This document shows positions 1-64,000 of a stretch of DNA of 64,000 nucleotides, in pieces; position 1 is the stretch's first letter, and every line of letters starts with the position of its first letter. The stretch is from Octopus vulgaris. Taxonomy: Eukaryota. The notes beneath the pieces are model-generated. The model was given only the letters and a program-made list of their open reading frames with translations. It had not been told where the DNA came from and ran no database searches. Position numbers and translations under genes: made by a program. The stretch is taken from contig OX597824.1 of NCBI GenBank assembly GCA_951406725.2, positions 36,828,001-36,892,000 on the forward strand, read 5' to 3'.

Positions 1-1269
1 AGAATCTCAATTCCTATTCAATCTTGTGAGGAAAATTTATTGGGAAGTTCTTTGCGAGCTTATAAACCTTTTAATCTAAAGGCTAACATTCTCTATGAAT
101 TCATTCCAATGCCTTATTTTTACCATGAGTCTAAGGAACTTTATATTTAGTTAATGTTATATCTGCTCTGTCATTCAAGCCATACCTACTTTCTATTCCC
201 TTATCAATATCCTCATTACACAAATTCTTCTGTCCATGTAAATGTCTATGTATAAAAGACCACTGTGAACTTGCTGTGCCCAACACACTGTACTATCACT
301 CATCCATCCAACCCTGGCCTTATGAACTGACAGTTATCACTCCCTTTATTCTTTCCTCTCACTCACATTCCTTTTCACTTTTACATGCGGGTTCTGCCTC
401 TCTCATCAAACTATTCTCTTGAAAGAGACTTCTTGAAGATATAACAAGTTGCCAAGTACTGGTGTCATGAAAAAATGCACTGCATGCACTCTGAAAAGTG
501 GTGGCATGCACTCTGAAAAGCGGTTGGCATTAGCAAGGGTTATCAGTCATAGAAACCAAGGCAAAAATGAAACGCACATGTAAGTTGTGAATCTCAAACT
601 TATCTAGATGAGCAAATGGTTGTGTTGGATTTAATCATAGTGAGCCATCCAATATCTGCCACCAAGGTTAAGTGGACATAAAATGATGATGATGATAATG
701 ATAAATAAATAAATATTGCACACACACACAAAAAAGGCATACTTTGAAATGGCAGAATCATTAGAACATTGGCAAGGACTCATTGTAATTTTCATTCCAC
801 ATCTCAAATGAGTTGAATCAAACCTTGCTGAGGTCAATTTAACTTTTCACAAAATGAAAGGTAGGTCTCATGAGATTGTTAAAATGCAAAAAGAGACATA
901 GACATGTGCTGTGTGCAAGCCATAAGGTGAAAGGGGGCTTCAACTAGACTCCATATGGGCAAGAAACATAGATATAAATTCTTTTGAGTAGCCAATAGTG
1001 ACAGAAGAGTGGGAAATAATCTTGGAAGAGAAATGATTAGATAAAGTGAATAAGGTAGTCAGAATGTGTGGAAGAATAATTATGCTCAGACAAGTCTTGG
1101 AAAATATAATAGCAACATTTCTCTCTGGCAATGCACCTCAATTAGGGCTGCTGGACAAACAAAAGGACTGTTATTTATGATGCCTTTTTTTTGCAGATTA
1201 TCTGAATGACAAACTTCAGTGACCTTATCTTCATGAGTGGTGACTTCAATGCACACATTGAATAGCATC

Positions 1270-4030
1270 CTTCTGAATACCATAATGTGTATGGAGGCTA
1301 TGGTCTTGTTTCTCAAAATGAGAAAGAAACATGGCTACAGGAGTTTTGTGCAGCAAACTTCAGGGAACCAACCAGTCATCTGATCACATATCAATCTTAT
1401 GGACACACAAAACAGATTGGCTACATTCTCGCCAGAAACAGGGACAATAAAAATAAATGTTCCTTCTCGAGCCATGCCAAGCTCATAAGGGCCTGTTTCC
1501 CGGTTTCACTGGCATAGAAATTCCCAACCTGGATGGAACGCCGGTCCGTCGCAGGATTACTCATTTTTGCCAGCTGAGTGGACTGGAGTAACGTGAAATG
1601 AAGTGTTTTGCTCAAGAACACAACGCATCGCCCGGTCCAGGAATCGAAACTACAACCTTACGATCATCAGTTCAACACCCTAACCACTAAGCCATGCACC
1701 TGCACTAGAAACAGGGACAAATGACTGTAAATGCAAAATCCTTTTCTGATGAAGAAAGAATATACTACTCAAAATAAGTTAGCGTTTACTCATTTGGGAT
1801 TTAGGACTAGAAGGGATCAAAGATAAATACCAGCTTGGAAAAGAAAGATAAGGAAACTTAAAGAGCCATCAAATTGTTAGAGATGGAAAGAAGTCATAAT
1901 TGAAATATATGACAAGAAGGAGGAGGAGATAGAAACATATAACATTTAGAACAACTGATAGTTCTTTTGGAACAATCTGCAGAGAGCTACTGGACAAATC
2001 TGGGACAGGTGCAAAGTTCCAGTTAGGCCAAAAGTGACATGCTGGAGTAACAGTGAAGTAGACAGAGCCACAAAGGCAAAGAGAGAGAGAGAGAGAGAGA
2101 AAGGCTTGGAAGTATTGGAAGAATGAAGTTGCAGAGAATTATACCTGGTAACTAGAAGAGAAGCTTGGCAACAGGTTTATTTTGCAAGAGAAGAAGCAGA
2201 AAGAGAGAGGTCTGCTAATGTTCTACAGTATAAGGAGTAGATGCATGAGGTGTTCCAGTTTTCAAAATATCATACCAGAGAAAATTGAGATATTGTAGGA
2301 GAGGAATATGTAGAGATGGATAATGATACACTTGCATTTAGTGATTTTGAAAAGAGGCACTGAAGTGCTGCTATGAAAGGTTCTTAAATATGGAGAATGC
2401 ATGGGAGAAAGAAAACCTTCCAAATGTGAACCTGACAGACAAACAAGCCATTCTAGATGAGAGCAGTATGATAATAAAGCAATTAAGGATATGAAGCAGG
2501 GAAAGCATATGCTGTATCAGGAATTACCACCAAGATACTTAAAATATCTGACAGAGTTAGGTACAGCCTAGTCACCAGTTAATCCGGTTGTACAGAAAGG
2601 TAACATACCCAATGATGCTGTAAAAGCATTATAGTCAGCTGTTATAGGAGTAAACGTGCTGGCTTAGAAAGAAGTAATTACAGGAGTACCAAATTGCTTG
2701 ACCAGGCCATGAAAGTTACAGAAAGATTTATAGCTCAACTAATTAGGAAGAGAGTTAGTTAGAGAAGATGAGATGGAGTTTGGGTACTACTGATACCATC
2801 TTAGTATGACAACTGCAGTAGAAGTATTTATTCAAAAGTAAACTACTGTACTTGGCTTTTGTCAACCTAGAGAAAGCCCTTGACAGAGTCCTTTGCTCCC
2901 TGATTTAGTGGTTACTGTGGAAGCTAGAAGTGGATGAATGAGTTATGAGAGGCATCCAAACCACAGGGGTGCTGCCAGTAAAGTGGAAGGTAACAATGAG
3001 TACAGTGACAAATTTAGTGTGCAGATAATTCATCAAGGATCATCTCTCAATCCCCTCCTATTTATGATTGTCCTCCAGGCTATAATAGAAGAATTTAAGC
3101 CTGGTTACCTGTGAGAACTCCTTTATGTGACAACCTTGTTCTTATAACTAAAACTGTAGCAGAATTAGAAAAGAAATTCTAGGTATGGAAGCAAAACATG
3201 GAATAAAGGACCTTAAAGGTAACTTAGCAATGACTAGCATTCTAGTAAACAGGAAAACAATATGCTAATTCCTTCAGGAAAATGAACCTGTTTGATATGC
3301 TGAAAGATGTGTTGGTAGAAATTCTACATGATGTACTCAGTACAAACTAAAGACACAGAAGAAACATGGTGAAACCAGAGAACGTAGTGTTTATATGTGA
3401 AGGATGTACAGGAACAATAAACACTAAGAATACAAGGGAAATAGATTTCCTTAAATGCCCCGGAAGCTCACTAGAGGTAGCAGATAGGTGGCCTAGGTGA
3501 CCTAATGTGCAATGAAAGAGAATGTTTTGAAAGCTTAATTAGAATTCAAACTGGCTGAACAAAGTTTAGAGAGCTTTTATCTCCCTTGATAACAAAAGGC
3601 TTCTCTCTCAAAGTGAAAGGCAGATTGTATGAGGCTTGTGTACGAACAGTAATGATACATAGTTGTGAAGTTTGAGCCATGAATGCAGAGGACATGTGAA
3701 GGGTAAAATGAATTAAGCTAGAATGCTCTACAGATGTTCTATATCAGTGTGTAATGCTTTGAAATGAAAATTGGGTATAAGTGGCATCAGATGTAGTATG
3801 CAAGAAAGAAGACTGGGACGAAATGGTTGTGTGATGTGTATTAATGAGGACATCTGCATAAAGAAGTGCTGGTTGTTAAATATGGATGAAACTGTGGAAA
3901 AGGGAGACCCTGGAAGACATGGAACAAAGTAGTGAAAACTGACCTCAGGTTGTTGAGCCTCGAAAGAAAAGATGTCAAAGGACTGACATGATCGGTGATT
4001 CAATGTACTTAAGAAGATCTATCCAGCTCA
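1270..4030 (+). mobile_element. Decayed RTE-clade LINE (endonuclease end, RT, C-terminus)
   Basis: Frameshifted remnants read as NYRSTKLLDQAMKVTER, LYLAFVNLEKAxDRV, HQGSSLNPLLFMIVL, KGRLYEACVRTVM and GRPxKTW, with many stops. Interrupted by a SINE at 1448-1706. Confidence 0.85.
1448..1706 (-). mobile_element. tRNA-derived SINE (family C) inserted into the RTE LINE
   Basis: tRNA-like head TGGCTTAGTGGTTAGGGTG...GTTTCGATTCC on minus. 14-bp TSD AGAAACAGGGACAA at 1434-1447 and 1707-1720. Confidence 0.9.
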
Positions 4031-5672
4031 GTAGGAAAAAGGGTCCTAAAAGTATAGTATTTATGTTTATGCTCCACCCTGCACCCAAGCCTTCCAAACA
4101 ACTCATTCACAATCCATCATTTTTCTAACTATGGCACCATTCTTCAGTTACTGTAATTGCATAAGAATAGAATTGTACATATTTCATCTTTTTTGTTTAT
4201 ATTTTTGTTATCAGATGTCCTTCTTGGAACAATTTCCTTTCTCACTCAGCTCAAATTTTCAATATCCCTCATCACTTTGTTTCCTACTGAATGCCTCTTT
4301 CCCTTGAACACCTTCTCTCATCTGCCATCAAAGGTCCCTATCCACCTTTGTTTGTCACTCACTGCATCCAACCCTACATACCTCTAACCTCCATCTCTGT
4401 CACTGTCCATCTGTCTGTCCCAACCCACTTCACATCATCTTATTTCTCATCCATCTACATTTTTATTGTACTGTTGCTTTCTACACCCCTCTCTTATGTA
4501 CTGGCACTTATCACCACTTCTATTTTCTTGTAAATACATTATGAAAAAGCAAATTTATTGCAGTATTTGTTTAGAGATAATATCTCTTCAAGATCTGCCA
4601 TGTTTAAAAACAGAAATAGTAACAGATCAAAATTGCCTGGAGGTAGCAGTAAAAATGCCACATGTTGCATATACCAAACTTTTAATCAGCTGGGCAGCTA
4701 ATTACCAACACCAGTTATTGTGCAATCTCTATGTTCCAATATAACTAGCAATGGATTTTATCATAGTATTCAACTGGAAATGGGTACATGCTACTGACAA
4801 AGCCCAACAAGGTAGAAGCACACATCTACCATTCCCACTCTGCCCCTACTGGAAGATTTTGTACTTTTAAACATAATAATGTCCATAAGAAATATTATCT
4901 CCAGACAAATACCGCAGTATTTTGTTAATCATGATATATTTACATTAAGCGTGATGCACAAAAGGCTATTTGAAACTAATAGTGCTTCTGGTGTATATAA
5001 CTGATTTCTATAGTATGTTTTCATATGTATGCATATACACACACATAGCTAATTATGTAAGTATATACAGAATACAACATAAACATATCATTGTGTGTGT
5101 AAATCAAATTTCAAAATATCAAGATTTTAACTTTTATTATTATTATTATTATTATTTATTTCTTTGTTTTATAACAAACTTCAGGTAAATAGTTCTATAA
5201 CAAAGGTAATTATAACCAGGTGGCGTTACTATATAAATATAGTTGAAGGGAGATAATCTACAAACTATTTGCAGTATTGTAACACTTTATGTATTATTTT
5301 CCATTCAGAACAGATTTGAATTTCTCAATTTGATTTCTGAAATTACTATTTATATTGGCATTTGTAAATATTTTGCTTCCTAGCTTTGTAATGATAAAAT
5401 GGCCAGCATGCACAATTCAACATACATCACAATAATTGTCATTATTCTGAGACAGGATGAGAGGAGAAAAGAAAGGTTGTAGTGGTAGAAATAGAGTGAT
5501 TGAGATTAGAGGGAGATAGAAAGGTAAAGATTAGTAACAGGAATGGATGATAAGTGGTGGGAGTAAATGATAGATGTCAATAACAAGTGGCTTGAGTTAG
5601 TGATGACTATAAGTATAAAAAGGGTGATGGTACCATAAGGATCTAATGCAACCCTTGTAAACATGTGTGTAT

Positions 5673-5723
<51 letters not shown>

Positions 5724-5792
5724 GGGTTAAAAATCACATTAATGATTTTTATCAGGTAGCCAGTATGCTATGAAAATTTATAGGTAATTTAT

Positions 5793-5949
5793 ACATTAAA
5801 TTAATAATAATATACATGTGTATATAATTATATTAAGGGAGCAAATACAAAAACGACCTAACTCCAACTTCAAGCATGTTGGAGTTAGGTTATTTTCGCC
5901 CTTGCTCCCATAATATAATTATATACATATGTATATTATTATTAATTTA

Positions 5950-5953
<4 letters not shown>
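5793..5953. repeat. Foldback / long hairpin between microsatellites
   Basis: ACATTAAATTAATAATAATATAC...ACCTAACTCCAAC, 9-nt loop, then GTTGGAGTTAGGT...GTATATTATTATTAATTTAATGT. Confidence 0.85.
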
Positions 5954-5995
<42 letters not shown>

Positions 5996-6102
5996 CTCAT
6001 CATTTACTCTGTCTACATTTTGGGTAATTTACTGAAGAAATCAGGCATAATCTAAGAAAATATATCAAACTATCAATAAAGAAAAATTTAAATAAATGAA
6101 CA

Positions 6103-6256
6103 AGCATGGCTGTGCAGTAAGAAGTTTGCTTCCCAACTACACGGTTCTGGGTTCAATCACACTGCATGGCACCTTGGGCAAGTGTCTTCTACAATAGTCT
6201 TGGGACGACCAAAGCCTTGTGAGTGAATCTGGGAAAAAGAAACTGAAGGACCCTGT

Positions 6257-6301
<45 letters not shown>

Positions 6302-6522
6302 GGGAAAAATCTTAGTATCTGTGTTTGTCCCCCACACTTGACAACCGGCATTGTTGCATTTATATCCCCATTACTTAGCAGTTCGACAAAAGAACCTGAT
6401 AGAATAAGTACCAGGCTTAAAACAAATACTGGGACCAATTCATTTGAGTAAAATCTCTTCAAGGTGGTGCTCCACAATGGCCACAGTCTAATGACTAAAG
6501 CAAGTGAAAGATAAAAGATAAG
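6103..6522 (+). mobile_element. SINE family A (tRNA head, internal TA/TG microsatellite, conserved tail)
   Basis: Same head (TGGCTGTG..GTAAGAAG..GGGTTCA..GGCACCTTGGGCAAGTG) and tail (GATAGAATAAGTAC..CAGTC.AATGACT.AAAC) as about 20 other copies in the window. Confidence 0.85.
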
Positions 6523-6736
6523 AGAACAAGTTAAACTTATACTAGAAAGAGAGAAGCTAATATTCTTTTCTACTCTAAGCACAAGGCCCAAAATTTTGGG
6601 GCAGGGGCCAGTCAATAAGATCGACCCCAGTACACAACTGGTACTTAATTTACTGACACCAAAAGGATGAAAGGCAAAGCTGACCTCAGTGGAATTTGAA
6701 CTTAGAAAATAAAGACAGATGAAATACCACTAAGCA

Positions 6737-6922
6737 GGAGTGGCTCTGTGGTAAGTAGCTTGCTTACCAACCACATGGTTCTAGGTTCAGTCCCACTGCA
6801 TGGCACCTTGGTCAAGTGTCTTCTACTATAGCCTTGGACTGACCAAAGCTTTGTGAGTGAATTTGGTAGACGGAAAATGAAACAAGCCTGTCGTAGGTGT
6901 TTGTGTGTGTATGTGTGTGTGT

Positions 6923-6973
<51 letters not shown>

Positions 6974-7166
6974 TGTCTTTGTCCCCCCCAACATCACGTG
7001 ACAACCGATGCTGGTGTGTTTACGTCCCCGTCGACTAGCGGTTCAGCAAGAGAGACCGATAGAATAAGTACTAGGCTTACAAAGAATAAGTCCTGGGATC
7101 GATTTGTTCGACTAAAGGCGGTGCTCCAGCATGGCTACAGTCAAATGACTGAAACAAATAAAAGAA
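6737..7166 (+). mobile_element. SINE family A nested inside a minus-strand SINE family B (6565-6736 and 7167-7210)
   Basis: The family B sequence is split exactly around the insert, with short duplication AAGCA. Confidence 0.88.
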
Positions 7167-7547
7167 AAGCATTTCGCCAGGCATGCTAACATTTCTACCA
7201 GCTCGCCGCATTTAGAGAGAGAAGCTAATAGTAGTAGAAAACAGTATAACTACTGCCACACATAAACAGCAATTAGATCTAAAGGAAACAATGTAATTAT
7301 GGTAAGTTAAAGACATAATAGACACGTAAGAGTGTATTTTGAGTAAAAGTTAAATTAGCTGACTGTTATACAAAATTCAAAGTGTGAAAAAGGAGTATAG
7401 CTGTAAAAACAGAAGGGATGCATACACATCCGTCTGTGTATGTGTGTTTGTGTGTGTGATATTTTAGAAAAGCAATACAATATAGAAATGTATGTAGAAT
7501 TATATGTGGCAATCATACATAATGGTTTAATAAGGCTACATTCTTCT

Positions 7548-7948
7548 ATTCCTTTACCTGTTTTAGTTGCATGACTGCAGCCATGCTGGGGCACTGCCTT
7601 GAAGAATTTTGTTTTTAGTTGAATGAATTGAACGCCAGGACTTATTTTCCAAACCTGGTACATATTCTATCAGTATCCTTTGCTGAACTGCAAAGTTATG
7701 GGGAAATAAACACACCAACAAAAGTTGTTAATCATTATTGGGGAGGGGGGGAAACCAAAGGTACAATTACACACACACACAAACACACAAATATATATGA
7801 GGGGCTTCTTTCACTTTCCTCAGCCAAATCTACTAACAAGGTTTTGGTTGATTTTGATGCTACAGTAAAAGACACCTGCCCATGTGCCAAGTAGTGGGAC
7901 TGAACCTAGAACCATATGGTTGGGAAGCAAACTTCTTACCACACAGCT
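7548..7948 (-). mobile_element. SINE family A
   Basis: Reverse-complement match to the family A consensus. Confidence 0.8.
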
Positions 7949-7959
7949 ATGCTTTACAA

Positions 7960-8005
<46 letters not shown>

Positions 8006-8025
8006 AAATAAATATAAGAGAGTGG

Positions 8026-8070
<45 letters not shown>

Positions 8071-8177
8071 AAAAAAAAAACACACACACCCACACACACA
8101 CACACATATCTATATATATATATATACATGCATATATATATATGTATACGTTCGTATATGTAAGTATTTGTATGTTT

Positions 8178-8223
<46 letters not shown>

Positions 8224-8248
8224 TTGTATTTATGCACAATCTGAGTAT

Positions 8249-8307
8249 ATTCTATTGATGAAAACAGAGCATTTCTTATGCAGAGCCAGAAATCCAGGAT
8301 CTGGAAT
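8249..8307 (+). ncRNA. Degenerate type I hammerhead ribozyme motif
   Basis: ATTCTA-TTGATGA...GAAA-TCCAGGA-TC-TGGAAT. 6-bp stem I and stem III are present, core C3 is mutated to U, and stem II is poor. Confidence 0.55.
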
Positions 8308-8549
8308 TATCTAGTAATTTTTTTGTTAGTTTATTTTGTCTCTTCATCTTCTCTCCTGGTGCTGTATGAACATTTAATGTGGTCTTAAAGTCAGGTTTTG
8401 GCTGCTATTTCCAGCGTGGTGGTATCTCTTAGATACCCTAAATTATAATTTTACATACATATATATATATACATACATATATATATATACATACATACAT
8501 ATAAACATACATAAATACATACATATGTATACATATATGCATGTATATG

Positions 8550-8592
<43 letters not shown>

Positions 8593-8790
8593 TTTACTCT
8601 TTTACTTGTTTCAGTCATTTGACTGTGGCCATGCTGGAGCACCGCCTTTAGCCGAGCAAATCGACCCTGGGACTTATTCTTTGTAAGCCCAGTACTTATT
8701 CTATCGGTCTCTTTTGCCGAACCACTAAGTGACGGGGGACATAAACACACCAGCATTGGTTGTCAAGCAATGCTAGGGGGACAAACACAG

Positions 8791-8851
<61 letters not shown>

Positions 8852-9106
8852 TACGACAGGCTTCTTTCAGTTTCCGTATATATATATATATATACACATA
8901 CATACATATACACACACACACAAAATGATTGTTGTAACTATATCACACAGACATAAATAAACAAGGTGATGTAGGATACATATATAAATGCATAATTATA
9001 TTGAAATATGGGGTAAAAATACAATAATTCTTAACCTGGAAATATAAATCAATACTGATGAAATATAAACACATAAACAAATATACATATGCTCATAAAT
9101 ATAAAT

Positions 9107-9138
<32 letters not shown>

Positions 9139-9395
9139 TTCTCCTACTGCCACTTCTGCAACCACAACTCGTCGTTCTCTCATCCTTCTCCTGTTCACTG
9201 TATCACCAATACTATTCTGCTACCCTCTCCCCATTTTTTTCTGCCCTGTCTGTCATCACCTACTCTTCCTACCTCCTCCTAACTCTATGCATCCACCACT
9301 CCTTATCCACCCTTCAATGCCACCTCATCTTTACACTCATCACTCACCTTCCTTTCCCTTACCCATTCGTTTTTCTCACCACCACGACCACCCCA

Positions 9396-9429
<34 letters not shown>

Positions 9430-10130
9430 GCAACCTCCACCTGGTTCCTCACCTTCACTCGCTTCTACACATCTTGATACCTCATCATCGCAATTTTTAT
9501 CTCTTGCCAGCTCCACTCAATCTCCTCCATCTTCTCTTCCAAAATGTAGGCCCTTCAAGGCAATAAACCTGTCCTTCTTTGAGCCCTTTTCTCTCATAAT
9601 TTAACCCCTCATCTCCTAGCATAAAGCTACACCATCAAGATTCATAGTTTTGAAGTTACATGGCAACCTCACTAATGCTGTGACACACAAAAAAAAACCA
9701 CCCAGATCATGCTGTAAAGTGATTGGTAATAGGAAGGGTCAAACTATGCTGATGCAGACATTGGAGCACAATGCAATCTTTGGACCCATTGGATTATGTC
9801 TCACTGATCAATCCATGCCAACACAGAACATGGATCTCAAATGACAATTATATATATATATTCTTCTTTTAACATATATATATATATATATATATAACCC
9901 TTGATTCAATAACACCGTGTATAAACTCTATACTTGGAATGACCAATTTTAAATACTATTGGATTTTACTCATAAGGTATTAGAATCTTTTATGTATACC
10001 ATTCTGCCTAAATAATGGATCTACAAATACAATATCCCTGCATATCTCACATCTATTTTCATTCCTCCACCTCACTCGCCATTTCATATTTTATCTAAAT
10101 TAATTATTGCTTAACCATTTTCTCACACCA

Positions 10131-10176
10131 TCTCTGATGAAGAGATATAATAAATATCCTAGAAACAGCTGTAAGA
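10131..10176 (+). ncRNA. Minimal type I hammerhead ribozyme motif in a Penelope-like 3' remnant
   Basis: TCT-CTGATGA-AGAGATAT aataa ATATCCTA-GAAA-CAGCTG-TA-AGA. Intact core, palindromic stem III, weak base of stem II. Confidence 0.7.
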
Positions 10177-10309
10177 CCTTCTATTTATAAATGTTCTAAA
10201 ATCAACACATCTTTGGTTTTTTATCTCATTATGGAAAAAAAATGTTTAATATATTCTTCTTTTCTTATTGATTTCAGCCAGAGGCTGCAGCTTTGTTAGG
10301 GCACTGCAA

Positions 10310-10690
10310 TTAGTGTTAATGTTTGTTTATTTCAAATGCATTTCTTGGCCCTCTCTCCAAAGTCAGTGCTGGGTAAACAAGTTAATTGGACATAGCTGCA
10401 CTACTTTGCATTTTTCACTGCAATGTTGTTTATATCTGATAAAACTTTGTCTAAATATTCTTTGAACACATCCACATCTTCACCTCATAGATCTCCAAAG
10501 CCTTTTGGCAAGGTATCAAAAAGCTGTGGGCCTTTGAACTCTAAAGTGTTATGGTATTGGATTCTTACTCTGAAGGGAGAAAGTAAGATCTTTGATATTA
10601 AGCAAGTGATTAGTGTAGCTTTCATTTCCAAAGTTGGGCACCAAAATTTGTATATTATGTGGTAGGGCTTCAAAAAATAGAATAACACTC
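10310..10690 (-). mobile_element. CR1-like LINE 3' fragment
   Basis: ORF 10485..10688 ...YHNTLEFKGPQLFDTLPK..L resembles the CR1/L2 ORF2 C-terminus. Confidence 0.6.
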
Positions 10691-10758
10691 GATCTGCTAA
10701 GAGAGTAAAGAGAGCTTATAACGAAATCCACAGAACTTGTGAACTTGTGATAGCTATT

Positions 10759-10806
<48 letters not shown>

Positions 10807-10808
<2 letters not shown>

Positions 10809-11018
10809 TAATCCAAACATGAAAGCACAAAAAAACACAACACGAGGACGTGGAACAAATATAGTATTATTGGACGCTCAGGAAGGAAGGGAAGAAGGAG
10901 GGTTTAACGTTTCGAGCGGAGCTCTTCATCGGAAACATAGGAGAAAGAAAGATCCAGAGAAGGGAAGACAGCGGAAAAAAAAATCGCCAACGGTACACAG
11001 GTGGTCACATTTTGAATG

Positions 11019-11082
<64 letters not shown>

Positions 11083-11253
11083 TTTTCCTCCGTCTTCCGT
11101 TCTCTGGATCTTTCCTTTTCCTATGTTTCTGACGAAGAGCTCCGCTTGAAACGTTAAACCCCCCCTTTTTCCCTTCCTTCCTGAGCGTCCAATAATACTA
11201 TATTTGTTCCACGTCCTCGCGTTGTTGTGTTTTCTCTTTGTGTTTGGATTAAC
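10807..11253. mobile_element. Inverted pair of about 180-bp HHR-bearing units around a (TA)n tract
   Basis: 10807-10983 is the reverse complement of 11073-11253 (diverged), and each arm carries a hammerhead motif. Confidence 0.88.
11125..11159 (+). ncRNA. Minimal type I hammerhead ribozyme
   Basis: GTTT-CTGACGA-A-GAGC tcc GCTT-GAAA-CG-TT-AAAC. Stems I and II, intact core, palindromic stem III. The mirror copy at 10902-10936 (minus) has CCGATGA. Confidence 0.8.
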
Positions 11254-11469
11254 ATATATATATGTGTACATGTGTGCGTGCATGTGTGTTTGTGTGTGTA
11301 TGTGTATGTGTATGTGTTTGTGTATGTGTGTGTTCTCTAAGGAGGAGAGTCTCAGCTATTTTAACTTCTCCAGTTAGCTCACTCAGTGGCAATCTTCTTT
11401 GTGTAGTGGCATTGGATTATCTTTGATGCTTTGCAGCAACCATAATTAAAATCAGTAATCCAGATGACT

Positions 11470-12680
11470 GAGAATGAATGTTCTTCATAGGAGCAAAATG
11501 GTTTCCTTTTTCCATGTTCTGAACGATCTCAGAATTCAACCAATCAAGCACCTGCTCATTGTTGCCATCTTAGTAATATTCTCATGGAATGCTGCATCAC
11601 CATGCATGTAGAGATTCCTAAGTTATGCACCAACTGATTTCAGAATTGTCATACCCCTTGGTCTTTTGTATTCTGAATGCAGTCTGTTTACGAACCAATA
11701 GCCGAGTGATTGAAATTGCTCAGCATTGACATGCTTGTTGTTTTCTTCAGCCCACTTGTATATTGTGTTCAAAGCTTTCTATAGTTTTTATGTATCCTTA
11801 AGGTCCCTGATTGCTTGTGATACTTTTTTATCAACAGTATAGCTGATGAGAATGGCTGATTATATGACTGAAAGCACGTTTGAAAGTGCTACTATAAACA
11901 GCAATGGTCCCAGTACAGTTGACCTGAGGAACTCTATATAGTATCACTGTCGCCCCAGAGAGAACACCATTGGCTAAGAATGCCTGATTCTTATCTTTCA
12001 AAAAGACAAGCAGCTATTTTTCTAGTTTACCAATGATATCAAAGTCACACAGAACAACTTTGTTGAAAACCTTGGCAAAGCAAAGACAAATCACATCCAC
12101 ATTTGACCAAGCTGTTGTATCAATATCCAGTCATAATGCTGTAGAAGCTGTGTGAAGCAGTTCCTTGATAGAGGTCGTGCTGCAGGTTAGTGAGCAAACC
12201 ATTTTCTTCTAGGAACATAATCAGCTTCCTTCTCACAAAGTGTTCCATGGCTTTGCTGATATTTGAGGTTAGAGAGATAGGCCTGCTTTGCTCCTGCCTT
12301 TGTGGATAGAGCATACAATACTTTCTTTTAAGATTTTGGGAAGAAACACTAGAAAAGTATCAGCAGTAGTTTTTTGAAAGCATGTTTAAGAAAAGCTGAA
12401 AGATCATCAAGGTTTACTGCTGAGTTTGAGGTCATCTCATCAATGGCTGGTAATACATCCTCTTCTTTTATGTCAATGCAATCAATGTAATCATGAGAAG
12501 GAGAAAGAAAGAGAGAGAGAGAGAGAGATTTCAATGTTGTCTCTTCCTTGTATGGATCTACAATGTTGAAGAACTCATCAGGTTTGCTTATTTGAATATT
12601 TTCCAGTGGAGGAGTGAAACAATGGCTCTATTTTATAGCGCAGTGAGGCAGATTCTTTTGTAAATTTTTTGAAAGGCTTT
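11470..12680 (-). mobile_element. Decayed CR1-clade LINE reverse transcriptase fragment
   Basis: RPISLTSNISKAMEHFVRRKLIMFLEENGLLTNLQH, FAKVFNKV and VPQ..VLGPLLFI remnants. Confidence 0.85.
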
Positions 12681-13749
12681 AGGGTTCATATACATAAATC
12701 TAAATGATCATACAAACACAGATACACAAAAATGCCTACACTTAATAATAAACACTCTGAAATAATCCATATCTGCCAACACCTGACATATAAAACCCTA
12801 AAACATTTTAAACCCTCAAAAATTACAACCAGCTAGCTCTATCATCTAAAACATCAATGAATTTCCTTTATTAACACTATAAAAGTCAATATATTTAATT
12901 TTACACTTGGTTTAAGAAATTCAATATCTTTATTTGCTTTTGTGTAAATATTTCTTCAGTTATACACTAACATTATCCATCATTCTTCTATGAATAAGAT
13001 CCAACCAATAATACTATTACAGTATTCTTTAGCTATATTTTAATGGTTTGCTAACAGTTGAAGCTATACAACTATAATTCCTCTATCCACCCTCATTTTA
13101 TCTTGCACCTATCTGTCTGCTGACTTAACCTATTTTTCTTTTATCAACATTAAACTATTTCTTTTTCCAACTGCAAATAAAATAAAAATTCCTTGTATTG
13201 TAATTTTTACAACTGATATAAACCACTACTTTTAAACTGCCTATCTTTTCATAAGGTTTTCCTCTTGTTTTCCAATATAAATACTTGAAAGTGTAGCATT
13301 TAACATTAGTTGAATAAGTTGTGGGGCAAAACTTAATGTGTCAGTTAACACAAACTGCACATTATGCATGTATTAGGTATATATGAAATACATACACTAA
13401 AATATATAAACTTTTTATTTGTTCCAGTCATCTGATTGTAGCCATGCTGGAGCAGTATCTTGAGGAATTTTAGTTGAACAGATTGACCTCAGTATTTTTA
13501 TAAAGCCTAATACTTATTTTATAGGTCTCTTTTGCCAAACTGCTAAGTTACAAGGATGTAAATACACCAACATATATATATATATATAAACACACACACA
13601 TATAAATGTATGTGTATTTTTTCAATGTGTACAAATAACATTGAAAAAATAAATAAAGGGTAGCAAAAAATTCACATAAGTACCAAGGATGTTACATCCT
13701 ACTTATAAAAGTAGAAATTCCAGGGTTTAGTGAAATGTTTTTGTATAAC

Positions 13750-15855
13750 AGATAAATAAAGAAATGGAGTTAAACACAGGTGTTATTCAAATCTTTATAC
13801 TTCCGACATATGTTTCAAAGAAAACATTGGTATTATTCCAGAGGGAATAAAATTATGTAAAACAATGTGATCTTCTCATCAGGGAAAAAAAGAGATAAAT
13901 AAAACACATCAATAAGCCATTTTAATAGAATGTGATGACTGCATATATGATGAGGGGAACACTAGAAAGTTATTAAAAAAAATAACATTAATAGATTTAA
14001 CATCAAATTCAATTTAGAGACAGAGAAGGAGGAGAAAGAAAGAAATTAGCAGAAAACCAAGAGTAGAGAAATGTAGTGCAATAGATGAGTGGGAATAAAA
14101 CTTAAAGGCATGGAAATAGATATATTTAGTGGAAATGGAATGTAAGAAGACAGTTAAAGGCTGAATTTTATAGACTGGTAGAAATTACTTACAGGAACTA
14201 AAGATATGTTTTTGCCAATGTTTGCAACAATAAACGCATTCTTTAAATGTGTTTACAAGAGAATTCTCTGAGAACAGGATGAGATAGAGTTCTTCATTAC
14301 AGAGTGGACAAGAAGATTTACCTTTATCATATGGAAAGGACTTAGATAGAATATTCCATTCCAAATCAAATTGTTTATTATGTTCCTTCAGAGATCAAAT
14401 TAATTTACTAAGCCCAGTATTGTTGTGTTTATTGATATGTCTAAATGTAGAGTAATGGTTAGATATTCTTTTGGACAACTGAGACAAAGAACTACCTATG
14501 TAAAAAAAAGACATCAGAACTGGAAGTAATTTTACATTGATAAACAGAGTTCCTGCTAAGGAAATTAATGTGATTGGAATTTACATCAGAAATACTAATA
14601 TTGTTGTTATTATTGTTCAAAAAATGATAGGTGTTACTAATATCAATGTTATTATTTTCATTAAGTGGATTTGTATTTAACAACTTATTGTTATGCAAAG
14701 AGATGATTTGTGAAAGGTTTTTGGTGTTTGAAAACCCTATTCTGATTTGGTGTGAATTGATAATAGAATGGTATCTTGAATTTTTGAGGAAATTCTTATC
14801 TATAGCTTCAAGAAACTGGTAAAGGAAGTTGGATTTAATCTGCTTACCATATGGAATTATCAACCAAACAGTTTTACTAGGACATACCTTGTAATTAGGG
14901 TAATTATCTTTAAAAGTCCTAGATGTACTTTCATAACAAAACAAGGGTCTTAAAGAAGAGCTATCTTCCTTACGCTGCAAAATTAAATTTTTCGATGCAT
15001 AGTTATTCGAACTAAAATTTATATTGTTATTACCATTATGCCGTAATTTCATGTACTTTAAGTAAAGCAGAGTTATAAAATTCAGCTTTCTCGTTGAAGA
15101 TATCAACATTGGCAGATAATCTAGTAAGTCTAAGTGAAATATTTCTAACTAAATTCCTTGTAATAGCCTTTGAATGATTACTGAAAGAACTAATATATTT
15201 AAAATTAATTGAGGGTTTATGGTATGGGAAATATGAATCATTATATAAGTTAAGGGTAATATCCAAAATGTCAGGTTTGGTTATGCCATTTTTGAAATGC
15301 TTAAGCCCATGTTTCAGAAAAATTCAACCAACCTATTTTTAACCCTTTGTAATTTTTGGTTAGAAACATTTTGAAGGTAGAGTAAACAATCCTCACGATA
15401 TAGACCTCCACTGATGTTTGAGAATTGGTCAGCCATCTCATAAAGGATATATATACCAACCAGATCAGTGATTTGTGCTGAATCAAAACTTCCCATCATG
15501 GCATCAAAACTGTCAGGCATATCATTACAGACCCACAGCTTGTTTTCAAATTAAATGGTTGATTTTCTGGTGGCTAACATGACATTAATTTCATCCCTGG
15601 TGAGACCTGCTTTGTTGTTTGTGAGCCAGAGTGCCTTGTTAAGTACAATTGGGTTAAAAGAGGAATAGTAACTAGAAATGTCAAACTAGATAAACTTAGT
15701 GTACTTCTTGTTATTAATAGAATTAAACCAGTCGACCACTTGGAAGGAATTGGACCATAAATTAAGCTTTAATTTTTTTTAACTAAGGTAGGAATATATT
15801 TATCTAGAATATTTTTGCTAAGTACACTGATATCAGAGCTAGAAGGATAAATAAG
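13750..15855 (-). mobile_element. 5'-truncated Penelope-like retroelement (RT + GIY-YIG endonuclease + pseudo-LTR)
   Basis: RT: FDAMMGSFDSAQITDLVGIYIL...GGLYRED, LDITLNL..YFPYHKP..YISSFSNH. GIY-YIG: NSVYQCKI...FF/YIG..LSKRISNH...WNIL...CPLCNEE...CCKH, ending with a stop near 14189. Frameshifts and stops are present. HHR in the 3' repeat. Confidence 0.93.
13801..13886 (-). ncRNA. Type I hammerhead ribozyme of the Penelope pseudo-LTR
   Basis: TTCC-CTGATGA-GAAGA[long insert with TTATTCC/GGAATAA hairpin]TCTTT-GAAA-CATATG-TC-GGAA. Intact core with a GUC cleavage triplet. Confidence 0.85.
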
Positions 15856-15866
15856 GATGAATGAGG

Positions 15867-15908
<42 letters not shown>

Positions 15909-16106
15909 AGATAGGGGTTGTAATGTATATGTATTTTTATATCTTGTTATATTTATTTAGTTATATCTCATCATATTGATTGTAATTATTGTACTGTATT
16001 AATGTCTAATCTCATTGCTATTGTGTAGTGTTTTAATAAAGTATATGACTTGGTATTATCTGATAGTTGATGATTGATTTAGATATATTTCTCCATTTTC
16101 TCATTT

Positions 16107-16158
<52 letters not shown>

Positions 16159-16375
16159 AATATGTGTGTGTCTTTGTGTCTGGGTTTGTATATCATTGCT
16201 ACGTTACAATTGGTGATGGTGCATTTACATCTCTGTAACTTAGCAGTTCAGCAAAAGTAGCTAATAGAATAATTATCAAGCTTTAAAGTAGGTATTGGGT
16301 TCAGTTAATTTGACTGAAATTTTTCAAGGCAGCATGGCTGCAGTCTAATGACTGAAACAAGTAAAAGATAAAAGA

Positions 16376-16392
16376 TGTGTGTGTGTGTGTGT

Positions 16393-16465
<73 letters not shown>

Positions 16466-16533
16466 TGTATGTATGTATGTATGTATGTATGTATGTATGT
16501 ATGTATGTATGTATGAATGTATGTATGTATGTA

Positions 16534-16569
<36 letters not shown>

Positions 16570-16595
16570 CATACATACATACATACATACATACA

Positions 16596-16626
<31 letters not shown>
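16376..16626. repeat. Compound microsatellite (TG/TA/TATG/TACA)
   Basis: Direct inspection; source of several spurious ORFs. Confidence 0.95.
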
Positions 16627-16628
<2 letters not shown>

Positions 16629-17416
16629 GTAATATGAAGAAAGAGAGAGAGGGGGGGAGAGAGAGTACAAATCTTAGTAGAAATTTATGTTCTCAGATAT
16701 CGGCTATATATTGATACACAATATTTTATATGCTTTAATACATTTGCATTTTGACAAAGCTGTCATGAGCGTTTGTTGAGAGTCTGTCAGTATGGTTTTG
16801 TGCTGTGGTATTGCATCTGAAAAGGTTGATTGTTGTTTAATACTTTGCAAATGTATTATGCTGTCAAGTTGTGAACTCAACATAAAATGTAGATTAAATA
16901 AAGCTAGATGTAATATTCCTTGAAAGGTGACAAAACTAGTGTCTCAAACACAATGCCTCAAACTTCATTGCTATGTCATGTGTTATTTATTAAGTTCTCC
17001 CAACCTCCATCCCCAGAATACACTGGTGTGCTTTATAGAAGAACATCTTTCATTCTATGACAATGTTGACTATTGTCAATATTATGTGGAGTGGTGATAA
17101 TGATGAGGGTGAACCAGGATTTAATATGTCTGTTGTTGTTTAGGAATAGAAATGGTAGTGGAGGCATGTGGCTAAGGGGTTAGAGTGTTAGTCTCATAAT
17201 CATGAGATTCTGATTTCAATTCCTGGACCAGCTAACTCCATTTCACATTGTTCTAGTCCACTTAGTTGACAAAAATGAGTAATCCTGCAAGAGACTAGCA
17301 TCCCATCCAGTGGGGATATATGTGCCATCTTTATCCCTCTTTTTTTTTTTTAATAGCAATGCTGGAATTTATAAACTATCAGTGAATATGTCTTCTTTCA
17401 TTGGACAAAACAGTAA

Positions 17417-17491
<75 letters not shown>

Positions 17492-18703
17492 TCTCTTTAT
17501 CTTGGCTACAAAGATGGTGAGAAAATCACAGAAAAGATCATGGCCTTGTGGATGTGTCACCTTTCATTAGACAAAGCAGTAGACCTCTCTCTCTCTCTCT
17601 CTCTCTCTCAGCTACAAAGATGGTGAAAAAATCACAGAAAAGATCATGGTCTTGACATTTTTGCGTAATATCCCCATCCTCAAAAAGACATACTCCAAGG
17701 TAGCCAATGTCACATAGCAATTAATCAACATTTTTACCTTTGGCAAGCTAACCTCTATTGTAAACCAGGTAGTTATCTCAAGATGTCAAGTATAAAACAG
17801 GTGAGTGTTTCACTGAGCCAAGATCAAAACCATTTCGTAGATGACTCTGAATTAATTATTGGTTGTTAAAATCAAACATTAAATCAAACAAATAACGCTT
17901 ATTAATTAAATATTAAAATCAAGAGGACTTGAGTGATAATCATATCATAGCATTAAGAAATTCAAAGAGGGGGTGAGGGGGAAGTTTGTGAATGAATACA
18001 TGTCTGTATGGATGTGTGTGTGTGCATGAACATGTGAGTGTGCATGTATATGTAAGTGCGTGTCCAACCAAGTTTTGATATTTCATTTATGTTTTCTGAT
18101 AATTTAATGTTTTATAAAGTTTGAAGATTCTAAATGTTCCAGAAACAATATTATTTTGCTATTCTAATGATGCATCTCGCCTTTAGAATTTCATTTTCTC
18201 AAAGAGTGTTGCAAAGAGAAGCATAATAATGATGGCTTTGGGAATAATAATAATGATGGTCATCATCAAAATAATAATAATAATGATGATGATGATGATA
18301 ATGATGTTGATGAAGGTGATTGCAATGACGGTAGAGGTGATGATATTGGCGGTGGTAGTGGTGGTTGTCGTGGTTGTGGGCATGGTGGTGGTGATGATGT
18401 TGTGATGAAGGTGATTGCAATGACGGTAGAGGTGATGATATTGATAATGATGATGGTGGTTGTGGTGGTGGTAACAATGATGATGATGATGATGATGTCA
18501 CTGAAGTGATAATGGTGATAATGGTAGTGATGGTTAAAGGAGATAAATATAAAAGATACGGAATTTATGAGTTGTAAATTACATGTCCATCTCATCTTGC
18601 CAGAAATTTATAGAACAATAACTGAATAAAAGGATGAGGTGAGAGGGTGTTGAAGTATTTGTTAAAAAAGAGGAATTAGTTATGCCATTTCTAGATGACT
18701 TAC

Positions 18704-18843
18704 CAAGGATTTGTTAACTTCAAAACATCAACTAAGGCTGAGAGTTGATGCTTAAATGTGTCAGCCACTGTAGGTTTGTTTCTGGCAGTTCGGGAAATGG
18801 TTTGGCGGCCACCAAGGTCTTCAAGTCGAACTCCAAGGAGATG
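18704..18843 (-). CDS. Myosin motor domain exon (loop 2 / actin-binding region)
   Basis: cag|HLLGVRLEDLGGRQTISRTARNKPTVADTFKHQLSALVDVLKLTNP-TG|gtaagt. 140 bp, ends in phase 2 just before the expected W-YVRCIKPN. Confidence 0.94.
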
Positions 18844-18981
18844 CTGAAGAGAAAGAAAGTTTTATTTTAAAACATCACCAAAATATACAAATGTGAAAAG
18901 TCTCTGCAACTATAGATGTTATATATCTTTTTTTTCCATATTAGCTTTAGAAAATATGGACAGGTGAAATATGCATATATA

Positions 18982-19280
18982 GGCATGTGGCTTAGTGGTT
19001 AAGGTGTTGCACTCATGATTGTGAGATTGTGGTTTCAATTCCCAGACTGGGTGTTGCATTGTGTTCTTGAGCAAAGCATTTCATTTCCAGTTGCTCTGAG
19101 ATCATTTCGACATCAGACATGTGGCAGCTTTGCACTTGTACAGGTAATGTCAATCTGATGGAGACAGTGAGCTTATGTCTACACAAAGATCTGATCACTA
19201 TAAACAAATCATCTGTGTGGTTGTTTGTTAAGAAATTGCCAAACCCCCATACATCATTTAACGATGGGAGAGTCCATCAT
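18982..19280 (+). mobile_element. SINE family C
   Basis: GGCATGTGGCTTAGTGGTTAAGGTGTTG...TTTCAATTCC...GTGTTCTTGAGCAAAGCA head. Related copies at 17158-17325 (+), 45555-45790 (+) and 62865-63179 (-). Confidence 0.8.
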
Positions 19281-19293
19281 ATATATGTATATA

Positions 19294-19350
<57 letters not shown>

Positions 19351-19454
19351 TTATATATATATATATTTGGCACCTTGGGCAAGTGTCTTCTACTATAGCC
19401 TCGGGCTGACCAAAGCCTTGTGAGTGGATTTGGTAGACGGAAACTGAAAGAAGC

Positions 19455-19556
<102 letters not shown>

Positions 19557-19990
19557 CTATTTTTCTTTTTTCAAACAAATGTTTCTCCCAGCATTCACGA
19601 TTTTTCCCTCGTTCTGGTCGGTCTTATGACCCTCCATGCGTGTTTTTATTCGGTTTCCTTGTATGCCTCCACTGCCATGTTTTTGTTCCCAACTTTGACC
19701 TTCCATAAATCCTAAATTTCATTTTAGAATTTATGGGAGCAACTGTCTTTGAAGACTCATATTGTCATTGAATGCTCAAAACAAGAAGTAGATAGACAGC
19801 TGACAACTGATGACGGGTCTCTTCTCTATGTTGTCCTGTTTTCCATTTTTCCCATTGCTTTGGTGACATCCTGTAGGCCAAAATAGACTAAGTAACTGGG
19901 TGCAGCCCCTGGCCTTGCCAGTTCCTGTCAAGCCATCTAACCCATGCCAGCATGGGAAACAGATGTTAAAAGTTGATAATGATGATCACA

Positions 19991-20035
<45 letters not shown>

Positions 20036-20964
20036 CTACTTTATTTGTGGATTAACAGTGCTGCAAGTGATTTCATGTAGTAAGAATTTTTACAATTTTC
20101 AAGTGATTCATTTAAAAGTGCTGGTAATTGCCTCAGTTTTGGAGGATCTCATCCAAAATGAAAGCCATTACCATTATCTTGAAGGAGATTGCATGATGAC
20201 TGGGAAAATTCTTTCCACATAAAATAATTGGTAGCACCGTTAATCCATAAATAAAAAATATTTATCCTACAAATGCAGTTTTGAACATACACTTTCTCTG
20301 TTCAATATTATTCCATGTGTGTGTGTGTGTGTCTGTCTGTGTGCGTGCGATGCAAACACACGTGCGTGCATGTGTGCATGCATAAAGCATAAAAAGAAAA
20401 CAAAATTAACCAATTTAGCAGATCAAAGTTTTAGTTTTCGTTGGTTTAGGCGAAGAGAAGTGTGTAGGGGGAATACTTCTGCTAATTTTTTCAGGTCTTC
20501 TGACATTGGTCACAACGACATAGTTGATGTTTGAATATCTACAAGTTGATGTCATCAAGAAAAATATAAAGGGGATGGCATTTTTATAGGGTTCACATTT
20601 GGAGGCCTAAGAGGGGGAGGACACAGTATGAATAACAACAGCAGTAATGATGGGCTGTGTCATGTCATCTTGGATTGAGGTGATATACAACTAGTGAACT
20701 AAGAAGAGCAAAGGCAACAGCAGCACCAACAGAAGAAGCAGAGTGAAAAGATAGCACTTGTTTGAGGGTTGCAGGTTGAAGTGAGTCAGTAAATGGATCA
20801 TTGTAAATCTAATGGATGGTTTTTATTTGAATGTGTTAGGGGTTGTTTCAGGGTGTTTAGCAGCAACACCTTACTAGATACATGTACCTTACTGTTGTAG
20901 GTCTTACTGGAACTTTGCAGGAGGGCAGCCATTGAACTGACTAGTATTTTCTGCTATCCAATTA

Positions 20965-21080
20965 TTAACCCTTAGTACACTGCATTTTCTCTAGAATTGT
21001 TTTCCCTGCCCCTGCCCTGTTACCACAAGGGAGAGAACTTATATGGTGACATGATGCACCTACAGTATGCTAAAGGTTAA
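20965..21080. mobile_element. Short piggyBac-like MITE
   Basis: TTAA-CCCTTAGTACACTG ... CAGTATGCTAAAGG-TTAA: imperfect TIRs with TTAA flanks. Confidence 0.65.
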
Positions 21081-21324
21081 TGCAGAGCAATGGTTTTCCA
21101 CCACTTTTTTGCCTATGGACCCCTTTGATTCCTACTATTTTATTCTGCTAGAATACCACTGGGTATTGAACTCATGACCTAACAATCATAAGCCAAATAC
21201 CTTAACCACTCAGCCACATGCCTTCACTGACGTAAATTAGATTGTTTGACATGAAATGTCATATTTGAAAGGTAACAATAAAATGTTTCAGAAGTGTTAG
21301 AGAACTGATTTATTTAATCAAAGT
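20987..21324 (+). repeat. About 335-bp direct duplication of 38760-39095
   Basis: Near-identical sequence from TTCTCTAGAATTG to TTTAATCAAAGT at both loci. Confidence 0.93.
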
Positions 21325-22012
21325 CCATGAGGCCTACCTCCAGTGTCAACCATAAAGCCACCTTTTATAGAAATGTTTTAGTTTCTCCAGCTACTTTTTT
21401 CCCTATTTTCTTGACTTGTAAAAACTCATAAGGCCAGTTACCCAGTTTCATTGATGTAAAAGTGACTCTAATCACACCATTCCCTTTCTATTGCAGGATT
21501 CAAGGCCAACAATTTTGAGGGGTGGGAGCAAGTTGATTACATTGACCTCAGTACCTCACTGGTACTTTATTCTACTGACCCGGAAGGATGAAAGGCAAAG
21601 TTGACCTCAGCAGGATTTGAACTCAGAACATAAAGACCTGAAATAAATGCCATCAAGCATTTTATCCAACACACTAACAATTCTGCCAGCTCACCATCTT
21701 TCTCTAGATATTGGAAACCATGTTTTTTTACTGGAATTGCTCCAACACAGGTGAATGACTTGAAAGACCAGTAATTATGGCTTTTGAACATGTAAGCAAT
21801 GTGAAGAGACATGTCTTTTGGCTACCTGCTGGCTAAAGAGTGATGCATATTTGCTGTGATGTATAATTAGCATAAAATGAGTGGAGTTCAGCTGGCTGAA
21901 GCATATAAGAATGTGGAGATTGATATTGGTTTGACAGTGATCTTATGTACCAGGAAGGCACAGACAGTTTGGTAAAGGCTGAGTTTGAATGTGAGAATGA
22001 AATCATGAATAA

Positions 22013-22244
22013 ACTCTTTTTACTCTTTTACTTGTTTCAGTCATTTGACTGTGGCCATGCTGGAGCACCGCCTTTAGTCGAGCAAATTGACCCCAGGACT
22101 TATTCTTTGTAAGCCTAGTACTTATTCTATCGGTCTCTTTTGCCGAACCAATAGGTTACGGGGACATAACACACCAGTATTGGTTGTCAAGCAATGTTGT
22201 GGGGTCAAACACAGACACACAAATGTATACACACACACATACAT

Positions 22245-22293
<49 letters not shown>

Positions 22294-22452
22294 TATGACG
22301 GGCTTCTTTCAGTTTCCATTTACCAAATCCACTCACAAGACTTTGGTCAGCCCGAGCGTATAGTAGAAGATACTTGTCCAAGATGCCACACAGTGGGACT
22401 GAACCCGGAACCATGTAGTTGGTAAGCAAGCTACTTACCACACAGCCACTCC
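22013..22452 (-). mobile_element. SINE family A, full length
   Basis: Close match to the family A consensus with internal (TA)n. Confidence 0.9.
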
Positions 22453-22993
22453 TGGAGTATCCATTTGTGTGTCAATCAGAGAGATATGCTGGTGACTATA
22501 ATGAATCAGAATGGCTAAAGATTTGGGTCACAAAGACTAACTGAGCATTGAAATCACCAAGTCATAGTTTCTATGGCTGGATGCCCTACCTAAAGACAAC
22601 CACACAGAGTGTACCAAGTGCCTTTTATGTGCCACCAGTATAGGTATCTCTAAAGTGCCATTGACATGGGTGCCTTTAATGTGTCACCAGTTCAGGTACC
22701 TATAATGTGTCACTGGCATGGGTGTCTTTTACATGTCACCGGCATTGGCCATGATTTCACTAAGCTTGGCATGTCTTCTCAAGCACAGCAAATCGCCAAC
22801 AGTCTCGATTATTTGGCCATTGCCTCTTTGCAAATAATCCAGCTGGATGAGAGTAGTCACAAGTGTGCTTCACAAAACCCTGAGCTTGTTGAGATATCAC
22901 TCACAAGCTGAAGAAAAAGAAGAGGATATAGATATATATTTATGTTTAACCCTCTCAGCCCAAATCAAAGAGAGACAACAAGTGTTTTTTTTT

Positions 22994-23552
22994 TATTTCT
23001 TTACTGCCCACAGAGGGGACAAACAAGGACAGACAAACGGATTAAGTTGATTATATCGACCCCAGTGCATAACTGGTACTTAGTTAATTGACCCCAAAAG
23101 GATGAAAGGCAAAGTCGACCTCAGCGGAATTTGAACTCAGAAGCGGCAGATGAAATACCTATTTCTTTACTACCCACAAGGGGCTAAACACAGAGAGGAC
23201 AAACAGATTAAGTCGATTATATCAACCCCAGTGCATAACTGGTACTTATTTAATCAACCCCAAAAGGATGAAAGGCAAATGCGACCTCGGCAGAATTTGA
23301 ACTCAGAACAAAGCAGCAGACGAAATACCTATTTCTTTCCTACCAACAAGGGGCTAAACACAGAGGGGACAAACAAGGACAGACACATGGATTAAGTCGA
23401 TTACATCGACCCCTGTGTGTAACTGGAACTTATTTAATCGACCCCGAAAGGAGGAAAGGCAAAGTCGACCTCGGCAGAATTTGAACTCAGAATGTAGCAG
23501 CAGACGAAATACCGCTAAGCATTTCGCTTGGCATGCTAACATTTCTGCTAGC
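22994..23552 (-). mobile_element. SINE family B with three tandem body units
   Basis: Three head-to-tail repeats of GGACAAAC...GGATGAAAGGCAAAGTCGACCTC.GC.GAATTTGAACTCAG with a single 5' head at about 23500-23552. Confidence 0.88.
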
Positions 23553-24286
23553 AAGTGTTTGTAGCTGAACTCCACACCAAGCACACAAAGAAAAGAATGT
23601 CACAAATAAAGATAAATATTTCATTGAAAGCTACTTAACAGCAACATCCCAAAATTGAGGATATTAAATGGAATTGGTAATGTATTAATCTAATACTAAT
23701 ATTCCATCACCAGTACCATTAGCTGATTAAGAATCATGTCTCATTTGAGACACATCATTATCATTTTACATTTGAAATAATCAGCTGACTTCAAGTTATC
23801 CTGTGAATATTTTTGATCAAACCTGTTGATCTTTACCAGAATCTTCTAGAATTTCTTGCACCTCATCACTTGTAACAAATTACAATTTTATTTTTCCTTC
23901 CTGGAAATGTTCAGATGTAGTGAACCTCATGGTTGAAAAAAAAACTGAAAAATAATTTCTTAAGACAACCCTTTAAATATTATCATGTATAAGTAAACAC
24001 TTGTTAAACAGTTTTATACTTCACTGACAACCTCTCCTTATTTTGACTGAATGGATTTTAAAATGGGATTTACCAATTCACATTATATTAGGAATTCAAC
24101 TATTAATCATGTTAGACACAGGCATGGCTGTGTGGTAAGAACACATCATTCCATATTCAGTCACACTGCATGGCACCATGGGCAAATGTCTTGGACCAAC
24201 CAAAACCTTGTGATGGATTGGTTGACGAAAGCTGAAAGAAGTCAATCATATATTTACATATATTTGTGTGTGTATGTGTGTGTGTG

Positions 24287-24329
<43 letters not shown>

Positions 24330-25099
24330 ATGTGTCTTTGTGTCTACATTTGTCCCCAACCACTGCTTGACAACTTGTGTTGGTTTGTTTGCATCCCTTA
24401 GCAGTTTGGTAAAAAGAGACTGACAGAATAAGTGTCAGGCCTAAAGAAAAAGTACTGGGATCAATTTATGCAGCTAAAATTTCTTCAAGGTTGTGCCCCA
24501 GCATGGCCACAATCTAATGATGTAAACGAGTAAAAGTAAAAGAATTTTGCTTACTTATTGTCAAACTTCAACCAGCAACTATAAACTGTTACTTTGCTTA
24601 TACAAAGTAATAAAACATAGGACAAGTTACATAGAGCTTCCTAAAATAAAGCCAAGAGCTTCTGATATTGCAGTTACTCAGTTATCAACATATACATTCC
24701 TACCAAACTGGAGCTAGGCAACTAAAACTTTGATATGTATCAAACGTTTTAAAATACTTCCCTATATTGAACCAACTAGTTCTACTGTTATGCAGTGGTT
24801 AATACAACATAAATAATTCCTAACTAAATTAAATAAATGTAACTGCAGTTTAAATGGGGAAGTATTTTAGTATCTGATAACTCATGAAAGAAGAGAGACT
24901 AAGAGATCAGGTTTTTTTATGGTTTCATAACTTTTAAGGGATGTAAAAACACTTTAACTTTTATTGGAACCACCAGACTTAGAGAATAAAACCACAGAAG
25001 AGGACTTAGTAATATCTTTTTACTTGAATTTTTAGCTCAAAAATCCATTCACAATAACAATATATTCATATTAATAAAACCAAACTAAATATGTTCAAA

Positions 25100-25755
25100 G
25101 CTTGCTTCCTGACCAAATGGTTCCAGATTCAGTCTTACAACATGGCACCTTGGGCAAGTGTCTTCTATTGTAGCCCTGGGTCAATCAAAGCTTTGTGAAT
25201 GGATTTGGTAGACAGAAACTGAAAGGCGGCAAGCTGGCAGAAACGTTAGCACACCAGGCAAAATGCTTAGCAGTATTTCATCTGCCGTTGCATTCTGAGT
25301 TAAAATTCTGCCAAGGTCGACTTTGCCTTTCATCCTTTCGGGGTCGATAAATTAAGTACCAGTTACGCACTGGGGTCAATGTAATCGACATAATCCCTTT
25401 GTCTGTCCTTGTTTGTCCCCTCTATGTTTAGCCCCTTGTGGACAATAAAGAAATAAGAAACTGAAAGAAGCTCGTTGTGTGTGTGTGTGTGTGTGTGTGT
25501 GAGAGTGTGTGTGTGTGTGTGTCAGTGTGTGTGTATGTGTTTTTGTGTCTGTGTTTGTCTCTCCATCACCACTTGACAACCAGTGCTGGAGTGTTTACAT
25601 ACCCCTAAACTTAGCAGTTCAGCAAAAGAGACCAATAGAATAAGTACCAGGCTTTAAAAAATAAGTACTGGGGCGGATAGAGTTGTCTAAAAATTCTTCA
25701 AGGCAGTGCCCCAGCATGGCCACAGTCTAATGACTGAAACAAGTAAAAGATAAAA
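25100..25755 (+). mobile_element. SINE family A with nested SINE family B (about 25224-25456)
   Basis: The B copy is flanked by duplicated AGAAACTGAAAG. Confidence 0.88.
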
Positions 25756-25794
25756 TGATACATTAAATTGAATCATTCCTAAATCCAGTTTACT

Positions 25795-25842
<48 letters not shown>

Positions 25843-26032
25843 AGCATGCATTGTGATACCACATTGCTGTATCCACCATTTGTTGGTGCTTCTCTACTGC
25901 TCCTGGTGGATGACACCTTTGCACCACTCAGGCAAAAAGCCCCCTCCAAACTTTGTGTTTGTTTGGGTAATCATTGCCGGTGAGGGTTTTATGAGGTCGG
26001 AGGGCAAATCCTATCTCAACCTCCTATAATCA

Positions 26033-27166
26033 CCATTTATGACATGCAGAGGTAACATTGGAGGCTACCCTTTTGACATGCAGAGGTAACGTTGGTGCTA
26101 TCCTTTTGACATGCAGAGGTAATGTTGGGGCTATCCTTTTGACATGCAGAGGTAATGTTGGGGCTATCCTTTTGGCATGCAGAGGTAATGTTGGGGCTAT
26201 CCTTTTGACATGCAGAGGTAATGTTGGGGCTATCCTTTTGGCATGCAGAGGTAATGTTGGGGCTATCCTTTTGGCATGCAGAGGTAATGTTGGGGCTATC
26301 CTTTTGACATGCAGAGGTAATGTTGGGGCTATCCTTTTGACATGTAGAGGTAATGTTGGGACTATCCTTTTGACATGCAGAGGTAATGTTGGGGCTATCC
26401 TTTTGACATGTGGAGGTAATGTTGGGGCTATCCTTTTGACATGTAGAGGTAATGTTGGGGCTATCCTTTTGACATGCAGAGGTAACGTTGGGGCTATCCT
26501 TTTGACATACAGAGGTAACATTGGGGCTATCCTTTTGACATGCAGAGGTAACATTGGGGCTATCCTTTTGACATGCAGAGGTAATGTTGGGGCTATCCTT
26601 TTGACATGTAGAGGTAATGTTGGGGCTATCCTTTTGACATGCAGAGGTAACATTAGGGCTATCCTTTTGACATGCAGAGGTAACGTTGGGGCTATCCTTT
26701 TGACATGCAGAGGTAATGTTGGGGCTATCCTTTTGACATGTAGAGGTAATGTTGGGACTATCCTTTTGACATGCAGAGGTAATGTTGGGGCTATCCTTTT
26801 GACATGTGGAGGTAATGTTGGGGCTATCCTTTTGACATGTAGAGGTAATGTTGGGGCTATCCTTTTGACATGCAGAGGTAACGTTGGGGCTATCCTTTTG
26901 ACATGCAGAGGTAACATTGGGGCTATCCTTTTGACATGCAGAGGTAACGTTGGGGGGTACCCTTTTGACATGCAGAGGTAATGTTGGGGCTATCCTTTTG
27001 ACATGTAGAGGTAATGTTGGGGCTATCCTTTTGACATGCAGAGGTAACATTAGGGCTATCCTTTTGACATGCAGAGGTAACGTTGGGGCTATCCTTTTGA
27101 CATGTAGAGGTAATGTTGGGGCTATTCTGACATGCAGAGGTAACGTTGGGGCTATCCCTTTGACAT
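26033..27166. repeat. 33-bp minisatellite, about 34 copies (TTGACATGCAGAGGTAATGTTGGGGCTATCCTT)
   Basis: Direct inspection. It explains the repetitive ORFs 26030..26971, 26037..27218 and 26058..26981. Confidence 0.98.
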
Positions 27167-29033
27167 ACTGTCCCCCCCCCACACACACACAAACACAGTT
27201 TACTGTAAATTGTGCCAAATATCAAGAGACGATGATGATGATATCTAAGACATATTGCAATATTTATATTTGTCTCTTGTTTGATATGTTAGTATAGTAA
27301 TACTACAGAGTTGCTGGGGGTTTGTAGGAAAGCGAGGAAACTAATTCACATTGCTAAAGGATAAGTGCATCAGTTGGTTGATAGTATCGAAGCGGTATTA
27401 CACAAGAAGATATAGAGCAGCTGTATTGTTAGTAATGCAGCATATAGCAATGTAGATGATATTGTTTAAAGAAGGGAAGATGTAGTAATAGCATAAGATA
27501 ACATTAGTAGTAATTAGAGTGTCTAGTTAACAGTGTGATACTGTTGTAGTGAAGGCAACATAGTGGAATATATAATTTAGTATTAATTATAGTATGTGGT
27601 AGAGGAGTGAAAGAATACAATAGTCAATAGTTAACGTAGTAAGTGTTATAGCAGACATGTGTAGAGGAAGAGTTTTGGCAATAATAATAAAACAATTATA
27701 TATTCTTTTTGCAATAAGAAATAAAGAAAGGAGGAAGGAGAGAAAAGAGAAAGTCGGCAGTATGAATTTGAATGACGATGGGTGGGGAATAAGTGAATTA
27801 GAATCAATAATGGTGTTATAATTTTTCCAATAAATCTCTTGCCAGCTTCTCTGATCATACTGTTTCTGTTTCATCTTTCTTTGATTCACTGAAAAATCAG
27901 TAAAATTTTATGACATGCTACAGGCAGAAAAATCTATGGAACACCATATCGATTTCAATTGACAAATTGTTAATTGAACATATTTAAATTTTCCCTGATG
28001 CTTTACTGTATGTTCATTTGTAGGCTTTGAACATTTACATATATTGCACTTTATATGGACACTAACATTCACTCTAAATGTGGGGTTTGAATAAAAGAGG
28101 GAATGGTATTTTTGGTCAGAGACAACAGCAGCAACAGTCTAAAGTTAGTTGCACAGATACATGAATGTGTATACGTATATGCATACATGTATGCATGTTT
28201 TTACCTCATGTCTATATGTAAACATGTTTATACACACACACATACACACACAAATATATAAACACAAATATTTATACATATACATATACAGAGAAAGAAA
28301 GCGAGTGAGTATCTATGAGCAAGTGATGTATGTAGTTATGTGTTTACACATCAATAACACAATAAAGGACATTGTGTTGCATCTTATTCCTTAATTGTTA
28401 TTTCCAGAATTTCAATTTTTGATCTTTATTGTCCCTCACACCCCTGTTCATGAATAGGCTTCAAATAACCAACAGAAATAAAAATTCAATTATTAACACA
28501 CCACAAAATTTTCAACTTCCAGATTTTAATAAGTAGAGCGGGCATACAAGTACTACACTATCGCTGAGATTAACTATGCACTTACAATCTGAAGCAACTG
28601 CAGCAATAAAAAGTGAAAGGCCTCTCCATTTGTCTCAATATTTCAACTATTCCAGTTCTTCAATCAACCATGAGAGAACACCTTCATTCAGGTACTGTGT
28701 CCATGGCACATGTGATTCACTGGTTCATCAGTGTGAAGGGACTTTGATTCCCTGTGGTGTTTCTAACTCAGTCAAAGAAACCCCACTGAGCTGATGAATC
28801 TGACAAGAGCACAAGCTCTCGTTTATAGGAAACAAGCAAATTATTTGCTAATGCATACAGATATCTGGTTTAATTTAATTATATATATATATATAATTAA
28901 ATTAAACCAAGGATATAAAATCCTCTTAAAGGGATGTTAGCATCCAAGTTCTCCGGTTTTATCCAGTGTATCAGTGAAAAACCAAAGACGTTAGTTTCAC
29001 ATTGATGGATATGTGTATCTTACCATTTTTGTG

Positions 29034-29513
29034 TGAGAAAAAGAAAACAGAGAAATTGGTATACAGATATTAATTATTAGCACATATTCAATTCCGAACA
29101 ATATAAACCCCATTACACCTACAGCTGTTTCTATGCCCAACCAAATATTGTTTAAGCTAACTAATGGATGCTTTTGTTTGTCAACACATTACACACACAC
29201 AGACAAATGCATTAACAAATTTGCATATACATATACACAAGTAACATTTTTTTTTAAATACATTTGTTGCCGAAACGCACATATTGGAGTCTAACAAGGG
29301 CCAAACAACACAATGGAATGTAGCTCTTTTCTATCAAATTCTTCTCCTGACGAAATAAACGATATTCAATATGAAAATGTAATTTAATTTCTTAAATTGA
29401 ATTGGTTGGGCATAGAAACAATTGTAGGTGCAATGGGTTTGATATTGTTTGGAATTGAAAATGTTCTAATAAATTAATGTCTATGTATCAATTTCTCCAT
29501 TTTCTTTTTCTCA
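29034..29513. repeat. Diverged inverted repeat (29034-29144 / 29402-29513) with partial HHR motif
   Basis: The arms are reverse complements. Both contain GAAA-CA(GC/AT)TG-TA-GGTG, and CTGACGA lies at 29347. Confidence 0.75.
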
Positions 29514-29516
29514 TAA

Positions 29517-29554
<38 letters not shown>

Positions 29555-30240
29555 TCTTTTATTTGTTTCAGTTATTCGACTGTAACCATACTGGAGCACT
29601 GCCTTTAGTCAAAGAAATCAACCCCAGGACTTATTCTTTGTAAACCAAGTACTTATTCTATTGGGGTTTTTTTTTCTTTTTTGCTGAACTGCCAAAGTAT
29701 GGGGATGTAAACACACCAACATTAATTGTCAAGCGGTGGCAGGGGAACAAAAACAGACACACACACATATATATGATGGGCTTCTTTCAGTTTCTACCAA
29801 CCAAATCCACTCACAAGGCTTTGGTTGGCCTAAAGCTATAGTAGAAGATACTTGCCCAAAGTGCCACACAGAGAGATTGAACCCAGAAAACCATGTGGTT
29901 GGGAAGCAAGCTTCTTACCATACAGCCATGCCTGTGCCTATATATATATAACTACATTGAAGGAATCTCTACAATGTCACTTGGCTTGCAAGAAATAATG
30001 GTCAAATTTCTCTTAAATTATATTCCATAATCTTTAAAAAAAAAAATTGGCAACTCATGTTGAATAATGTTTGAAAGACAAGATAGTCATGTAGTGGAAT
30101 GCCTTTGATCATGGGTCTGCTTGATCAGAGATGACCAAGGGCTAAAGAACAGCAACAACAACAAAAAGTATATTGTTTAGATTCAAAAAGCATTTCATTA
30201 TAGTTGTTGCCATCTTAAAAAAAACAACACACATTAGCAG

Positions 30241-30273
<33 letters not shown>

Positions 30274-32191
30274 TGCACACACACACACACACACGTGTAC
30301 ATACATAAAAATGTCAATGATGGCATTTCCTTGAGTGTGTTTAACTTGACTGGTTTAAAGTAGAACTAAATTCAATTTTATCCTCTCTCTCCCTGCCCAC
30401 CTCTGCCCACAGCATCCTTATTAGAATATGTTTGTTGTCTTCTCCAGCACCAAAACAGAAAACAACATCGACAGCAACAACATAAATATTTATCAAGTGA
30501 AGGTGATAGGATCAAATCAGTATTGTTTGAGAGCTTTTTATAAGTTTCTGATTTGATATTTCTTATTTTCTTCTTATCACAATGTGTGTGTGGGTGAGGA
30601 AGAAAGAACAAGAGAGGGAAAGAGAAACAGAGAGACAGACAGAGAGAGAGAGAGAAAAACTAAGTGGAGAGTGAAATAAGAGGGAGATAAGACAGGAAAT
30701 TATAGAGATTCAGGAAAACGAAAATAATTTTATTTTTCCAGGGGAAACCAATTCAATTATAGCCTTAAAGAATCTACCTGAGAAAAAAGTCATTTCAAGG
30801 AAATTAGCTGCCACATTGAAGAGTGAGCTGCTGCTGCAAGAGGCAAGATATTGGTTAGAGTGAAGATAGTGAGGAATGGTCTGTGAGATAAAATTGCTGA
30901 GTAGAAGTTCTCTTGCTAATAACAATATCTCATCTGTAACAAGTACTTCAAATCTTTATACTGAAGCAGAACAGATTCTCTGCACTTGCATGTTTTCGTC
31001 TAAATTGATGTGATTTTGAGGAAGTTATATAATGTAGTTCAGATAGAATAAAGAAGAAAAAAGAAGAAAAAGACAGAAACAAACTGATTAAAGATGTTTA
31101 AACTAATGCTAAAATTTCCTCTATAAAATATCAACTTGGTTTAAACAATTTTTCTGGAAAAGAGTTTAAGGTTGGGGAGATATTATAAAAAAAAATATGA
31201 TATTGATTTTTATACTTAAGCAGGAAACCATAAATGTGTACTAAAGGAAATAATATTGCATGGCATTAGAACCTTGTTTTAAGGGCAATAACAACCTAAA
31301 TGGTGTGAGTTAACTTCAAAGAACTAACAAGTTTACTATCATGGCTTTCCATAAACTTCCCTTAGACGATTCTCACAATTTCCAATGTTAAATGACAATA
31401 CATTAGTGTTAGAAAAACAGTGATTATCACTAGTAAACACCACAGTAACAAACTAAGTTAGTCTTACCAACTTCTAGGATCTGCTACCAGAAACAGTATT
31501 AAAAAAAAAAAACTGAAGCTTTAGGGACACCAATCATTTCTTCAGGCTAAATACATTCCAAGAAGAGAGTTACAGATCATTGTTGAATATATCTAAGGTG
31601 TATAATTGTCGAAGTTTCTGTTGGTGTGCAGTGCTGACATTTAAAAGTTTCTTGTGGACAAAGACCACAAAGAGTAAGAGAGTTGTTCCAAGAAAAACAA
31701 GTAAATTGCAGAAAATTCTAGTTTCTAATGGAGAATTTATCTGTTTCTTTAAATCTGTCTTTGCATATCTCAAAGAAATATTTCTACAACAGAGAATCAC
31801 ATGGATGAATAGGAAACTTTAGAAATGGAACAATAAACAAAATTATTGATCCAATAAATCGATCAATTGAAACCTATTTTCCTCAAAGTGATTTATATTT
31901 GCACAAGTCAATCCTATATAGGAGAAAATGACAGCACACTTACAAATAATTACCAACTAATTAACACATGACAGCATTATTAGTAGACAATATTTCATAA
32001 GCAAATACTGAACAGAAGGTTACTTAGCATTACTGATTACTTCTTAATGAGAAATTATCAGTTTCAGGAAGGATTAAAATTGATTCTTAAAATGCTTTTG
32101 ACAATGTGAATTAACCAAATTCTTTAGCTCGCACTCTGTTCGTTACTATGATGAGCATTCCATTTGATCCAATCAAAGGAACAGTCAGCTC

Positions 32192-32356
32192 GGAGTGGCT
32201 GTGTGGTAAGTAGCTTGCTTATCAACCACATGGTTCCAAGTTCAGTCCCACTGTGTGGCACCTTGGGCAAGTGTCTTCTACTATAGCCTCGGGCCGACCA
32301 AAGCCTTGTGAGTGGATTTGGTAGATGGAAACTGAAAGAAGACCATCGTATATAGG

Positions 32357-32393
<37 letters not shown>

Positions 32394-32604
32394 TTATGTG
32401 TTTGTGTTTGTCCCCCCCCCCCCAACATTGCTTCAAAACCAATGCTGGTGTGTTTATGTCCCCGTAACTTAGTGGTTCGGCAAAAGAAACCAATAGAATA
32501 AGTACTAGGCTTACAAAGAATAAGTCCTGGGGTCGATTTGCTCAACTAAAGGCAGTGCTCCAGCATGGCCACAGTCAAATGACTGAAACAAGTAAAAGAG
32601 TAAA
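32192..32604 (+). mobile_element. SINE family A, full length, inserted in a SINE C-related copy
   Basis: Consensus match. Other family A copies lie at about 8590-8877(-), 24120-24543(+), 29553-29935(-), 34106-34468(-), 51785-52070(+), 54050-54405(+), 56623-57081(-) and 59005-59400(-). Confidence 0.9.
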
Positions 32605-33740
32605 GTGGCTGAGCACTCCACAGAGACATGTAAGCTTAATGTAGTTCTCAGGATGATTCAGCATGACAGAGAATGTAACAAGACTAGCCCTTTTGAATTA
32701 CAGGTACAATTCATTTTTGCCAGCTGAGGGGAGTGGAACAACATGAATTAAAGGGTCTTGCTCAAGGACACAAAGCACCACTGAGAATCAAACTCACAGT
32801 CTTGCAATCATGAACCTGATGCCCTAACTTCTAAGCCATGCACCTTCACAAATTCTAATGAAAAAAGACTCAAGCAAATAACAGTAGAAGCTAAATGGTT
32901 CATATAATTTTTAAGTCTCTGTGTATGTCTCTATGTGTGTATACACAGAGACACACACACTCACACCATTCTGACCTCTAAGACCAGTCCCAAAAACCAC
33001 TGAACCATGAAAGACTAGCTGTGAAACAAAAAAAAACCTTTCAATTCCACATTGCTCTAATTTTCCCCCACCCCAACCAACCTCCCATATTGTCCCTTAA
33101 AATAGCAAACAACCCTTAGCTTCACATAAAATATAAAATGCTAAAACAGGTCAGTTCATCTCAAATTCTTTGTAAACTCCTAAATATATCTCCTTCTGTG
33201 TATATATATATATATATACTACCAAATATGACTTTTTTGGAACTCCTAATACTTTTCTGCGTATGATGCTTCCAAACAGATGCTTCCAAATAGATGCTTC
33301 CGTATGATGCTTCCAAACAGATGCTTCCAAATAGATGCTTCCAAACAAACATGATTTTTAATGAACTAATATTTTTATTGAACTTTTTGTCTAATATTTT
33401 GTCAGATATTTCCTTGTAAACTGTTTTTAACATTTTCTTATTATTATCAAAGAATGTATATATATATATTGTAATACTTTGTGACAACCAGTACTTAACA
33501 CAACAAAGCTCATACAAAGCTTTACATTTTACTTTTGACAATCTTTTTCTAAAAAAGTGAAACCGGTCAAGTGAATAAACATCTTTAAAATTGCATCTTC
33601 AAACCTTCTTTCATATATATATATATATTTAAGTAGGTGAATGAATTATCCTAGCATGGAAAATTCGTCAGAAAACACGGTTGAAGCGACCTGTCAAGGG
33701 TAGAAACTCCGGGTTCTTGTGTGGAAATTTGTGTGTTTTT

Positions 33741-34077
33741 TATATGAATAAATGAAAGAATGAAGTCGAACGAAGATGTTAACAAAATTCCTTTACTCTC
33801 GACACCTGTTTCGAAGACAGCATACTTTTATTCCGAAGGAATAAAGGGTGCATTATGCAATCTTCTCATCAGGAAAGATAAGGAGTCTCTCTCAGCCACA
33901 AGACAAACAAAAAATTTTGTGGCTGAGAGAGGCTCCTTATCTTTCCTGATGAGAAGATTGCATAATGCACCCTTTATTCCTTCGGAATAAAAGTATGCTG
34001 TCTTCAAAACAGGTGTCGAGAGTAAAGGAATTTTGTTAACATCTTCGTTCGACTCCATTCTTTCATTTATTCATATA
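33741..34077. mobile_element. Near-perfect foldback element (161-bp arms, 15-nt loop) made of two Penelope-type pseudo-LTR/HHR units
   Basis: 33741-33901 is the reverse complement of 33917-34077, with 3 mismatches seen. Confidence 0.95.
33796..33877 (-). ncRNA. Type I hammerhead ribozyme (left arm of foldback)
   Basis: CTTTC-CTGATGA-GAAGAT[..TTTATTCC ttc GGAATAAA..]GTCTTC-GAAA-CAGGTG-TC-GAGAG, intact core. The right-arm copy 33941-34022 (+) has GAAA changed to AAAA. Confidence 0.83.
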
Positions 34078-35685
34078 TGTATATATATATATATATAATT
34101 ATATATTACTTGTCTCAGTCTTAGACTACAGCCATACTGGGGCATCACCTTGAAGAATTTTTAATTGAATGAATTGACCCCAAACTCATTTCTGTTAAGC
34201 CTGGTGCTTATTCTATCATTCTCTTTTTACCAGACCACTATGTTACAGGGACAAAAACACACCAACACTAGTTGCCAAACGATGGTGGGGGACAAACACA
34301 CACACACACACACACATAATTATATATTTATATATAGGACAGGCTTCTTTCAGTTTCTGTGTACCAAATTCACTCATAAGGCTATATAGTAGAAGAAACT
34401 TGCCCAAGGTGCCACACAGTGGAACTGAACCTAGAACCATGAGGTTGGGAAGCAAGTTTCTTACCACATATATAATTGCACAAATTCTCATCCACCTGTT
34501 GTATCCATACTATACCCTCACATCTCATGATCATCCATAATTTCCTAACTACAGAACATATTATCTACCCTCTCATATCTGACTCACCCTGCCATAACAC
34601 TCTTAACTGAGACGAAAATACTCAATTTGTGTTTAAAGAATATCTCCCTTACCCATACCACCACATCAACCACATACCCTGCCACCCCTCAAAAATTCAT
34701 GATCCTTACTGAATTATGAATCCCTGTGCTTGAGTGTGAAGGGGACTGCATGCTGACAACCTTTTCCTACCTCCCCTCTTTTGTCACTATGCTCTCTTGC
34801 ACATGTTACCTTGAGATTTACCCTGGCCCCTCTCATCAACCATCTCATTGCCTCCACACCCACACCCCTCTATCCACCCTTATCTAAAGCGGGCGGGTGG
34901 GGGAAGTACGGCATCTCCTCCTACTCTTCCCCCCCATTCTCCTACCTCAACACCCTTATCACACCAAGTACCCCCCACCCGCTCTCACTAATCCACTCAC
35001 ACTATGCTCCTCTCCTGCTCCCCTACTCCATTACCCCCCCCCCACTTCCATATTATCTTTTCTTCACATACTATTTTACCCACCCATATATAACATGGTG
35101 CAGCACTATATTCCCTCCTATTCAACTTTTACCTACTGTATTATCAGCCTCTCTCTCTCTCTCTCTTTCTCTCCCTTTCTCTCTCTCTCCCTCCCTTTCT
35201 CACTCTCTCTCCTTTTCTCTCTCTCTCACACACACACACACACCCCATTGATACTTCTTCACACTTTACTCTTTATCTCCACCCCACACTGCCTTGAACA
35301 GTGTCTCTGTCCCCTCTCAACAATAAACCTGTGTAACTCCAGCAACAAAAAAATGTCATTGTTCAAGTGTATGTATGCATGTATGTCTGTCTGTCTGTGT
35401 ACAACATATATATATATGATGAGGATGCATATAAGGATGGTTGTGAGAATAAAGAATATAGATATAACAGGAGTATATATATATATGAATTAAAGCAAAA
35501 CCCCATAAACATCCAAGTTAAATATATTCTTTGTCAGAAAAGTAACTGAAAGCAACCAAGTGTAAAACACAGAAGCCACAGGTGACACAAATGTAAGAGA
35601 TGAATGATATAGCATTATTTTTTTTACCCCAAAATTTCAGGCCTTGTGCTTAGAGTAGAAAGAATTATTATCATTTTTATTATTA

Positions 35686-35720
<35 letters not shown>

Positions 35721-36186
35721 GAGTGAGAGAGCAGTTCATGCCATCAAAGTGACACTGGGGTAAAATATACGAAGCCCAATATACCCATCATGACTACCCG
35801 TCTGATAAGGGTACACCAGGCACATGCATCACAACCATATGTGCGCGACATGGTGATCTCATATCAAGATAAACAGCACATGACCTTGCAGGTGGGGCCC
35901 AGTTAGAATTTTCTTCAGGTTGAGTAGCCCATCTCACTCAAACGGTCCCTGAATAAGGGTTGTTTAATGATGTTGAAAGAACCCCCCATGTTTCCAGAGG
36001 TGAATTATTCAAACCCCAAAGAATCCCTCTCAACACATGGCTATGATGCTCCCCCACTACTTCTGCTCGTGATCAGAGATGCACATATCGTCAGCCACTA
36101 AGGGACATGCTCAACTGGCTAAGGTCAAACAACTGACAAGCAAATCTGTGGTATTGAGCAGAATATTTGCTGTAGCCCATCTTTTA
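35721..36186 (-). mobile_element. Non-LTR retrotransposon 3' end with (AAT)n tail (family D)
   Basis: Second copy at 41142-41708. Both abut (ATT)n tracts and share the same terminus. Confidence 0.7.
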
Positions 36187-36378
36187 TATTATTATTATTA
36201 TTATCATCATTAGGTCAATTTTTTGCCTTTCATCCTTTCGGGGTCAATAAATTAAGTACCAGTGAAACACTGGGATCAATGGAATCAACAGGTTCCCTCC
36301 TCCAAAATTTCAGGCTATGTGTCTATGACAGAAAGGATTATTATTATTATTATTATAATAATAATAATGATAATAATG

Positions 36379-36430
<52 letters not shown>

Positions 36431-37080
36431 CAACATTATTACTGTTGATATTGTTAATGGTATACTATTATTTACAGGCATTCATGATCCATTGAGTTGC
36501 CTGAAATGATCGAAAGAATGAAATATGAAGAACTGGTGAGTAAAGAATTACGGGTGTGTCAGAGCGATCTTATGCTGTTGGAGAATCTAACTCAAAAAGC
36601 ATAAATTTATTCTGAAAATTAATGATAAGAGTAGGTCATAACGTAAGAAGGTAGAACACACTGGCCCTGTGAGATTGATAAGATTAATATTGTTAATGTG
36701 CTTCTTAAACAGCTGCTGGTAAATATATGCAGAGAGGAAATGAAAGATTAGTCCAAATAGTTTCAATTCTTTTTGGAATCTCTTCAGGAATTCATCAATA
36801 ATTTATTAACTGAGTGAGCTGCCAACTACAAAGGATTATATAAAAGACAGGTGTTTACAAATGGGAGGTGAATTTAATGGTATTTCATTATGCATGCTGT
36901 GTCAGTTAAAGGTGTATTATAGCACCTTGCTTATTTTACTTTGCTTATAACAGCTCATCAAAGGTGATGACAGCATCAATCCAGAACATTTATCCTTCTC
37001 TGCCTCCAGTAGATTGTTTCTTACGGGAGCAGACGTGATGGACAAGACTAAGATAGGATAGGCAGAACCTGTGGCATAAA

Positions 37081-37311
37081 TGTGGCAAGCTGGCAGAAAC
37101 GTTAGCATGCCGGACGAAATGCTTACCAGTATTCATCTGCCGTTACGTTCTGAGTTCAAATTCCACCGAGGTCGACTTTGCCTTTCATCCTTTCGGGGTC
37201 GATAAATTAAGTACCAGTTACCCACTGGAGTCAATGTAATCGACTTAATTGCTATGTCTGTCCTTGTTTGCCCCCTCTATGTTTAGCCCCTTGTGGGCAA
37301 TAAAGAAATAA
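37081..37311 (+). mobile_element. SINE family B
   Basis: GGCAAGCTGGCAGAAACGTTAGCA...GAGTTCAAATTCC...GCCTTTCATCCTTTCGGGGTCGATAAA. TSD AGAACCTGTGGCATAAA. Confidence 0.9.
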
Positions 37312-37833
37312 GAACCTGTGGCATAAAGGGCACTGAAAGTGACACCAAACAACAGCCACAGGGGGTTGATGATAATGTCTCCTCTTCTCTTCATGCAGTT
37401 TCCTGCATTAGATTTCAAAGCACTCTACTCCAGCATCACATATGGACTTCCAGGGATTCGAACCAATTGGGAGGATCACCACATAAAATGAAAGCCTGCT
37501 TGAGATGATCTCCACTGGGTTGGCCATGAGATTCAGATGCCCAGTAATTGGCTCCCAAAGATGGTCCTCTTCAATGAGGTTGACACTGGACGTAGGCCTC
37601 ATGGACATCCAAAACTTCATTTACATGATCACCTCAAGTGCAATAGCACCACAATTCACACAATTCACTTAAAGCATCAGTAATTCACAAAACTTTCCCA
37701 AGCTCAGCCAATTCCTTTGTAAACAGATACCATAGCAAGGTAAGTCACTGTCATTGAAGCACAATAAAAATAATGGTGTTTAGTTTGCAAAGCTGATCTT
37801 AAACATTACCTGGAACTTATGGGGGGTACCCTC

Positions 37834-38250
37834 TTATTTCTTTATTGCCCACAAGAGGCTAAACATAGAGGGGACAAACAAGGACAGACAAAGGGATTAA
37901 GTTGATTACAACAACCCCAGTGCGTGACTGGTACTTATTTAATCGACCCCAAAAGGATGAAAGGCTAAGTGTCGACCTCGGTAGAATTTGAACTCAGAAT
38001 GTAGCAGAAGACAAAATACTCATTTCTTTACTACCCACAAGGGGCTAAACACAGAGAGGACAAACAAGGACAGACAAACAGATTAAGTTGATTATATCGA
38101 CCCCAGTGTGTAACTGGTACTTATTTAATCGACCCCGAAAGGATGAAAGGCAAAGTCGACCTCAGAGGAATTTGAACTCAGAACGTAGTAGCAGACGAAA
38201 TACCACTAAGCATTTCATCCGGCGTGCTAACGTTTCCGCCAGCTCACCAC
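37834..38250 (-). mobile_element. Dimeric SINE family B
   Basis: Two body units with one head, flanked by duplicated GAACTTATGGGGG(G)TACCCTCT. Confidence 0.88.
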
Positions 38251-39006
38251 CTGTTGTAAGAACTTATGGGGGTACCCTCTACTGTATCTTTTCTTGAATA
38301 TCTCTACTATTACTAATCCTACTTATGATGGGAAAATTAACTTTTCCATCAAATACTGACATTTTGCTTTGACCTGTTATGAATAGACGAGTAAGAATTT
38401 TTCTATCATATCGAAAGAAGTTCACCTTTTACACAGTATTTAAGATATAAATAAACACAGTTAAAAGGACATCAAAGAAAATCAGGCAACAAAAATGACA
38501 CAGTAGTAAAAAAAATCTGGTGCCCTGTCTGTTACAACAACAACTGTTCCAGTTAATCCCATCAATGGATCGACCTGCACATGAAATTAACATACAAGTG
38601 GCTGAGCACTCCACAAACATGCATACTCTTAATGTAGTTCTCAGAGAGATCCAGTGTGATAACGCTGGCCTTTTGAAATACAGGTATTACTCATTTTTGG
38701 CAGCTGAGTGACTTGTCCAAGAACACAATGTGCCACTGGGTATTGAACTCATGACCTAATTCTCTAGAATTGTTTTCCCTGCCACTGCTCTGTTACCACA
38801 AGGGAGAGAACTCATATGGTGACATGATGCACCTACAGTATGCTAAAGGTTAATGCAGAGCAATGGTTTTCCACCACTTTTTTGCCTATGGACCCCTCTG
38901 GTTCCTATTTTATTCTGCTAGAATACCACTGGGTATCGAACTCATGACCTAACTATCGTAAGCCGAATACCTTAACCACTCAGCCACATGTCTTCACTGA
39001 CGTAAA

Positions 39007-40157
39007 TTAGATTGTTTGACATGAAATGTCATATTTGAAAGGTACCAATAAAATGTTTCAGAAGTGTTAGGGGAACTGATTTATTTAATCAAAGTATGAT
39101 CCATGTTCATTTATGACATTTACCCAACATTTCTCTATGTCATATATTCCATCTCTATTAAGAATATTATTATTGCTTATGAAAAGTTCAAAATGCTTAA
39201 ATAAGTGATGATCAGTAGGAGAGATATTGGGGGAATAGGGAGGATGTTGCAAAATTTCATAATTCAGGCTTTGCAACTTTTGGGCTGTAGCTTGTCGTGG
39301 AGCAAAATTGGGCCATCTCTAGTCACTAGTCTGGGTTGCTTTTTTTCAAATTCTCTGACATACAATCAATTTCCTGGCAATACAATGTTGCTGTTACTGT
39401 TTTTCCTTGTTGCAAAAATGAATAATGAGTAACTCCCTTCGCAGACCACCATACAGTGACCACTAACTTTTTAGGATGTAATGGTGGGTTTGGGTAGTGT
39501 TTAGGTGGCTCTCCTGCATCTAATCACAGTCCTGTTCTCCTGCTGCTGTCAAAGAGTATCCATTTCTCATCACATTAATGATTTGATGCAAAAACGGTCT
39601 TTTTCCAGTTGAGAAAGCAATAAGGAGCACACTTCGAGGCGTCTGTTTTTTTTAATCTCATTCAGTTGATGTGGAACAAGCCTATCCATTTTCTTGACTT
39701 TTCTGATTTCTTACAGGTGTCCAAAAACAGCTGTACAAGATGTTTGGAGTTCTGATGAAAATTTTTCAACCTTTGTTCTAGGATTTTCTTCAACCAAAGC
39801 ATTTAATCCATCATGCCAAATAACTGATTTTGGTTTATTTTCAAGGCTATCATCTCCTGAACAAGAGCTTTGGAACCATCTCTGAACAATTCTGATGTCA
39901 AAAAAACTATTACTAAAGGCCTGCTTGATATTCCATAGAGCCTCTGTTGCAGAGTGACCCGGTTTATACTCATACGAGAAAATCACTTAACATAGTTTGG
40001 TTGTTATCATTTTCATAAGGTCTGTGGGTACAAATTTTGTATACCAATATTGTTGGGAAAGGAAAAGAGTCAAGATTAAATGCAAGGTATACATAGTTTT
40101 TAATCAACTGAAATAACAAGTAATTAAAAATGTGACATTTCATGTGAAACAGCCTAA
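39007..40157 (-). mobile_element. Decayed mariner (Tc1/mariner) DNA transposon
   Basis: About 30-bp TIRs TTAG(A/G)(T/C)TGTTT(G/C)ACATGAAATGTCA(T/C)ATTT at 39007-39036 and 40128-40157. Transposase remnants: HTH (IRIVQRWFQ), DEKWILFD and HPPYSPNISPTDHHLF. Stops and frameshifts present. Confidence 0.92.
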
Positions 40158-40174
40158 TAAAAAAAAACGATAAA

Positions 40175-40632
40175 CATCGCCCTTTTCAAGCCTAGCCAGG
40201 CTCATGGGCCCAGTTTCCTGGTTTCTGTAGCATATGTGTACCTCCCAGCTGGACGGGATGCCAGTCCATCACAGCATTACTCAAGAAACAGGAAGAGAGA
40301 GTGAGAAAATGTTGTGACGAAAGAGTACAACAGGGGTCGCCACCACCCCCCTACTGGAGCCTCGTGAAGCTTTTAGGTGTAATAAATATTCCTTCTTGAA
40401 CCATGCTAGGCTCATAAGCGCCAGTCTCCCGGTTTCAGTGGCGTAGAAATTCCTCACCTGGACAGGACGCTGGTCCGTCACAGGATTGCTCATCTTTGCC
40501 AGGTGAGCAGACTGGAGCAACATGAAAATGAAGTGTTTTGCTCAACAACACAACGCATCGCCCGGTCCAGGAATCAAAACCACAACCTTACGATCATGAG
40601 TTTAACACCCTAACCACTAAGCCACGTGCCTC
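40175..40632 (-). mobile_element. SINE family C (with extended/duplicated tail)
   Basis: Nearly the same sequence as 1448-1706. Confidence 0.85.
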
Positions 40633-40793
40633 CCCAAAACAACCTAATAATAGCAATTAAATAACAGCATTAGCAAAACTAGGTGGGGTGGAGCAAAAAA
40701 CAGAAGCTTTACAAAGAAAAAACATAAAAGCAAAACAAAAATAGAAAAGTGATCTTTTTTATTTTTTAAAAAAGTAATATGTTTATTCCTTAC

Positions 40794-41033
40794 CTGGAAT
40801 CGTGTCAGCTCTTTGACAAAAGGATTTGTTGAGTTATACATTAGTTCAAATAACTGATCTTGTTGAACATCCTTATTTTTCTCAAGGAATCCTTGTGCTT
40901 TGTATACTACAGCACCTGCATAGTGTTTGATTCCAAACTCCACTTCCCAGCATCGACGATCTTGTCCTTTTATGTAATATGGATTGTTACTTAATTCCTG
41001 ATGTTGTTTATTTAAATAGGATTTGTCAGTACC
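40794..41033 (-). CDS. Myosin motor domain exon
   Basis: cag|GTDKSYLNKQHQELSNNPYYIKGQDRRCWEVEFGIKHYAGAVVYKAQGFLEKNKDVQQDQLFELMYNSTNPFVKELTRFQ|gtaagg. 240 bp, with FxIxHYAG and FLEKNxD motifs; lies within ORF 40644..41108. Confidence 0.97.
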
Positions 41034-41141
41034 CTGAATAAAAAAAATAAAAAACAAAAACAAATCACATACAATATCCAGTATTTCCTGACATATCTCC
41101 CAAGACATTTATTATTGTTCTTCTTCTTTCTTTATTATTAC

Positions 41142-41708
41142 TGAGGGAGAAAGCAGAGCATGCCATCAAAGTGACACTGGGGTAAAATATATGAAGCCCA
41201 GTATACCCATCATGACTACCCATCTGATAAGGGTACATCAAGCAGATGCATCACAACCATACATGCATGACATAGTCATCTCATATCAAGATTAACGATG
41301 CATGACCTTGCAGGTGGGGCCCAGTTAGAATTTTCTTCTGGTCGAGTATCCCTTCCTGGTTCTTGAATAAGGGTTGTTTAAGGATGTTGAATGAAACACC
41401 CATGTTTCCAGAGGTGAATTATCCAAACCTCAAAGAATTCCTCTCAGCACATGGCTATGATGATCCCCCACTACTTCTGCTCATGATCAGTGATGCACAT
41501 ATCGTCAGCCACTAAGGGACATGCTCAACTGATTACGGTCGAACAACTGACAAGCAAGTCTGTGGTATTGAGCAAAATATTTGCTGTAGCCCATCTTTTA
41601 TACCAAGACAAAACAATGTACATGATAACACTTCCAATCAGTTAAGATGAGAAACTATCAGAGTAAGATGAGAAGCCATGAGAGTAAGATCAGAAGTCAT
41701 GAGAGGCA
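41142..41708 (-). mobile_element. Family D non-LTR 3' end, second copy
   Basis: Aligns by eye with 35721-36186 and is adjacent to a long (ATT)n. Confidence 0.7.
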
Positions 41709-41747
41709 TTATTATTATTATTATTATTACTATTATTATCATTATTA

Positions 41748-41811
<64 letters not shown>

Positions 41812-43577
41812 TATTATCATTATTATATTTATTATTATTATTATTATTATTATTAAGGCAACAAGTTGGCAGAATGATTAGCACGCCAGGCAAAATTTTT
41901 AACAGCATTTTGTCCGTCTTTACATTCTGAGTTCAACAGCTGGTGATGAAATGAGAATGGAAATGATGAGTGACAGTCTCAACAGTCTGGAGTTGCTGCC
42001 AAAAACCACTTTTATATAAGGCTTAGTGAGAAACTTCTAGAAGGTTGAATCATGAAACAGCTTAATGCTGATGGGTTGGTTAATTGGCTGAACACATAAA
42101 ACTGCTATGGATTGGCTGTGATGCCAACTCAGATATGCTGCAATTCTATTTCAAATCTGCTACACCTTCAACATACCTTTTCCGATAAATAACAGACCAT
42201 TAATATTTTCTTCAAGTTTACCAATATTAAGTTGTGTAATATCTGATTATCTTTTCTAAGTAGTACACATCTCAAGATGTATACTTCTTATTTAGAGTCA
42301 GAAAATGGCCCTGAACAGGAAGTATATCTTGAGACATACATGCAGGCACAAGTTCTATGCAGACATGACTGCTGTGCTGTAATTAAGGGATTATTCAGCA
42401 ACTGCAAGATAGTTCTGTATTTGGTTCCATTGCAGAACACTTTGGGCAAGTGTCTTCAGCTACAAGCCTCACATTAAATATCTTTGACTGAAAAATGGTA
42501 AAAAAAAATCTGCAGAATTCATCCAATTGTATATGCACGCATATGCACACGCACGCGCGCACGTGCACGTGTACGTACGTACATACATACATACATACAT
42601 ACATACATACATACATACATACATACATACATACATACATACATACATACATACATACATACATACATACATACATACATACATACATACATACACACAC
42701 GTGTACATATGTTCATACATACATATATATTCATTACTGACGTATATCAGAGAAAAATGCAAACATAAGTGAGAAAACTGTAAAAGCTGGTGCTTATGAA
42801 AAAGTCCTTGAGATATTTGTTTTGTGCTGATTTACAACCACTCCCTTGATATTTTCACAATCAGAAGTGGAGTGAACCAGAAACTAACTCATTGGAAACC
42901 TGCAGTTAATTATAATGTATGCAACTTCCAAACCAAAATAATACATAAAACAAAGGAAGCCATCATAAGAAATTGACTGAGGTTTTCTTTGTTCAAACTT
43001 TATGAAAGGCAAATTAAATTCATATTTGATTGTCTGTATACAACACCAAGTGGTCGTAACTTCTAAATACAGTTGGATGTTATTGGATAAGTGAAAGCCA
43101 TTCTTTTCAGCAACTGCAGGCAAGGGAGACTACTCCAATTTATTTTTGCCAACGTTACCAGCCATTCAGTGACTGGTCATTTGTAACTTATGACAGTATT
43201 GTAAAAGTACTAGTTCCCATCACATGACCCTAACTTAACGATATGAATGAGACCCATTTACTATCCAAAGACAACCAACATTATTTAGAGACTGGAATTA
43301 AGTTGCCACTCAGTGTTATCAGTGAATCCAAGTTAATCTGATAATAAATATATATTTCCTCTCCATGCCAAATATTGAGTACTCCCATGTTTTGCCAATA
43401 TACTCTCTGAAGAACATCATAAAAACAAGAAAACTGATACAAAAAAAATGTGCTTTATACATGAAGTCCTTGAACATATTTGTTCTGTGCTTAGTGGCAT
43501 ACACTCCACTGTCTATATCCCCTCAAGAAATACAATAAAACAGTGAATAGCCTGTTGGAAGCCTGCAACCATTAGCA

Positions 43578-44072
43578 TTAGGCATTTGCCATATTCTGAA
43601 CGTCTTACTTCCCTGGGCATGGATACATTGAAACTCCGACGTCTGGCAGCTGACTTGGTAGACACCCATAAAATTATTAACCATCTTACAAATAATAACT
43701 CTGAGCACCTTTTTAAACTCCATCTGTCTAACACCCATAGACATGTTTACATAGTCAGAAAGCAGCACAGCTCCCATGACTTTCGGAAACATTTTTTTAT
43801 GCTAAGGGTTGCTGAAGCATGGAACAAACTGCTGTCATCAGTTGTTAGTTGTCGGAGCACTGCCTCCTTCAAAACTTCCATGCTTCCTGAGATTCGCCAA
43901 CACTACACCTGATTTTCTCCCCTCCATACACACGCAAGCATGTATCTGACTCATACACTGTTCACTTTGCAGACATTTGTACATTACCGCATATTCTTTA
44001 CATGCACTTTTGACAAGCTGTGGTGCACCTGAGCACTGTATACAATAATTTTATTATTATTATTATTATTAT
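43578..44072 (+). mobile_element. CR1-like LINE 3' end with (ATT)n tail
   Basis: LPYSERLTSLGMDTLKLRRLAADLV...FRKHFF..RVAEAWNKL is the CR1 ORF2 C-terminal signature. Confidence 0.88.
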
Positions 44073-44983
44073 TGTACCATAATATAAAATAATATAAAAC
44101 ACCACTAGCACCGCATTTAAACTAAATAACATTTCAGACTACAACTCCATAAAAGCCATTTATTTGATTATTAAACTTTACTTCCCAAAACACTACTCAT
44201 CATAGTTACAATTGCTACATCTGTTTATGCTCCTCTCAATGAGCAAACTGTACCAGCTAGCCTGCCAAAGTCCACCCAAAACACTAAATTCTTTCAGACA
44301 ATTCTTCATCCTAAGAAATGTAACCCAGAGAAAGATTATTCGTTGTCACCACTTGTAGGTCAGTGGTTTTAGGAGAAACAAATCTAAACATGAAAACATA
44401 TTTTATATATATTTATATAAGATAAGGATTCAGATAATCATGGGGTTAGTGCAGAAAGCTCCTCTAATGGACTCAGCTATCAGACAACATAGAAATCCAG
44501 TACAGAGAAGTATAATGTAGAGCAGTGGTTCCTAAATATAAAAAACACAGTTGACCTCATCAAGATTTGAACTTATACTATTGCTCACTTCTAAATGTCC
44601 TTTCTACTATAAGCACAGGGCTGAAATTTTGGGATAGGAGTAAAGTTGATTAGATTGACCCCAATGTTCAAGGAGTACTTCATTTTATCAACCCCCGAAA
44701 GGATGTAAGTCAAAGCCTACCTCAGTGGCATTTGAACTTAGGGCATAAAGCCAGAAGAAATTATCCTTGGATCGCAGGGTGACCTGCTATGCTTGAGGAG
44801 ACCTACTGAGTCAAGTACATCAACATCAAAATAAAAATCAAATAGAAACTGTAGTTGTGATACCCATGCTGGTGGCACACAAAAAGCACCATCCAAACGT
44901 GGCCGATGCCAGTGCCTCCTTAACTGGCGTCCGTGCCGGCGGCATGTAAAAAGCACCAACCAATCATAGCCGTTGCCAGCCTC

Positions 44984-45028
<45 letters not shown>

Positions 45029-45133
45029 CAAGATATGCATCCAGAGAATCATGGGGTTATCACAGAAAGCTCCTCTAATGAACTCAGCTATCAGACAACA
45101 TAGTAATCCAATACAGAGAAGTATAATATAGAG

Positions 45134-45372
45134 CAGTGGTTACCAAACTATTTGGGGCTGCTGCTCCCTTGGCATCCAGGCTGCATCCACCCCACCCCAC
45201 CCCTGGTCACCATCACAAATTCAAAACAACTGTATTTCATAAATTAACCTAATTAATCTATTATTTTGTTGTTTTCACATCACCCCATTATCACCCCCAC
45301 TTTTCTTCAATGCCCCCTGGATCTTTCCGCCAACTGCAGGAGGTGCAGTACTGCCCACTTTGGGAACCACTG
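45134..45372. mobile_element. hAT-type MITE
   Basis: TIRs CAGTGGTTACCAAA / TTTGGGAACCACTG, with 8-bp TSD-like ATATAGAG / ATGTAAAG. Confidence 0.8.
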
Positions 45373-45844
45373 ATGTAAAGCGTTCATGCAGTTGAAATCC
45401 AGATGATCCAATCAATGAAATTATTTTATGAGGAGTATATAAACCATAAAAAGCCAGAAGATATGAGAGATGAACATATTAGACAGATATATGTCATGTG
45501 ATTAAATGTATTCATCTTTCACACCGTTTGGCTATTTATGGTTTATATGTACATGTGAAGGTGCCTGGCCTAGTGGTTAGAGTGTTATAGTCATGATCGA
45601 TAGATTGTGGGTTCAATTCCCAGTTTGGGCAGCACATTGTATTCTTGAGCAAAACACTTCATTTCATGTTGCTCCAGTCCACTCATCTGTAAATGGGTAA
45701 CCCTGCAATGTAATAGCCTCTCAATCAGGGGAAATGTTGGCCTGTTGGCTGGCATCATTCAAAGCACATGGTGACCAGTAATACATAACAACATCCAATA
45801 GTCTGGCTGATACCCTTATATATATATAAGGATTTTATCCTATA

Positions 45845-46240
45845 CTAGCAGTATCGCCCAGCGTTGCTCGGGTTTGTAAGGGAAATAACTATAAAGCATT
45901 TTTAGAGAGTTATAGCCAAAAAATAGCAAAAAAATGCATTAAAAATGGGAAAAAATGATGGTAAATTTTTTTTTAAATCGTTGATTCATCGTAGACATTT
46001 TTAGAGAGTTACTTCCCTTATATAATAGCGAAAAAATGCATTAAAATGAAAAAAAATGATGGTAAATTATTTTTAAAATCATAGACTCATCGTAGAAACG
46101 CGCTAATACCCAGAAGGGCTCGATATGAATCACGACTATAAGATACCCGGTTTTGGTTAAACTGCACCGCAAAATGTGGGAGTAGTTAGGAATCTAAATC
46201 GTAGGAGACAGACACACAACTTGACTTTTATATATAAAGA
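45845..46240 (-). mobile_element. Non-autonomous Helitron
   Basis: On minus: 5' TC(TTTATATATAAAAG), 3' hairpin CCCGAGCAACGCTGGG followed by CTAG, inserted between A and T. Contains an internal tandem duplication of about 110 bp. Confidence 0.82.
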
Positions 46241-46324
46241 TATATATATAAGGATTGTATCCTATATATGCTGTTCTATCAGTACTTATGCGTTGAAAAA
46301 ATATATCTTTCTACTTGTACTATA

Positions 46325-46834
46325 AGAAGTAATGTTTATTGACACTTTAACTTGGCTGTTTCATAGGAACCGATGTTACTACCATTTTAACCCCAGGAGG
46401 ACGCCTCCTCTAGCTGGTTATTCAATGCAATCTGCACCTGATATTATTGCAAGCAGGGAAGCGAACTCCTACAACTTTTCTGCAACGGGACCACCAGACT
46501 GTACAGTTTCGAGCTCTTTGTGCTCATCATCAGTGGTGGATAGTCATCTGCTAGAGATAGCAGTAAATCGCTCCAGCTTGCAATATATAGAAAATAAGGG
46601 ACAAGCAGTCACTGATTTTGTAACAAGCAAATTAGCTAATTAAAAAAATCTATATAAAAGTTGAAAACAGTAACTATACTGAGAATTAATGTTAATCACC
46701 AATTCAACATAGCTGTTCCATGGGAAGATTGCATCGAATAACCAGCTGGAGGAGGCGTCCGCCTGGGGTTAAAATGGAAGTTACGTTGGTTCCTACAGAA
46801 CAGCCATGTTAAATTGACGATAAACGTTACTTCT
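46325..46834. mobile_element. Inverted-repeat element (about 109-bp arms) enclosing a hammerhead ribozyme
   Basis: 46325-46433 is the reverse complement of 46726-46834 (diverged). Confidence 0.85.
46491..46539 (-). ncRNA. Type I hammerhead ribozyme (best-formed copy in the window)
   Basis: CCACCA-CTGATGA-T-GAGC acaaaga GCTC-GAAA-CTGTACAG-TC-TGGTGG. 6-bp stem I, 4-bp stem II, palindromic stem III, GUC site. Confidence 0.9.
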
Positions 46835-48042
46835 CAGAACTGCTTTCATTTCTAACAGAGATTTTCTAACTAGCTAATTTGCTAAACACTAAAATATGTA
46901 TACGTGTGTAGCGTCAGCACAGATCTGTGTGAGTGAGAAAACATCCACAAGAAATAATATATTAAATGCAATCATTTGTGAACTGAAGATTTATTCCGTT
47001 TCTCTGAGTCTCTTCGATATCGACGTCAGCAGCACGTTTGCTTTCAAATGATTAAATGAAGCCAATATAAGTATAAGGGAGATAACTCTGTTATAGTCCT
47101 TTTACGTAGTCCAGTAAACTGCTGAAATGGCTTCTGGGATAATCTGCGACGTTGTTGTTATTGTTTTAGCCCAGTTCAGCCCTTAGCCAGCTGACCATAG
47201 CATTCAGGAAATAATTTGAACAACTAGTTGTAATCTACAAATCTACAGTCATAGCTATATCCATGCCTCATCCATCTAGTTGATGACAACAATGATAGGA
47301 GTTGCAGTGTGACAAAAAGGCGTCTTTTTCCCTTCATTCTCCTTGTTCTATTTTTGTAAGTCTCTAGGTGTTGGTGGTGATGACACCAGTGGAGCGGGAG
47401 GCAATTAAGTTAATTAGTCAGGCTACAGAAGTGATTTCTTTTCTTCCTTTGTCACAATTAGCATGACTTTCTGTTAAAGCAGTTACTGATGCTGTTACTG
47501 TTATTTTTGTAGTGTTCAAGTTTTCTGTTTGTCTCAACAGAAACGGAGACTAACTTTCTTTATATAACTGCTTGATGATGTATTGCAGTGTATTATGAAG
47601 TACTGTGGGTATGTCTCTGTATTAATGGGAAGGAGGATGACTTGTCCATAGAGTGGCATGGGCCGTGAAGAGTAAAGCTTCCTGCAACAACAAACTATGT
47701 CCTCAGAAGATTGGTAAAACTGATTTCCTACATTTTATTATGATTAAATATGTCTACGAATTACTGGTGGAAAGTACCATTCTAAAGACACACTGGAGTA
47801 TACTGGGGTACACATCTAACAAAGATGTTCTTGCTAAGAAGCCAGTTTAAACTAAACAGTTAAGTTTGAAATACAATGGACCATCTAAATTTCTATGTTT
47901 TCTATCTTGGTTATATAAAACAGTAAGAAATGCAGAATAGTTTATAAACAATATCTTTAGACTTTTTTTTTGTTTTGCTTTTGAACAAAAACTACTTCAC
48001 ATTTCCTGATAATATATAGGAAAAAAATGTAAGGAAATTTAC

Positions 48043-48093
48043 CTGAGGAAATCGGCATTCTTCATCTAATATTTTTAATATGCATCGGGGTGC
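48043..48093 (-). CDS. Myosin motor domain exon
   Basis: cag|APRCILKILDEECRFPQ|gtaaat. 51 bp, phase 0/0, myosin ILxLLDEExxFP motif. Confidence 0.95.
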
Positions 48094-49458
48094 CTGGAAA
48101 ATTAAGAAGCAGTTTCAGAATGATCAGTAATGCAACAATAAGAATAATGATTTTAATACACATGATAATATGTTGATAATAATTAGCTATTTATTGAATA
48201 AATCTCAGTGATGTGGAGACAGAAGACCTGCATACATGGGTTAGCTGTCAGTCTTCCTCAAAAAGAAAAGTAAAAATTCCTAGCTAGGCCTGCACATATG
48301 TGTAAAAGCATGAGCAATGTTGACTTTCAGAGGTCCTGTAATATAATCACTAAACTCTAAAGCCTTTTTGAGGGTTGTTGAAGCTTATCTCTGGTTTCAT
48401 AACATCAAACAGTTGAAAGACAAATACCCTCTGAATATGATGTTGGACCACCTCAAGTAAACAGATATATTGATGCTTATTGCCATAACTCAGTGAAATG
48501 GTCCAATGTGGAATAAAGATGTTTCAAAAAAACAAATTACCTTATCATCTTAGTAACACCTATTTCTCAGATATTTTAAGTTCAGAGTAGTAAATGCTTA
48601 TCATTAACAGTATAGAGTGACAAGTCCACAAAAGCTCAGTCTAGTTTTATAGTCACATAGATGAGTGCAGAAGTAGATATCAGCATATGAGATACAATCA
48701 AGAAGACAGCAGTCAAAATAAACCCACTTTTATGATCAAGTACACGGATTATAAGACAGAGATATTAAAGTTTATCTGCAATGTTTGACAAGGTGAAATT
48801 GCAACATTCATCTTGATAAGTGAGCTGATGTTCACTGTTTCTATTTTTTTATATTTTCCATCACCCTTAATACTTTAGTATAAAAGAAGTGAAGTAACTG
48901 TTCACATAATGTGATCAATGTGTTAACTTTACTGAAAAGAAAAACACTGTGAAACAATATTTAGGAAAACCAAAGAAAAGTAAGGAAGATGACTCAAAAT
49001 AAAACAAGAAAAATATCTTCTTTTTAATGAGTCAATGCAGCAAAGTATTAATTAATTGAAATTGGAAATATGTGTGTAGTGGGGGTGGATAAGCCTGATC
49101 TTATTTAACATGCTCAGGGACAACCCTTGGAGATGTTACATCCATGAAAAGAGTTAACTTCAACAATACTGAGTTTATTAACATGTTGTCAATGGTGAAC
49201 TAACTATATGTGACCTCCTTACAGCTAGATAGACTGAGTCATTGGAAGTTAAATCTGTTTATTAGAGACACAACCATCACCAGTCATTATTTAGGATCTT
49301 TCAAATAAGCTGGTATTTAATCAAATAAACTTCATGAATAGTTATGTATGGAGATATATAACAAAGAGTCACAGGAATAATAAAAACTCAATCACAAACC
49401 ATAAACAGAATTGACTCATTTCTAGAAGGAAGACTAGAACCATCAAATTATTATTTAC

Positions 49459-49533
49459 CTTTTCAATGAGTTCCACACACAAACTATTATCCGTATAATT
49501 TATATGGGAAAAGCAGATTTCTTCTTTATCATA
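49459..49533 (-). CDS. Myosin motor domain exon
   Basis: tag|YDKEEICFSHINYTDNSLCVELIEK|gtaaat. 75 bp, phase 0/0, continues the previous exon (myosin YxxEGI..W..I.F.DN..C..LIE equivalent). Confidence 0.95.
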
Positions 49534-49693
49534 CTAAAAAATAGGAAACAAAATTAAACATAATAAACAAAGCAATTAAAAACAGAAAATAATTCATTAA
49601 AATCTTAATTAGTAAACATCAAACAAAAGGTTTCTCCTCTTAACTAATTCTTCTGTATTCTAAATCACTGAAGAAACTTGTAATACTCTCCAT

Positions 49694-50168
49694 CAGGCAT
49701 TTGCCATATTCTGAACGCCTTACTTCCCTGGGCATGGATACATTAGAACTCCGACGTCTGGCAGCTGACTTGGCAGACACCCATAAAATCATTAACCATC
49801 TTACAAACAATAACTCTGAGCACCTTTTCAAAGTCCACCTGTCTAACACCCGTGGACATGTTTACAAAGTCAGAAAGCAGCACAGCTCCCATTTTTTATG
49901 CTAAGAGTTGCTGAAGCATGGAACAAACTGCTGGCATCAGTTCTTAATTGTTGGAGCACTGCATCCTTCAAAACTTCCATGCTTCCTGAGATTCGCCAAC
50001 ACTGCACCTGATTTTCTCCCCTCCATACACACACAAGCATGTATCTGACTTATACACTGTTCACTTTCCAGACATTTGTACATTACTGCATATGCTTTAT
50101 ATGCACTTTTGACAAGATGTGGTTCACCTGAGCACTGTATACAATAATTTCATTATTATTATTATTAT
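49694..50168 (+). mobile_element. CR1-like LINE 3' end, same family as 43578-44072
   Basis: ORF 49701..49904 plus near-identical 3' UTR and (ATT)n tail. Confidence 0.88.
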
Positions 50169-50694
50169 AAAAGATTTACATAGTCCTCTGTCCTTTTAAG
50201 TTCCTGTATATATTTTATTAACATTGATTTCCTCATTGTACCACTCAAGTAACAATCCTCCAACCATGAGTCTATTTGCGTAGTCTGTTGCTGGTGAGGG
50301 TTTTACAAGGCTGGAGTGTAAATCTTACCTCACCCTCTTTTTAGTCACCTTTTACAACACGCAGAGTAAATGATGGATTTATTCTATGATATGCCAAACC
50401 CCACACAGCACATAAGATTTTATGATTGTTGTAGAATTACAAGGTATCATTTGGCAGATTGTAAAATGTGGTTTCTTGTCACTGTAATCTAGAAGTGCTG
50501 TTACAGCACATGCCTCCATACTACTACTTACTACTAATTTCCTCATTATACATTTTTAGGCATAGCTATAATGTTAGAGGAATTGCTTTCACCATCTGGA
50601 TACAGTTCCTGTAGCTCATTAATCAATCATTAAATGAATAAATGAAAGTTGAACCTGATTTCAACCAGGTAGACTGAGGCAAGAAAAGTTATAG

Positions 50695-50888
50695 TCTTGT
50701 TTAGAGGCTCAATTCAGTTAGGGGATGCTAAAGTTTGAGCCTCTGACCATATGATCAAGCTAATCTTTCAGGCATTTCAGAATTTATAACTATCAAAAAC
50801 TACATAGGGGTACACCCACCATATGTATTTTTGTAATTATAATTGTAAGTTTAAGTAAATACAACCATATACGCCAATATTTAGACAT
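50695..50888 (+). repeat. About 190-bp segment duplicated at 53099-53288
   Basis: Near-identical direct copies; the second interrupts a SINE B. Confidence 0.93.
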
Positions 50889-51444
50889 ATTCTTCTTAGT
50901 TCTTTCTCTTCTTAACTCAACGGACTGTACTATCATCTAATTTTCATTAAAAGGACCATTCTAGATGAACCTGAATCTCTTTATCTTAAAACCCCTACAC
51001 ATTCAAACCTTCTATTTTCACTAACCCCAGTCTACCAGGAGTCTCCATCCAACTGTATAATATTATCAAACATAACTCAGTATTTCAGAGGCCAGCTCAC
51101 AGTAAAATACTTATTAATTAAATAATACTATACAAAATAGTATTCAAACTCCAAGTACAAACTTTCCTGCCTCATGCATCTCACCTCCAAATCTAATCCC
51201 TATATGAAACATATCCACTTCCTCAGACATTAATTTATCATTTGTAATCCTTGAACTACTTGTTCAATGCCCCAGCCAAATCTTCTTCAAACACTGTATG
51301 CAGTTATTAAAAAACGAGCCAAGGGAAGTAACTTGAGGTCCGTTAATGTCTCATAAAGAGGAATTAAGAATTTCACAGAAAAATTACAAATAATCATTGC
51401 TCAGAAGAAAATTTGATCTTTATTAGTTGGCACAGTGACAACTA

Positions 51445-51479
51445 TAGACATGTTTCAGTCTTATTATACCTCATCAGTA
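51445..51479 (-). ncRNA. Minimal type I hammerhead ribozyme motif
   Basis: TA-CTGATGA-GGT ataataag ACT-GAAA-CATG-TC-TA. Intact core with very short stems, and AATAAA about 20 nt downstream. Confidence 0.65.
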
Positions 51480-52359
51480 GAACAGAGTTATTTGGAGGCT
51501 GTTGGATTAGTGGATATGGAACAATTTGAGCCAGTTGTAATTTGCAGAATTATGAAAAAACAAAATGTGTTAAGGAAAATGACTCAAGTAGGTTAATAGT
51601 ATGAATTTTGATAATTTAGGTTGATGGGAGAAGACAAAGTGAATGTCATCCATCTCAATGAATTGAAATTTATCTTTAAGTTAGAGAAAGTAGGAATTAT
51701 TCAACCATGTCTAAAATGGAAGTAATAGGTACCTTGTGATCTCAATTCTACTACTTCTACTACCTGGAAACCAGTTCTATAGACATAGTTGGGTTGTTAA
51801 AAAGCTCGCTTTGTAACCGCAGAGTTTTGGGTTCAGTCTCATTGTGTGGCACTTTGGGCAAGTGTATTCTGCTATAACCACATTCTAAATATATGTTTGT
51901 GTGTTTGTGTTTCTTCCTCCCCCCCACCACCACCACTACTTGACAACTGGTATTGGTTTGTTTACTTCCTAATGACTTAAAGGTTTGTCAGAGTACTGGG
52001 GTCAATTTGTTCAATTAAACCATTCAAAACAGTGCCCCAGCATGGCCACTGAGACAAGTAAGGAATAAAAATTGAAGAATCTGTTTTTTTTCTTCCCATT
52101 TACACATAATGCTAACATCAGTTTTGACCCATATGCAAAAATAAGGTATATCCAAGAGCCTTATTACTAAACAGTTATATCATTGTCCAGTCTAAGAGGA
52201 CCTAATGAAAATATATTGGTCACTGATCCTAACTGTCATTATTAGATTTAGCAGTGTCAGGAGCTGCCTTAGCTTCATGGTACAGAACACTCAGCTGGCA
52301 ACTGAGGGGTGCTGGGTTCAATTCTATGTAGCCACCTACTGGTAACTTTTGAAAAAGTC

Positions 52360-53390
52360 AGCAAGGTGGCAGAATCATTAAAATGCCAAAGGAAATGCTT
52401 AGCAGTATTTCGTCTGCCGCTACTTCTGGGTTCAAATTCCGCCAAGGTCGACTTCGCCTTTCATCTTTTCGGGGTCGATTAAATAAGTACCAGTTATGCA
52501 CTGGGGTCGATATAATCGACTTAATCTGTTTGTCTGTCCTTGTTTGTCCTCTCTGTGGTTAGTAAAGAAATAGGTATTCCATCTGTCCTTAGGTTCTAAG
52601 TTCAAATGCTTGTAAGGCTGACTTTGCCTTTCATCCTTTTGGGGTTGGGAACATAAGTATAGTTGAGCACTGTGGTGGATTTAATTGACTTATTCCACCC
52701 ACCCCCAAACGTGCTGGCCATGTGCCAAAATTTGAAAACATTATTAGACTTAGTAGTGAAAGCAGTGAACAGGCAGAATTGTTAGCATGGCAAGCAAAAT
52801 GTTTAGTGTCATTTCGTCTGCCTTTACATTCTGAGTTCAAATTCCACCAAGGTCAACTTTACCTTACATCCTTCCAAGGTATATGAAATAAGTACCAGTT
52901 AAACACTGGGATCACTGTAATTGGTTAGCCCTGTACCCAAAAATTCAAGACTCAGTGCCAAAATCTGAAATTAACTTTTAAACAACAGAAGGCAGTGAGC
53001 TGGGGCAATTTTAAGCACACCCGGCAAAATGCTTAACAGTATTTCGTCCACTTTTACATACCAAGTTCAAATTCTGTTGCGATCAACTTTGCCTTTCATC
53101 TTGTTTAGAGGCTCAATTCAGTTAGGGGATGCTAAAGTTTGAGCCTCCGACCATATGATCAAGTTAATCTTTCAGGCATTTCAGAATTTATAACTATCAA
53201 AAACTACATAGAGGTACACCCACCATATGTATTTTTGTAAGTATAATTGTAAGTTTAAATGCAACCATATACGCCAATATTTAGACATTTTGGGGGTTGG
53301 TTAATGACACAAATATCAGTTCAGCATGTAACTGATTTCTCACCCTCCCTTCCAAAATTGCAGGCCTTGTGCCTATAGTGGAAATAATTA
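52360..53390 (+). mobile_element. Cluster of SINE family B copies
   Basis: At least four GGCAGAAT..TTAGCA...GTTCAAATTC...GCCTTTCATC units. More copies at 58355-58580 and 58720-58945. Confidence 0.8.
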
Positions 53391-53443
53391 TTAGACTAAG
53401 CAGTATACAGTAAAAAAAAAGAACTGTCTGATACAAACAATTA

Positions 53444-53581
<138 letters not shown>

Positions 53582-55699
53582 TTACAGCATGATACAAAGA
53601 ATTACAGTCAAAAGGGGTTTGTTTGGGGGTGCGGAATGAAAAGCATACTCAGCTGCGACAGAGCTAATCCCTAATTCACTAAACGAGGTCTGTACAGGAC
53701 GAGCGGAGAACTAATGTGTTGCAACGTCTGCAATAAAGTTATTAAGCATCAGAGTTTAAAGAAAGCTGATTTCTGCAGTTTAGGACTAATCAAGGAGCAT
53801 TTGTGAGTGGAGTGTGAGTGTGAGTAGGACTTTGTATCTGTGTGAGTGCAAACATACATGCTTGTGTATATTAACATATTTATATGCACAAACACTCATA
53901 CATTATATATATATATATATATATATACATATATATACATACATATATATATACATACATATATATATATATATATACATATATATCATATATACTATAT
54001 TATATATTATGTTATATATTACATATATATATATTATATTATATATAGGTGCAGGAGTGGCTCTGTGGTAAGTAGCTTGTGAACCAACCACATGGTTCTG
54101 CGTTCAGTCGCACTGCGTGGCACCTTGGGCAAGTGTTTTCTACTATAGCCTTGGCCCGACTAAAGCCTTGTGAGTAGATTTGGCAGACGGAAACTGAAAG
54201 AAGCCCGTTGTATATGTGTGTGTGTGTGTGTGTTTGCCCCCCAACATTGCTTGACAACCGATGCTGGTGTGTTTACATCCCCGTAACTTAGCAGTCCGGC
54301 AAAAGAAGCCGACAGAATAAGTACTGGAGTCGATTTGCTCGACTAAAGGTGGTGCTCCAGCATGGCCACAGTCAAATGACTGAAGCAAATAAAAGAAATA
54401 AAAGGAAGAAATATATTTATATATATATATATGCATGTATATATAAATACATACACACACACACACACACATACACACACATGCTTACACACATGCTTGC
54501 ACACACATACACATGTAGGCACATATAAACATAATTAAATACACATAGAATAAGATACACATACATACAATACATATGTACATACAGTAACACACAATAT
54601 ATATTTTTAGATATGTATATCAATACCAATATATGGAAATAAATATATAAGAGACACAAAAGTCAAAAGGAAAAAAAAAAACCTAGTGAACCTTAACATA
54701 ATCTCATAATTAGATTGAGCGCTATTAATCTTTGTACTTTAAGAGGACTCATGGTTTACTAACTTATGACCAAATTATTTTCAACTGAGAGATCAGGCTT
54801 GAATGCTTGCAACATAGTCAACTCAGAATCAAATTATCTTCTGCAGACAGATCAGGCTTGAATGCTTACAGCAGAGTCAGCTCCACTAAAAGACCTCAAG
54901 GACCTAAAAAACCTCAAGTGGTGGTGTTCAACTGGCTAACAGATTAATTCTACCACCCACACTGCTCTTAGTTATGACACTGAACTAAAGATTAGTCTTT
55001 GAGGAACAATTCCATTATAATATGACAAGAAGAGATCCAAAATATAGATTAATGAACTATTAAGAGAATTTTTGTTTTTCCAACCTATGAGAAAGCGTAG
55101 CTAAATCACCCTAAAATCACATCCTATCATCTTTAAAAAGGAAGAACAGACTGGTTAAATAAGGTAATCATGGCTTAAACAACTTTGATCTACAAGTTTT
55201 TATGGATCAAGATTGAGTGGTTAAGCAAGAACAACAACTTTAATGGGAAATTCAAAAACACACTATTATGGATTAGTAATTTACATAATTAAATAAGAGA
55301 TCCAAGATCCAGCAGATCAAAGAGATATAATACAAGATCTAAAAAGCAGGACAAAGATTGTAATATTGAAATATTAAATGTATTTTAGACTAAAGATTGG
55401 TCTGAGCATGACTGTGTGCTAAAAAGTTGGTTTCCAACTACATGGTTTCGGCTTAAGTGGCACCTTGGGCAACTATTTTCTACTATAACCTTGGGCCAAC
55501 CAAAGCCTTGTGAGTGGATTTGGGAGATGGAAACTGAAAGAAGCCTGTCGTGTATATATATATATATATATATATATATGTAATTTTTATTTCATGAAGA
55601 GTTTTTTGTTTTCATCTTTGGAATTAATAAGACTTTGAAACAATTTGTAGAATTTATATTAGATCTGTACCAACCCATATATATATATATATATATATA

Positions 55700-55910
55700 T
55701 GTGTGTATATATGTTTGTGTATCTGTGTTTGAACCCCCAATGTTGCTTGACAACCGATGCTGGTGCGTTTACATCTCCGTAACTTAGTGGTTCAGCAAAA
55801 GGGATGATAGATAAGTACTAGGCTTACAAAGACTAAGTCCTGGGGTCGATTTGCTCGACTAAAGGTGGTGCTCCAGCATGGCCACAATCAAATGACAAAC
55901 AAGTAAAAGA

Positions 55911-55944
<34 letters not shown>

Positions 55945-56122
55945 ATCAGAACACTTTGATTCAAATTCGTTGGTACTCATGTAACTCCCAATAAACTGGT
56001 TGGTGTGTTTTTTTCATTTGTGCATATATATATATATATATATGCACAAATGAAAAAAACACACTCAACCAGTTTATTGGGAGTTAATGAGTACCAACGA
56101 ATTTGTATCAAAGTGTTTTGAT

Positions 56123-56164
<42 letters not shown>

Positions 56165-56375
56165 TCTTTTACTTCTTTGTCATTTGATTGTGGCCATGCT
56201 GGAGCACCACCTTTAGTCGAGCAAATCGACCCCAGGACTTAGTCTTTGTAAGCCTAGTACTTATCTATCATCCCTTTTGCTGAACCACTAAGTTACGGAG
56301 ATGTAAATGCACCAGCATCGGTTGTCAAGCAACATTGGGGGTTCAAACACAGATACACAAACATATATACACACA
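55700..56375. repeat. About 675-bp palindrome centred on (TA)n, including two SINE A tails
   Basis: 55700-56023 is the reverse complement of 56044-56375 with few differences, and the arms share private mutations. Confidence 0.93.
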
Positions 56376-56869
56376 TACATAGACATATATATACGATGTG
56401 CTTCTTTCAGTTTCCGTCTACCAAATCCATTCACAAGGCTTTGGTCAGTCCGATGCTACAGTAGAAGACACTTGCCCCAGGTGCCACACAGTGGGACTGA
56501 ACCCAGAACCATGTGGTTGGTAAACAAGCTACTTACCACACAGCCACGTCTGCATCTATATATAAAATACTACAAGTACCCATCATTTTTGACAGCACAG
56601 GGCCAGCTAGTTAATATATATCTTTTAGCTTTTACTTGTTTCAGTCATCAGACTGTGGTCATGCTGGGGCACTGCCTTGGAGAATTTTTTAATCAAATGA
56701 ATTGACCCCAGTGCTTATTCTCTTTTTCTTAAGTCGGGTGCTTATTCTATCAGTCTCTACTGCTGACCCACTAAGTTATTGGGATGTAAATACGCCAACT
56801 CCAGTTGTCAAGTGGTGTGGCAGGGACAAACACAGAGACAACGCACACGCACACGCGCACACACATACA

Positions 56870-56958
<89 letters not shown>

Positions 56959-57606
56959 ACATACACACACACACACACATGATGGGCTTCTTCTAGTTAT
57001 ACCAAATCCACAAGGTTTTGGTCAATCAGAGGTTATAGTAGAAGAGACTTGCCCAAGGTTCCATGCAGTGGGACTGAACCTGGAAGATGATGATGATGAT
57101 GATGATGATGAGAATGATGGTATATATTCACACACATACACACAGGAAGAGAGAAAGAGAGAGTGAGAGATAGAGAAGATGGGAGAAAATGGTATCAGAT
57201 TCTGCAAGGTATATTTGTATACAGCATGTAATCTTCTCTCCAGCATGTTCAAAGCTGGTATTCCTCAATTACCATTTCTTTTTGTACAAACATAGTCAGC
57301 TCTGGTCTAAAGATAGCAACAGTATCTTCTGTTACAGTGAGTCCAACATAATGACCATCCATAGGGAGGAATATCTTATGACACAAACTCCTTATGCAAG
57401 AAAATAATTCTCTCCTTCTCTTTCTCTTTTTCTCTCTCTCTCCTTTCCTCTCTTCCTCGTTCACTCCTCTTCTCTCTTTCTCTCATAGGTAGGTAGATAA
57501 ATAGGTAGATAGATAAATAGGGAGAGGGAGAGAGGTGGAGAGATAGATTAAATAGAGAGAGAGAGGGATATAGATTAAATAGAGAAGGAGAGAAAGACAT
57601 ACAGAC

Positions 57607-57609
57607 AGG

Positions 57610-57669
<60 letters not shown>

Positions 57670-57729
57670 AAGGTAGGTAGGTAGGTAGGTAGATAGATAG
57701 GTAGGTAGGGAGGTAGATAGGTAGGTAAG

Positions 57730-57802
<73 letters not shown>
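57607..57802. repeat. (GATA)n/(GGTA)n microsatellite
   Basis: Direct inspection. Numerous other (TA)n, (CA)n, (CT)n, (ATT)n and (TACA)n tracts occur throughout the window. Confidence 0.95.
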
Positions 57803-57803
<1 letters not shown>

Positions 57804-57877
57804 CACAGGCAGGCAGGTAGAGACAGAGTGGGAAAGAAAGAGAGAGAGAGAGGAAGAGAGTCAGACAGACAGATATA

Positions 57878-57953
<76 letters not shown>

Positions 57954-58318
57954 ACTCTAATAATATATAGTGTTATTAATCTCCAAACTTTATCCTTCCC
58001 CAAACTGCCAAACACTGCAGCTTCTAATTTCTACCTTTGACTGTGTTGGGTGCCTTGGCTGTGTTCTAAACTTGGAAGTCTGGTTCACTATTTACTGGGC
58101 TTTGCTGATACTTTCATGGAATGAAGCCTTACAGTATTTAGATAAGTCTATTTATATACGAAATCCTGCTGGGGTTCTCTATGGTTCTTACTTTGCCAGG
58201 ATCAATGAAATGAGTAAGTATCAGGTTCTGGAGGATGATTTCATCAACTATTCTTGCAGCCAAAATTTCTGGCCTTTTTTGCTCATTTTAGAAGTTATTA
58301 TATCATCACCATCATATA

Positions 58319-58356
<38 letters not shown>

Positions 58357-58592
58357 GGTAACAGAGTAGGTTGTGTACGGGCAGAAACATTAAGCATACT
58401 GGGCAACAATGCTTAGTAGCATTTCGTCTGTCTTTATGTTCTGAGTTCAAATTCCACCGGCCCAACTTTGCTTTTCATCCTTTTGGGGGTCAAAAAAATT
58501 GGCACCAGTTGGGCATTGGGGTTGATGTAATCAACAAGTCTCCCTTCCCCAAATTTCAGGCCTTGTGCCTATAGTAGAAATTATTATTATTA

Positions 58593-58702
<110 letters not shown>

Positions 58703-59983
58703 AATAATAATGTAATGGAGCAGGCTGAGAACTTGTAGAATCATTAGCAGGCTGGGAAAAATGCTTAGCAGCAGTTCATCTATCTTTATGTTCTGAGTTC
58801 AAATTCTACCAAAGTCGACTTTGCCTTTTCATCCTTATGGGGTCAATAGAATGAGTACTAGTTGAATACAGGAGTTGATATAAGCAATTTATTTCCCCCC
58901 ACCCTGAAATTGCTGGCCTTGTACTAAATTTGGAAATCATTATTAAAGAGAGACATTAAAACACCAGACTACATGCTTTTTCAGTCATGTTTCACTATAT
59001 TATATACTCTTTTACTCTTTTACCTGTTTCAGTCATTTGACTGTGGCCATGCTGGAGCACTGCCTTTAGCCTTCAGTCGAACAAATCGACCCCAGGACTT
59101 ATTCTTTGTAAGCCTAGTACTTATTCTATTGCTCTCTTTGGCTGAACCGCTAAGTTACAGGGACGTAAAACACCAGCATCGGTTGTCAAGCGATGTTGGG
59201 GGAACAAACACAGACACACAAACATATACACACACATACATATATACGGTGGGCTTCTTTCAGTTTCCATCTACCACATCCACTCACAAGGCTTTGGTGA
59301 GCCCAAGGCTATAGTAGAAGACACTTGCCAAGGTGCCATGTAGTGGGACTGAACCCGGAACTATGTGGTTCGTAAGTAAGCTACTTACCACACAGCCACT
59401 ACTACGTCTGTTCAAATCCTACTAAAACTGTTTCTGCCCTTTATCCTTCTGAGGTCGTTAAAATAAACATTTTTATTGTTTTCCAAGAAAGTATCAATTG
59501 AATAAACTAAACCTCATCTTCTACAATATTTTTTTTCTTTGTCTCAATGTGTGAAATTGTTATTATTTTGTAGTATTTAGTCTTTGATCTAAATATTTCA
59601 ATTTAAAACTGTGCCGTGTTAACTTCACCTTTCATCTTTCCAAGGTCAATTAAAAAAGTGCCAACAATTTACAGGGGTTAATATAAATACATTATAAATA
59701 TTTAGCCCCGTGCCAAAGTTAGGAATTATCATTGGGTTGATTCTACTCTTTATTCTTCCAGGGTCTCTAAAATTAGGAACCAATTAAATACTGTGGTGTA
59801 TATGATCATTTGTGCCTTCTCCATAAAATGTGTGGTGTTATGTCCTTAGAAATGACCAGTACTGTTGTCCTCCCTACCACTACCACCATCACCACTACCA
59901 TGTTGCTAGAAATTGGATATTTGAATTCATTTGTGTTTTAAAATCGAAAAATGTCAACAGTTCTATCAGGAATGAAAAGAAGC

Positions 59984-60212
59984 TTAACCCTTTCATTACC
60001 AACCTGGCTGAAACCGGCTCTTGCTCTGTAGTACAAATGTCTTGTTTTCATATGTTTTGAATTATAATCTTCTACCAAACCTTAGTCACAATTTATGTTC
60101 CTAACACTAGCTTAATGATAACCAGGTTATTTTACTAAATTCTTTGTCATATTTAAAGTGATTGAAAGAAACACAGAGCATCTCAAAATAAATACAGTAA
60201 CAAAAGGGTTAA
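59984..60212. mobile_element. piggyBac-like MITE
   Basis: TTAA-CCCTTTCATTAC ... GTAACAAAAGGG-TTAA. Confidence 0.8.
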
Positions 60213-60217
60213 TAAAT

Positions 60218-60361
60218 ATTCTAAAAAGATTTTAATTCTGGTAGGAAGTCATGAGTAGTTTGCAATATTCTACACCATAGTAGCTTGATAAATTTTCTAA
60301 AAAGACTTTAATTCTGGTAAGAAGTCATGAGTAGTTTGCAATATTCTATATCATAGTAGCT
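60218..60361 (+). repeat. Tandem duplication, unit about 75 bp
   Basis: TTCTAAAAAGA.TTTAATTCTGGTA.GAAGTCATGAGTAGTTTGCAATATTCTA...CATAGTAGCT occurs twice. Confidence 0.9.
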
Positions 60362-61345
60362 AGAGATAGCAGTTTGTCAAAAATATTTTTAACATTTTCT
60401 AGCAACAGTTTAGTTAGTCAAAGTAACTGTGACAGAACCCAGGAATGATGAGTTCAAATCTGCTAAAAAAAAGGAAAAAAACGAAAAAGGAAAGAAAAGA
60501 GAACTCCTTAAGTCATTGACATATGGAAGCAACCAAAATGATATCTTTCAAATACACCAAGACTTTCAAAACATTTTACCGAAACATCCAGATTCTTGTT
60601 ATTTGACAAAATGATTGCTGTATTGGAGATTAAGGTGCCGTTGTTCTTGTGTGCTGCCTATTTTGGTTGGCAGGGTAGCAAGTGCATTGTACAGAAAAAC
60701 ACAATCCTACCTAAAACAACTCAGCTACAATGGTAACAGATTTACCAAGAATTCACAAAACACAAAAATATATAAATACTGCAAATAAACAATAAAAATG
60801 AGAAACAGTTATATTGTTCTAAAACAGTAACTAAAACATACAGGATTTTACTAGAGTGACATTGCTACAGAAAACGTGGGTGGTTCAAGAATTTTAAAGG
60901 TTTCATTTAGTGTGGGGGGGTACTTAAGAAACATGGTGTTCTACAGCAGAAAGCTAAAAAAAACAACTCTTAAACAAATTACTTCAAATTCTTCAATTAT
61001 AAAATTGTGGAAATGGGGATAAATTCCATTTAATATGCTGTCTATCATTACTAATGTCAAAAGTTTAATATATTAGGGAAAACTCTGCTTAATAACATAC
61101 TTCACAAGGTAATACAATAAGATCCCTTTCTTTCCCTCTTCTCTCTCTCTCCCTCCTCTCACATTCTCTCTATCTATCTATTTATCCATCTGTCTATCTA
61201 TCTATCTTTCCAGCTACTTTCCTACGCTAAAACATCAACGGGTTATACATTTTCAAGTGAGAAACAACGTATTTTTTTAAATAAATGATATTGGTTTTTT
61301 TTTTTCATAAAATGTATTTCTATTATAGACACACACATATATATG

Positions 61346-61383
<38 letters not shown>

Positions 61384-61484
61384 TACATATATATATAAAT
61401 ATATACAAAAAATTCAGGGTGAATACTTGATAATTGTAAGCACCTGTATATGCCATTTAGTGGTGTAGGTGATAGAGTATATTT

Positions 61485-61784
61485 ATCAAAATAAAAACAT
61501 GATGCAAAGGATTTAGCGGTACATATGTTTCTGGCTTTTATTAGACAGTTTATATCAATGCATAATTGATGTAATATGTATGTCAATAGCCTTCTTCATC
61601 CACGTACAATTACTACTTCAAGGACATGTATTACATTAAAGTAGTAATTGAAGTAGTAATTGTACGCGGCTGAAGAAGGCTATTGACATACATATTACAT
61701 TAATTATGTGTTGATATAAACCGTCTAATAAAAGCCAGAAACATATGTACTGCTAAATCCTTTGCATCATGTTTTTATTTTGAT
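61485..61784. mobile_element. Foldback element (about 136-bp arms) with a hammerhead motif in each arm
   Basis: 61485-61621 is the reverse complement of 61649-61784; flanked by TA-rich microsatellites. Confidence 0.92.
61666..61753 (+). ncRNA. Type I hammerhead ribozyme (right arm)
   Basis: GCGG-CTGAAGA-A-GGCT[long loop]AGCC-A-GAAA-CATATG-TA-CTGC, intact core. The left-arm copy has ATGAAGA. Confidence 0.75.
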
Positions 61785-61800
61785 TAATATAAATATATAC

Positions 61801-61831
<31 letters not shown>

Positions 61832-61841
61832 TATATATATT

Positions 61842-61893
<52 letters not shown>

Positions 61894-61945
61894 TATATAC
61901 AAATATATATACATATATATAAACACATATGCATATATGTATATA

Positions 61946-61991
<46 letters not shown>

Positions 61992-62557
61992 TACACATAT
62001 ATACATATACATACATACACACACACACACACATACACACACAGACAGACACACACACACATACATACATATATATATATATATATAGGATCTGGGGGAA
62101 AAAACTTTGTAGAATGTTATGCAAAGCAAATCTACAATTATTGGCTACCAGGCCTTATTCAAACAATTACCTGAGGAGCTACATTTTACACCTTGGATAC
62201 TTGATAATGATTACATATTTCAGCAAAGTAGCACGGGTGTAAAAATGTGTCAAAACAATTATAGTGGTTTTAAATAAGGAATGTTGTTCATTCCATTTTC
62301 TATCATGTATCTTTACATACACACCCACACATGTGTAGACAGACAGACAGACAGACAGACAGATAGATAGATAGACATCGGCATGGCTGTGTGGTTAAGA
62401 AGCTTGCTTCGCAACCATGTGATCTCAGTATAAGTCTCACTGCTCAGCACCTTGAGCAAGTGCTTTCTACTATAGCCTTGGACCAACCAATACCTTGTGA
62501 GTTAATTTGGTACATGGAATCTGTGCAGAAGCTATATATATATATATATATATATAT

Positions 62558-62792
62558 AACAATTGCAACGTGGAAGGTGTTTATAAGCCATTTAAGAAAC
62601 ACACAAAAACCGTTAGATTCAGACCGTGACCTATTCACTGACAAATGCAGCACAGAATTTTGTCAGTGAACAGGTCGTGGTCTGAAAGCGACAAAAATAT
62701 TTCGACAAATTAAATTTAAATGTTGAAGTGAATCTAACGGTTTTTGTGTGTTTCTTAAATGGCTTATAAACACCTTCCATGCTGCAATTGTT
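62558..62792. repeat. Foldback element with an internal deletion in the left arm
   Basis: Outer IR 62558-62621 / 62729-62792 and inner IR 62618-62645 / 62659-62686; abuts (TA)n. Confidence 0.88.
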
Positions 62793-63234
62793 TTCGTTCC
62801 AGCACACGATCTCAGATTAGGTCACTTGCTACGCAAGTACATCTCCGTAATATATATATAATGATAACAATGGACTCTCCCATCAATGATGACATATGAG
62901 TATTCAGCTTTTGCCAAATGACCAGCACAAATGATTTGTTTATAGTAATCTACACATTAGCTTACACATTAGCCACACATTAGCTTACTCCCTCCCTCAA
63001 ATTGATGATGCCTGAACAGGTGCACAGTGTACCAAGCTTCAGGTGTCAAAGTGATTGCAGAACAGCATGAGATGAAGTGTTTTGCTCAAGAACACAAAGC
63101 ACCACCCAGTCTAGAAATTGAAACCACGATCTCGCGATTATGAATGCAACACCCTAATCACTAGACCATGTGTCTTCACAATAATAATCACAATAATACT
63201 AATAATGATAATGACGATGATGATGATTATGATG

Positions 63235-63293
<59 letters not shown>

Positions 63294-63559
63294 TGAGGAG
63301 ATAAGTACAATCCAGGTGATCATCTTATCAGCACTTCAAGTGAGAAACTTGCTAACGTAGTATTCCAATAACCAAAGGAAGTTCAGCTATACTTCGATAG
63401 ATAATAAAAAGGTGCACTTTGCGTATCCGATATATTAGGTATGATCCAGTAGGCATGTTATAAGACTCACAGAGTGAATGATAATTACTTTAATTGAGGA
63501 GAAGAGAAATCAAATCAATGTTAGGAACATTTCCATAAATGAATGTTGTTTATTCCATA

Positions 63560-64000
63560 CTACATATAACCTTAGTAAGTAGGAAGGCTGACAAATCACA
63601 AACCCCTTCAGGTAAATAGCCCGGCTCGATCTGTAGATAAGGCATTGGTAGAAACTCCAGAAGATGTAAGCTGTGAACACATAGCTCCATAAGATGTAAG
63701 CTATTGACACATAAAAGGTGCAGCAATATTAAAGGAAGATTAGCTGGGAAGATTGTCTTTGTGTGTGACAGATGCACTGGAGCAATAAACACTGAAGAAG
63801 TACAGAAAACAGGTTCCATCACATGCCAGTGGGTAAAACTAGAAGTAGTTGACAGCTTCCGCTACCTAGGCGACCAAGTCTGTAGTGGAGGATGGATGCT
63901 CTGAGAGTGTAGCGGCTAGAATACAAATAGCCTGAGCAAAGTTCAGAGAGCTCTGCTGGGAACTAAGGGCCTCTCGCTCAGGATGAAAGGTAGACTGTAT
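63560..64000 (+). mobile_element. RTE-clade LINE fragment (post-RT region with Cys-rich insert)
   Basis: HKRCSNIKGRL...FVCDRCTG...LEVVDSFRYLGDQV...ARIQIA*AKFREL; related to the element at 1270-4030. Confidence 0.85.

Follow-up and report, generated by a model that had tools for sequence, protein, structure and literature searches.

The window analysed here, a stretch of 64,000 nucleotides from Octopus vulgaris (contig OX597824.1 of assembly GCA_951406725.2, positions 36,828,001 to 36,892,000), contains two exons of a myosin motor-domain gene on its minus strand. The intron between them carries a composite repeat insertion, which in turn harbors a candidate type I hammerhead ribozyme on the same strand as the gene (Table 1). 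The ribozyme starts 1503 nt past the donor that follows exon base 48043, in agreement with an earlier note on this DNA, which had described it as sense to the host gene and about 1.5 kb below that donor. Beside the element, at 45833-46244, lies a younger, very high-copy repeat (94% to locus L029, with very high contig depth) which has an internal 101-nt direct repeat and similar 27-nt ends.

Table 1. Features of the host intron, the insertion and the candidate ribozyme (window positions)
Feature	Positions	Strand	Remarks
Upstream host exon, 51 nt	48043-48093	minus	Ends LDEECRFPQ; myosin motor domain; AG/GT ends; frame continues into next exon
Host intron, 7009 nt	48042-41034	minus	
Downstream host exon, 80 aa	40794-41033	minus	Myosin VIIa/X best, E 3e-12; Myosin_head, E 1e-14
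Whole insertion, two head-to-head segments	46319-46883		Both family-typical 3' ends outward; each segment 87% to consensus
Main segment, 1.15 copies of the 359-nt monomer (partial tandem)	46319-46726	minus	Sole hammerhead of the copy; phase 130>183, 414 columns
Inverted 5'-truncated copy	46726-46883	plus	Phase 65>229, 165 columns
Arm 1, in main segment	46325-46433	minus	Monomer phases ~65-174
Arm 2, in inverted copy	46726-46834	plus	Identical phases
Approximate 'tail'	46838-46883	plus	~50-nt extension at one 3' end only
Type I hammerhead, minimal motif, 49 nt	46491-46539	minus	Candidate, identified from sequence
Helix I, 6 bp	46539-46534/46496-46491	minus	
Core CUGAUGA	46533-46527	minus	
Extra U between A9 and G10.1	46526	minus	Family-wide; PLE-hammerhead hallmark (PMC4209133)
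Helix II, 4 bp, 7-nt loop	46525-46522/46514-46511	minus	
GAAA	46510-46507	minus	
Helix III, palindromic octamer	46506-46499	minus	Pairs 46506-46504/46501-46499
GUC	46499-46497	minus	U16.1, then C17 (46497)
Predicted cut after C17	46497/46496	minus	Predicted from sequence alone
Distal helix I, 5' strand	46543-46547	minus	Past internal loop; damaged in window copy
Distal helix I, 3' strand	46485-46489	minus	

The motif combines CUGANGA, GAAA, a UH site and three helices with helix I open, the arrangement of a type I core, together with one extra U. Both the hammerhead with its GUC and the predicted cut lie where the earlier note had put them. Its description as textbook does not hold, however, given the extra U at 46526 and a helix III whose full pairing would require a 2-nt loop, leaving at best 3 bp and a tetraloop. 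Hammerheads of Penelope-type elements (PLEs) are marked by a G10.1-C11.1 pair, by a palindromic helix III and by an additional base inserted between positions 9 and 10.1 (PMC4209133), and the predicted ribozyme is of this PLE type rather than a textbook one. Likewise, the statement that it carries no disruptive change is right for the 49-nt minimal motif but not for distal helix I, where 2 of 5 pairs are broken and one is a wobble. Rfam models at their gathering scores gave no match anywhere in the 64-kb window, and a local search of the motif with Hammerhead_HH9 (RF02275) reached 20.3 bits (E 0.028) against a gathering score of 52.

The insertion is composed of two head-to-head segments of the same monomer. 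Its two arms, each 109 bp, are 86% identical, with 15 differences between them and 10/109 differences from the family consensus in each. The inverted copy ends some 60 nt before it would reach the ribozyme, and it is this truncation which creates the arms and leaves the ribozyme unpaired. The claim that the hammerhead sits between inverted arms and meets no antisense copy is thus borne out, and the layout of inverted arms with a spacer is, as far as its anatomy can be read, the by-product of a putative Penelope-type insertion. The spacer position is real without being special. It is the family default, since of the 31 ribozyme-bearing head-to-head loci 26 have no ribozyme in the inverted partner and 5 have one in both segments. 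With a single ribozyme, in place of the two consecutive intact ones expected of an active retrozyme copy, the window copy is unable to release a monomer or form a cis dimer. At window position 46838, organisms B, C and D carry 6 additional bases matching the family sequence, which points to a small deletion in the inverted segment in the window lineage.

The element belongs to a dispersed repeat family with a period of 359 nt. A first look returned 1024 candidates, of which 40 were scored to give 53 matches, the best non-self ones at 76-83%, and a 16-mer near the 3' end found 50 matches (control 0). A pattern for helix I and the core, run genome-wide, matched 48 places and none in the reversed control; it misses subfamily variants, and its counts are therefore lower bounds. 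A strict 35-letter pattern found only 4 places and was too narrow for a census. From the 4 of 55 pattern-independent copies that match the pattern (a hand count), a rough lower estimate of about 650 ribozyme-spanning copies is obtained, and the window element is one of hundreds of old copies. The available literature on hammerheads and ribozymes of octopus or cephalopods yielded no description of the family.

The anatomy of the family was mapped at 97 non-redundant loci, selected for carrying the ribozyme or its neighbourhood, onto a monomer numbered from the cut site; 96 of them gave 161 segments. The 3' ends concentrate in two windows, phases 165-185 (n=46) and 215-240 (n=52), with 63 elsewhere, so that 98 of 161 3' ends fall within these windows compared with 27 of 161 5' ends, the other 134 5' ends lying outside. 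Segments longer than one monomer number 45 of 161, two-ribozyme tandems occur at L006, L013 and L025, and monomers join head-to-tail directly with no ORF between them. Of 32 head-to-head junctions, 12 have one 3' end of each class. Fixed 3' ends with a tail, variable 5' truncation, partial tandems and an inverted 5' copy together make up the anatomy of PLE mobilisation: in the published PLE layout a partial tandem is joined at its 5' end by a truncated copy in inverted orientation, and one end bears a tail of 30-40 bp (PMC8557442), the tail being tied to two internal start sites of reverse transcription (PMC11167929). A DNA transposon of MITE-like or foldback type, bounded by terminal inverted repeats and carrying a captured ribozyme in its spacer, would account for 109-bp inverted arms near both insertion ends, but is extremely improbable. 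The arms consist of internal monomer sequence and vary in length, 5' junctions scatter, many loci show tandem overlap instead of inversion, and the outward ends differ by about 50 nt. Fixed terminal repeats were not found, the variable junctions contradicting them, and no target-site duplication was seen by eye at the window junctions.

The family also has the properties of a non-LTR retrozyme, with a non-coding monomer inside the 150-450 nt range, a type I hammerhead and both dispersed and tandem copies. The consensus circle is predicted to be strongly self-paired (z -7.6 over 60 shuffles, GC 45%), and the fold of the window monomer is eroded by comparison (z -3.1, GC 39%). Covariation was assessed in 47 of the 58 ribozyme-spanning copies, with most indel rows left out. 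Two-sided changes occur in 15 of 19 pairs, and 83.7% of cells are paired compared with 27-40% in slid controls. Two-sided cells number 68 against 32 in shuffles, a value reached in 0 of 500, although the copies are related and the shuffle count is not a probability. All helices covary, among them helix II (G-C in 25, C-G in 10 of 47) and distal helix I (column 8/66; A-U in 18, G-C in 15 of 47). Such covariation across copies indicates that selection acted on the fold in the source elements.

Two further features of the family were recorded. Loci L103 (894-1493), L101, L140 and L108 share, immediately 5' of the ribozyme at phase 297-309, an insert of some 575 nt flanked by a short direct repeat; its copies are 85-89% alike, and the longer variant has itself been amplified. 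In L010, L020, L027, L037, L039, L104, L109, L124 and L141 the family 3' end adjoins either one particular terminus of a second abundant repeat or runs of (TA)n, which suggests a target preference.

Taken together, the window insertion is very probably an old, decaying copy of this 359-nt hammerhead repeat, likely a non-autonomous retrozyme placed by PLE machinery, its ribozyme likely intact by chance. In the active family, the hammerhead would have cut tandem transcripts into monomers able to circularise. A PLE reverse transcriptase/GIY-YIG protein would then have initiated synthesis internally on the RNA, at either of two sites some 170 and 230 nt beyond the cut; copying would at times have exceeded one round, and an inverted 5'-truncated copy would often have been added. 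The window copy would have entered the myosin intron in sense orientation in an ancestor common to organisms A-D and have drifted from then on; it may still cut slowly upon transcription of the intron, likely with no selected effect.

A search for the autonomous partner of the family covered three kinds of evidence. The family profile found no convincing match among 30 of 148 GIY-YIG loci, with two weak matches in L083, and tblastn of a 781-aa PLE protein against 114 sequences returned two fragments (L052, L053) which are not clearly within insertions. Comparison of 89 upstream flanks as nucleotides revealed common neighbouring repeats and one insertion variant, with no ORF-like common 5' extension. 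No partner having been found among these, PLE mobilisation rests on the anatomy. The same results bear on a related explanation, in which the window copy derives, as a solo pseudo-LTR fragment, from an old autonomous PLE and not from an independent retrozyme. The PLE hallmarks of the ribozyme and of the ends fit this explanation, as do the PLE protein fragments near 2 of 114 sequences, but head-to-tail monomers with no intervening ORF do not, nor do the 89 flanks and the GIY-YIG loci, and it is considered quite unlikely. A PLE family with an open 781-aa RT and GIY-YIG frame is present at L095 (1745-4090) and L096, with many loci of identical scores. It has an upstream 359-aa open frame, a near-identical direct terminal repeat and a different hammerhead, and looks recently active.

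With regards to the preservation of the ribozyme, the earlier note had proposed that the arms drifted noticeably while the hammerhead did not, and that this copy was the best candidate for an active, possibly retained intronic ribozyme. Under domestication, selection would keep the hammerhead because splicing or transcript level is adjusted by its co-transcriptional cut in the myosin pre-mRNA, 1.5 kb inside the intron; a role of this kind has been proposed for amniote RECK-type intronic hammerheads (PMC6155905). The sense position in an intron agrees with this, and so does the state of the motif. Among the 48 pattern matches, 5 have a fully paired minimal motif and only 2, the window copy and L124, are Watson-Crick throughout. 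None of the 4 changes within the minimal motif alters its structure; two of them make up a compensatory pair in helix III, although this pair consists of two CpG transitions and U-A is found there in 6 of 47 rows, the window copy included.

The divergence figures do not bear out the contrast between arms and ribozyme. The 14% ascribed to the arms is their difference from each other; measured against the consensus, differences number 10/109 for either arm and 4/49 for the ribozyme (p=1.0). The comparison of the hammerhead with the rest of the element, proposed in the same note, likewise gave no difference (4/49 vs 39/307, p=0.48), and omission of CpG sites leaves 2/43 against 31/285, which is in the direction expected of domestication though p=0.28. 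In 57 other copies the ribozyme is conserved no better than the sequence on either side (0.171 against 0.130, and 0.147 against 0.122 when only the 33 closest are taken), the family-wide ribozyme divergence being inflated by subfamily variants and by the way copies were found; the core is kept in 15 of these and 1 is fully intact. Under simulated neutral decay at rates of 0.09-0.117, 4.7-1.8% of copies would stay intact and 1.0-0.3% all Watson-Crick. The latter is a low chance per copy, which favors selection, but among about 650 copies it amounts to 2-7 expected and 2 were observed. The number of intact copies therefore fits the neutral expectation. A scan for perfect motifs would select such a copy, the window copy having been noticed because it is intact, and its ribozyme is most likely intact by chance, free of constraint after insertion. 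What stands of the candidacy is a well-preserved sense motif that could cleave in vitro; the suggested retention does not, since the ribozyme diverges as the arms do and belongs to a high-copy retroelement. Moreover, distal helix I keeps all 5 pairs in 14 of the 48 copies and in 3 of the 4 other fully paired ones (L116, L124, L108 and L119), but is broken here. L116, L108 and L119, which keep it, are more promising than the window copy as candidates for an active ribozyme.

Comparison between species points in the same direction, with limited power. In organisms B, C and D, DNA contigs link the element with unique intron sequence, and the insertion therefore predates the split of organisms A-D, which would suit domestication, as would a second organism-A sample, in which 46445-46602 differs at 2 positions, one outside the ribozyme. 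Over the flanks, organism B diverges by about 2% (35/1717). A further contig of organism B covers 46445-46565 with 4 differences, at the depth of a single copy (46.6 vs 51.4); it ends before the unique flank and is, by identity and depth, likely the orthologue. Three of its differences can be placed, at 46511, 46487 and 46476. The first changes C11.1 to U, leaving a G-U wobble at a conserved pair, the second breaks the remaining G-C of distal helix I and the third lies outside the structure; those at 46511 and 46487 are derived relative to the family consensus. A G-U at G10.1-C11.1 brings a moderate loss of activity. At least 1 of 49 ribozyme positions (2.0%) is thus changed in organism B, equal to the flank rate, in one species and at a divergence where a neutral 49-mer would be unchanged 36% of the time. 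The earlier note had called for orthologues to be checked and had named equal divergence of hammerhead and flanks across species as the outcome that would tell against it; this one low-power comparison, with its change at the conserved C11.1, gives that outcome. A contig of organism D over 46415-46755 has 9 differences and 3 gap letters, no contig of organism C among those listed crosses the ribozyme, and run X11, guessed to be RNA, gave one paralogous contig.

Predicted folding is a further point against domestication, with helix I pairing at 0.50-0.53 in the window copy compared with 0.89-0.90 in the consensus. The literature available on splicing effects of intronic cleavage offered nothing usable, and the function of intronic ribozymes is described as unproven (PMC6765202). 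Conservation above the flanks is not observed, within the low power of organism B, and the RF02275 score is far below gathering. Domestication is accordingly judged very unlikely, and retention of the ribozyme by the host has the same low standing in our judgement. Were selection shown to keep the ribozyme, the locus would capture domestication at an early and seldom seen stage. It would then be the invertebrate equivalent of the intronic hammerheads of amniotes, with the parent element still recognisable. Present evidence points away from this.

As for catalysis, pieces of 61 and 91 nt showed no z-score signal when folded (-0.9, -0.2), and the active fold was not obtained. The consensus behaves alike, and for this reason the result is not used against the motif. 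In these predictions, limited to secondary structure with no tertiary contacts, the active fold is less stable than the ensemble by 4.6 kcal/mol for the window copy and by 3.7 kcal/mol for the consensus, the pairing probability of helix III is about 0, and the MFE structure pairs core bases with the 3' strand. The ribozyme could consequently be a catalytically dead relic, intact on paper yet incapable of cleavage as a monomer. This is a sub-case of the neutral-decay explanation, from which it differs solely in whether residual cutting persists. The short, palindromic helix III of dimer type, the predicted mispairing of the core, the single ribozyme of the copy and the presumed loss of the peripheral contact all lend themselves to it. 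Contacts between helices I and II are needed for efficient cleavage (PMC7229834). Such motifs cleave poorly as monomers (PMC4209133), and one PLE hammerhead was inactive unless protein was added (PMC11167929). On the other side, the consensus scores nearly as badly, so that the fold model does not discriminate, and most invertebrate retrozymes cleave efficiently as monomers, those of mussel at about 0.1 per min (PMC7229834). A dead relic is therefore possible but doubtful. Cleavage of the monomer in vitro at high Mg2+ is in our judgement somewhat probable, while fast cleavage in vivo is unlikely.

Among the known systems closest to the family are the animal non-LTR retrozymes, especially the 350-390-bp repeats of Mytilus, with which it has in common the type I hammerhead and tandem arrangement, a non-coding 359-nt monomer of GC 45%, a self-paired predicted circle and hundreds of dispersed copies (PMC7229834). 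Unlike the mussel retrozymes it mostly consists of 1-2 monomers with frequent inversions instead of long arrays, is 10-20% decayed, and no young copy was seen. Compared with the pseudo-LTR hammerheads of PLEs (PMC4209133, PMC8557442, PMC11167929), it is devoid of an RT/GIY-YIG ORF, its ribozyme is canonical rather than minimal (6-bp helix I and a distal helix), its tail is about 50-60 nt as opposed to 30-40 bp, and an autonomous partner was not found among the loci searched. Amniote RECK/HH9 (RF02275; PMC6155905) is alike in its type I fold, its sense position in an intron and the weak Rfam match. It differs in that the window ribozyme scores far below gathering, lies inside a recognisable high-copy element, has the extra U and a damaged distal helix, and shows no conservation above its flanks.

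Animal retrozymes have been argued in a preprint to be non-autonomous PLE derivatives (Li, Clavereau and Pollet 2026, 10.64898/2026.07.22.740005). That study covers 35 genomes, and its available text makes no mention of molluscs. It argues from distribution and phylogeny and the word 'tail' has no occurrence in that text, whereas the window family displays the PLE tail and inversion directly. The insertions, with preferred ends about 170 and about 230 nt past the cut, provide anatomical support for the proposed copying of animal retrozymes by PLE proteins from a start inside the RNA, giving the family modest value. The single locus is ordinary: animal genomes contain thousands of intronic copies of ribozyme-bearing retroelements. 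Between 42 and 44% of Xenopus copies overlap introns, which makes an intronic copy common (Li, Clavereau and Pollet 2026, 10.64898/2026.07.22.740005).

Other hammerhead-like sequences occur elsewhere in the window. At 10786-11271 lies an inverted repeat (78% self-match) of a different family, with a (TA)n centre and a minimal PLE-type hammerhead in each arm, the cores being at 11129 on the plus strand and, in mirror position, near 10900-10930 on the minus strand; these are likely paired PLE pseudo-LTR ends. Additional CUGANGA...GAAA candidates, some with a long helix II, at 33872 (-), 13882 (-), 11843 (+), 51477 (-) and 36787 (-), probably represent other PLE-type families or chance.
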